Positions 1 to 64,000 of a stretch of 64,000 nucleotides of DNA are shown piece after piece. The notes beneath the pieces were generated by a model. That model saw only the letters and a list, made by a program, of their open reading frames with translations, was not told where the DNA came from and did no database searches. The DNA is from Macrostomum hystrix (lineage: Eukaryota > Animalia > Platyhelminthes), in assembly GCA_950097015.1 (NCBI GenBank), contig CATNEN010000034.1, positions 6,634,001 to 6,698,000 of the forward strand, in the 5' to 3' direction. A program made the translations under genes and the position numbers. How positions within the stretch are numbered: position 1 is the stretch's first letter; each line of letters starts with the position of its first letter.

Positions 1-55
1 ATGTCATTTAAATTTAAATTTTCTTCAGTACAATAGAGAAATTCTAGATATTGTA

Positions 56-1020
56 GATTCCATAGATCTTCAATTCCATAGATCTTCAGTTCCATAGATC
101 TTCAATTCTCTAGAAATCAATTCCGTAGATCTTCAATTCTCTAGATCTTCAGTTCCCTTGATCTTCAATCTCTAGAGTCTAGATCTTCATTATCTAGATC
201 TTCATTATCTAGATCTTCATTCTCTAGATCTTCATTCTCTAGGTCTTAAATTCTCTAGATCTTCAATTCTCTAGATCTTCAATTCTCTAGATCTTCAATT
301 CTCTAGATCTTCTATCTCTAGATCTTCAATTCCCTTGATCTTCAATCTCTAGATCTTCAATTTCCCTTGATCTTCAATCTCTAGATCTTGATTCTCTAGA
401 TCTTCATTCTCTAGATCGTCAATTCCCTTGATCTTCTATCTCTAGATCTTCAATTCTCTAGATCTTCAATTCTCTAGATCTTCAATTCTCTAGATCTTCA
501 ATTCTCTAGATCTTCAATTCTCTAGATCTTCATTCTCTAGATCTTCAATTCTCTAGATCTTCAATTCTCTAGATCTTCAATTCTCTAGATCTTCATTCTC
601 TAGATCTTCAATTCCCTTGATCTTCATTCTCTAGATCTTCAATTCCCTTGATCTTCAATCTCTAGATCTTCATTCTCTAGATCTTCATTCTCTAGATCGT
701 CAATTCCCTTGATCTTCAATCTCTAGATCTTCATTCTCTACATCTTCATTCTCTAGATCTTCAATTCCCTTGATCTTCATTCTCTAGATCTTCAATTCCC
801 TTGATCTTCAATCTCTAGATCTTCATTCTCTACATCTTCATTCTCTAGATCTTCAATTCCCTTGATCTTCAATATCTAGATCTTCAATATTTAGATCTTC
901 CTTCTCTAGATCTTCATTCTCTAGCCCAGTTCTCTATATCTTCAATTCTCTAGATCTTCATTCTCTAGATCTGCGATTCTCAAGACCCGTTCTCTAGATC
1001 ATTGGTTCTCTAGATCTGTC
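56..1020. repeat. 16-bp minisatellite (TCTAGATCTTCAATTC)n
   Basis: Period of 16 read directly; each unit carries overlapping palindromes TCTAGA/AGATCT; degenerate at both ends. Confidence 0.95.
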
Positions 1021-1484
1021 CTCTTGATTTCAATTCTCAGGAAAGTGCCTCTCTTTTAGATCGTCGACTTTGAAGATATTCTATATTTAGATTGTCGATT
1101 CGCAAGCATTCGTGGACTTTCCAATTCTTTAGCCTTTTTCAATCCAACAAAGCAAAGTTATTTTCCTACGGAAATATTTTTCAAATTATCCAATTAGCCA
1201 ATAGTTGAGTCTATTCTCTTTAATAGCGAACCGTGAGAAACCCAAAGTGAAATTATTCGGCATGGCTGCACCGAGGGCTGTTATAAACCGGTGACGCACT
1301 CGCTCCCCCCGCACTGAGCGAGGCTAGCAAGGGATTAACATTATGGACAGATTTAGCAGCTTACTGGAAGGATAAAACAAGTTAAAATAAGATTTTAGCA
1401 ATTATCCACTACAAGTTGAGGGTAGACTTCTTATCTTAAGTGGCGGAAAATTTGTTTCAGGCATGTTTTGCTTAAAAAAAGTCA

Positions 1485-2655
1485 TATCCTCATATCCTCA
1501 TATCCTCGTATCCCCAAATCCTCATATCCTCATATCCTCATATCCTCATATCCTCATATCCTCATATCCTCATATCCTCATATCCTCATATCCTTATATC
1601 CTCATATCCTCATATCCTCATATCCCCAAATCCTCATATCCTCATATCCTCATATCCTCATATCCTCATATCCTCACATCCTCACATCCTCATATCCTCA
1701 TATCCTCATTTCCTCATATCCTCATATCCTCACATCCTCACATCCTCATATCCTCATATCCTCATATCCTCATTTCCTCACATCCTCATATCCTCACATC
1801 CTCATATCCTCACATCCTCATATCCTCATATCCCCAAATCCTCATATCCTTATATCCTCATATCCTCACATCCTCATATCCTCACATCCTCATATCCTCA
1901 TATCCCCAAATCCTCATATCCTTATATCCTCATATCCTCACATCCTCATATCCTCATATCCTCATATCCTCATATCCTCATATCCTCATATCCCCAAATC
2001 CTCATATCCTCATATCCTCATATCCTCATATCCTCATATCCTCATATCCTCATATCCTCATATCCTCATATCCTCATATCCTCATATCCTCATATCCTCA
2101 TATCCTCATATCCTCATATCCTCATATCCCCAATCCTCATATCCTCATATCCTCATATCCTCATATCCTCATATCCTCACATCCTCACATCCTCATATCC
2201 TCATATCCTCATATCCTCATATCCTCATATCCTCACATCCTCACATCCTCATATCCTCATATCCTCATATCCTCATATCCTCACATCCTCATATCCTCAC
2301 ATCCTCATATCCTCACATCCTCATATCCTCATATCCTTATATCCTCATATCCTCATATCCTCATATCCTCATATCCTCATATCCTCACATCCTCACATCC
2401 TCATATCCTCACATCCTCATATCCTCATATCCCCAAATCCTCATATCCTTATATCCTCATATCCTCACATCCTCATATCCTCATATCCTCATATCCTCAT
2501 ATCCTCATATCCTCATATCCTCATATCCTCATATCCTCATATCCTCATATCCTCATATCCTCATATCCTCATATCCTCATATCCTCACATCCTCACATCC
2601 TCATATCCTCATATCCTCATATCCTCATATCCTCACATCCTCATATCCTTATATC
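1485..2655. repeat. 8-bp tandem repeat (TATCCTCA)n
   Basis: Direct reading; it explains the ILISSYPH-repeat ORFs 1463..2683 and 1468..2694. Confidence 0.97.
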
Positions 2656-2659
2656 CGAC

Positions 2660-2820
2660 AAGCTAATGCTGGCACCCATTTAACAGCTGGGTGAACTGAA
2701 GCATTGCCGTGTTAAGCATCTTTCTATCTTTCTACAGAACACAAATTGTTCCAGTGTAGTCGCGAATCGAACCCTTGACCTTAAATTCAGGAAAACGACG
2801 CTCTAACCACTAGGCTAAAA
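2660..2820 (-). mobile_element. tRNA-derived SINE-like element
   Basis: Minus strand reads TAGCCTAGTGG (A box, 2817-2807), then GGTTCGATT (B box, 2773-2765), then a body ending ATGCTTCAGTTCACCCAGCTGTTAAATGGGTGCC, which resembles the CTGTAAAATGGG segment of CORE-type SINEs. Confidence 0.7.
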
Positions 2821-2909
2821 CCACAACCTGTAGCCTAGGGGGTTGTAGCCTACAAATTAATACGATAGCATGCTAAATCTGTACACACTGTACACACTTG
2901 TACACTCAC

Positions 2910-5829
2910 CCAGCCTGTTGCCAGCGCCGCCAACATGGTAGATGTTAAACAAGCACACCAGCAGGATGAGGAACAGCACCGTGGTGCTGCAGTAGCTCAT
3001 GTAGAAAGTGGCTCCCAGGCCGCCGATGAAGGTGTAAGTGCCGATTATAGCACAGATCAGACAGGTGGCGTACTCAACGGAGAAGTCCTTGATGAGATTG
3101 GTGAGCACAGCAGTGCCGCCTGCGTGTGTTTGACAGTTTAACTGCTTGTTTATAAGGAATTTCATTGCCGAGAACCAGCATCCGGACAACATCGGTCCTA
3201 AATACACGTGTGCCGTTCCAAATTTCTATACTTGTGTCAGATTCCTAATTTCAGTCCTAGAATCCCTAATTCAGTCCTAGAATCCCTAATTCAGTCCCGA
3301 TCGAAAAGGTCTCAGAATCCCAAGAACTACCGTCTCAGAATCTCAAAACTACAGTCTCAGAGTCCCAAAATTCTGAGAGGCTGAGACTCACCAAGCATTA
3401 GCATGGCCGTCACAATGACATTGGTCATCAGGGCGAAGACGCAGAAGGTGATGTGGGTGGCCCGGTCAAACCTGGCCCGAATCACCTGCAGGAAGGTCTT
3501 GGCTCCAGGTGCTCGAATCCGCAGCTGTACGGAGATGACGGAGAACAGTAGGATCTGGACGGTGGCCCCGGCAGCGTACCAGAAGCTGCCGGAGATGCCG
3601 TAGCGACTGGCAACTCCGGAGGACTGCAGGAGGGTGGCTGCCCAGGTCCACTGGCTGACAAGGGTTGTGGCGGTCAGGCCCATGCTCACATTGCCACCAG
3701 CATCGAATGAGTTGTCGCCGGTGTCCTTTTGAAGGCAATAATTTGTGCGAGTTCCATAGGCTTCACTGACTAATCGAGGGGAGCGTGTTTGTCTGGTAAG
3801 AGGAGTGGGGAGGGTGTTTGTCTGGTTAGAGGAGTGGGGAGGGTGTTTGTCTGGTAAGAGGAGTGGGGAGGGTGTTTGTCTGGTTAGAGGAGTGGGGAGG
3901 GTGTTTGTCTGGTAAGAGGAGTGGGGAGGGTGTTTGTCTGGTTAGAGGAGTGGGGAGGGTGTTTGTCTGGTTAGAGGAGTGGGGAGGGTGTTTGTCTGGT
4001 TAGAGGAGTGGGGAGGGTGTTTGTCTGGTAAGAGGAGTGGGGAGGGTGTTTGTCTGGTTAGAGGAGTGGGGAGGGTGTTTGTCTGGTAAGAGGAGTGGGG
4101 AGGGTGTTTGTCTGGTTAGAGGAGTGGGGAGGGTGTTTGTCTGGTAAGAGGAGTGCGGAGGGTGTTTGTCTGGTTAGAGGAGTGGGAGGGTGTTTGTCTG
4201 GTAAGAGGAGTGGGGAGGGTGTTTGTCTGGTTAGAGGAGTGGGGAGGGTGTTTGTCTGGTTAGAGGAGTGGGGAGGGTGTTTGTCTGGTTAGAGGAGTGG
4301 GGAGGGTGTTTGTCTGGTAAGAGGAGTGGGGAGGGTGTTTGTCTGGTTAGAGGAGTGGGGAGGGTGTTTGTCTGGTTAGAGGAGTGGGGAGGGTGTTTGT
4401 CTGGTTAGAGGAGTGGGGAGGGTGTTTGTCTGGTTAGAGGAGTGGGGAGGGTGTTTGTCTGGTAAGAGGAGTGGGGAGGGTGTTTGTCTGGTTAGAGGAG
4501 TGGGGGAGGGTGTTTGTCTGGTTAGAGGAGTGGGGAGGGTGTTTGTCTGGTTAGAGGGGTGGGGAGGGTGTTTATCTGGTTAGAGGAGTGGGGAGGGTGT
4601 TTGTCTGATTATAGGAGTGGGGAGGGTTTTTGTCTGATTCGACATGGGGTTGTTGGTCGGTGGGGTGTGGCGCGGGGGGCGCTATGCTGTATTAGTGCAG
4701 CAATCAAGTCAAAGCCAGACGGCAACTTCCTATCCGATTCATCATTGTGAAACGCTTTGATTAATAATGAATTGTAACAGGAGATCTATTTAATTAATGT
4801 GCTTCCGTGTTTTTTCATTTCCTCACGCCATTCTGTTTAGTTCCCTGGAAAGTTGCGGTATCGCTCTGCTTCACTTAATCAGACACTTTCACTTTCAGAA
4901 CAGAAAGGCGATTTCAATTTTTAAAAGGCTGACGGAAACAAAACAAAAGAATGTTTTAATGAAACTAGCAATGCAGGATATGCATGTAATAAATGAAGTA
5001 TTTAGTATCTATAACCTCTTTGACTTCGACTATATAAAATTATAAATAATAACGGTGCTGCACTAATTGTACGAGCGCATTAGAAAACAAATGCTATAGA
5101 ACAGAAAGATTTGAAAAGCTGTGTTGAGTTTGACCTAATCAAGAAGCGGAATTGCACTAGCAGCCAATAATGCTCGTAAGTTATCTAGGGCTAAGGGACG
5201 TTAGGAAATAATTTCTGATCTAAAGTGTATCAGAATCACATAGCAGCAGCCAATCAGAATTGAGCCAGGGGTAGAGAGGTTAAAAAATAAGTGCTGAGTG
5301 CTAAACTGCATCGGAATCGCATTGCCGCAGCCAATCAGGGTCAAGGTTAGGGGTTGAGAAGTGCAGAGCTTAAGTGATGGAAAATTCGGATTGGATGCAC
5401 GCGCAGCTAATTATTTTTCAGATAGGGGAGAGAGACGCATGGCTGCTGAACTCAAGTGGATAGGAATAGGATAGAAATGTACCCTTAGTCAATCAGAATT
5501 GAGGAAGGGTAGAGAGAGAAGAAATATTCTTGGAGCCTATTCTTATATCCAATCAGAATTGATGCAGACTGGCTTATAAAATGAAATTTAATTTCTAGGA
5601 ATCCTTCAGTCTATAATAGCAGCCGCACCTGGTGCTTGTAGACTCGATCAGTAAGCAGTTGAAACAGCTTGGCAACCACGACAGAGATGCAGCCGATTAT
5701 CACCATGATAGCCAGGGCTGTGTTAGATGAGAACGTTGCCTGAATACCCACTCGAGAATAGTTGCTAGGCGAGTCAATTTGATTGGCCAGAAAACTGGCA
5801 TTGCAAGCTGCCTGCTTGGCTGCATCCAT
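2910..5829 (-). CDS. DUR3: DUR3-like urea transporter, sodium:solute symporter (SSS) family; 5' part only, gene continues left of 2910
   Basis: Exons 5829-5629 (67 codons, phase 0, CAG|gtgcgg), 3725-3392 (phase 1, G|gtgagt) and 3119-2910. Spliced product: ...[60 protein letters not shown]...TNVIVTAMLMLG-GTAVL...[34 protein letters not shown].Q and GGL.ATF..SY are DUR3 hallmarks. Confidence 0.9.
3780..4615. repeat. 29-bp minisatellite (GGGAGGGTGTTTGTCTGGTTAGAGGAGTG)n in DUR3 intron 1
   Basis: Period of 29 read directly. Confidence 0.95.
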
Positions 5830-6059
5830 TTTATCCTCGCCTTCAATGATTTGAAATAGTTCTTCAGTTTTTCACATGTGACGCATGCAATATAGAATAC
5901 AGAAATGTCACTTGCACTATGATTCTCTGAGCTAAATCTGCATTTAGGACTTTCTTAACATTTCTGTAAATATTTCAACATATAATTCTAGAGTCTCCCA
6001 GACCCAAAATGAAGGTCAACCAGACTTTCTCCAATTGGAACCTGCAAGATCCCTTTTTA

Positions 6060-6625
6060 GAACCTGCCAGATCCCCAATTAGAATATGCCAGATCCCTAT
6101 TTAGAACCTGCCAGATCCCCAATTAGAATATGCCAGCTCCCTATTTAGAATCTGCCAGATCCCTATTTAGAATCTGCCAGATCCCTATTTAGAATCTGCC
6201 AGATCCCTATTTAGAATCTGCCAGATCCCTATTTAGAATCTGCCAGATCCCTATTTAGAATCTGCCAGCTCCCTATTTAGAATCTGCCAGCTCCCTATTT
6301 AGAATCTGCCAGCTCCCTATTTAGAATCTGCCAGCTCCCCAATTAGAATCTGCCAGCTCCCTATTTAGAATCTGCCAGCTCCCTATTTAGAATCTGCCAG
6401 ATCCCTATTTAGAATCTGCCAGCTCCCCAATTAGAATCTGCCAGCTCCCTATTTAGAATCTGCCAGATCCCTATTTAGAATCTGCCAGATCCCTATTTAG
6501 AATCTGCCAGCTCCCTATTTAGAATCTGCCAGATCCCTATTTAGAATCTGCCAGCTCCCTATTTAGAATCTGCCAGATCCCTATTTAGAATCTGCCAGAT
6601 GCCCAATCAGAATTTGCCAGATCGC
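6060..6625. repeat. 22-bp minisatellite (CTGCCAGATCCCTATTTAGAAT)n
   Basis: Period of 22 read directly. Confidence 0.95.
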
Positions 6626-7364
6626 CAGTTCCAAATGTCGAACGAGAAAAGTGAAGTTTATTTAAAAATGCTGCAAACTGAGCAACTTACCTTTTTTGAA
6701 GAAATTATCTGATAACTCTGCTTATAAAAATGAGCCAAGGATAAGATAACGAGCCTGCACTTGTCTTCCTATAAGTGAATAAGTAATGCCGCTTCTATAG
6801 AGACAGCCCCAGGCTTGGTTAGCAACAGTTCAGGCATTGGCTGTGCCAGCTTTATCCAACCGAAAGAGACGTCATTTTTCCTATTCGTCATTCTTCTTAC
6901 TAAAAAGAAAAGACATCAAACTCACTTCTGTATTCTTGCTTTGAGCAGTGTTGCTTTGAGCAGTGTTGCTTTAGAAGCAAAAAAATTTACAAAAATGTTT
7001 TATTTAAATAATTTTCTGATAAATTGAGAGGGCCAGAAGCCTATTAAATATTTTCATATTCTTGTACGACCCAGGTCCGCCATAAATAAAGTACAATATC
7101 GGTATCTATAAATGTACGAGGCCACGGTGTTAAGGGCACCCAGTGTTGATGCTGGTTTGGCGATATGTATCGAAATTGTCAAAACGAATTTCTCGATTCT
7201 TTTAGAGCATCCGTAATTAAATGATAATAAGTAGTGAAATTAATATTGAGAGACAGCATGCACGTGAAAGACAGTCACGAACAGGGAGGCGTGAAGACGG
7301 AGAAAATTTATCTTTTTTCATCAGCGATTCCAACGAACTGCTAGTCAATGGGATCCACAGAGCC

Positions 7365-8000
7365 AGCAGTCAGAAGTCAGCAGTCAGCAGTCAGAAGTCA
7401 GAAGTCAGCAGTCAGCAGTCAGAAGTCAGAAGTCAGAAGTCAGTAGTCTGCAGTCAGCAGTCAGCAGTCAGCAGTCAGCAGTCAGCAGTCAGCAGTCAGC
7501 AGTCAGCAGTCAGCAGTCAGTAGTCAGCAGTCAGCAGTCAGCAGTCAGCAGTCAGTAGTCAGCAGTCTGCAGTCAGCAGTCAGCAGTCAGAAGTCAGAAG
7601 TCAGTAGTCTGCAGTCAGCAGTCAGCAGTCAGCAGTCAGCAGTCAGCAGTCAGCAGTCAGCAGTCAGCAGTCAGCAGTCAGTAGTCAGCAGTCAGCAGTC
7701 AGCAGTCAGCAGTCAGTAGTCAGCAGTCAGCAGTCAGCAGTCAGCAGTCAGTAGTCAGCAGTCTGCAGTCAGCAGTCAGCAGTCAGCAGTCAGCAGTCAG
7801 CAGTCAGCAGTCAGCAGTCAGCAGTCAGCAGTCAGCAGTCAGCAGTCAGCAGTCAGCAGTCAGCAGTCAGCAGTCAGCAGTCAGCAGTCAGCAGTCAGCA
7901 GTCAGCAGTCAGAAGTCAGTAGTCAGCAGTCAGCAGTCAGTAGTCAGCAGTCAGCAGTCAGCAGTCAGCAGTCAGCAGTCAGCAGTCAGCAGTCAGCAGT
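7365..8000. repeat. 7-bp repeat (AGTCAGC)n starting just past the stop codon of the TIR gene
   Basis: Direct reading. Confidence 0.95.
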
Positions 8001-8030
8001 CAGAAGCCAGCAGGTCAGCAGTTCAGCAGG

Positions 8031-12626
<4,596 letters not shown>

Positions 12627-13261
12627 GCTGTGTGCGTGTGTTCAGACTGTCTGTGGAGCGAAAACAGTCACTTGCGTGTAAGCCACGGAAATATATGCAC
12701 AATGCGAGACTGAAGGCTGGAATGAACTTGCGGACAGAGGGGAGACCTCCCACCCCGCGGTTCAATTATTCAATAAGCAAGCGATGGCACAATGAGAGTA
12801 TGAGAGAGAGAGCATTGCGACAGTGGTAGCATAGCGCACTAGAATTTAAGGAAGAATAAATCCCCTTAGATCCCATGGATTTACCTTCTCAATCTTCCCA
12901 TATCTCTCCCCACACTCATTCTATAAAATTCAGCATCGTAATCGGTTATATAGAAAGAGGGGATTAGTTGTCATTGGCATCCAATCATATTGTGCATTCT
13001 AAATTCACATAATTTACATTTTGTACTTTATGTCAGCGACAAGCAAGCTATAACGCTATCAGTTAATGAACTGGCGAAACGATCTACTATTTGTGAATTT
13101 AAAGTTTCTTCAGAAGAGTTTAATTATCGAGAAATTATAAGAACCCGTTGTGTCTGATTTCCCTTGAGTGAACTCATGAGTAGTTATAAGAAAAAATAAA
13201 AAATTAAAAAGAAGAAAAATTAAAAATAAACACATGTGATATGAATCGCATGGAGCCATGT

Positions 13262-13838
13262 TACAGCCTAATGATCTACCTGAATAATAGGTAGACACAA
13301 CCTAATGATCTACCTGAATAATAGGTAGACACAGCCTAATGATCTACCTGAATAATAGGTAGACACAGCCTAATGATCTACCTGAATAATAGGTAGACAC
13401 AGCCTAATGATCTACCTGAAGAATAGGTAGACACAGCCTAATGATCTACCTGAATAATAGGTAGACACAGCCTAATGATCTACCTGAAGAATAGGTAGAC
13501 ACAACCTAATGATCTACCTGAATAATAGGTAGACACAGCCTAATGATCTACCTGAATAATAGGTAGACACAGCCTAATGATCTACCTGAATAATAGGTAG
13601 ACACAGCCTAATGATCTACCTGAAGAATAGGTAGACACAGCCTAATGATCTACCTGAATAATAGGTAGACACAGCCTAATGATCTACCTGAAGAATAGGT
13701 AGACACAGCCTAATGATCTACCTGAATAATAGGTAGACACAGCCTAATGATCTACCTGAATAATAGGTAGACACAAGCCTAATGATCTACCTGAAGAATA
13801 GGTAGACACAGCCTAATGATCTACCTGAATAATAGGTA
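13262..13838. repeat. 34-bp minisatellite with internal hairpin
   Basis: Unit ACAGCCTAATGATCTACCTGAATAATAGGTAGAC; TCTACCT/AGGTAGA are reverse complements; no spacers between units. Confidence 0.95.
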
Positions 13839-14294
13839 ATTACTGTCTAAATATGTCTGGTATTTCTAAATCAAATCAGTGCAGATTATTTGAGAAAGAT
13901 TATATTACCTTTGTTAAGTTAGCAACAACTTAGAAACTCCTGTTTCAAGTTTCTGAGATTGCAGTTTGCTAGTAGAAACTCATGAGAAGACCTGTGGGCC
14001 TTTCTTCTTCCACTGGAAAGCGTGGTCGATCTAATGCTTCATTAGAATGCTTCTCTAAATTGAGAGCGAGATGGAGAGACCTCTCTTGCCAGCGGCCTCT
14101 CAAACTTCTAAGAATAAAAGTGGACGAGAAAGCTTTCGTCAACCATAAAAAAACTGGGAGGGATAGAGATGGAGAGAGAGAGAGAGGGGGACGAAGGGCG
14201 AAAGAAGCCCACAAGACCAAACCACCCAGCAACCACCCAGCAACTGTGCAACCGACGCTTCAGTCTCTCTAGTCTGGTGTGTACTGTACTATTT

Positions 14295-14516
<222 letters not shown>

Positions 14517-14939
14517 GTACATTGCGCTTATGTAACCAACCCAAAATCTGCCTTTCTTCTTTCTGTCAGCATTTTCATTCGGAAGAAACTGGGGCTAAGG
14601 CCTCAAAGAAGTATAATAGCACATTGCCAACATTCTGACCCAAACCTTAAACACGCCCCAACTAGTCAAATAGAGAGTTTGTGGGCGCATATTTTGGGGC
14701 GGGTTGTTGGGCACGGTTGGGTCTGGGGTGTATTGCTGGGGCTAGCGGCACCGAGTCAGCAATGTACATTTCGTAATCTCTAACGAGTTGTGTTAGGGTT
14801 AGGGCTAAGCATTTAGTCTCAAATGGACTGAGCTCGGTTAGGTAAAAACTTCACGTTCAATGGGTCCACAATTTTCTCTCTTCTCTCTCTCCTCTACTGG
14901 TTAAAATCGAATGCAGTGAGTGACTGAGCAGGGAGGGTA

Positions 14940-15091
14940 CTTAGCTTGGTCTGTGAACCGGAAGTCGCGGAAATCTTTATTATTCTAATCGAATAGCAAT
15001 TCGCGCATTTCGTCTATCATTATTAAATCGAAATAAAAAAGTTCGAATTCGTTTCCTGATTAGTTCTGTGTCTATCTGAGAACAGGTGAGT
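14940..15091 (+). promoter_or_regulatory. Possible promoter and non-coding first exon of the membrane-protein gene
   Basis: CCGGAAGT (ETS-type core) near 14958 and a strong donor CAG|GTGAGT at 15085/15086. The link to the exon at ~16626 is inferred. Confidence 0.3.
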
Positions 15092-15343
15092 CATTTGGAT
15101 AATTAAAAGCCAAGTCTTTCATAATCGTATTAGATTATGTGTGTAGACTAGTCTATTTTTACATTTATTTAGACTTGGAGAGCGTTGCTGATGGGTCTGG
15201 GGTGTCTGGGGATCTTGCCAGGTCCGTGCTTCAGAAAAACTATTTTAGTATACGAAAGCCACAAAGGACTTGCGTGCTAGGTTTTATTCAATCGAACTCT
15301 ATCGAATTGAAATCCTTTATTTGTCACTCAACCGACTCGGATG

Positions 15344-16615
15344 CATGACCAACTCAATCCTAACATGACCAACTCAATCCTAACATGACCAACTCAATCC
15401 TAACATGACCAACTCAATCCTAGCATGACCAACTCAATCCTACCATGACCAACTCAATCCTACCATGACCAACTCAATCCTACCATGACCAACTCAATCC
15501 TAACATGAACAGCTCAATCCTAACTTGACCAACTCAATCCTAACATGACCAACTCAATCCTAACATGAACAACTCAATCCTAACATGACCAACTCAATCC
15601 TAACATGAACAACTCAATCCTAACATGACCAACTCAATCCTAACATGACCAACTCAATCCTAACATGAACAACTCAATCCTAACATGACCAACTCAATCC
15701 TAACATGACCAACTCAATCCTAGCATGACCAACTCAATCCTAACATGACCAACTCAATCCTAGCATGACCAACTCAATCCTAACATGACCAACTCAATCC
15801 TAGCATGACCAACTCAATCCTACCATGAACAGCTCAATCCTAACATGAACAGCTCAATCCTAACATGACCAGCTCAATCCTAACATGAACAACTCAATCC
15901 TAACATGACCAGCTCAATCCTAACATGACCAACTCAATCCTAACATGAACAGCTCAATCCTAACATGACCAACTCAATCCTAACATGAACAACTCAATCC
16001 TACTATGACCAACTCAATCCTAACATGACCAACTCAATCCTAACATGACCAACTCAATCCTAGCATGACCAACTCAATCCTAACATGACCAACTCAATCC
16101 TAACATGAACAGCTCAATCCTAACATGACCAACTCAATCCTAACATGAACAGCTCAATCCTAACATGACCAACTCCATCCTACCATGACCAACTCAATCC
16201 TAACATGAACAGCTCAATCCTAACATGACCAACTCAATCCAAGAATGACCAACTTAATTCTAGCATGACAAACATAATTTTCATTGACCAACTCCATCTT
16301 CCATGACCAACTCAATCTTGCATGAACAACTCAATCTTCCATGACCAACTCAATCTTCCATGACCAACTCCATCTTCCTTGACCAACCCAATCTTCCATG
16401 ACCAACTCAATCTTCCATGACCAACTCAATCTTCCATGACCAACTCAATCTTGCATGACCAGCCCAATCTTCCATGACCAACCCAATCTCCCATGACCAA
16501 CCCAATCTTCCATGACCAACTCAATCTTGCATGACCAACTGAATCTTCCATGACCAACTCAATCTTGCATGACCAGCCCAATCTTCCATGACCAACCCAA
16601 TCTTCCATGACCAAC
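15344..16615. repeat. 20-bp minisatellite (ATGACCAACTCAATCCTAAC)n, shifting to a 19-bp variant near 16250
   Basis: Period of 20 read directly; the array abuts the coding exon. Confidence 0.95.
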
Positions 16616-16633
16616 CCAACGCCAGCAAGCAGC

Positions 16634-17107
16634 ATGGCCGGCCTGGACCCGTACGAAGAGCGCCTGTTGATCGCGCTGCTTGGCGGCGGAGTGGCGCTGA
16701 TCTTTGCCATCGCCCTGGGCATCATCTGCTGCCGGAAGTACCGCTTGGACCGTAGCGCCCCAGGCGGCGGCGCCGGCGGAGGAGGCAAAGATCGCCAGTG
16801 GGCGGTCATGCAGCAGCACCAGCAGCTGATGTACAACCGGCAGCACGGCCAGCAGCCGGCCTACTTTCCTACCGGCCACAAGACCAATGTAAACATGGAC
16901 CCGGCCTATCTAGACCCGGCCAGGGGCATCAACCTGGTTGCCGGTCCGCCGCCGCCACAGGCCAACCTCAACCCCACCTACGCCTCGGCTGTGCATCAGC
17001 AGAGACCAGTCACTCAACAGAACATCGACAACACCGCCTATGCCAGCGTACCTGTACCATTCGGCCGCCCGGCCGCTGGCATGAGCTACTCGTCTCATCA
17101 GGTTTAG
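16634..17107 (+). CDS. Small single-pass membrane protein (157 aa) with Tyr-rich cytoplasmic tail
   Basis: MAGLDPYEERLLIALLGGGVALIFAIALGIICCRKYR: one hydrophobic helix followed by CC and basic residues. The tail contains DPAY, NPTY and NTAY. GC3-rich codons; AG acceptors at 16625 and 16632 precede the ATG. Could instead be the last exon of a longer protein. Confidence 0.75.
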   Translation: MAGLDPYEERLLIALLGGGVALIFAIALGIICCRKYRLDRSAPGGGAGGGGKDRQWAVMQQHQQLMYNRQHGQQPAYFPTGHKTNVNMDPAYLDPARGINLVAGPPPPQANLNPTYASAVHQQRPVTQQNIDNTAYASVPVPFGRPAAGMSYSSHQV

Positions 17108-17231
17108 AGAGGCCTGTGAGCTGGCCTGGTCAGACAATCATTCCGTTTGGGACTCGATATAGCAGTTAGTCATCCACTCATTCGATTGATCTCTTGCCGC
17201 CAATCCCTCCTTTGATTTATTAGACAGCCAC

Positions 17232-17615
17232 CCTTCACCCCAGATAGAGCTTGGCCAGCCAACCCTCACCCCAAATAGAGCTTGGCCAGCCACCCCTCGA
17301 CCCTAGATAGAGCTTGGCCAGCCACCCCTCCACCCCAGATAGAGCTTGGCCAACCACCCCTCGACCCTAGATAGAGTTTGGCCAGCCACCCCTCCACCCC
17401 AGATAGAGCTTGGCCAACCACCCCTCGACCCTAGATAGAGTTTGGCCAGCCACCCCTCGACCCCAGATAGAGCTTGGCTAACCACCCCTCGACCCTAGAT
17501 AGAGTTTGGCCAGCCACCCCTCCACACCAGATAGAGCTTGGTCAACCACACACCATTCCTGATAGAGCTTGGCCAGCCACCCCTCGACCTTAGATAGAGT
17601 TTGGCCAGCCACCCC
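17232..17615. repeat. 32-bp minisatellite (AGATAGAGCTTGGCCAGCCACCCCTCGACCCC-like)
   Basis: Period of 32 read directly. Confidence 0.9.
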
Positions 17616-18457
17616 TCCACACCAGCCACCACCTTTTCACCCCTGGTAAAGCTTGTTAGTTACTCGTAAAATCGCACAGTTTTCTGGAAATCAAAGGTGA
17701 TCTCGAATGATTCTATTACATTTTTTAAAGGATATATTTTAACGGGACAAAGAGTTTAAACTACGCTTTGGTGTTTAGCAAACGTATTGTTTAAATTGTG
17801 CAACGATGTGTTTTTTAAATAACAATTTAATAATTCTTTTTACTAATGCTTTTTATTCAATAAGGCCCGCATAGACCAATACTGTACTCTCGTATTCCTT
17901 TACAACATTCCATTTTCACAGCACACCTTTACTCTCTATTCAATAATCTTATTTATTCCATCAAAGGGCATTGTACATAGAGAAGTTCTTGGAAAAGAAC
18001 ATTAATACAAGTAAAAATATGAAATACCTAATTTGTACATAACTATCCCCAATTAATTATACGTACACTTTCAGTGATTTTTCCAGTAGGTAAAAACTAT
18101 TTATGGTATTCTGCAGCTATGGTATTAGCACAGCAAAATCCTTCAGATTAGGTCAACAAGGTTTCTGTTTACGTTGACAAAGATTTTATCACACTGTGCT
18201 AATCACAATGGTTTCAATATCCATTGCTGTAAGACTAAGCCTTGAAAATGTGTCCCAGAAATTTCCAATCAACAAGCCTCTCCCCAGAATTTTAATTCCA
18301 TGTTTTTTTCAACAAATACATATCCTCGTTTTTACGTGGCGTGTTTTTTTAATCTTCCCGCAGTCTTCATGTTAGTGCTTTTTTCTGAACGAAACCCAAT
18401 CAGAATTTTCTGAATTAACTCAAATTTTATTATTATATTTAGGAAGAGGACAGACCG

Positions 18458-18488
<31 letters not shown>

Positions 18489-18734
18489 TGACAAAAGCAG
18501 AATTTTCTTGGCAAATCTAAAAAACAACCCAACCCAACTCACTGCTCATCATTTCCACCTGGAGTTGCGTCTTTTTTTCACTCTGATCTCTGCCTCTCTG
18601 TCTTCTCTGCTTCTTACTTTCACTGATTTTCTACGCCTATTTTTTATCGAGTCTCTCACTTTCTCTCACTATCTTCCTCTCTCTCTCAGGTTCAGTGTCA
18701 GGGTCTCCTCCCCTCGCTGCCTTTTATTTTCTCC

Positions 18735-20210
18735 GTCTCCCTCATTATCTCTCTCCCTCATTGGCTCTCTCTCCCATTATCTCTCTCCCTCATTATCTCT
18801 CTCCCTCATTGGCTCTCTCCCTCATTATCTCTCTCCCTCATTGGCTCTCTCCCTCATTATCTCTCTCCCTCATTGGCTCTCTCCCTCATTATCCCTCTTC
18901 CTCATTATCTCTCTACCTCATTATCTCTCTTCCTCATTATCTCTCTCCCTCATTATCTCTCTCCCTCATTGGCTCTCTCTCCCATTATCTCTCTTCCTCA
19001 TTGGCTCTCTCTCCCATTATCTCTCTTCCTGATTTGCTCTCTCCCCCATTATCTCTCTTCCTGATTGTCTCTCTCTCCCATTATCTCTCTCCCTCATTGG
19101 CTCTCTCTCCCATTATCTCTCTTCCTCATTATCTCTCTCCCTCATTATCTCTCTCCCTCATTATCTCTCTCCCTCATTGGCTCTCTCTCCCATTATCTCT
19201 CTTCCTCATTGGCTCTCTCTCCCATTATCTCTCTTCCTCATTGGCTCTCTCTCCCATTATCTCTCTTCCTCATTGGCTCTCTCTCCCATTATCTCTCTTC
19301 CTCATTGGCTCTCTCCCTCATTATCCCTCTTCCTCATTATCTCTCTACCTCATTATCTCTCTTCCTCATTATCTCTCTCCCTCATTATCTCTCTCCCTCA
19401 TTGGCTCTCTCTCCCATTATCTCTCTTCCTCATTGGCTCTCTCTCCCATTATCTCTCTTCCTGATTGGCTCTCTCTCCCATTATCTCTCTTCCTGATTGT
19501 CTCTCTCTCCCATTATCTCTCTCCCTCATTGGCTCTCTCTCCCATTATCTCTCTTCCTCATTATCTCTCTCCCTCATTATCTCTCTCCCTCATTATCTCT
19601 CTCCCTCATTGGCTCTCTCTCCCATTATCTCTCTTCCTCATTGGCTCTCTCTCCCATTATCTCTCTTCCTCATTGGCTCTCTCTCCCATTATCTCTCTTC
19701 CTGATTGGCTCTCTCTCCCATTATCTCTCTCCCTCATTGGCTCTCTCTCCCATTATCTCTCTTCCTCATCATCTCTCTTCCTCATTATCTCTCTCCCTCA
19801 TTGGCTCTCTCCCATTATCTCTCTTCCTCATTATCTCTCTTCCTCATTATCTCTCTCCCTTATTATCTCTCTTCCTCATTATCTCTCTTCCTCATTATTT
19901 CTCTCCCTCATTATTTCTCTCCCTCATTATTTCTCTCCCTCATTATGTCCCTCCCTGATTGGCTCTCTCCCTCATTGGCTCTCTCCCTCATTATCCCTCT
20001 TCCTCATTATCTCTCTCCCTCATTATCTCTCTTCCTCATTATCTCTCTCCCTCATTATCTCTCTCCCTCATTGGCTCTCTCCCTCATTATCTCTCTCCCT
20101 CATTATGTCTCTCCCTGATTGGCTCTCTCCCTCATTGGCTCTCTCCTTATCTTCTCCATTGTCTCTCTCCCTTATTATCTGTCTCCCTCATTGTCTCTCC
20201 CATTATCTCC
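18735..20210. repeat. CT-rich ~16-bp minisatellite (CTCTCTCCCTCATTAT / CTCTCTCCCTCATTGG variants)
   Basis: Direct reading; explains all LSLIISLPHY ORFs, including the 537-aa one. Confidence 0.95.
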
Positions 20211-20717
20211 CAATATTTCTCTTCTCTTATGGATATTGTATACTTATATTTATTCTCATGTTCTTGTTTGCCTGTTGTTGTACATTAATTGGCTCACCGT
20301 GTTGCTAATGGTTGATATATTTTGCTTGGCAACAAGAAACAGCTTCAAAATCGTTCGCACTTGTAAAAGCCATGATGAAACTGTTTAGAGAGAATCCTGT
20401 TACAGTTTTGACTGTATTTAAACAAGGTAAGACACGGCACCTGTATACCTACCTGTTCGTATTTATTTAAAGATTCTCGGCTATCAGAGATTTTCTTTCT
20501 GTCTCTTCTGCAGAAGTAAAATACAAGTATTTGCACTGGTTTCAAGAACTGACAGCTCAAAAAGGTGCATAGCATTCCAGTGAAAAGCAAATGAATGTGG
20601 CTCGTGAATGTTTGATTTGTGTGAAAAAAAAACATTTTGCAATTTAAAAAAGCAAGTTAGAATAGTTTGGATATTAGATACAGAGATATCGCTAGTGCAT
20701 ATTTTTTTGTAAAAAGC

Positions 20718-22177
20718 GAATCAGTGAATCAGTGAACCAGTGAATCAGTGAATCAGTGAACCAGTGAGTCAGTGAATCAGTGAATCCGTGAATCAGTGAA
20801 TCAGTGAATCCGTTAATCAGTGAATCCGTGAATCCGTGAATCAGTGAATCCGTGAATCCGTGAATCAGTGAATCCGTTAATCAGTGAATCCGTGAATTCG
20901 TGAATCAGTGAATCCGTGAATCCATGAATCAGTGAATCCGTGAATCAGTGAATCAGTGAATCAGTGAATCCGTGAATCCGTGAATCAGTGAATCAGTGAA
21001 TCAGTGAATCAGTGAATCAGTGAATCAGTGAATCAGTGAATCAGTGAATCCGTGAATCCGTGAATCCGTGAATCAGTGAATCAGTGAATCAGTGAATCCG
21101 TGAATCCGTGAATCAGTGAATCCGTGAATCAGTGAATCAGTGAATCAGTGAATCAGTGAATCCGTGAATCAGTGAATCAGTGAATCAGTGAATCCGTGAA
21201 TCAGTGAATCAGTGAATCCGTGAATCAGTGAATCAGTGAATCAGTGAATCCGTGAATCAGTGAATCCATGAATCAGTGAATCCGTGAATCCGTGAATCAG
21301 TGAATCCGTGAATCAGTGAATCCGTGAATCAGTGAATCAGTGAATCAGTGAATCCGTGAATCAGTGAATCAGTGAATCCGTGAATCCGTGAATCCGTGAA
21401 TCAGTGAATCAGTGAATCAGTGAATCCGTGAATCCGTGAATCAGTGAATCCGTGAATCAGTGAATCAGTGAATCAGTGAATCCGTGAATCAGTGAATCAG
21501 TGAATCCGTGAATCAGTGAATCAGTGAATCAGTGAATCAGTGAATCCGTGAATCCGTGAATCAGTGAATCAGTGAATCAGTGAATCAGTGAATCAGTGAA
21601 TCCGTGAATCAGCGAATCCGTGAATCAGTGAATCAGTGAATCAGTGAATCAGTGAATCCGTGAATCAGTGAATCAGTGAATCAGGTAACCAGTGAATCAG
21701 TGAACCAGTGAATCAGTGAATCAGTGAATCAGTGAATCAGTGAATCAGTGAATCAGTGAATCAGTGAATAAGTGAATCAGTGAATCAGTGAATCAGTGAA
21801 CCAGTGAATCAGTGAATCAGTGAATCAGTGAATCAGTGAATCAGTGAATCCGTGAATCCGTGAATCAGTGAATCAGTGAATCAGGTAACCAGTGAATCAG
21901 TGAACCAGTGAATCAGTGAATCAGTGAATCAGTGAATCAGTGAATAAGTGAATCAGTGAATCAGTGAATCAGTGAACCAGTGAATCAGTGAATCAGTGAA
22001 TCAGTGAATCAGTGAATAAGTGAATAAGTGAATCAGTGAATCAGTGAATAAGTGAATCAGTGAATCAGTGAATCAGTGAATCAGGTAACCAGTGAATCAG
22101 TGAACCAGTGAATCAGTGAACCAGTGAATCAGTGAATCAGTGAATCAGCGAATCAGTGAATCAGTGAATCAGTGAAA
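20718..22177. repeat. 8-bp repeat (GTGAATCA / GTGAATCC)n
   Basis: Direct reading, ~1.45 kb. Confidence 0.97.
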
Positions 22178-22345
22178 CTGTCGAATCTTTTTCTCAAATA
22201 AAAACTGAAGTTTTAGAACAGACAGGCGTAAAAGATCATGACATTAAAAGTGTTTTAAAAAATTGTGATTGTCAATGGCATAAAGCCTTCAGTTCGCACT
22301 CGGGCAGCTGCGAATCAGTGACCAAACTCTCATCGCACAACACAA

Positions 22346-22767
22346 TCAGATAGGCGAAGATCGCTTCTGGCACACAAATCTCAGGTGTCTGTTGCAGGAT
22401 GCTTTCAGCCACACACCTCCGGACACCCCCGAGATGGCCGCACAGTTAAACTGCCAGCCGGAGCCTTCGGTACTCGACTGAAAGTTGCGATAGATGTCGC
22501 CGCCACTGCGACCCGTGGCACCGCCGACTGGCATGAATCGGCCGCCAGAGCGGTACATACCGATCCAGCTGTCCCCAATGACCTGCGCGAACACTTCGGC
22601 ATTCTCTAGCGAGCTGTCAATCACGGCCAGATCTCCGCCGAGGCGTCGGCGACAGAAGCGGCGGGCGTCGGCCCAGTCAGCGAGTCGTCGACTGAAGAAA
22701 TAGGCGGACAGGCCGGTGCGGGACACGGTGCAGGCCGTCCACAGGTGCGATGGGCAGCGGCTGACAG
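22346..22767 (-). CDS. Terminal exon encoding a C-type lectin-like domain (part of the gene above)
   Basis: CPSHLW...YFFS....W.DA..FC....GDLAVI.S..EN......SWIGM...NCAAI...W....C...L.FVCQK. The four canonical Cys and the WIG motif are present; EPN/QPD and WND are absent. Confidence 0.9.
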
Positions 22768-25700
22768 CTGCGGCAGAGGAAATGGGCGTTTGAAGGAATG
22801 TCAGCTGGAATGTCAGCTAGACAGTAGGAATGTCAGCTAGACAGTAGGAATGTCAGCTAGACAGTAGGAATGTCAGCTAGACAGTAGGAATGTCAGCTAG
22901 ACAGTAGGAATGTCAGCTAGACAGTAGGAATGTCAGCTAGACAGTAGGAATGTCAGCTAGACAGTAGGAATGTCAGCTAGACAGTAGGAATGTCAGCTAG
23001 ACAGTAGGAATGTCAGCTAGACAGTAGGAATGTCAGCTAGACAGTAGGAATGTCAGCTAGACAGTAGGAATGTCAGTTAGACAGTAAGAATGTCAGCTGG
23101 AATGTCAGCTGGAATGTCAGCTAGACAGTAGGAATGTCAGTAGGAATGTCAGCTGGAATGTCATCTAGAGAGTAAGAATATCAGCTAGACAGTAGGAATG
23201 TCAGTTAAAATTTCAGCTAGACAGTAGGAATGTCGACTAGACAATAAGAATGTCAGCGAGACAATAAGAATGTCAGCTAGACAATAAGAATGTCAGTTGG
23301 ACTGTCAGCTTACCTGGCCACAATGGAGAGCTGACAATGGTTCGCCTCAGGTCGGCAGTATCCAGCCTGTCGTGAAGGCAGCTCCGATCCCAGCTGAGAC
23401 CGATGATCAGCGGCCTCTTGGCCGATTGCGCCTTGAAGTAGCAGCGGCGAGACGGCGTGAGGCTGGTGACGCTAAACAGGACGGAGCGCAGGTAGTCAGT
23501 GGGCTCCTCCACAAGACTTTGGCTAAATGGGAATTTGGCGTTAAGAAGGAGCTTGTTTGAGCAGTTTGCAGCCTCCCTCCTACAGAATCCGCTCTCTCCC
23601 ATACAGAATCCGCTCTCTCCCACACAAAATCGGCTCTCTCAACTTACAGAAGCCGCTCTCTCCCATACAGAATCCGCTCTCTCCCACACAAAATCCGCTC
23701 TCTCCCACACAGAATCCGCTCTCTCCCACACAGAATCCGCTCTCTCCCATACAGAAGCCGCTCTCTCCCATACAGAAGCCGCTCTCTCCCATACAGAATC
23801 CGCTCTCTCCCACACAAAATCCGCTCTCTCCCATGAAGAATCCGCTCTCTCCCATACAGAATCCGCTCTCTCCCACACAAAATCCGCTCTCTCCCATACA
23901 GAATCCGCTCTCTCCCATACAGAAGCCGCTCTCTCCCACACAGAATCCGCTTTCTCCCATACACAAGCCGCTCTCTCTCCTCTAGAACCCAGCTCACACC
24001 ACCCAGCACCAGCTCACACCACACAGCCCCAGCTCACACCACACAGCCCCAGCTCACGCCACACAGCCCCAGCTCACACCCAAGGACCACTAGTAGATAG
24101 TGCACTATAGTAGGGGCAGAAATAGCAAACTTTTTCTCTCAGAAAGCTTCTACTTGAGTAGTCCGTGCTCACACCACACAGCCCCATCTCACACCACACA
24201 GCCCCAGCTCACACCACACAGCCCCAGCTCACGCCACACAGCCCCAGCTCACGCCACACAGCCCCAGCTCACGCCACACAGCCCAGCTCACACCACACAG
24301 CCCCAGCTCACACCACACAGCCCCAGTTCACACCACACAGCCCAGCTCACACCACACAACTCCAGCTCACGCCACACAGCCCCAGCTCACGCCACACAGC
24401 CCCAGCTCACACCACACAGCCCCAGCTCACGCCACACAGCCCCAGCTCACGCCACACAGCCCCAGCTCACGCCAGCGCCTCGCAGGTTGAGCGGCTGCCG
24501 CAGACAACCCGCAGCTCCGCCGAGTTGCCATCGGGGGCGATGCCGAGTCGGGCCACCCGCAGGCCAGCCGCTTTGGCCTCCTCGCTGACGCCGACGTCCC
24601 AGAGCTCGGCGAAGCGCATGGAGCCGGCAATGGCCGCAGGCAGCGCCAGCATCGCCTGCAGCGACGCCAGCACGGAGTGGCTCTGCAGCAGCAGCCGCAG
24701 GCTCACAAATTCTTCGCCGCTGAGATAGTCTCGCCCTCTGCTCAGGCTCGAGCTGGCATTGTTGCCATGGAAACAGAGTAGCGGCTCGATTAGCAGGCGG
24801 CGCCGCTGATTCGGCGACCCGCCCGGCTGCTCGTAGACGGTGACGGGGCAGCCGTCAAGGCTGAGGATCTGCAGCAGCCGCGGCTCCTTATCTGGCGCGC
24901 ACTCGGACATTGTGGGAAGCTTCAATCGCAGAGCCTCCAGCGGCAGGTGAAAGTGCTCAGCTGCTGAGGTTGGCTGCTGATGGGTGGCCGTGGACAGCTC
25001 GCAGTCAGCGCTGTTGGCCATCAGTGTCTCCAGCTGAATGCGCTCGAATAGAAGCCATGGACTCAGGCTTAAGTTCGAGCTGCCAAGGTGCAGACGTGAG
25101 AGACATCTCAAGTGATTAGATTCCATTAAATAAGATCGCCTATGATCCCAGCTCCGCAGTACCTGAGATCCCAATAATAAAAATCCTCAAATCCTCAGAT
25201 CCCAGCTTCGCAGTACCTGAGATCCCAATAATTAAAATCCTCAAATCCTCATATCCCAGCTCCGCAGTACCTGAGATCCCAATAATTAAAGTCCTCGAAT
25301 CCTCATATCCCAGCTCCGCAGTACCTGAGATCCCAATAATTAAAATCCTCAAATCCTCAGATCCAAGCTCCAGAGTACCTGAGATCCCAATAATTAAAAT
25401 CCTCAAATCCACAGATCCCAGCTCCAGAGTACCTGAGATCCCAACAATTAAAATCCTCAAATCCTCATATCCCAGCTCCGCAGTACCTGAGATCCCAACA
25501 ATTAAAATCCTCAAATCCTCAGATCCCAGCTTCGCAGTACCTGAGATCCCAATAACTAAAATCCTCAAATCCACAGATCCCAGCTCCAGAGTACCTGAGA
25601 TCCCAATAATTAAAATCCTCAAATCCTCAGATCCCAGCTCCAGAGTACCTGAGATCCCAACAATTAAAATCCTCAAATCCTCAGATCCCAGCTCCGCAGT

Positions 25701-28700
25701 ACCTGAGATCCCAATAATTAAAGTCCTCAAATCCTCAGATCCCAGCTCCGCAGTACCTGAGATCCCAACAATTAAAATCCTCAAATCCTCAGATCCCAGC
25801 TCCAGAGTACCTGAGATCCCAACAACTAAAATCCTCAAATCCTCAGATCCCAGCTCCAGAGTACCTGAGATCCCAACAATGAAAATCCTCAAATCCTCAG
25901 ATCCCAGCTCCAGAGTACCTGAGATCCCAACAATGAAAATCCTCAAATCCTCAGATCCCAGCTCCGCAGTACCTGAGATCCCAATAACTAAAATCCTCAA
26001 ATCCTCAGATCCCAGCTCCGCAGTACCTGAGATCCCAATAACTAAAATCCTCAAATCCTCAGATCCCAGCTCCGCAGTACCTGAGATCCCAATAACTAAA
26101 ATCCTCAAATCCTCAGATCCCAGCTCCGCAGTACCTGAGATCCCTGCACGCCCTCCAGGTCTGGCAGATGATGCGAAACTCTCCCCGAGTTCGGTCCAGA
26201 GCAGCTGAGAAGCTGTCCACCAGGTAGACCTGACTGCTCAGGTTCGCCCTGGTCAGGTTGACCTTGCGCACGTCTAGGAAGGCCACCCGTTTAGGCGCTA
26301 AGTCGGCCAGCTGGGCGGTGACAATGTCCAGCACGGACGGCCTGCTCAGGTCCACGCCGACGCTCGCGTAGGGACTGGCAGTCAGGTAGCTGTAGCCCAG
26401 CAGTACCTGGCCGTTGAAGCAGAACATTGGCTCAATATAGTACTCAGCCTTGGTGTCCAGCCGTTTGTGAATAAAGACGGTGCAGCCATCAACAGATTTG
26501 ATGGCAAAGAGGCGCATCGGGAGCGGCTTGTCGCAGCCGGGCACCTGGCGAGTCTTGCCGTTCAGGTAGCTCAGGTCGAAGTAGGTCAGCGACGGCTGCG
26601 TGATCCGCTTGCGCAATGGCCGCGGCATCCAACAGTCGTAGCTTGGCAGGTTGGCGGTCATCTCAATGTTGAAATTCTCCAGTAGCAGAGTGCCGTTTAG
26701 CTGCATGTTGTCTCTGAGGTGTTTATAGTAGACAATGGGAGATAATCTAGATCGTTTCAAAGGCGAAATATATTGATAAGGGTAGACTAGGATATGTCGA
26801 TAAAGATAAATCAGCTAGACAATGGGTGGATATACGATTAAAAAGGTAGAAAAGGTAGATAATTAGATAAAGTAGATAAGGTATACAAATAGATTAGAAA
26901 GATGGGGTAGACAAGGTTAATAAGGAAGAGAAGGTAGATAAAGTAGACAAGTTAGATAAGTTAGACAATGTAGATATGGTACACAAGGTGGACGAGGTAG
27001 ACAAGGTAGACAAAGCAGAGAAGGTAGACAAGAAAGATAAGGTAGACAAGGTAGACAATGAAGACAAGGTAGACAAGGAAGACAAGGTAGACAAGGTAGA
27101 CAAGGTAGACAAGCTCACAGCAGGGTGCGGCACTGCAGGCTGCTGTCGCAGTAGATCCGAAGTTCGGCTTCGCTTCCGTCGGGCGTCACTTTGAACTCGC
27201 CGACCTCCAGTCCGGGCAGCTGGGCGCGCTGTCGAATTCTCAGACTCCACAGCTCCATGAAGTCGACTGGTGTCAAAAGCCGTGGGTGCCTCCGCGTCGG
27301 TCTCCTCTCGAAGGATTTGCTTGACCTTCAGCAGCCACGGCGGCATTGGTCAGGGATAGTCGGAGGCGCAGGTAGGGCCCACCGCGCAGGTAGTCAAACT
27401 GGATCTGAGACTCCGAGCTGGCGCAGAATGCCGGCTCGACAAAGTGGCTGCGGCCGCCGCGCAAATTCCTGGAGTGGTGCAGCACGAGCTGACAGGAGCC
27501 AGGTAGCTGCACCGGAGCCAGCACCCGCGGGTAGGCGGCCTCGGAGCACACCAGGCGGGGCGGCGACTTCTCGCGCAGGTAGGCCAGGCTCAGCAGGTGC
27601 CCGCTGGCCAGGATCTGCTTGCTGATTGGCTCCGGTGTTAGGCAGCCGTCGTCTGGCGTTGCCATGGTAACATTGATTTGCAGCCGCTCTAGCAGAATTT
27701 CGCTGGACTGGGACAGATAATGCCTGGCGAGGGATTTCGATGCAATATTTATTTGATAGTTACTATGGCAACGAAGTTTCCATCTCAATTTTCGGGTGTA
27801 ATTGCTTTTTTATTTGCAATTGTGGTTGCTATGGCACCTGTTGTCCCAGTTGTAATTGTACTATTTTATCTCTGTTGCTATGGCAATCAAATCTGTTGCT
27901 ATGGCAAACAAATCTGTTGCTATGGCAATCAAATCCGTTGCTATGGCAATCAAATCTGTTGCTATGGCAATCCTATCTGTTGCTATGGCAATCCAATCTG
28001 GTGCTTGGAAATACTGTGGGTTGCTATTGTAAGCATTGTTTCGCATGTAATTTGACATTACGACGATTCTACAGTTCTGCTCGTTGCTGCATGTTGCTAT
28101 GGCAACATGGTAGGTTGCTTCGATAATCAAACATCGGCGCAACCCACCCCAAACTGGCGCAGGCCTCCAGCCTATCACAGTAGAGCCGTAGGTAGCCGTT
28201 CTCCTGATCGTAGGAGGAGTAGAACTCGACCCCAGTCAGGCCGCTGAAATTCGCCAACAGACCGACGCTGATCTCACCAATCCATGCGAAGGCGACGGAC
28301 CGGAAGTTGGCCAGGTGGGTGAGGTTCTGCTTGGCCGGGCCAGCGGCCTCTTCGCTGCGCAGGTTCACCTGGAAGGTGACGAAGTGGCGCCGCCTGGCAT
28401 AGTCGAAGGCCACGCTGAAGGATCCCGGGCCTTCGTCGCGCAACAGAAATAGCGGCTCAATCAGGTAGTCATCCTGCTGACTGTCCAGACGGTCCAGACG
28501 CTTCCAGAGCACCATCGGTTGATCGTGAAATTTCAAAACTTTTGAAACCTGCGGCTGTGTCGACAGCCGGCATCGACTATTTGTCTCGTTGCCATGACGA
28601 CCGAGCCAGCTACGCTGCAACTCGGAGATTGGAAACTGCGACAGGTGAGGCGTGACCGGCCTCCGGCTGGTCCAGTAGACTGGTGGCGCCAGCTGGCAGG

Positions 28701-31317
28701 CGGCGCTCGGAGCTTCGTCTGTCGAGAATGCGAAGCTGAACCGCAGCGTGTCGAATAGCAGAGTCGGGTTTGCGATGATCTGCGCACTGTGGGGGTGGGG
28801 GGTCGGCGGATGGTTGCTAAGAAGAACGATCTAACGAAGAAATCTGATCTAATTTCTTGGAATTTCAGATTTCTCAGAATTTAGATTATTTGGAATTTCT
28901 GATTTCTCAGAATTTTAGATTATTTGGAATTTCAGATTATTTGGAATTTCAGATTATTTGGAATTTCAGATTATTTGGAATTTCAGATTTCTCAGAATTT
29001 CAGATTTCTCAGAATTTCAGATTTCTCAGAATTTCAGATTTCTCAGAATTTCAGATTTCTCAGAATTTCAGATCTCAGAATTTCAGATTTTTCCGAGCTC
29101 TATTTTTTTCTTCTTAATAACAGTATTTTTCGGACTTTTTTATTTTTTTATCGGATTTATTTCCTAATTTTGTTTAGTTTTTGTTTGTCCGAGTATTAAT
29201 TCTTTTCTGATTTGATATTTCTCGTAACTTTAGATTTCACTTTCCGTTCCGAATAGCAGGCTAATTTGCTTCTTTATCTTAATTCCTTATAACAAAAATT
29301 TCTGATTCCAATAAACTTTGTTTTGTTTTGTGATGCTCCCTGATAGTTCCCTGAGAATTCCTGATATTCTGAATTCTTCGGTGTTTTCCTAGAAAATAGA
29401 GCATTTAAAAATGTCTGCCCAGTTTTATGTGCTGCTCTCGGACTCGATACTCTACTATAAGTAGCACGACAGGAAAATTATTGTATAAAGTCGTCGGGGA
29501 ATTAAAAACTCCTGCTTTCCTACTTGCCTCAACTCGTCTACAAAGGCCGCATCGGCCGCCGTATTTCGCGTGGCCATCAGGCGCAGGTGGGCCACCGACC
29601 TGTCTGTGGACAGCAGCAATCCGTCCACCTGCACACCAGCCAGCCCGGGTTGACCGTCCTCGATGCGCCAGTCCACCAGCTGAAGGTAGCGCAGCGGCGG
29701 CATCGGCCCGTTGGTGCCCGGTTGGAGACGCTTAGCCGCCTGGCTTCTGATACGCGAGTCCACCATCACCAGGCGAATGGACAGGCCCGGCCTGGCAATG
29801 GGGCATTGCGAAACACTGGTAACAGTTCGCTGTGTTTCAGCGGTGAATGTAGCTCTGAAGGTCGAGAGTTCGAATCTCCCACGGGAAAAAGAATTGTGAC
29901 ACCGACCAATTACCTGATGCTTCAGTTCTAGTCCTAACAGCAGCTGGGATAGAAATTTCAGTCCATGGACTGAATAGCTGTACACAGCCTTTAGAAGCGC
30001 CGCACAATAGCAGCGGCTGTGCCATTGGCTGTGCATTCGGCCCAAATTTTATATTCTTCTTTACTATACTCTACTGAATAGTCGGTAGCAACTAACAAGC
30101 TTGCGAAAAGCAAGAAATAGTACTGAGGCTTAAGCAAAACATTATAGACTCGATTTAAAATATTTTCCTACGCGTTCGTTCCAGAATATTCTTGACTAGA
30201 TTTAAAGTTTTTTGTTCTGATTCAATAATTTGCTATTATTTCTACTGTCAGTAGGTTGTCTCAGACATTTCCTACCAGCCGCTGGCGTTTCGAAATGCTC
30301 GCACTCCGCCGTCGCCAGCCTCCAGGCTGAGTAGCGGCTCCAGCCAGAACTCCGCCGGCTGGCGAGTCATCACAACCGCTGGAACGCCGTCGATGTAGAA
30401 GTCTCGGTGCAACCGCAGCGGCGCGGCTGTGGATCTGCCGCAGGCTGAATCTTTGGTGGAGTTGCTGACCGCATTGCTGGCAGGGGAATGCGGAGCGGCA
30501 CTCCATCTGGCAAAGTGGGCCACATCAATCTGGCTGACTCCGGGCACCACAACCGGCTTGGTCAGGTTGCTAAGGGTAACGCAGCCATCGGGCGATACGG
30601 CGTCCAGTCGAAAGAGGAAGCGTTCGAAGATTTCTAACTTTGCCTTCAACCAGCTCAGATCTGTTCGGGAAGGGAATTTCAGGGTTGCAGTTAAATACTA
30701 ATATTACTAAGTGCGTGTCCATTGCTAAACACAAGACCACACCAGCCACTCCCATTCCCCTCAACCCAGAACCTGAGCAGTGAGCAGGCCCTGTGGTTGG
30801 CGCAGTTCAGTCGCAGGTAGCCCAGCCGGCCTTCGGAGCTGATTCGCAGGCTCTCCAGTCGCCAGTCGCCGTCGGCCAGTCGGTCGTCCACCGGTGTTAG
30901 GCTGACGCTCGTCGGGTGCATGAAGGCTACGGACAAGGGCGCCGCGTGTAGCAGCTTCTCGCGAGCCCGGTGCAACAGGTCGTCATCGCGCAGACTCACT
31001 GGGAAGCTCAGATAGTGTTCACCGGTCAGCCGGTCTAGCCGGACGCACGACTCGTTGATGGTCGCCAGCGGGCCGCCGTCAGCAGCCCGGGCCGGCAGGG
31101 CCAGCAGCGGCTCCAGCAGGAAGTGGCCCCGCTGGTCGGAGCGCTGGTGCACAAACACGGGAATGCCGGCCAGCTCAAGGGTGGTCCAGTGACGCAGCTG
31201 GCCGCCCCGGTCATTCGCCCCGGCTGTCAAGCAGCTGCTGACATTGCCGACTGCGGCAGCTCCGACAGTCAGGATGCAGAGCCGGATTAGCCAGAGAGAG
31301 ATTGTCCTTAGTGGCAT
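22346..31317 (-). CDS. Secreted ~1,435-aa protein: signal peptide, six tandem ~200-aa unnamed modules and a C-terminal C-type lectin-like domain; three +1 frameshifts in this copy
   Basis: Exons 31317-30773, 30660-30276, 29791-29528, 28786-28148, 27723-27119, 26713-26135, 25079-24471, 24104-24080, 23551-23314 and 22767-22346. The first seven introns are phase 2, then 0 and 1. N-terminus MPLRTISLWLIRLCILTVGAAAVG. Each module has an invariant EP (FLLEPLL, FWLEPLL, YLIEPLF, HFVEPAF, YYIEPMF, LLIEPLL); five of six have LR...C-x5-C..L. Single extra bases near 30659, 27346 and 27276 must be removed to keep frame. Confidence 0.75.
22795..23296. repeat. 20-bp minisatellite (GCTAGACAGTAGGAATGTCA)n, intronic
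   Basis: Period of 20 read directly. Confidence 0.95.
23580..23980. repeat. 21-bp minisatellite (TACAGAATCCGCTCTCTCCCA)n, intronic
   Basis: Period of 21 read directly. Confidence 0.95.
23990..24470. repeat. 20-bp minisatellite (CCACACAGCCCCAGCTCACA/G)n split in two by a ~90-bp island holding a 25-nt micro-exon
   Basis: Arrays at ~23990-24079 and ~24168-24470; unique sequence lies between them. Confidence 0.9.
25145..26143. repeat. 54-bp minisatellite whose unit contains the exon 6 splice donor
   Basis: Unit GATCCCAGCTCCGCAGTACCTGAGATCCCAATAATTAAAATCCTCAAATCCTCA; the minus strand carries GGGATCTCAG|GTACTG in every copy. Confidence 0.95.
26790..27113. repeat. 9-bp degenerate repeat (GACAAGGTA)n, intronic
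   Basis: Direct reading. Confidence 0.85.
27865..27995. repeat. 21-bp repeat (TCTGTTGCTATGGCAATCAAA)n, intronic
   Basis: Period of 21 read directly. Confidence 0.9.
28855..29090. repeat. 17-bp repeat (GAATTTCAGATTTCTCA)n, intronic
   Basis: Period of 17 read directly. Confidence 0.9.
29826..29950 (+). mobile_element. Second, diverged tRNA-derived SINE-like copy inside intron 2 of the module gene
   Basis: B-box GTTCGAATC at 29868-29876 within AGGTCGAGAGTTCGAATCTC; shares ATGCTTCAGTTC...CAGCTG with the element at 2660-2820. The A box is poor. Confidence 0.45.
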
Positions 31318-34300
31318 TGTGGGATGCTGATTGCTTCTATGGGGAGCACCAGGCGCTGCTCCAGGCGCATTTATAGCAGTTTTCCAGCTGTGGCTGGGAC
31401 CCATGCGGCATCAGCTGATCCCTCTGAGCTATTTATAGGTCAGTACAACTATTGCGCACAAATACTGTTAGCTCGCAGCTGCTGCTGCTTGTTGATGGCG
31501 AATGGCACCCTGATAGCACGCAAGATTTGACAAAGTGTCCTTTTAGTACGAAAATTTTCATAAGGCATCATAGCTATGCACCAAAAATGCACCCTCCGAC
31601 GAGATTCACTGGAAGCTTCAAATCGATACCAATTATGTTCTTATAAGTACCTCAGCATAAGCTGTTTGTTTCCTGACTTCGATTCGAGGACTTTTGCGCA
31701 CTTGAATATTTATCCGATGCATCTATAACTGACAGCATTGTTAAGGTCCAGGACCAATGTGAGGGTCGATTACCGCAGCTGATATTTCCCTTCGTTCCTA
31801 TGGCTGAAGGGCAGTCAGCATCACGTGTTTCTCTCTCTGAAAATGGCACTGCTAACAGCTTGCAGATCTGCATTGCAGTGCTGCTATTTTGGTCACCTAC
31901 GTCACTTTTGGAATGCTTATATAGCATTGTTTTCCGCTGATCTTTTATTGGGACGGCATTTTGCAACGCTCGAAGAATGATATCTGCGTTCTTTCCTACC
32001 AAAGTCAGATATGCGATTCTTGCTTGTTGCTATTAAGCTTTATAAGTACAACAGGATGTTTTAGAGGCTATTTTCCTACTACCGCATGAGGCATTAGGGA
32101 GCTGTTAATATAATTCGTATTTGAAATTCGATGGATTTCCTATTAGACGGAAATTCTTAGCTAATTGCTAGGCACGTGACAATGTAAATACATTTTGTAC
32201 TTTGTACAGTATTTCACGTGTAAATTCCAGATTGAAGTTCTTGGAAGTGGTCATGATGCGTAATCCTTCTACTTGTCGAAATTGTGCGTGAGTTTCCTCA
32301 CAATACGAAAGCGTATTCATATAAGTAAGTGCCCGTAATTTAGAAAACCACTAATTATAAAATAGATTTTAGGCTCGCTTTAAGAATAAACTTTCCGTGT
32401 ATTCACAAACAAAAATGTTACTGAAGCAGAGAGAACACTCTGCTTAGCTTTTGTAGCATATGTTCTCTCTGCATGAGTAGCACAACAAACAATTAATGCA
32501 TGAAATTAATCTCCTCAACGCATTTTTAAGTAAGAACCAGCTATGAACATTTTTTCTGCATTGTTGCTTCCTTTTTTAGCAGCCCTTACTGTGGGAAGAA
32601 TCAATTATATATTACCAATATACAGCGAGCAAACTTATGCAAATTTTCCGGCTTAAAAATGAACGAAAAGTGGTTATATCAACAAAAAATTACTTTATCT
32701 CTACTAGGAGCTAGATTTATTAAAGTAGAAATAACTTTGTAATGTTTTAAAATGTTTTTTATAGTTACTGTTCTGAAAAAAACTTTTTCATGAACATTTA
32801 CTTTCTATCCGAGTAAATAAAAATATTTATACTTTTTAACATTGTCTTGATTTTGCCATTTTTTAGCAAGCAAGTTATAACATTGACTTTCGCTTTTATC
32901 TTTTATCAAAAGTTCTGCAACGAATCTTACCATTGCCAAATTTGAAATTAGAATATATCACCCTATACTAAATTTGTTAGTCATATGTATTATAATACTA
33001 AAAGCTAACACTAAGCTAAAAAATCTCACATTTTCTTACACGATATTCTGAATTGAACTTCTGATTTATATCCATACGGATGATCCATCCGTACTGATTA
33101 CACATCGTTACCAGTCGCTGTACCAGCGTAGGATACATATGCTCTACGCTTGTGCTGATTAATGTGCAATAATAATTTCAACTGCTTGCTTTATTAGCAA
33201 AAATGGAAACAGTGCTGTTCTACAATATTCGCTTGTTTAAAACTATGTTAGCAAAATTGATATCTTGTCAGTTTCTTTGACAAAAATATAGCTGTATGCT
33301 AGCTGAAAAGGCTAAATAAATTAACATTATAAGCTTAGAATAGTATTTAAATAGCTATTGACAAAGTTATGAAGGTATTACTAGTATACCAATGCTTTTA
33401 ACCTTTTATAGACAAAAAATTGCATTCACCTTTTTCAGACGTAGTTAGGCCTATTGTTATTATTTTTGCTGAATTATAAATTATGAATTATGAATTATGA
33501 ATTATGAATTAAAAGCGAAAACATATAACTTTTTTTCGAACTCATGAATGCGTGCAGACCTACAGCCGAACTACTGCAAATGAATACATTTTTGTCATGT
33601 TCAATTTGTTCAGCTTTTCTTGTTGCAGCATTTAATAATTTTAATAAGCTAGTCAAAAGATATCCATGGCTACCAGCCTAGCAAAAGATCGAGCAGCTCG
33701 CAACCTCAGGAAGCAGAGCACAGCTCCACACGGCATGTCAAGCCTTCAGCAGCTGAAGCCTGCTGCAGGGGGGAAGTACAACAAGTAAGTGGCATTTTTG
33801 TATTAAAGAAACTGTTGCTTCTATATTACTTACTTATTTCTGGTCACACTAATTGCTGTGAGACAAATTTAATATTTAATTACAGTAGTCTTTAATCAGA
33901 CAAAATATAACATGAATTGTCTCAATCTATACCCATACAAAAACTGCATTTTACAGCGAGGAAAGTTTTCCGGATGAAGTTTTCGACAGTGACGAAAGGT
34001 TGCAATTAAAATATATTAGATTGTTTTGAATATAGCCATATTGTAAAACGAGATTTAAGCACCAAAATGTATATAAAACAATTTAAGTTATTTAGCTTGC
34101 CCCCCACAAAGCACTGAAGAGCATATGAATTTTTTGCACATTGTCGATAATTTTGCGATTGAATTCGCGTTATAACAAAAACAAGAATAGTTGCTCGATT
34201 TCAGTTAATAAACCCTCTGGTTTCGCTGCTGAAAGTGAGTGAATAAAAGTGCATGTACTAGTATGTTTCGATTTTTTGCTGCCTTAATATGTTCAATTAT

Positions 34301-34644
34301 TTACTGCGTCTTTTAGCTTTTCACATAATTTATTTCTGGTATGTACACAACTGTCTTAAAACCTGAAGTTATTACTATTCTATACTGTTAGAATTCTTTT
34401 AAAAGCACTTGCAATGCCGAAAACTTAATTTTACACAGACGACTCTTTAGTTTACTTGACTGCTTTTAAACTGCACATAACGAATAAATGAGTCGTACTT
34501 CTGCATCTGTGTATGTTCTAGTTCTAGTATAATATGAGCGCATACTTGATCCAAGTCTACTTTATAGAAAAACTTTTCTTAAAAGCTTATGAACCTTCTC
34601 TTTGTACGAGTATTATGCGTCGCATAAATAAGATGGTGTAATCC

Positions 34645-35850
34645 TTTCTCCCCACTTCCTGCTCCCCACTTCGTCTCTTCCAAGTTCCTCTCTCCCCACT
34701 GCCACTCTTCCCAGTTCCTCTCTCCCCAGCTCCTCTCTCCCCAGCTCCTCTCTCCCTACTTCCTCTCCCCCCACTTCCTCTCTCCCCACTTCCTCTCTCC
34801 CTACTTCCTCTCTCCCCAGCTCCTCTCTCCCCAGCTCCTCTCTCCCCACTTCCTCTCTCCCCAGCTCCTCTCTCCCCAGCTCCTCTCTCCCCACTTCCTC
34901 TCTCCCCACTTCCACTCTCCCCACTTCCTCTCTCCCCACTTCCACTCTCCCCAGCTCCTCTCTCCCTACTTCCTCTCTCCCCAGCTCCTCTCTCCCCAGC
35001 TCCTCTCTCCCCACTTCCTCTCTCCCCAGCTCCTCTCTCCCCAGCTCCTCTCTCCCCACTTCCTCTCTCCCCACTTCCACTCTCCCCACTTCCTCTCTCC
35101 CCACTTCCACTCTCCCCAGCTCCTCTCTCCCTACTTCCTCTCTCCCCAGCTCCTCTCTCCCCAGCTCCTCTCTCCCCACTTCCACTCTCCCCAGCTCCTC
35201 TCTCCCCAGCTCCTCTCTCCCCAGCTCCTCTCTCCCCACTTCCACTCTCCCCAGCTCCTCTCTCCCCACTTCCACTCTCCCCAGCTCCTCTCTCCCCACT
35301 TCCACTCTCCCCAGCTCCTCTCTCCCCACTTCCACTCTCCCCAGCTCCTCTCTCCCCCCTTCCACTCTCCCCAGCTCCTCTCTCCCCAGCTCCTCTCTCC
35401 CTACTTCCTCTCTCCCCAGCTCCTCTCTCCCCAGCTCCTCTCTCCCCACTTCCACTCTCCCCAGCTCCTCTCTCCCCACTTCCACTCTCCCCAGCTCCTC
35501 TCTCCCCAGCTCCTCTCTCCCCAATTCCACTCTCCCCAGCTCCTCTCTCCCCAGCTCCTCTCTCCCCACTTCCTCTCTCCCCAGCTCCTCTCTCCCCACT
35601 TCCACTCTTCCCAGCTCCTCTCTCCCCAGCTCCTCTCTCCCTACTTCCTCTCTCCCCACTTCCACTCTCCCCACTTCCACTCTCCCCAGCTCCTCTCTCC
35701 CCAGCTCCTCTCTCCCCACTTCCTCTCTCCCCACTTCCACTCTCCCCACTTCCTCTCTCCCCACTTCCACTCTCCCCAGCTCCTCTCTCCCTACTTCCTC
35801 TCTCCCCAGCTCCTCTCTCCCCACTTCCACTCTCCCCACTTCCTCTCTCC
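34645..35850. repeat. 15-bp minisatellite (TCCTCTCTCCCCAGC / TCCTCTCTCCCCACT)n
   Basis: Period of 15; explains the GERGA and REELG ORFs. Confidence 0.96.
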
Positions 35851-35971
35851 ACACTTTCACTTTCTCCTCCCCTGCTCAGATTCTCTCATACGTCCAAAAG
35901 TTTTTTGCCACTCAATCTCTCAAAGCAACCTACATCAAGGACATCTTCCAAATTAACAAAATTCAAACGCC

Positions 35972-36545
35972 ATGCCATCCAGCTCCTTCAGCGTGACGTC
36001 GGAGGCCGACCCGCAGCAGCAGCAGCAGTTGACGACTCAGCCGCTAGTGTACCCCAGTGTCCGGCTTGAGAACACCTACCGACTGGGCCCTACAGCCGAT
36101 GGCCAGTTTCCGCTGGCCCGGACTAGCCGGCTATTGAAGCAGCTGCTCACTGATTACCTGGCCGGAGAGAACTACGAAGAGGACTTCGCCAGGTCTATGA
36201 GCCAGAGCATCAGCCAGGTGCGAGGATTGACTTAGTTTGAGAAGAAGTGTCAAGTTAAAGTAAATTTGCTGTGACCCGTGAAAGTGGCATCACAACACGC
36301 ACACGATTCCTGTAATTTCCCGCTGCACTCTGCAGGCGATTCGAGCCCGCGTGAAGGATCTGCAGCCAGCTGGCAGTCGCTACAAAATCATCGCCTTGTG
36401 CAGCATCGGCGCCCAGGGCCCGCACGCGCTCAGCCTGGCCAGCCGCTGCCTGTGGGACGAAGCTGTTGACAGCTATGTCACCTGCCAGTTTGCCAACAGC
36501 TCGCTGTACGCTGTGGCTACAGTCTTTGCAGTCTATCAGGAGTAA
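35972..36545 (+). CDS. Tctex-1 domain dynein light chain (TCTEX1D-like), 151 aa, 2 exons
   Basis: Exons 35972-36217 (CAG|gtgcga) and 36336-36545 (tgcag|). ENTYRLGP...L...L....Y.......S..I..RVKDL....RYKII....IG.......S..SRCLWD...DSY....[17 protein letters not shown] is the Tctex-1 family signature. Confidence 0.92.
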
Positions 36546-36557
36546 CTGCTGCCTAGC

Positions 36558-37317
36558 CACACAGCCCTCACACCACACAGACCTCACACCACACAGACCT
36601 CACAACACACAGACCTCACAACACACAGACCTCACAACACACAGACCTCACAACACACAGCCCTCACACCACACAGCCCTCACAACACACAGCCCTCACA
36701 CCACACAGCCCTCACAACACACAGCCCTCACACCACACAGCCCTCACACCACACAGCCCTCACACCACACAGACCTCACACCACACAGACCTCACACCAC
36801 ACAGCCCTCACACCACACAGCCCTCACACCACACAGCCCTCACACCACACAGCCCTCACACCACACAGCCCTCACAACACACAGCCCTCACACCACACAG
36901 CCCTCACAACACACAGCCCTCACACCACACAGCCCTCACAACACACAGCCCTCACACCACACAGACCTCACACCACACAGCCCTCACACCACACAGCCCT
37001 CACACCACACAGCCCTCACACCACACAGCCCTCACACCACACAGCCCTCACACCACACAGACCTCACACCACACAGACCTCACAACACACAGCCCTCACA
37101 CCACACAGCCCTCACAACACACAGCCCTCACACCACACAGCCCTCACACCACACAGACCTCACACCACACAGCCCTCACACCACACAGCCCTCACACCAC
37201 ACAGACCTCACACCACACAGCCCTCACACCACACAGACCTCACACCACACAGCCCTCACACCACACAGCCCTCACAACACACAGACCTCACACCACACAG
37301 CCCTCACACCACACAGC
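36558..37317. repeat. 16-bp minisatellite (CCACACAGCCCTCACA)n directly after the Tctex stop codon
   Basis: Period of 16 read directly. Confidence 0.96.
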
Positions 37318-38053
37318 AAACAGCGAACTTACAGATTTTTCACGAACTGCTAATCAACGACTTTCTATTTCAGAGTAGTCAACTACTGAATTCACATGTA
37401 CTTTAATTTCTAACAACGCTTTCACTTTTAGCTGTTAACATGATTTGTTACAAAATAAATTGCAGCGCTGCAGTCAAATCTATTCAATCACGATTTTCTG
37501 TGTCAGATTTTACTATGCAATATCGGCCGCCTTTTCCAAGAAACTCTGTGCAATCTAAACGACCTGATTTGATTGAGAATGAGAACAGTCTTGATTTTGA
37601 GCTCCATCAGAGTCCTTCTTTAGAACAGGAAAGATATTACTTCGTTTTTTCTTCTGTGAACCTCTTAGTTTATACCTCTTAGTTTTTTAATGATTGTTAC
37701 AAGTAAGTAAAAAGATACAACTTTGTTTCGTTTCCTTTCATCAAAAGTTGAAAACATGTCACGCGTTTGATCTTACGGTTTTTTGTATTTACTTTCTTTC
37801 AATTACTATTAAGCCAAGGGTGATGAAAATACAGATTATAACGAATTCTGAGTGACTTTCTCAAAAAAGGGCAGTAGTACCAGAAAATATTCTGCTTAAA
37901 TAAATCTGTTGAAAATGGGCCTTATAGTGGATCGATTGCGATAACCCAAAATACTACTAATAAGTAGAGAGCACAGAACGGCAGTATTGGCTAACCCAGG
38001 GAAAGCTGTGTTAAAAAGTCAGTACTGGCATCGAGTCGGAGAGTCCTGGAAGC

Positions 38054-39262
38054 TCAATTTTCCTGTGCGGTAGCTGGCTCAGCTGACGATGGGGCCGCCG
38101 CGTCGCTGAGAGGCTCGCCCGCGCCCTGTTCCTTAACCTGCTGGCACTGCGCCTTGTCCGGCTGCTCCGCCAACTTCCTTGGACCATCGTCATCCTTGTC
38201 GAAGCCGCTATCGCGAGCGTCCTCCTTCGGCTTCGTGTTCTCCTTGGAGGCTTCTTCGCAGTCGCTGCCAGTCTGGCTGCTGCCACCGGCGGCGGGCTTA
38301 TCCTCGGCGCCGCCGCGCTTGCCCTCCGTTGAGCGCTTGTGACGCCGGCGGCTTTGACGCCCACGGCGCTTCTTCGAAGAGGCACCGCTGCCACCGCAGC
38401 CGCCACCGCCGGCAGTCTTGTGCTCCTCGAGGTGGCCCTTCATTGCACGAACGCTGGTCTCAATGAGCTCTTTGAATGCGTCCAGATCTTCGGCTGGCAC
38501 GTGCAGAATGCTGCGATAGTCGCGAGTCACTTGTGACACCTTTAGGTAGTGAGCCTCGTCGTCGCGAAGCATGTCCAGGTAGAACTTCGAGCCGTCGACG
38601 CATTGTAGAGTCTTCGTGTGGTAGAGAGGCGACTCGGCTGAGGCCACGATCACTTCATTCAGTGCCTCCTTCAGCTTCATCAGGTGGCTGGTCTCCAGCG
38701 GGATGGACACCGAGGCCAGCTCCTTCCGGTCCAGTGGATCGCGAGCTCTAGCTTCGGCCACGATCTTGATAGCGTACAGGCGCGACTCCGGCTGCACCTC
38801 CGGACCACTCTGGCAGGCCACCAGCGTCCTGAACACGGTGTCATCGTGGCTCAGACTTTGGTTAGTCGGCAGGTTGCCAGACGTAGATGGGCGCCACTTG
38901 GATAGCTTGTGCAGCTGCTGGATGAATTGCACAACCAGCGGCTCCGGAATGCTCACGGTGTTGGTCTTGTTCTCATAGGAGCCTTCACACTGCGAGAACA
39001 CCAGGCTAGGCATGTTGCCCTTGCCAACGATGACACTAATCAGCAGGACTCGATTCTCGTTCAATTGGATGGTGACCTTTTTGAAGCGGCGGTTCAGAAC
39101 TCGCGATGACAGCTTGGCCGGCCGGCTGCGCTGAAACTCGGCCTCGAGCGGATGCGGATAGGCGTAGTAGTGCATCTGCAGCTGCTGCTCGTGCTGCGGA
39201 TACACCAGGCCATAGTAGTTGCCATGGGCTCGGCGCTGAGGCTGGTAGTAACGATAAGACAT
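38054..39262 (-). CDS. Divergent intronless PUR-domain (Pur-alpha-like) nucleic-acid-binding protein, ~402 aa
   Basis: ATG at 39262 (MSYRYY; upstream in-frame ATG at 39379). The last repeat is clearly PUR-like: TKTLQCVDGSKFYLDML...HYLKVSQVTRDYRSILHVPAEDLDAFKELIE. An N-terminal PUR-like repeat reads LSSRVL..RFKKVTIQLNEN...SIPEPLVVQFIQQL. A basic cluster KKRRGRQSRRRHKR precedes a charged tail. Confidence 0.75.
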   Translation of the reverse strand: MSYRYYQPQRRAHGNYYGLVYPQHEQQLQMHYYAYPHPLEAEFQRSRPAKLSSRVLNRRFKKVTIQLNENRVLLISVIVGKGNMPSLVFSQCEGSYENKTNTVSIPEPLVVQFIQQLHKLSKWRPSTSGNLPTNQSLSHDDTVFRTLVACQSGPEVQPESRLYAIKIVAEARARDPLDRKELASVSIPLETSHLMKLKEALNEVIVASAESPLYHTKTLQCVDGSKFYLDMLRDDEAHYLKVSQVTRDYRSILHVPAEDLDAFKELIETSVRAMKGHLEEHKTAGGGGCGGSGASSKKRRGRQSRRRHKRSTEGKRGGAEDKPAAGGSSQTGSDCEEASKENTKPKEDARDSGFDKDDDGPRKLAEQPDKAQCQQVKEQGAGEPLSDAAAPSSAEPATAQEN

Positions 39263-42200
39263 GGCTGCTCTGGCTTGGGCACAGGGATAGGTTGTCAAAG
39301 TGTAGGAGGGCTTAGGCCAACAGGCTTCAATGCTGGAGCGAGATAAACAGGAAAGAATGAGAGGCCTCTGTTTTATCATCTAATCAATAGGTGAGTGAGA
39401 TTGCATGGTTGATATTTGAGAGGACTTAGCTGAAACAGTTTTGATTGGCTAGAGGAGACGAAATGATAGCTGTTAGGTGCACGGCGCTAGTGGGGTTGAG
39501 CGTGCGTACAATCTAGCCTCCGCGCGCAGAGGGCTTAAAAAGGCTTCAAGTCACGCACTCTGCAGGGTTAGATTTTTTTACGCTTATAGTGCAGCCATTC
39601 AGAGCGCGGCTCTCAAATCTAATTGTTTAGATCTAATTGTTTAGACTGAGTTTATGTTTAAAATAAACTATTTATCTATCCTATATTTTGGCCTTTAGAT
39701 GTGTACAAAATTTCAAATTTGGGTCGATAAAACTAAAAAAATGAAGGCATGATACATGGTCATGTACAAAGTATTACGTAGAGAAATATCTACTGGGATG
39801 GTATCACTCACGCTAGCAGTTCGTATAGTGGCTAGCGAATTCTGATGTTGGCTCAGAATAGGTAGATACTCGTACATAGCAAATTGATCTAAATAGGTCG
39901 TACAATATACGAGCGTATATATTATTGTGTTTTTTAAAAAGCATACATTGTGAACTAACGAAAGTCGTGCATTTGCTTTTACAAAAGCATGTATTTTTTA
40001 AAGAACTGCAGAGACTTTTCTATGGAATTAGACAGGTTTACTTCAGCAATAAATGATACTTGTGGTGTACTTTGTGCATGTATACATATATACATAGCAT
40101 AAAAGGCAAAAACCGAGATCACGATATAAAACACGTGCAAGAGAATTAAGCGTACCGTAATAAGTTTCGTTTTGTCTGACCTGCGCAGATCGAGGCGTAT
40201 ACCGCGAGGTCCATTGTAGTAAGCTTCTACGCTCGTACTATTTGAGTTAGACTAAAACTTTGAACTACATGTATATTGTATCCGATATGTGATTTCTTGC
40301 ACGAATTCGGTACAACACGTTTCGTAACGTTATAAAAATTAGGCTACACTTTTTATTTAATCGTCCTTAATCGAGCTTCAGTGGCAATGTTATTTCACGT
40401 GCACCCCCCGTCCAACAATATGACGTTGGTTGACGTGCTAGCTTAGCTAATGTATCCACCGGGGGGCTAAAGACTAGGGAAAACCAACAGTGGACTAGAA
40501 TTGGAAGGCGTCGGGATTGTGCGTATATATATTTAGCCGAGTGGCGACTTCATGGGGCTTGTCCTTGCGGTCGGTTAAAGCTTGGTTGGGACGCACAAGA
40601 ACACGTGAATAGGGGGAGAACGATGCATGCCTACCTCAAATTGCAGATCAGACATGCATCCACCATGCAGTAACTGGCGTGAAGTAGCTAGTGTTATTGC
40701 TATATTATTTTAGTAGCTCGTGAACCGTATAGTAGTTGTCAGGACGGCAAGATAAAAAAGGAAAATAATAAATGGTATTTATTCTTTAAATATAAATTTA
40801 TTTTAATATAATATGGTATTTTGTATATTTATTTGGTGTAAGTGTCCCCATGCATATTTGACATATTTTGCTGGTGAAGAAACTTAAAGAAATCAGTTGA
40901 GCCGTTCGCCAAGAAATCAAGTACAAGTTTATTTACGAGTATATAGCTAGTTTCAATAATTGATTATGATGCTGGATTGAAGATCGTGTGAGAAGGGAAG
41001 ATAGTCTCCACAGATATTATATAATATTGTGATGTAGTTTGTTTTAGTATGTACCCAAGTTATGTAATAGAAATTTGAATGCGTTCTGGACAGTCAAGTT
41101 TGAACATTTATTGATTAGTTAGTCCGAACCTTCAGGATCCTTAGAGACTAGGCTTTTAGAACGGAACCTATCCTTGGTTCCTTGGTTCCGTTCTGTTAGG
41201 CACGAAGCTACCTCGAAGTTAGTCGGAAGCTACTCACTTGGTTAAAGTTTTTGTGGCCTGCGCAATTGGAGATAAATTTAGAACTAGGCAAGTTATCAAG
41301 TTACCAAGTTATCTAACTAAACAAAAGTATTAACATCAATTGACAAACTAGCGTTTGGTTTCGGTTGCTTGCAGAAGACGCAAGTCATAATAAGTTCTGT
41401 TTCTACGCTATTTCACGTTGACGGACCAAATTAAGTATATATTACTTCGTCGCGCTAGGCCTATATCAATTTTATTTTATACTATACTGCCTATACTCTA
41501 TTGTGACGGTGTATCCTAGAGTGGTTCTCTTTATGGATAATATATTTTGTTTTAATACTTAATACAGACAAGAACTGCGTTTCCTGTTTTTTAAATCAGC
41601 TTAAATAAGTTTTTTGTTCGTTGGCGCTTACAGCGCCCTCCTTAGCCAGCCTACTTTGTGATCTAATATTAAGAGTCCATAATAATTAATACAATTGTAA
41701 CCCAGCTAGTTATTAACCGCTACACGTTTAAGACCGCTACACCTCTCGATTCGGCATTTAATTTATTGTAATTTAATTTTAATTTTATTTCGTCATAATA
41801 TGGCTATGGATGGCTATGGCTATATAGCTATATTATATGGCTATATGGATTATATGTGAATTCTTTGTTCTATTGATGCCGCCAAAGTTGTTAAAGGCTT
41901 ATTTATTTGTTTTTAGAATTAAGTTCTTATAGTATTTCTGAGAATGTACTTTAATAATGCTTTTTGGTAACATATTTTTTTCTATTTAAAAGTATGTTTG
42001 GTAGCATATTTTTTATGTCTTGCTGATTACTTGTGGCAATCTTTTACTTTGTTTAGTGTAATGTGGCAAGGGTCACAGACATATGCTGGTGTAGCTTAGC
42101 AAGGTTTTAAGTGCTGAATGTGGATTCAGGGGATTAAGTGCCATACCTTAGTCTCGAAGATATAGTGTACACTGGAATTTGTAGCTTATATTTGCTTATA

Positions 42201-42490
42201 TTTGTAGCATTAGTGGATTAATACCCACCATTTTTTTCTGAATGAATACAATTTTCACTTGTTACTATTTGTTGTTCTTTGTTCATTTCATTGTTTTTAG
42301 ATAGGCCTATTCCATGATGATAGCATGAAATTTTAAAAGGAAAAATAATTACACAAAAAAATAAAATGGCATAAATATGCTTTCGTTTGCAAAATTATTT
42401 TATTCTTTTAAAATGTTGAACAAACAAAGTAGATAATGTCAACTGGTAACACAACTAGTAGGAAAAAAATCAAATAACACTGAGCATTGC

Positions 42491-43070
42491 TCAGTGACAA
42501 TAGTGAGCATTGCTAGTGCCATGCATGGCCTGGAATTTCGCTTTGCAGTTGCCCCATGTCCCTTCAATCGTGTTTGTGTGCAGTGTGGGGTCATTGGGGT
42601 CCACAAAGTGGAGCCTATGATTCACAACACCATGGTCACCATGACCACCGACAGCATTTGCCACTTGCTTATATGCCTGCCAGCCGTCTGTCAGGATCCA
42701 CGTGCCAGGTAAGATGTACTGCTGGATGATGGGCAGCAGTACAGCAGTGGACCTGTGTGGTACTGACCACCATGACAGCACTTGGGCGAGCCTCGTTCCA
42801 CCATTCCGAGCACCCAGTGACCATCACTGGTAGGCTCCCTGGTGATAATTGCGGTGGAAGAACCAACTTTTGTCGATCTCGACCACGTCACCAGGGCCAC
42901 CCAGCTGCATTGGGTGATCCACAAAGTACTGGCAATAGACGTCGCGAACAAAGTTGAGCCAGTCGACAGCGGTGCGGCTACTGATGCGACACTCGTGCAT
43001 GATGGTTGACATGGACTTGTTTTTGGCCCAGCATTGCAACAGGGTGATCAGCTGCTGTAGGTCCAGATTT
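42491..43070 (-). mobile_element. Degraded Merlin / ISXO2-like (IS1595-family) DDE transposase
   Basis: Frameshifted pieces: VDWLNFVRDV...LGGPGDVVEIDKS.F.R.Y; WVLGMVERG; V..RS...LLPII..YILPGT.I.TDGW.AY...H.VVNH..HFVDP...HTNTIEG.W. These are typical Merlin/ISXO2 motifs. Confidence 0.88.
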
Positions 43071-43345
43071 TTCTCAGAAGAAGAAAGAAGACGCTTTTTC
43101 GTCACAGTTTCGCTGAGCATGTTAAAAGTTCGCTCCACCTCAGCGTTCCCATGTGGCAGAATAAGAAGCGCACAGCGCAAATGTAGCTTTTTCTCGCTCA
43201 AAACAGCCTTTCATGCATGAAACGTGCATAAACATCTATTGTGAATTGGCGTAAAAGAAAAACTGGCCGTAAATTTTGCGCCATTATTCATTTCGCGCAT
43301 TCGCGCCTCTCAGGGCCGAATTCGCGCCTCCCTCCTAATACTGGT
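43070..43345 (-). mobile_element. hAT transposase C-terminal (dimerisation-domain) fragment with a possible terminus near 43343
   Basis: ALLILPHGNAEVERTFNMLSETVTKKR matches the hAT L.LP.SNA..ER.FS......TK.R motif. The minus strand begins CAGTATTAGGAGGG at ~43343. Confidence 0.65.
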
Positions 43346-43975
43346 TAGCAGTATTGCTTTTGTACTTAAAGTGCAACAAAAACTGAAGTACTCATTGGAA
43401 ATTTGTTGCCTATTTGCACGTTAATGTCAACGGATTAGCAGCAAACAAGCTTACAAAATAGCAGCAACGTAAGTTAAAAAACAGGGAACGATAAAAGTAG
43501 TAACACAGAGATGCGTTGGCGATACCATTATCTAACTGTTGTCGCGTGGCATTGGACCTGAATGCTGGCGTTTACCAACTTTCATAGCCTTGATGCACCA
43601 CTCTAGGGTTGTCTAGCATTTCTATAAAAAATCGGGTTGCAGTTACGCGACCTCTGATTTTTTGACACCGTTTCTCCACTTGGCCTTTTTCTTCGGCCTT
43701 ATCTACCTGATCGAGGAACTCCTGCGCCTACTTGCGCATCTCGTCGATACGCTTCTGCTGCTTGACGATCTCCTCGTCTTATAGACGTCATCTATCTATT
43801 CTTTAGTGAAACTAAATAAAGCAAAGTAAATAAAATAATAGCAATTTTCTAACTCCAAGGTTATGGTTATATCTAGACCTAGAATGCACATAAAAGTAGC
43901 CTGTATTTATTGATTCAACCGAACTTAAAACACCCGCAGCAGCACTAAGCCAACCCATTGGTTTTTAATCAAAGA

Positions 43976-44200
43976 ATGGATCTAGCCGCGCCATCCAAGA
44001 AGCCAGATGGACCAGCCGGCTCACAGCCGCCAAGCAAGTACATCCAACTGCTGCAGGTCATCGAAGAGATGGGCCGCGATGTAAGGCCTAGCTACGCTGG
44101 CAACAAGATGGCCATCGAGCGCCTAAAGAAGAACATTCATACTAGCCGCATGATGGTGCGCGAATGCCTGCTGGAGTGTGAGAAGTCATCTCGCACCTAA
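43976..44200 (+). CDS. CDK2AP1: CDK2-associated protein (CDK2AP1/DOC-1 family), 74 aa, intronless
   Basis: SKYIQLLQVIEEMGRDVRPSYAGNKMAIERLKKNIHTSRMMVRECLLECEK matches the family motif SKY..LL..IEE.G...RP.YAG.K...ERLK..I...R..VRECL.E.E. Confidence 0.93.
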   Translation: MDLAAPSKKPDGPAGSQPPSKYIQLLQVIEEMGRDVRPSYAGNKMAIERLKKNIHTSRMMVRECLLECEKSSRT

Positions 44201-44889
44201 TCCTCATTGATTTATTGATTTACTACACTTATCTCTTAGTAACGAGTGAGTCTTGACTATTGCTGCTTGCATCACCGCTAGACGCATTCAGTTTTACTAT
44301 TATTTCAATTTACTTTTATTATTCACCTTTTGCTTATACTACTTGTGACAGAATCGAACAGTAGTGTGTAAGTATTAAATCAGCTAAATACTAAGCAAAT
44401 GTATAATTCTAAATACTAAACTTTTTAATATGACCAGTTTTTTCTGTACATAGTAAATCCCAAACATTGTATTAACTAAGTGTTTCTTTATCGCTCATAT
44501 GTCACTTATAACCAGTTTCCAGTGCAAACAGTTCTTTCTGAACTGTTGCTTTATTAGCCAAACAGAAGGAAAAATAAACTGGCTAAACTTAAAAGTGGAC
44601 AATTTAATACAACTTATTTGATTGTAGTTTGAATGTTATGAGAACAAATTAAACTCAAACAGGTATTTTTTAACTTGAAATTTATTAACCAACTCTATGC
44701 TTTGTGCAAAAAGGTATAATTTTGACCATAGCGCGACTTGATTGACATAAAAAGGCAATGAAATGCGTATATGCAAGGAATAAAATTGTTACCTAATCGT
44801 AAGAGACAAGAGCAAGTCCAGCTCGTATTTTCTAATTTGCGTATTGGGGATTTGAAGGTAGTACTGCTTTTCTACGGATTTGAATCGGG

Positions 44890-45075
44890 TCTTGCTTTCT
44901 AGGGATTTAATTGGTTCCCTCTTTTCTGAGGACTTGAACAAGGTCTAGCTTTTACGGGGATTTGATTAAGTTCCCGCTTTTCTGGGGATTTTATTGAGTT
45001 CCCCGCTTTTCTGGGGATTTTATTGAGTTCCCGCTTTTCTGGGGATTTTATTGAGTTCCCGCTTTTCTGGGGATT
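44890..45075. repeat. Imperfect 28-bp repeat (CCCGCTTTTCTGGGGATTTTATTGAGTT)
   Basis: Period of 28 at 45002/45030. Confidence 0.8.
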
Positions 45076-45283
45076 CGACTGAATTTCTGATGATTTGAAT
45101 GAGGTCCCTGAGGATTCGATGGAATGAGGTCTTGCTTATCTGGGGTCTATTACAGGGTTTGAATGGGGTCTGGCTTTTACGGGGATTTGAGCGATTTTTG
45201 CTTTTCTATAATAGGATATTTCTGCGATTAAAAGTAAAAAAGGCATCATCTAACATGACAATGGTCTGCTGTGAAACAGTGGG

Positions 45284-47110
45284 TCAGCGCCTCAGTTCTA
45301 GTCCAAGGTGCACAATGGCAAAGATAATCTCAGTGCAGATCAGAAATATGATGATCTTCTCCAGCCGATGGCCCTCTAATTCGTGCTTCTGATTGCGCAA
45401 CAGGTCGCACAGATCTAAGCAGAACTGCAGGCGGGTATTTAACAGCCTGGCCCGCCTAGCAACAGTTAACACATTGCACATTCTACCGTAGAGAGCCTCA
45501 AGATCTTCGTGCTCCCAGTAGAAGTCTGGCGGCGAGTCGCACACGCTGGCAGCGAAGCGCAGCCGGTAGAGCTGGCCGGTGCGATTCAGAATCAGATCGC
45601 CGGGTGTGCGAACATTCTCGCCCTCCTGCGGTGATTGGAAGCGTGGGTAAACGAGTCAAACGACTGAAGAGTCATTAATTGAAGGGGCTGGGAGCTCACA
45701 GTACTAAGGTCCATTAGCTTAAATCCGGGGCGCAGCCGCGGAGAGAAAGCTTGGGGCTTGTCTTGCCATTTAACAGTAGGAATACTAAGCCATGTGCCGC
45801 CCGTTTTTAGACAAAGGGGGTTTTCGGAGATGATGCAGGCACATTTACCTCATACACCCCAATTCGTGTATGGGAAAAATCAAACCTTCGGCCAGAACCA
45901 TTGAATAAATCGATCGGTCTGAAAAAGCTGTCGACTTGATTCTTGTTTCAGAAAGTTGCGCAACACAAATTTGGCCCGTGTTCTTGAGTTTCTTGTGCTT
46001 GCGTTGCTCCGTTCGGGTGCAGCACAAAAATTTGTCAGGGGGGAATTCCCCCTTCGTAGTTCTACTCGTCATAATCATAACTCGTACTACCATGTAAAAC
46101 TATGTTAAACGATAAAAAAGACCGGGCGGATGTACACCTGTATGAGTATGTGCTCAAGGGTCAGCGGAATGGGCCGAATGGGCATTAATTTGTTAAATTA
46201 GTCATACAACAAACGGGCAGTATAGAAGGTGGGAAACCAAGGCAAAAATTGGTCAGCCCACCTGTAGGCCGGCAATCCATGGCTCCAGATCACGCGACAA
46301 TCTATCCAGCTGCATCTCCAAGTGGCCCAGCCTAGTGGAAGTGGCCAGCGCGTCGCTGATGGCGAACTTTTCCAGCACCAGCGAGTCATCGGAGCTGCCA
46401 CCGGCGCTAGCTGGCAAATGAATAATGATCTTCGCTGACTTTGACGGAGCTGATGTCATCAGCGTCTACGTAGGACATGCTCTCAGTCTGCTCCAGTATG
46501 TCAGCCTGACTGTGCGGCTTCATCACATAGGCCTAGGGAGATTGTGAGAGTAGTTCATTCTTTTCTAGAACCCCAACCAATGCCCTACATTACAGAATCC
46601 CAATCATTCCAGAATACCAATGCAAAAAGCTAAATAAAAAAATATTCGAACTATAGCCTAGGGCTGATGACGCAACTGACTTACGCGAAACTGTTTCATA
46701 GCCTGTTCAGCCTCCTTCTCCGACATGTTCCACAGCACAACGGCGCCATTATCGAATAGCACAGCGTCCCGCCGCTGGCCCCCGACAGTGTACTGCTGGC
46801 GCACCGTGGCCATCAGCGCCGTGCCAGCCAGCTCCGCCGGCAGCGGCACAAGCTGGTACAGGCCGTGCTGCAGGGCCAGGTCCCGCGCCAGCGAGCGCAG
46901 ATTCAGCCGCTCACCCAGGGCCATTGCGGACACTGGGCGCTCAACTGAGGCTGCCATCCTGCTGGCCTGCTCAAACTGCTGCTCAGCTGGCTGCTGCTGC
47001 TGCTGCATTCTCTGCTGCCGTCGCTGCTGCGCTTGGGTGGCACACATGCGAATTACAGCCACACAGTGGCCGCCGTGTAGCAGCCCGCACAGTCGAATGG
47101 ATGGGCGCAA
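45284..47110 (-). CDS. RMND1: RMND1 (RMD1/DUF155 family); N-terminus uncertain, one +1 frameshift in exon 2
   Basis: Exons ~47110-46685 (CGC|gtaagt), 46532-46262 (271 nt between phase-0 introns, i.e. one base too many) and 45625-45284. Motifs: LFDNGAVVLWN, LEKFAISDAL..S..LG, G.LY.LR, PDFYWE.E.LE.LY, RR...LN.RL, LEKIIIFLI..EI.F. Confidence 0.88.
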
Positions 47111-47149
47111 CTGGAATAAGAAAGCGGGAGTTACTGTGACACGTGTAGA

Positions 47150-47895
47150 ATGACAGCCTGACAACTACAGTAACTGTAAAAGCTGGGGAATGACAGCCCG
47201 AAAACTACAGTAAGTGTAATAGCTGTGGATTGACAGCCGGACAACTAAAGTAACTGTAATAGCTGTGGAATGATAGCCCGACAACTACAGTAACTCTAAT
47301 AGCTGTAGAATGACAGACCGAAAACTAATAGCTGGGGAATGACAGCCCGACAACTAATAGCTGGGGAATGACAGCCCGACAACTAATAGCTGGGGAATGA
47401 CAGCCCGACAACTAATCGCTGGGGAATGACAGCCTGACAACTACAGTAACTGTAATAGCTGGGGAATGATAGCCTGACAACTACAGTAACTGTAATAGCT
47501 GGGGAATGACAGCCGGACAACTACAGTAACTGTAATCGCTGGGGAATGATAGCCTGACAACTACAGTAACTGTAATCGCTGGGGAATGATAGCCGGACAA
47601 CTACAGTAACTGTAATAGCTGGGGAATGACAGCCTGACAACTACAGTAACTGTAATCGCTGGGGAATGATAGCCTGACAACTACAGTAACTGTAATAGCT
47701 GGGGAATGACAGCCTGACAACTACAGTAACTGTAATAGCTGGGGAATGATAGTCTGACAACTACAGTAACTGTAATAGCTGGGGAATGACAGCCGGACAA
47801 CTACAGGAACTGTAATAGCTGGGGAATGACAGCCTGACAATCTACAGTAACTGTAATAGCTGGGGAATGACAGCCCGACAACTACAGTAACTGTA
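47150..47895. repeat. 40-bp minisatellite (GACAACTACAGTAACTGTAATAGCTGGGGAATGACAGCCT)n
   Basis: Period of 40; internal TACAG-TAA-CTGTA palindrome. Confidence 0.93.
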
Positions 47896-48279
47896 CAGCT
47901 TGTGGCAGCCTAACATCTACAGTGAGTAACTGGACTAATAGGGAGCTGAGATAAGCTATAAATTACGAAATAAAAAAAAAGAATTTTAGACAATTTTAGA
48001 ATTTATTTAATAAACTGACTAATTTTAAATGCCAGGATTTGAATTGCAATCATTTCGAAGTACGACATGCTACTTGCCAAATGGTGCATCAAGCGCATAA
48101 TTTGTTTATTTAACACAACTTGAACAACCATTTTTTGTTGGTTGAAAAATAAATGCATTCATACCAAAATAACGGTTAATTTTAGTTCGTATAAATAGCT
48201 ATAATAGCTAATTTTTTACACCCCTTGACTCTTCTATAGGCTCGAGATTTTAGAATAAGGGCCTGATTAGGTGGCTTAG

Positions 48280-48692
48280 ACAACTGATTAGGTGGGTAGG
48301 TGTACTGAATTCGGGTTGTTGCACTGATAGGGTGGATTTGGTGTACTAAATTTGGGTTGGCGTATTGAATTCGGATTGGTGTACTGAATTCGGGTTAGTG
48401 TACTGAATTTGGGTTGGTATACTGAATTTGGGTTGAATGGTGTACTGAATTTGGGTTGGCGTACTGAATTCGGATTGGTGTGCTGTATTTGGGTTGGTGT
48501 ACTGAATTGGGTTAGTGAACTGAATTTGGGTTGGTGTACTGAATTTTGGTTAGTGTACTGATTTTGGTTGGTGTACTAAATTTGGGTTGGTGTACTGAAT
48601 TTGGTTGCTGTACTAAATTTGGGTTGGTGTACTGAATTGGGTTGGTTTACTAAATTTGGGTTGGTGTACTGAATTTGGGTTGGTGTACTGAT
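48280..48692. repeat. 19-20-bp degenerate repeat (TTGGGTTGGTGTACTGAAT)
   Basis: Direct reading. Confidence 0.85.
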
Positions 48693-48772
48693 TGCAAAAG
48701 CAAAAGTGGATACAATATAGTTTTTAATATGAACGCAGATGTCCGAAGCACAGCAGTTCACAAGGCTAGTAT

Positions 48773-50666
48773 TCACACACAGACTCCCGTGGCCGCATAC
48801 AGCAGCTCATCTTCCGTACCGGCGCATAGGAAATCTTCACCGAGGCAGAATGAATTTACAGACAGTTTCTGGCTAGCAGGCAGTACGGCTCTCAGGTGAG
48901 GGTTGTCGGTCAGTGCGGCGGTGCCGCAACTGCCTAGGCCGGCGCCGCCGTCGCTACGCCGGATGGCGTACAGCTGGCCAGCCATGGTAGACACGAACAG
49001 CAGGTCGCCCTGCACTGGATGGAATTCCACCTGCAGGGGGTTGAGGATTGGCCTTGACATTGAAGGACAAAGAAAGAGGGTTTGTCTACTTCAGAAGTAG
49101 AAGTAGAATGGGTGTACATTGAAGTCGAAGAATGGGGGTTGGTCAAGAGTGAATGTACATTGAAGTCGAGGAATGGGGGTTGGTCAAGAGTGAATGTACA
49201 TTGAAGTCGAAGAATGGGGGTTGGTCAAGAGTGAATGTACATTGAAGTCGAGGAATGGGGGTTGGTCAAGAGTGAATGTACATTGAAGTCGAAGAATGGG
49301 GGTGGTCTAGAGTGGTTGTACATTGAAGTCGAAGAAAGAGGGTTGGTCTAGAGTGAATGTACATTAAAGTCGAAGAATGGGGGTGGTCTAGAGTGGTTGT
49401 ACATTGAAGTCGAAGACAGGGGTTGGTCTAGAGCGAATGTACATTGAAGTCGAAGAAAGATGGTTGATCTAGAGTGAACGTACATTGAAGTCGAAGAATG
49501 GGGGTTGGTCAAGGGTGAGTGAATATTAAGACAAAAAATTAGGGTTGGTCTAGGGTGGGTGTACATTGAAGTCGAAGAATAAGGGCGTAGAATGAAGGAC
49601 GGGATGAAAGTTTGTCTGTAGAGTGAATTCCCATAAAAATATAGGCTATGCTTGAGGTGATCCTCACCTGTGTCACATGACCGCCGTCCAGTTCCACAAT
49701 GCTAACGGGGAATTTCTCCTGTCGCAGGTCCCACAGGCACAGGCAGCCGCCAGAGGCGCCGGTAGCCACCAGGTGCGGCTGCGCCGGATGCCGCCTGGCG
49801 CAATGCATAGCGCGGGGATCGCCAGCCACGGTGAGGACCTTCTCGTACTGGCCCAGACCCGTGCGCAGATCCCACAGCTTTAGCTGGCCCATACTGTTCA
49901 CCTGGGAGCGGAGAAGTATACAACATGTTCAATAATATACTTATATATAATATATATATACATATTTTTTTATTGCTCATATTTAGATCGACAGCGGATA
50001 TAAGTAATATTTCTTGTGGCAAAAACTCACAGTGCAAGCTGCATTCTGATCGATGAAATCGGCCCCAGTAACGCAGCAGGAATCCAATCCAGTGCAATGG
50101 TTGCCATCTGGCCGGAGTCCCTGTTCGCCGCAAGCATCGCCAATGCCATTGTTAATCGGCAAACTAATAGCCAGAGAGCAGCAGGCTAAGCGGCCAGACT
50201 CCCAGCCAATCAGAGAGTGCCAGCCGTCGCGAATAGCCAGTGCTGAGACCGGGTCTGGCCTGTCCATAGCAGGCCGCCAGCCTCGGCCAAGTGGACGGAG
50301 CAGGCGATTTGCGTGCCCCCGCCGCTGCTCCTGCCAGTCGCCGCCTTCGTTGCCATCAGCCTCGTTGCTATTATTTGTAGCTATGGCAACTAGTTCACCA
50401 GTGCCCAGACCAGCGAACAGATTCTGATTGACCGGATCAAAGCGTAGACACATAACGTCACCATGGCAACGATGCTCGGCTAGGAGGCGCGGACTGCTGG
50501 CCTCGTCGGGTAACTCGGATTCGTAGCCCAACAACTGGATACGATTCTTGGGGCCTTCACCCCAGCTGCCAGCTGCCACAGCTGGCTGCTTGTCGGTGTA
50601 GTGACTGGCCAGTGCCACCTGGGACACTCGGAAAGATACAAATTTGGCTGCGACTTTGCTGGCCAT
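48773..50666 (-). CDS. NUP43: Nucleoporin Nup43 (WD40), 375 aa, 3 exons
   Basis: Exons 50666-50031, 49901-49668 and 49030-48773, all phase 0 and GT-AG. AKFVS..VS, AAGSW, HGDV, VNSMGQLKLWDLR, RHPAQPHLVATG..GG.LCLWDLRQ, VEFHP and LSVNSF.L..D.L..GT.DE.LY all match Nup43. Confidence 0.92.
49085..49580. repeat. 41-bp minisatellite in NUP43 intron 2
   Basis: Unit TGTACATTGAAGTCGAAGAATGGGGGTTGGTCAAGAGTGAA; period of 41 at 49141/49182. Confidence 0.92.
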
Positions 50667-52209
50667 ACTTTGAAATGCAGTGCAAGCTGCATTGAAAGAA
50701 ATGTAATGGAAAGGATTTGAAATTCGCTATGTTGTTTTTTAAATACAATTAGCTTTATTTATGCATACAAACTAGCAAATAAAGCACTAAGATCACAAGA
50801 CTTTACTAAGATGGTATGTCAAAATGGACAGGCATAATACGAGCGTAGTATGTAGCTTAGGATGTTGCAGTAGGACTGACTTTAGGCTCAATATACATTA
50901 TATACAATATACAATATTTGTATACAATATACATATACAATCTATGTACATTAAAACCCAGAGACCAAATCTTAATGTTCAGCTAATTCACAGTGGTGTG
51001 GCCATGTTCTCCAGGTGTTCAAAGTGAAGGCACAAACCATATCTGTGTACTTGCATCCTAAAATTATGCCCCTGATCTGCCTATTGGACTGTATAGTAAA
51101 TGCTTGTTAATCTATCTTATTTAATGTAGATTTATGTGTGCAAATAAATATATGATAGACCCCAAATATGGCAATGATGGACTGAAATACCTTGGAGTTT
51201 AATTAGGATTTATTATTCATATTTCTGTTGATCTAGGGTGGCACATCTAAAACAACCATACTAGATTTGCTTGTTTCTAAATCAGATTCACTTTACACAA
51301 TCCATCCTTGCCTAATAAATTTCATAATTGGGGTATGACAAAATATCCTCATTATGAAAACAAATTATAACAAAATACAAAAGAAAAAATGTATAATTAA
51401 AAAATTACAAAAATGGTATTACAAAATTGGAGTAAAACTATGAGTTTTGTTATTTGATCCCCTTTCAATACATTTTCTCAATTTAAAAGATTAAATAACA
51501 AAAGTGAATATGAGGTTTTATTTGATTGCTTAGTTTTGGTTGAACTAGACACTTCAAATAAATACCACCAGAAAACTGTTCTGGTGGTGACATTAATTAG
51601 ATAACATTTTGGCTGTTTTCTACTCTTTGATTGGGTCTTTTACATGGGGATCATATAAAAAGTGCCTAGGAATGGGGTTCATAAAATCATAGTGAGTGTT
51701 GCTATACAGAACTGATGTACCACCTCTAAATCTCGGGGTGCATATATACAATGTTTTATGTTGTATAGGGCCTAATATCTAATTTTTATAATGTGAGTGT
51801 TGCTAGAACTTTGAATAAAAGTTCTTGATATGCTGTTTTACTTCTGTTTGGCTTTATTGTTCACATTCCATAAAATACAAGCAAAATATGTGCACCTGGA
51901 TTGCTCTGGTAGTTTGGGGCTGACCTTGCTGTGATTGATTGTAGCACCACATAGCCCATATCTTTGCTAGGAAGCTAGGGTACTATAGATATTAATTCTA
52001 TAGATAGAAACCAACTGCAGAGTGAAAATAAAGTAACTCACTTGCCATCATTGGCATCACTTGCCAACAGGCAATGTCATAAATGCAACACCAGCACAGC
52101 AATATTTGGAACATTACAAAGCATCTTTGCAGAGGATATTACAACATAGGCCTAGTAAAGGCTTGCCTAGGCCACAACTAGGCCTACAATCCATTTAATT
52201 GATGCATAT

Positions 52210-52945
52210 TATTGGTTTTCAACTTCTATTTCAAACTAAGTAACTTCAATTTCGCCTGGCAGCTTTCCGGCTGGTGTTAGTAACTTCAATTTTGCCTGTG
52301 GGGAGGGGATGCTTGTGTGTACCTGATTAGTAACTTCTATTTTGTCCGCAAGAATGGCCTGCCCAAGTTAGAGTAAATAAATTTCACAAAAAGTAACTTC
52401 TATTTTGTCTTGCATTTTTTCATCCACTTTCAAACATCAATATAGCCCATGATGGGCCTCTACTTTCAATATATATTTTGAAAGTCTCAGGCAAGACACC
52501 AAGTGGGAAACAAACAACAAAAAGAGCTCGTATTATCACTCCAATAAGATTGGAGCTTCAAGAGTGGCTAGATGTGAAAGTGTCGGCACTATCCAATTAG
52601 CAGAATTTTTTATGATTCTGTGCTATAGGGTCATAAATTCACAGGGCCATAAATCTCTTGACACTTTGACAGAATTATTATAATTGTGTTGCGGTGGAGT
52701 TGGTGGAGGCGTTGGCGAAGATCAAAGGCAAGGACAAAGTCCAAATTTCACAGAGTGGACGCAAATACAAATCACTGTGCTGAAGAGACGAAATAGATGT
52801 TACTTTTTGTGAAATTAATTTACTCTAACTTGGGCAGGCTGGTCTCGCAGACGAAACAGCAGTTACTAAATGGGTACACATGAGCACCCCCTCCCTGCGA
52901 GCAAAATTGAAGTTACTTAGTTGAAATAGAAGCTTAAGACCAATA
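52210..52945. mobile_element. Non-autonomous foldback/MITE-like element with long imperfect terminal inverted repeats
   Basis: 52210-52410 is the reverse complement of 52786-52945 in three blocks: CTTCTATTTCAAACTAAGTAACTTCAATTT vs AAAATTGAAGTTACTTAGTTGAAATAGAAG; GGGAGGGG..GTGTACC...TAGTAACT vs AGTTACTA...GGTACAC..CCCCTCCC; GCCTGCCCAAGTTAGAGTAAAT...TTTCACAAAAAGTAAC vs GTTACTTTTTGTGAAA...ATTTACTCTAACTTGGGCAGGC. Confidence 0.75.
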
Positions 52946-53699
52946 GCAAATAGCCAATAGCCAAAGTTATCATAGGCCTACTCTTGTAAACATTTACAAT
53001 CCAACTTCCTAAATTATTAAGGAGGAATGCAACAGTATGCAAGTCTTAAAAAAGTCCAAAAAATATATTGTTGCACTAGCGAGACAAAGTCATTCATTCA
53101 CATTTACTAATTTGTATGTTATATTATAAAGGTATGCATAAATAGCATAATATAAATATCAAATACTTATGATAGTTTTGAAAACACTATTGTATGACAC
53201 TACTTCTGATGTATTTATAGGATTTTCCCTCGCGAGGCTTATACTAAAGCGAGCCAGTGTATTTCTATATAGATTTATGCAGAACATTTATACGCCAGCT
53301 GACGCCGCTGATACATGAAGTTCTACACAGCCCATGTGCAGGGCCTCGCTCGCTTCGCTCTTTTTTCTTAAATTAAAAGCTTTCTGGGAAACAAAGCAGA
53401 ATAAGCGAACTTATAAGCAATAACTTAAGCGATTATACTTTAAGCACGTCCCAATCAAAATAATTTTCATTACAATTGGCGACTATATATGGCTTTCGTA
53501 TAGTAGGCCCGTTTGAGCCATACGAAGAAGAGGGCCGTAAGGACTGCGACTCAAGATAGAATGGTCGACTCTTATGTGCTAATAAACAACATCGAAAGCG
53601 AAGAAAAAGGCGTCCTTAGGCTGATCGGCGATCGCGATGCTCCAACTTACATAAAACAAGTAGCTCATAACTATACCTCAAGCCAGCTAGGGACTACTT

Positions 53700-53985
53700 A
53701 TAGTGATTTATAGTAATTACTTTGCAAAAGTGTGGCCAGGACCTTCGTCTGGTGCCCAGGGATTGATGCCGACGTCAAGAACTTTGCCAGCAGCTGCGCC
53801 AAGCCTCTAGACAGAGAAACTGCAGACGGTTCTGGCCCCACTGCACCGGGTCTGGCCAGACCAACCCTGCGACCGCGCCTGCACTGTGCATTTCGCTGGT
53901 CCACGGATGAAGTGATGGGTCAGCATGGTGTCAGTGGTGTCATGATCAGTGGCTCTTGTTGCTGATGCCAGCGTCATTAAGCAGC
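53700..53985 (+). mobile_element. Gypsy LTR-retrotransposon integrase remnant (zinc-binding region)
   Basis: ARTFVWCPGIDADVKNFASSC matches the Gypsy ARS.VWWPGID.DI...V..C motif and is followed by a decayed P...RLH..F segment. Confidence 0.7.
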
Positions 53986-54699
53986 TGTTTCAGGTGGTGA
54001 AGAGCAGTCGAGGAGGTTCACCAGGCAGCAGCTTGCGGCTCTCGAATGCCTCCAGCGCTGAGAAGCGCTGGCTGTCTGGTGGGTGAAAGGCCTCGGTTCT
54101 TGTGTTGTGCCGTGGTGTACTTTCACTGCTTAGCGATCTCAGGCTTGCAGTTGATTGGCGCACTGGGCACTGTACTTTCCCTCCTCGGCTGTTTATGCTC
54201 CACTCACCCCACCCTCCCGCTTGCGCGACTACCTTTAAAACCCCAAGTGTTACCATTCTCGCGCAGCTGCTGATTGGTCCGGGCCGCCACTCTCGCGCGC
54301 CGGCCAATCAGCAGCCTTCTCGCTGTTATCTTCTAAACTGGTTGTGTGGGTGGCCGGGTGGGCCCGGGGTAGCGATACCCGCGGCTTAGCCCGGCCAGCC
54401 TAAAATATATATTGGAGTGGCGCCGGTGAGGGGCTCCTTCGACCGTTTGCTCAACCCTAACCCTCCAACCGAATCTGAGACTAATTAAGATTGTACCTTA
54501 AGGTAGTACCGACCGAGTCCCCCATCGGCGACCACCGCACAGTTAAAGTTGCAGTCTAAGAAACTGTTAAGTGAGTAACTTTGGTCTTTTTGTCACTCAT
54601 TTGCGGGTCTGGCTGGGACTGAACTGCGCCATAGGGACGGACTGATCAAGTCTCCTGATGCGACCCCACGCTCGGATTCCGAAGTCAGTCCGACCAGCG

Positions 54700-54975
54700 G
54701 GCTGACGCCACCCTCGTGCTCGCTCACTGGAAGACAGGATCAGAAGGCGATCCGGCTTTGTCACAACACTTTTTTCTCTTGGGCTTCATGCGAGACCGCG
54801 TGTACGCCAATTGCGGTTTCCATGGCAAGGCACAACTGGATGCTGCTATCTTGGAGGCGTTCAACTGGACGCGGGAGAATAGAATGGATGCAGTGCGGAA
54901 ATGCGGCTGAGTCGTTTCCGGCCCGTCTGCAAGAGTGCATTGCAAACGATGGAAGGCAGCTTCGGCACAGGTGAA
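54700..54975 (+). mobile_element. Tc1/mariner-superfamily transposase C-terminal remnant
   Basis: FFLLGFMRDRVYAN resembles DFFLWG.LKD.VY; after a frameshift, SFPARLQECIANDGRQ resembles F..RL..CI...G.H. Confidence 0.7.
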
Positions 54976-55999
54976 TGTCGTGAATGCGCCTGCTCTTTCT
55001 CTCGGGTCTCTGTTGCATCACACTGCTTGTGATTGTTGATTTGTTACATCTGTGTTTGTTCTCACTTTCTGTCTGTTCACACTTTCTCCACATCAGCAAC
55101 TTCTGCTGCTGTCTGTGGCAATTGTCTCATTGTGCTTTCATAATATATATGCTTCCGAATTGCACTCTTAGTTTACACAGTCAGCTGCCGGAAAAAAACG
55201 AAAGAGGGCTGCAATACACAATGCAATAGAAAATTCCGTATGGGAATATATTTTGTATTAAGTGCAAAACGGAAGTTGAAAACGAGGTCCACTTCCTATT
55301 TAAGTGCAGTTGGAATATGTATTGCACCGCACGTTCGAATTTTGAAAAGAACATTTCTGGGAAAACTCCCAATTTCGCATCCTTAACAGCAGAAGAGAAA
55401 TCTACGAGTAACTACATAATGGCACAAGACGATAGGGAAACCACTGAAGCTTTAGCAAAGTACATCATAGATATCTCTAAAATAAGGGAACAGCTGCCCT
55501 GAAGCTATTAACATTTAACGATATACACTTATATTTTTTATTCCTGGCGTCCCTTGTGTTTTTGCTGCTTTTATTTTTAACACCTTTGCTCTTCCTTCCC
55601 AGCTCAGTAGAAAATTCTTACAAAAATTTGTTTTTGTATGTTCTTTTTTTGTTGAGTAGAATATTTTCAGAAAATGAAAAATTAATAATAAATTAATTCA
55701 GGTAAAGTTGCTCGCTTGGCAAATAATATGAATAAAAAGGCGAGAATCAACATTTAACGTTTAACGACGCGTTTCGCACGTTTCGTGCATCTTCAGGTTT
55801 ATTGAAACGAATATAGCAAATAGAACAGCGAATAAATATGAGATTTTGGGTGAACTTTATTCAATATTTTTAAATCAATAATTAAAAATTTTCGAGTACA
55901 TATTTGATATTCCGTAAGTCAGGAGCGCGGTCAAGGCGCTCAGAGCTGTGTTAGAGCAAACTCGCACCTGCAATAGCTCAGCAATGTCCGGTGCCGAAA

Positions 56000-56410
56000 A
56001 TGTCCAACTTATGGGTCAGAAATTGCCACCAGCATGGCGAGGTAGCTAGTCGAATTACGCGGCCGGCCAAGACGTAGATGCTCCACCAAATGGCTCCACC
56101 AAAAGGCGACGCTGTCGCCGTCCAGGGCACCATCCTCTGCCGCTCCGTCGTATAGTGCCGGCGGTCTTCTTCTCAGCCGCAGCCCTCCGAGACTCTGGCG
56201 GGTCCCCTCCAACGGTGGTCGTGGAGGTCAGACGAAGCCGGAAGGTGATTTGATCGAGGTCGGTCCAAGGAAGGCGTTGGTGGAATAGCTGACTGAGAGA
56301 CTACAAGTTAAGGTCATCAAACTGACTGGGCCGCTGAGCTTCCAGATCAAGACGAGCGACGGACGATCTTGCGCAGACTTGCCTATAAACTTCGGACACG
56401 GCTGTCCGAT
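56000..56410. mobile_element. Scrambled Gypsy-like integrase C-terminal fragments
   Basis: Plus strand ~56310-56370 reads KLTGPLSFQIKTSDGRS (compare the typical GP.SY.V...DG..RRH..QL); minus strand ~56150-56190 reads LRLRRRPPALY. Confidence 0.4.
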
Positions 56411-56802
56411 GGCAGCGATTCGATGAAGCGATAAGTTCAGCTTCTATTCTTTCTTGCAGCTATCGCGGCCACTAATATAGCAGCTTGGGATTATTGGGAG
56501 CATGCACGCAGATTCGCCAGAGTCTGCGAAGATCAATGGTTCTCTAGATTCTCTCGTCTGTGTTTGCGGAGTAGTCTAGCTTTGCAGCAGTTTTTTATGG
56601 CGTGCGTGTGTCCTTCACCACACCATTGTCATCCGCGAGGATTTTCTTATCTCTTCAAATTGGATTGTATATTTCCTAAGAGTTCGTAGATGCGTAAGCT
56701 AAAATGGCCAGGGTGCAGCATGAGTTTGAGGGTTTCCGGACTGCCGCTTACCCATGATACCATCATTTTTGTGCGGCCAACGGAATGCGCTTTCTTTGCA
56801 CA

Positions 56803-56930
56803 TTTTTTATGATGTGAACGTGAACTCGGACAGCCCGAGACCGCTAAATTTGGTTCCGTTTTTTTAGTTCTGAATCAGCAAATGAGTTCGTTCAGAATAT
56901 ATCCGAGTTCACGTTCACATCATTAAAAAA
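56803..56930. mobile_element. ~128-bp MITE-like inverted repeat
   Basis: TTTTTTATGATGTGAACGTGAACTCGGA (56803-56830) and TCCGAGTTCACGTTCACATCATTAAAAAA (56902-56930) are near-perfect reverse complements. Confidence 0.6.
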
Positions 56931-59802
56931 TACTCAATTTACAAACTGTACCACAGCTAGAAACTTTATTTATTGCTACACTGAGTTCTTCACTTTGTTG
57001 ACTAAGCATTAGCAAAGATTGCATTTCAGCTTAAAATTTTGCCATACAATTGTTATAAGAATCTGAAAGCGTCGAATATTCCAGTTCAGTTTTTTTCTTA
57101 TATAGAACATTCTTTTGGTCGCAATGTAGGGTTTAACCTAGCGAATGCTGCTACAATCAAAAAGTGCTTCTACGAGGGTAGCTAAAGTCGTCATAGCGGA
57201 AAGTCTATGCTTTTTGTGTCAAATGATTGAGAAAGCCTGAAATCTTATTTGAAGATTTGGGATCTAAAGAATAATACATTGACGGTGTTTTCCGGGTTTA
57301 CAGGTCGTCGCAAATTACATTATATTGTTTTGAGTAGAAATTTCGCGACTATTCAACTTGCCACTTTTCACACAAAATTTTCACTTCCTTCGCAAACTGG
57401 ACGAGTCGCCTACCACGGGTTCGTCAATTTTTTCAGTGTCATCTTCGCACAGCATATGCATTGACTGCTCCAGAAAGGTAAACCATTTTTTTCCTGTTCT
57501 GAATCCGAGTTGTTATTGTGTATCTAAACAGTTTTGCTAGAAATATTTATATTTATGATCTCAGATTGTAATTGTTTTTCGTTCGATCGAAAAATTACTT
57601 CACAGCATTTTAAAGTAATGCTTCACTGCATACATTTTTGCCGTGGTCTATCTGTAATTGACTTTCTGGTAGTCTTATAACTCCAGGAATTGTGTCAGTT
57701 TTACTTGCTGCCAAGTCTATAACTGATACATTTTCAAATTATATTATTGCTTAAAGATAAAGAATTTGAATGAACGTTGTGTATTACAATCTTTACGATA
57801 AATGAATTGTTTTGCATTGGTTTAATTGTTATACTTACACATCAATGAAAGACACATCTAAAAGTTTGTCTATAGTCTTCTATGTGGATAAGTGGACCAT
57901 ATTTCCATGGCAATAAAAAAGACATAAGCTTATCTCTCTAGTGTTCAATTCCAATAAGTAGGCCTTTTTGCCATTGGTACCATAGTAGTAGTCTGAAAGT
58001 CGTTGGCATGGTACCTTGACTAATAAGTACAGCCTTGAATTATATTGATATTATCTATTATGATTATATAATAGCTAATGTACCTAATTTATTAGGTTAC
58101 ACATTACCATTTTTGTCTAAAAAGTTCCAAAAAGCCTTGCATTAAAAATGTATATTTGTTCTACAATTGTCCTAAGTTCTAAAAATCGTGTAGGTTTATC
58201 ATAAAATTTATTTATCTTAAGATAAAGCATACAATTGTTTTGGTAAGATATTTGATAATTTTGTAGTACACATTTTTTGTGATACAAAGTTGCTCTCTAA
58301 AATGCTAAAATGCTAAAGTAATTAAAAAATGTATAGAAGTTCTTTCTTATGCCAACAATAATTTAGAAAAACAATGAGATCTATTTATTGAAAAGTGGGG
58401 TTTTCAGATTTTAATGTACATGGTACCTATTGTTTGTTTACAAAGAAATGTAGCTAAGATAAACCTGCACTATAAAATTATAAAGCAAAATTAAACCTAA
58501 AATATAAATATGTGATCCTGTATCACAATGTTTATAAATAATTAATTGATACTTTTGTTGTTTGAAAGCAGTGTAACAGATATAATGCTCTTAAGAGCAC
58601 ATAGGCACATAAATGGCATATATATTGTATGTTTGTAACCCTGCCATGGGCACTTGTATAATAAACCTAGTATATGCATTTAAATTGTGTTTATGTGGTA
58701 CCTCATTGCACTTAACACCAAACACCACACTTCTGCAATATCAGAAAAAAATCCTTGTCAGCAAAACATTTGTCTCTGAAACATTTTTATCCAAAATGAT
58801 AACCTTAAGGCAATTGCAGCTCATTGTTCAAGTTTCTTTTTCCAAACTTAGTATAGTCTAATAAATAAAAAGTTGTATTTGACTACTCAAACATAGTGGT
58901 TGGAATTCTTTTTGCAGCAAATTTATTCCTAGTAAAAAGTATATATATTATAAAAAATATTTCTTTGTATATTTGTCTTATTGTGAATATCAACCATAAG
59001 CTTTTTAGTATAAACCATGATTAAACTAAAAATAAATGCAAAATTAATAAAATATGGACAAATATATATATTTATATTCAACCATGGTTTTTTCATTGTA
59101 GTGTACAATAAAGTTTTAGCTTGTTTGATTACTTTATTATAAAAAAGTAAAAGTTGTCATTTTTGTCTTTTGTTCTTAATGATTTGTTTAGATGCTAAAT
59201 AATCATTTCTTTGCATGCTTAGTAGATATTAGAAAGCAAACTATTTAGCTATCAAACATTGGGCCTCAGTTTTGTCTATAGCAGACTCCAATAATAATAT
59301 TTGCAGGATGGCTGTGGGCCCTAGCACATAATTTGGTGACAATAGTCCTGAATTTCTCATTGTCAGGCTGTGTATTATTACTGCACCTTGGACTTGGAGG
59401 TTGGCCCTTATGGGCATAATCTGCACAACAAACCCCCAAGTCTTTTCACTGCAGCTGCACCCAAAATGTATGTGGCCTGATTGTGGAATCAAGCTTCGTG
59501 AACTTGGTTCATGCAAACAAAATAAATAAATATATACTGAAAAGTTTCTAATGATGTGCAGATTTTTTAGGTCAGGATTAACAATGTAAATGGTTCTAGA
59601 CTATATTGATAGGAATATGAAATTAAATCTGCTGTGATAAGCCGGGCTTGTTGTTGACTGACTCTTCTGACTGTAACCATTGTATATAGTTCGGTTGCAA
59701 AAAATTAATGTAAAAATCATCACTCACTATTTCAACTCGCAGATCAGACTTGGCTACCCCTAAACACAGACTGGAATTGTCTTGACCACTGCTAATAGGA
59801 TC

Positions 59803-62800
59803 ATGGACACACTGGACAACCACCAGGATCAGGATAGCATTGCTAGTGCCAGCGCTGCCAGAGTGCAGCTATACGCTGATGCCTTCCCGCCGCTGCAGTC
59901 GGAGACACCTGGCGCCGGATCCGCCGAATTGAATGGCAATCATTGGCCAAAGGCACCATCTAAGATCGCCCCAATTAAGACATCTGTTACCACCCAGGTA
60001 TGCTGAAAGCTAATATTAGCACCGCTATACTGTACCATAAGACTAGTTTCAATAATTAGCATTACTCTTGTGCAACTTTGTCTCTGCTTCCAGATTGTTG
60101 AGATCACATTCGAGGAGCGGCGCTTTAAGGACACACAGAACGAGTTTGGTTCGGATCAGAACAAAATCTGCGCCCAGGTCCAGCAGGAGCATGAAGTGAA
60201 GATTGAAATATCTAACAATTCCCGAGCTCGATCGCTGACTCTGTTAGTCACTGGCCGATTCGACAAGGTTAGCAACGCTGTTTCCGAGCTGCGCAAGCGT
60301 CTGCAGACTCAGTCGCAGGTGAGTTTTCAGTGTCTAAATGTGCATTCGCTACGTGCTGACCAAATTAAACCGCGGCTTTCAACTCTCACTGCGCCCAGTC
60401 TGAAGTCATCGTACCGGCCGAGTTCCATCGCTTCCTGATTGGCAAGCAGGGCAGCACCCTGAAGGACATCAAGCAGAAGTCCGGCTGCGAGATCTTCATT
60501 CCGCGCGAGAACGACCTGAATCCGCACGCCATTCGCCTAGTCGGACCCAAGGAGAACATCGACAAGGCCAGGCACGAGATTCTCTGCATCTACGATGAAG
60601 TGTCCAAGAAGCTGACCGAACGACTGAACATACCCAAGATGTACCACCCGTTCATTGCCGGACCCTACAATCGCCAACTGGAGAAGATCATGACTGAGAA
60701 CAATGTCCGCATCAACATACCGCCTGTTCACGCCCAGCACGACGTCGATATTGTGCGCGTCTCCGGCGAAAAGGACGGCGTTGTCAACGCCTGCCGGATC
60801 ATTCGCCAGATGTTCCAGGATGCTAAGGAGCGCTGCCAGACGGTCAGTTGACTTGCTGAGTTTAGAAAGCAACCGTAGAAAAGAGTGCCTACTTAAGTTG
60901 AGTTTAGTTTCGATGTAGAAGTTATTAAAAATATATAATTAAAGTTCATGCTTAAAAATCAAACAGAAAGCCTCGTGATTTTCCCAGTAATCTGATCCCC
61001 AGATTAGTAGCTAATCTGATTAGTAGCTTTATTATACCAATCTGGGCTAGCACGATATAGTGAATTCCTAGTAGCAAGAACTCAACCCTAATACAATCAG
61101 GTTAACATCGAAGTGTCCAAATCGCTGCACAAGTTCGTCATCGGCCCACGCGGGTCAGGCCTGCAAGAGATCTTAGAAGCCACCGGCGTTAGCGTGGAAG
61201 TGCCGCCAGCTGAGGACGCCTCCGAGACCATTGTACTGCGCGGAGAAGGCACAAAGCTGGGCGTGGCTCTGACCAAAGTCTACGAGAAAGCCGATTCATA
61301 TGCTACCTGCACCGTCCTGGCTCCAACCTGGATGCATCGCCATCTAATTGGTCCCGGCGGCGAGAATCTGCAGAAAGTTGTCGGCCTGCCAACGCACAAG
61401 GCCCAGATTAACTTCCTGCGCGGCGAGGATAAAATTGAAATCGACGGACCAAAGGAGCAGGTTAGCTAATCTTTTTTATAATTCTGTTGTTCAGCCGAAA
61501 TCACGACATTGTCTTTCAATCCGCAGGTTGTGGTCATTCACAATAACATCAAAGCCTGGGTGGACGATTATTTGAAGCGCAACACCATGCTAGAGGTGTC
61601 CGTGCCGCGCGAATATCATCGCCACATCATTGGCAAGAGCGGCGGTACCGTCAACAAGATTCGCGAGACCACCGGCTGCACTGTGCGAGTACCAGCCGAC
61701 CTAGACGGCGAAGATGTTGTTCGTATTGAAGGCGAGCGCGACAATGTTGATCAGGCGCGCGAGGAGCTGATGCAGATTGTCAACAAGCAGGCCAACGAGC
61801 GCTCAAAGGATCTCATCATTGAGCACCAGTTTCACCGGGCCCTAATTGGCCAGGGCGGCGCCAAGATTGCGGAGATTCGCGAGAAATATCCCGACGTCCT
61901 GATCAAGTTTCCCAATGCCGATCAGAAGAGCGATGTGGTGCAGTTGCGTGGACCGCGCGATCAGCTGGCTAACGTTGAGAAGCTACTCAAGAAGGCTCAC
62001 ACAGATCTGAAGGACACTAGCTACGAAGAGAAGGTGCGCATCGGCAAGTCCTACCACAAGGACATCATCGGTCGCAAGGGCCAGACGATTGCTCGTATCC
62101 GCGAAGACACCAACACTCGCATTATTATGCCGGACTCCAGCTCGCAGTCGGACGTTATTACCGTTGTTGGCAGGCAGAAGGATGTGCAAAAGGCTGTTCG
62201 TCAAATTAACGACATCGAGAAAGTGGCCGCTAATATCGTGGAAGAGGTAAGAAGGCTCTGTTTTGAACTACACTGCCAAAAACTTTCTCGAAGAATCGGA
62301 GAGAAACTGATGACAGACTGGAGAGTAACTGGTCATAGACTGGAGAGTAGCTGCTCATAGACTGGAGAGTAACTGCTCATAGACTGGAGATTAACTGCTC
62401 ATAGACTGGAGAGTAACTGCTCATAGACTGGAGATTAACTGCTCGTAGACTGGAGAGTAACTGCTCATAGACTGGAGAGTAACTGCTCATAGACTGGAGA
62501 GTAATTGCTTATAGACTGGAGAGAAACTGATGGTAGACTGGAGAGTATCAGATGGCAGGCTTGACAGACTAGTGATTATCGGATAACAGACAATAGGGAG
62601 GCTGGATGAAGGCTGGAAGGTGACGTATGACAAACAGGTTAATGATTGTATCTTATTAAATATCCATCTCTCCAACCATTCAACAATGTCAGGTCGTGGA
62701 GATCCCAGCCCGCCTGCACCAGGGTCTGATTGGCCACGGCGGCAAGCTGATTCGCCAGCTGCAGGATCAGCACAGCGGCGTTCGCGTCCACTTCCCGCCC

Positions 62801-64000
62801 GCTGCTCAGCCGTCTGACCGCGTCACCGTGCGCGGACCCAAGACCGAAGTCAAGAAGGCGGTGATCGCCCTGCGGCAGCTGGCCGAGGAGCGCCTGGAGG
62901 ACAGTCAGGAGGCCGTTGTGCAGGCGAAGCCGGAGTTTCACCCGTTCCTCATTGGCCGGCAGGGCCAGAATGCTGAACAGTTGCGCAAGGCTACGGGCGC
63001 CCGGCTAGTCTTCCCCAGTCTGGAGGAGCGCGACAAGGAGGGCGGCGATGTCATCACAATCATCGGACGCAAGGAGGCTGTAGCTAAGGCCAAGGAAATG
63101 CTCGAGAAGCAGGTTAGTAACTATCTACATTTCCTATTAGGAATTTTTTTAATGTTTATTGAATACTTTCTAAACTTGTCATCCATTCTGCAGGTTAAAG
63201 ATCTGGAAAACACAACCGAAGAGTCCGTCGAAGTTGATCCGCGCTGGCACAAGGCCTTCCTTGAGCGACGCGGCTTCTATATCACCCAGATTAGTCAGGA
63301 CTTTGGCGGCGTTCAGCTCAGCTTTCCGCGCGAGCCAGGCAGCTCTCGTGTTGTTGTCAAAGGCCCTAAAGACTGTGTCCAGGGTGCCATCGCGCGCATC
63401 CGCGAAATCGTCGACGACCTAGCCGCCCGGGTCACGATCGAGGTGTCCATCTCGGCCAAGCATCACCGCAGTGTTATTGGCCGCTCCGGCGACAACGTGC
63501 GCGACATCTGCGACCAGTTCGACGTTAGCATCAAATTTCCAGAGTACAATAGGCCTGGACCACAGCAGCAACAGCAGCAGGCGGGCGCCGAACCTACGGT
63601 CAACGGAGGCAGTGCTGTGGATAGCGCCGTAGCCAACGGCTCGGAAACCAGCAGCAACGCGGAGGCCGGAGACGCTGCATCGTCCAAGGCGGATGTGGTA
63701 TCGATCAGCGGCCGGCAGGAGCAGTGCGAAAAGGCGCGCCAGGCCCTGCTAGATCTAGTGCCAATCGAAGAGCAGCTGGACTTCCCGTCCGAGTTCCATG
63801 GCCAGCTGATTGGTCGCAACGGTGAAGGCATTCGACGGCTGACCAGCGAGCTAAACGTTGCCATCTCCATCCCGAGCAAGACTGAGCACATTTTGCTCAA
63901 CGGCACTCCTAAGCGCGTTGAGGCCGCCAAGACCCGACTGCTGGAGCGCCTGAAGGAGCTGGAAGCCGAGAAGGCCGACTTAGAGGCCCGCAGCTTTGAA
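59803..64000 (+). CDS. HDLBP: Vigilin (HDL-binding protein), multi-KH-domain RNA-binding protein; 3' end beyond the window
   Basis: Exons 59803-59997, 60094-60318, 60399-60842, 61101-61460, 61527-62246, 62693-63112 and 63194->64000, all phase 0 and GT-AG. N-terminal YADAFPPL...IAPIKTSVTTQ and EERRFKD...Q.KIC. Repeated KH loops: HRFLIGKQG, HKFVIGPRG, HRHIIGKSG, HRALIGQGG, HKDIIGRKG, HRSVIGRSG. Confidence 0.96.
62310..62530. repeat. 22-bp repeat (CTCATAGACTGGAGAGTAACTG)n in vigilin intron 5
   Basis: Period of 22 read directly. Confidence 0.92.

What the first reader, a model, noticed from the sequence alone, without database searches (positions are those of the whole stretch)
22346..31317. Hidden ~1,435-aa secreted protein: six copies of an unnamed ~200-aa module capped by a C-type lectin-like domain
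Seen in the sequence: about nine apparently unrelated minus-strand ORFs join through consistent splice sites into one reading frame, once three single-base insertions are removed. It starts with a signal peptide. Each module runs C...(DG)xP(V/M)xx(H/Y)...[FYL]xxEP[LAM][LF]...DY/DR...hxhxhxL...(S/P)VxFxxh...hxhxxhxhxxD...LR[LI]xC-x5-CxxL, then LL[FL]ExhxF across the junction. Residue spacing across four of the junctions is identical, with (F/L)(E/D/N) at positions 12-13. Several N-glycosylation sequons occur (NVS, NES, NET, NLT, NGT, NAS). Module 2 alone has lost the C-x5-C pair. The CTLD lacks EPN/QPD and WND, so it probably does not bind sugar in the Ca2+-dependent way (established CTLD rules). 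Inference: a lineage-expanded extracellular module used for recognition, adhesion/mucus or defence. From memory only and unverified, the pattern resembles an uncharacterised N-terminal domain of some Daphnia-type secreted proteins (IPIYKH...FYYAPIA...LSC....C..LA).
Basis: partly seen in the sequence, partly recalled or inferred. Interest (0 to 1): 0.88.

Follow-up and report, generated by a model that had tools for sequence, protein, structure and literature searches.

The report
Flatworm six-module secreted lectin gene
The scattered open reading frames are one real, expressed flatworm (Macrostomum) gene for a roughly 1,417-residue secreted protein with six copies of an unnamed domain and a C-type lectin-like end; the domain has no Pfam family or solved structure and sits in front of other lectin heads in related proteins, but its function is unknown.

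Summary
Transcriptome contigs from four runs join six of the minus-strand pieces through GT/GC..AG introns into one mRNA. It has a signal peptide, six homologous modules (pairwise z up to 35) and a C-type lectin-like domain (Pfam 1e-9) without QPD/WND.

Macrostomum lignano has annotated but uncharacterised orthologues (PAA78696.1, 64% identity) with the same nine exons, so the gene is not new, only unnamed. The module has no Pfam or PDB sequence match. A profile search of 1.84 billion representative proteins found 14 hits. The named ones are all Macrostomum, and seven of the 14 carry one or two modules before a fibrinogen domain.

The AlphaFold model of one domain is confident (pLDDT 93). It matches nothing solved (best Z 5.3).

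Function is inferred only: a secreted, multi-domain recognition or adhesion protein. Earlier notes of this scan describe what is probably the same domain on fibrinogen genes elsewhere in this genome.

The parts
30773..31325 (-). Exon 1: 8-nt 5' UTR, ATG at 31317, signal peptide (aa 1 to about 23, 31249-31317) and the core of module 1
   Evidence: Contigs of three runs start at 31325 and end this exon at 30773. The N-terminal stretch is the only strongly hydrophobic 19-mer in the protein.
30275..30660 (-). Exon 2: trailing helix, strand and Cys-loop linker of module 1, and the first half of module 2. The assembly carries one extra base at 30635/30636.
   Evidence: Joint 30773|30660 and one base left out in three runs. 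The frames on both sides of the break match the orthologues.
29528..29790 (-). Exon 3: second half of module 2, the only module without the C-x5-C pair
   Evidence: Joints 30275|29790 and 29528|28786, the latter with a GC donor; alignment.
28147..28786 (-). Exon 4: module 3
   Evidence: RNA joints; profile hit 3e-75.
27119..27722 (-). Exon 5: module 4. The assembly carries two extra bases, at 27338/27339 and 27267/27268.
   Evidence: Both bases are left out in all four runs, including run X2 of the genome's own study. The 23 codons between them match the orthologues only in the corrected frame.
26135..26713 (-). Exon 6: module 5
   Evidence: RNA joint 27119|26713; the contig continues past 26135; profile hit 6e-78.
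24471..25079 (-). Exon 7 (predicted): module 6
   Evidence: Canonical AG/GT sites that keep the frame. The same exon is present in the M. lignano locus.
23314..23522 (-). Exon 8 (predicted): trailing helix, strand and Cys-loop of module 6, with no further core. The alternative acceptor at 23579 would add 19 aa.
   Evidence: The acceptor at 23522 reproduces the junction seen in the orthologues (CEAL-VQSL..EEPTDYL) and removes 19 gap columns.
22346..22767 (-). Exon 9 (predicted): long-form C-type lectin-like domain, with the TGA stop at 22346-22348
   Evidence: Pfam Lectin_C 1.3e-9. PDB sequence hits to ASGPR1, PLA2R and the mannose receptor. QSS aligns with QPD and WLK with WND.
22147..22345 (-). 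Probable 3' UTR, running up to the 8-bp tandem array at 21000-22176
   Evidence: Arithmetic on the length of the 4,461-nt contig and Tandem Repeats Finder. Inferred.

Best explanation
Shown: this is one transcribed nine-exon gene of a Macrostomum flatworm. It encodes a secreted, probably N-glycosylated protein of about 1,417 aa. The protein has a signal peptide, then six tandem copies of an unannotated domain, then a long-form C-type lectin-like domain that lacks the Ca2+/sugar motifs. Each domain copy is a beta-rich core, a helix that starts at C-x5-C and one more strand, followed by a disulfide-loop linker. The three frame breaks in the window are absent from RNA and are most likely residual errors of a long-read assembly. 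The six positions are old: each is 60-74% identical to the same position in M. lignano but only 23-35% identical to other positions. The gene is under purifying selection (dN/dS about 0.29). Inferred, about 35-40% likely: the protein is a soluble multivalent recognition or adhesion molecule. In this reading the six-domain array is a rigid stalk, or a set of secondary binding or oligomerisation surfaces, and the terminal CTLD binds a protein or a non-canonical glycan. The argument is that the same domain precedes fibrinogen-related heads in Macrostomum and, by predicted structure, precedes C1q and bulb-lectin domains in other small invertebrates. That placement resembles the N-terminal parts of humoral lectins.
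For: Spliced contigs and the three missing bases. Open frame after correction. Module homology. CTLD. Full-length collinear orthologues at 64% and 48% identity with the same exon structure. Position-by-position orthology of the modules. dN/dS of 0.17-0.48 per module. Sequon excess and a single N-terminal hydrophobic segment. Only 14 profile hits in 1.84 billion representatives, seven of which carry the module before a fibrinogen domain: Pfam Fibrinogen_C in P0003, P0004, P0006, P0010 and P0011, source names for P0007, and the fibrinogen-type motif read by eye in P0009. Confident domain model, pLDDT 93.2 and pTM 0.86. AlphaFold DB matches at TM 0.66-0.71 and rmsd 3.1-3.7 A over about 160 residues to entries named C1qdc1 protein and bulb-type lectin domain-containing protein.
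Against: No data on tissue, ligand or phenotype were obtained. The CTLD lacks QPD/EPN and WND in all three orthologues, so sugar binding is doubtful. The six positions are individually conserved rather than diversifying, which suits a structural matrix or mucus protein equally well. Exons 7-9 rest on prediction, the orthologues and contig length, not on laid reads. No independent DNA run was available to settle the three extra bases. The structure was modelled on the M. lignano orthologue (73% identical in that module) from only 41 sequences. The organisms of the AlphaFold DB hits were not shown by the tool.
Confidence: 0.6

Rival explanations
1. It is a structural extracellular protein (mucus, rhabdite or rhammite content, eggshell, adhesive or seminal-fluid component) in which the repeated domain is a building block and the CTLD is a cross-linking end, rather than a recognition molecule.
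For: Six stably conserved, non-diversifying module positions. Moderate purifying selection. A non-canonical CTLD. A more distant orthologue carries a mucin-like Pro/Ser/Thr repeat after its signal peptide. Macrostomum adhesive proteins also combine a C-type lectin domain with other modules (PMC6410801).
Against: The same domain is repeatedly paired with lectin-type heads: fibrinogen, and by predicted structure C1q and bulb lectin. That pattern is more typical of humoral recognition proteins. The protein has none of the low-complexity or highly charged regions of the known adhesive proteins.
Confidence: 0.3
2. The copy in this window is a recent pseudogene with three true frameshifts, and the transcripts come from another intact copy or from another haplotype or strain.
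For: The three extra bases are not in homopolymer runs. No independent DNA run could be laid: the runs labelled 'DNA?' hold spliced contigs.
Against: Run X2, from the genome's own study, differs by a single substitution over about 1.8 kb yet lacks the two extra bases that it covers. The frames on both sides of every break are conserved in the orthologues. The 2023 assemblies of the two candidate source species (a guess, not established) were made from PacBio reads with canu and then polished, which can leave indels (PMC10468722). No second copy lies in the window.
Confidence: 0.1
3. The ORFs are separate small genes or chance ORFs.
For: Each ORF is closed by stops in the raw window.
Against: One 4,461-nt contig spans them with canonical introns. 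Full-length orthologues exist in two other species.
Confidence: 0.01

Closest known systems
Macrostomum lignano PAA78696.1, PAA72931.1 and PAA78245.1 (BOX15_Mlig001890g2, Mlig001546g1, Mlig001894g2), named 'hypothetical protein' or 'C-type lectin domain-containing protein'
   Same: Full-length collinear orthologues of 1,436-1,438 aa at 64% identity. They have the same nine exons, the same six modules position by position, and the same CTLD without QPD/WND.
   Different: They belong to another species. They are annotated only by their CTLD. No paper in the searched library mentions these loci.
Macrostomum lignano fibrinogen C-terminal domain proteins (PAA89661.1, PAA87967.1, PAA91421.1, PAA70159.1 and others)
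   Same: They carry one or two copies of the same module, including the trailing helix, strand and Cys-loop, directly after a signal peptide.
   Different: The head is a fibrinogen-related domain rather than a CTLD. They have 1-2 modules rather than 6 and are only 22-29% identical to the window's modules.
AlphaFold DB entries E9GCS6 ('C1qdc1 protein'), E9GDU2, E9HD85, A0A1W0W8S9 ('bulb-type lectin domain-containing protein'), A0A1W0WJ20 and A0A818BRW5/A0A822F3G5. From memory of the accession ranges these are Daphnia pulex, a tardigrade and bdelloid rotifers; the tool did not show the organisms.
   Same: Same predicted fold over about 160 residues: TM by query 0.66-0.71, rmsd 3.1-3.7 A, E 1e-7 to 3e-8. 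In most hits the matched region is at the N-terminus; in A0A1W0W8S9 it is internal, at 232-392 of 488.
   Different: Only 12-17% identity and no direct sequence-level link was tested. The other domains differ (C1q, bulb lectin). There is a single copy rather than six.
Humoral chimeric lectins: mollusc FREPs (IgSF + fibrinogen), ficolins and collectins (collagen stalk + fibrinogen or CTLD), and the mannose-receptor family. The comparison rests on established knowledge of these families.
   Same: General plan: a signal peptide, a non-lectin N-terminal part and a C-terminal lectin-type head.
   Different: The stalk here is a globular domain with no Pfam or PDB relative. There is no collagen, coiled coil or Ig. 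The CTLD lacks the Ca2+/sugar ligands. Nothing shows an immune role.

Membership tests
C-type lectin-like domain (Pfam PF00059, CTLD fold) | Significant match to the Lectin_C profile over the full domain | tested here: met
   39.1 bits against a cut-off of 22.6, profile positions 4-107 of 107. PDB sequence hits to ASGPR1, PLA2R and MRC2.
C-type lectin-like domain (Pfam PF00059, CTLD fold) | Conserved cysteines of the long form: an N-terminal pair plus four core Cys | tested here: met
   Cys at 1301, 1309, 1335, 1405, 1421 and 1429 of the 1,436-aa model, in the contexts CPSHLWTAC, RRFC, FNCAA, ASC and FVC.
Ca2+-dependent carbohydrate-binding C-type lectins (sensu stricto) | EPN or QPD tripeptide and WND motif forming Ca2+ site 2 | tested here: not met
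   In the alignment to ASGPR1, QSS stands for QPD and WLK for WND. By eye, the orthologues read WLP and WVK at the place of WND.
Fibrinogen-related proteins (FREPs, ficolins) | C-terminal fibrinogen-related domain (PF00147) | tested here: not met
   No Fibrinogen_C hit in any exon of this gene. It is present only in paralogous module-bearing proteins of M. lignano.
Any curated Pfam family, for the repeated module | Profile match at E of 1 or less | tested here: not met
   No families for any of the eight module ORFs at E up to 1. None in the module regions of P0016, P0002, P0003-P0011 or P0014.
Any solved fold, for the repeated module | Sequence or structure match to a PDB chain | tested here: not met
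   Profile against PDB sequences: 0 hits at E up to 10. Foldseek TM of 0.31 or less. VIA-align wide best Z of 4.8 and 5.3, below the tool's usual chance level of 7-8. The tool itself says a missing match does not prove that the fold is new.
Macrostomum module family (unnamed; defined here by the profile of alignment A1) | Core with ..G(C)x..V..R....EP(L/F)(L/F)C.., DY, SVxF(M), LRxxC-x5-CxxL, then a helix and the strand LLFExhxh | tested here: met
   Six copies in the window protein at 9e-51 to 6e-78. Module 2 lacks only the Cys pair.
N-terminal domain of Daphnia, tardigrade and rotifer proteins with C1q or bulb-lectin domains | Common ancestry shown by sequence as well as by fold | tested here: inconclusive
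   The fold match is clear. The only sequence link found is to a metagenomic family (P0014, P0032-34; hhalign 96.3%, E 1.8e-9). The AlphaFold DB sequences could not be fetched for a direct test.

The most novel reading that the evidence does not exclude
The module is a widespread but unrecognised invertebrate 'lectin-partner' domain. In this reading it is an ancient extracellular fold that flatworms, cladocerans, tardigrades and rotifers place next to four different recognition heads (CTLD, fibrinogen, C1q, bulb lectin). It would serve as the oligomerising or effector-recruiting stalk of a humoral recognition system, in the role that collagen stalks or Ig domains play elsewhere. The six-copy protein here would be its most elaborate form.
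Probability: 0.25. Interest if true: 0.75.

Novelty: new variant of a known kind. Interest (0 to 1): 0.55.

Why it matters
The result defines a compact, confidently modelled extracellular domain that has no Pfam entry and no detectable solved relative. In flatworms it recurs next to lectin-type heads, and by predicted structure it does so in Daphnia-type, tardigrade-type and rotifer-type proteins as well. Naming it would annotate at least fourteen protein clusters that are currently 'hypothetical'. It would also give invertebrate immunologists and matrix biologists a testable candidate for the non-lectin half of chimeric lectins.

Tried and rejected
Language-model look-ups of module 5 and of the P0014 domain gave only sub-threshold, unrelated hits: pentapeptide and RRM-like clusters at 0.87 or less. 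The ESM Atlas shape search found nothing above TM 0.45.

The search for homologous proteins with the 41-row domain alignment found nothing in its length window. With P0014 as query it found only three unnamed metagenomic relatives.

tblastn of all modules against the window found no second copy.

The paper search for the M. lignano locus names returned nothing. The Macrostomum adhesion paper concerns other, much larger proteins. 'C1qdc1' in Daphnia papers is only a marker name.

The high-depth 36-nt piece in intron 2 is not a tRNA by ARAGORN and matches no Rfam family.

A bacterial-type promoter and terminator scan upstream was uninformative for a eukaryote.

I considered that the intronic minisatellites, which repeat the donor sites, might give in-frame alternative donors. 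I rejected this because read-through meets a stop after 7 codons in intron 6 and after 1 codon in intron 7.

A SEA-like or ferredoxin-like relationship for the C-terminal half of the domain was considered. It rests only on weak VIA matches (Z 4-5 to ArgR and BMC-type alpha/beta domains), so it is not claimed.
Full report
**What is in the sequence**

The region 22.3-31.4 kb holds a run of minus-strand ORFs separated by minisatellite-rich stretches. Composition and structure are eukaryotic. Only the last ORF has a Pfam match, to Lectin_C at 1e-9. The eight others have none at E up to 1.

**RNA evidence**

Eleven public runs of one organism hold the exons, and a twelfth, a metagenome, holds a small part. 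I laid four of them on 26100-31450. All four, including one labelled 'DNA?', hold spliced contigs, so they are transcriptomes.

One 4,461-nt contig joins 31325-30773, 30660-30275, 29790-29528, 28786-28147, 27722-27119 and 26713-26135. It then runs on for 1,439 nt beyond the stretch that was laid. The skipped parts end in GT..AG on the minus strand, except intron 3, which is GC..AG.

The contigs lack one base at 30635/6, at 27338/9 and at 27267/8. The sites are not homopolymers.

With the three bases removed, the six exons read open from the ATG at 31317 for 1,004 codons. The frames on both sides of each break, and the 23 codons between the two breaks in exon 5, match the orthologues.

Run X2 belongs to the same study as the genome. 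It differs from the window by a single substitution yet lacks the two extra bases that it covers.

If the window comes from one of the two 2023 Macrostomum assemblies, which I could not establish, it was built with canu from PacBio reads and polished with Arrow and pilon (PMC10468722). I therefore read the three bases as residual assembly errors. A pseudogenised copy remains a 10% rival, because no independent DNA run could be laid.

**Rest of the gene model**

Exons 7-9 are predicted from canonical sites that keep the frame. The M. lignano locus has nine exons with boundaries at the equivalent residues.

The acceptor at 23522 reproduces their junction, CEAL-(V/A)QSL..EEPTDYL. With it, the unlaid 1,439 nt would end at 22147, about 30 nt into the 8-bp tandem array, where a k-mer assembler would be expected to stop.

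The preferred product is 1,417 aa; the alternative is 1,436 aa.

**The protein**

- The N-terminal segment is the only strongly hydrophobic 19-mer, so the protein is secreted and not membrane-bound.
- There are 15 N-X-S/T sequons in the 1,436-aa model against 6.0 +/- 2.2 in shuffles. One of them, NCS 1213, lies in the 19 residues that the 1,417-aa model drops.
- The six modules are homologous. Pairwise z-scores reach 35 and every module is connected to the others. Each hits the module profile at 9e-51 to 6e-78.
- Exon 8 carries only the part that follows each core: helix, strand and Cys-loop.
- The CTLD is the long form with six Cys. Aligned to ASGPR1 it has QSS for QPD and WLK for WND. By eye, the orthologues read WLP and WVK at the place of WND. 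Canonical Ca2+-dependent sugar binding is therefore unlikely.

**Relatives**

A profile of the window's modules was searched against 1.84 billion representative proteins and found only 14 hits. Every hit that carries a name is from Macrostomum lignano.

Three near-identical M. lignano paralogues are full-length orthologues at 64% identity. One is PAA78696.1 (1,436 aa), annotated 'hypothetical protein / C-type lectin domain-containing'. An unnamed transcript contig (P0002, 1,462 aa) is a 48% orthologue with a Pro/Ser/Thr repeat after its signal peptide. The window is therefore from another Macrostomum species. M. hystrix or M. cliftonense would fit the assembly size and contig number, but that is a guess.

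Module positions are orthologous one to one. Identity is 60-74% to the same position in M. lignano and 23-35% to other positions. The six-fold array therefore predates these species and does not evolve in concert.

NG86 dN/dS against M. lignano is 0.29 overall and 0.17-0.48 per module, with dS of 0.88 overall and 0.67-1.18 per module.

Seven further hits carry one or two modules after a signal peptide and before a fibrinogen C-terminal domain. Five were checked with Pfam. P0007 rests on its source name. P0009 rests on the fibrinogen-type motif read by eye in its sequence.

Earlier first-reader notes of this scan (s1-262256, s1-262294) describe an unrecognised, duplicated N-terminal domain on fibrinogen genes elsewhere in this same genome. 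That is probably the same domain. I did not test those loci.

**Fold**

I modelled the M. lignano fifth module, which is 73% identical to the window's.

- With flanks: pLDDT 82, pTM 0.80.
- As one domain: pLDDT 93.2, pTM 0.86.

The domain has about nine strands and two helices. The second helix starts at the C-x5-C motif and is followed by the strand LLFExhxh. The structural domain is therefore offset from the exon.

Two Cys pairs are present or absent together across modules: the GC and EPxxC cysteines, and in most modules the C-x5-C pair. This suggests two disulfides (inference).

No solved structure matches:

- Profile against PDB sequences: 0 hits.
- Foldseek: TM of 0.31 or less.
- VIA-align wide: best Z of 4.8 and 5.3, below the tool's stated chance level.

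AlphaFold DB clusters do match, at TM 0.66-0.71 and rmsd 3.1-3.7 A over about 160 residues. The hits include E9GCS6 ('C1qdc1 protein'), E9GDU2, E9HD85, A0A1W0W8S9 ('bulb-type lectin domain-containing'), A0A1W0WJ20, several A0A81x entries and two M. lignano proteins. Most hits match at their N-terminus; A0A1W0W8S9 matches internally.

From memory of the accession ranges these are Daphnia pulex, a tardigrade and bdelloid rotifers. The tool did not show organisms. Daphnia papers do use the name 'C1qdc1-like protein' beside DAPPUDRAFT genes.

A metagenomic family (P0014 and three relatives) is homologous by profile-profile comparison, at 96.3% probability and E 1.8e-9 over 149 columns.

**Interpretation**

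The gene, its product and the domain family are shown. The function is not.

The domain sits next to four kinds of lectin-type heads, and the protein is secreted and probably glycosylated. For these reasons I favour a soluble multivalent recognition or adhesion protein with the six domains as stalk or secondary binding surface (about 35-40%). A structural matrix, mucus or reproductive role is nearly as likely (about 30%). The position-specific conservation and the non-canonical CTLD fit either reading.

**Novelty**

The gene already exists in public databases as an unnamed orthologue. What appears undescribed is the domain. It has no Pfam family and no solved relative, no paper on these loci was found, and its partnership with lectin heads is not described. 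I rate the finding a new variant of a known kind (chimeric secreted lectins), with interest 0.55.

Noticed in passing
window 25144-26144 (intron 6) and 24167-24474 (intron 7): The minisatellites in introns 6 and 7 begin exactly at the splice donors and repeat them. There are 12 exact copies of CTCAG|GTACTG at a 54-bp period and 8 of GGC|GTGAGCTGGGG at a 20-bp period. RNA uses the first copy in intron 6. Read-through meets a stop after 7 codons in intron 6 and after 1 codon in intron 7, so later copies would not give in-frame products.
   Followed up: partly
window 29958-29993 (intron 2), with flanks 29830-29900: A 36-nt piece containing the palindrome TCAGTCCATGGACTGA has word depth of about 430-660 in all four transcriptomes and occurs in many contigs with different flanks on both sides. 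About 70 nt upstream on the + strand is a tRNA T-arm-like GGTCGAGAGTTCGAATCTCCC. This is probably a dispersed SINE-like element. ARAGORN finds no tRNA there and Rfam finds no match.
   Followed up: partly
window 26472, 27203, 27276, 27357, 27438, 28216, 28366, 28450: Eight substitutions separate the RNA contigs from the window. Five are synonymous and three are not: I893V, F760S and V784A. The 2020 runs share six of them, so they come from a slightly different line.
   Followed up: yes
L001 (ENA metagenome ERZ19053313, scaffold_10855): A 5.7-kb metagenomic contig carries at least two tandem, intron-poor genes (P0014, P0033) for single-domain relatives of the module. In P0014 the domain is followed by a Ser-rich tail and a hydrophobic C-terminal stretch. 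The source organism is unknown.
   Followed up: partly
I did not examine it, and no link to the lectin gene is known.
   Followed up: no
window 21000-22176: A 147-copy array of the 8-bp unit ATCAGTGA lies directly after the probable 3' UTR of the gene. The transcript contig appears to end about 30 nt into it.
   Followed up: no
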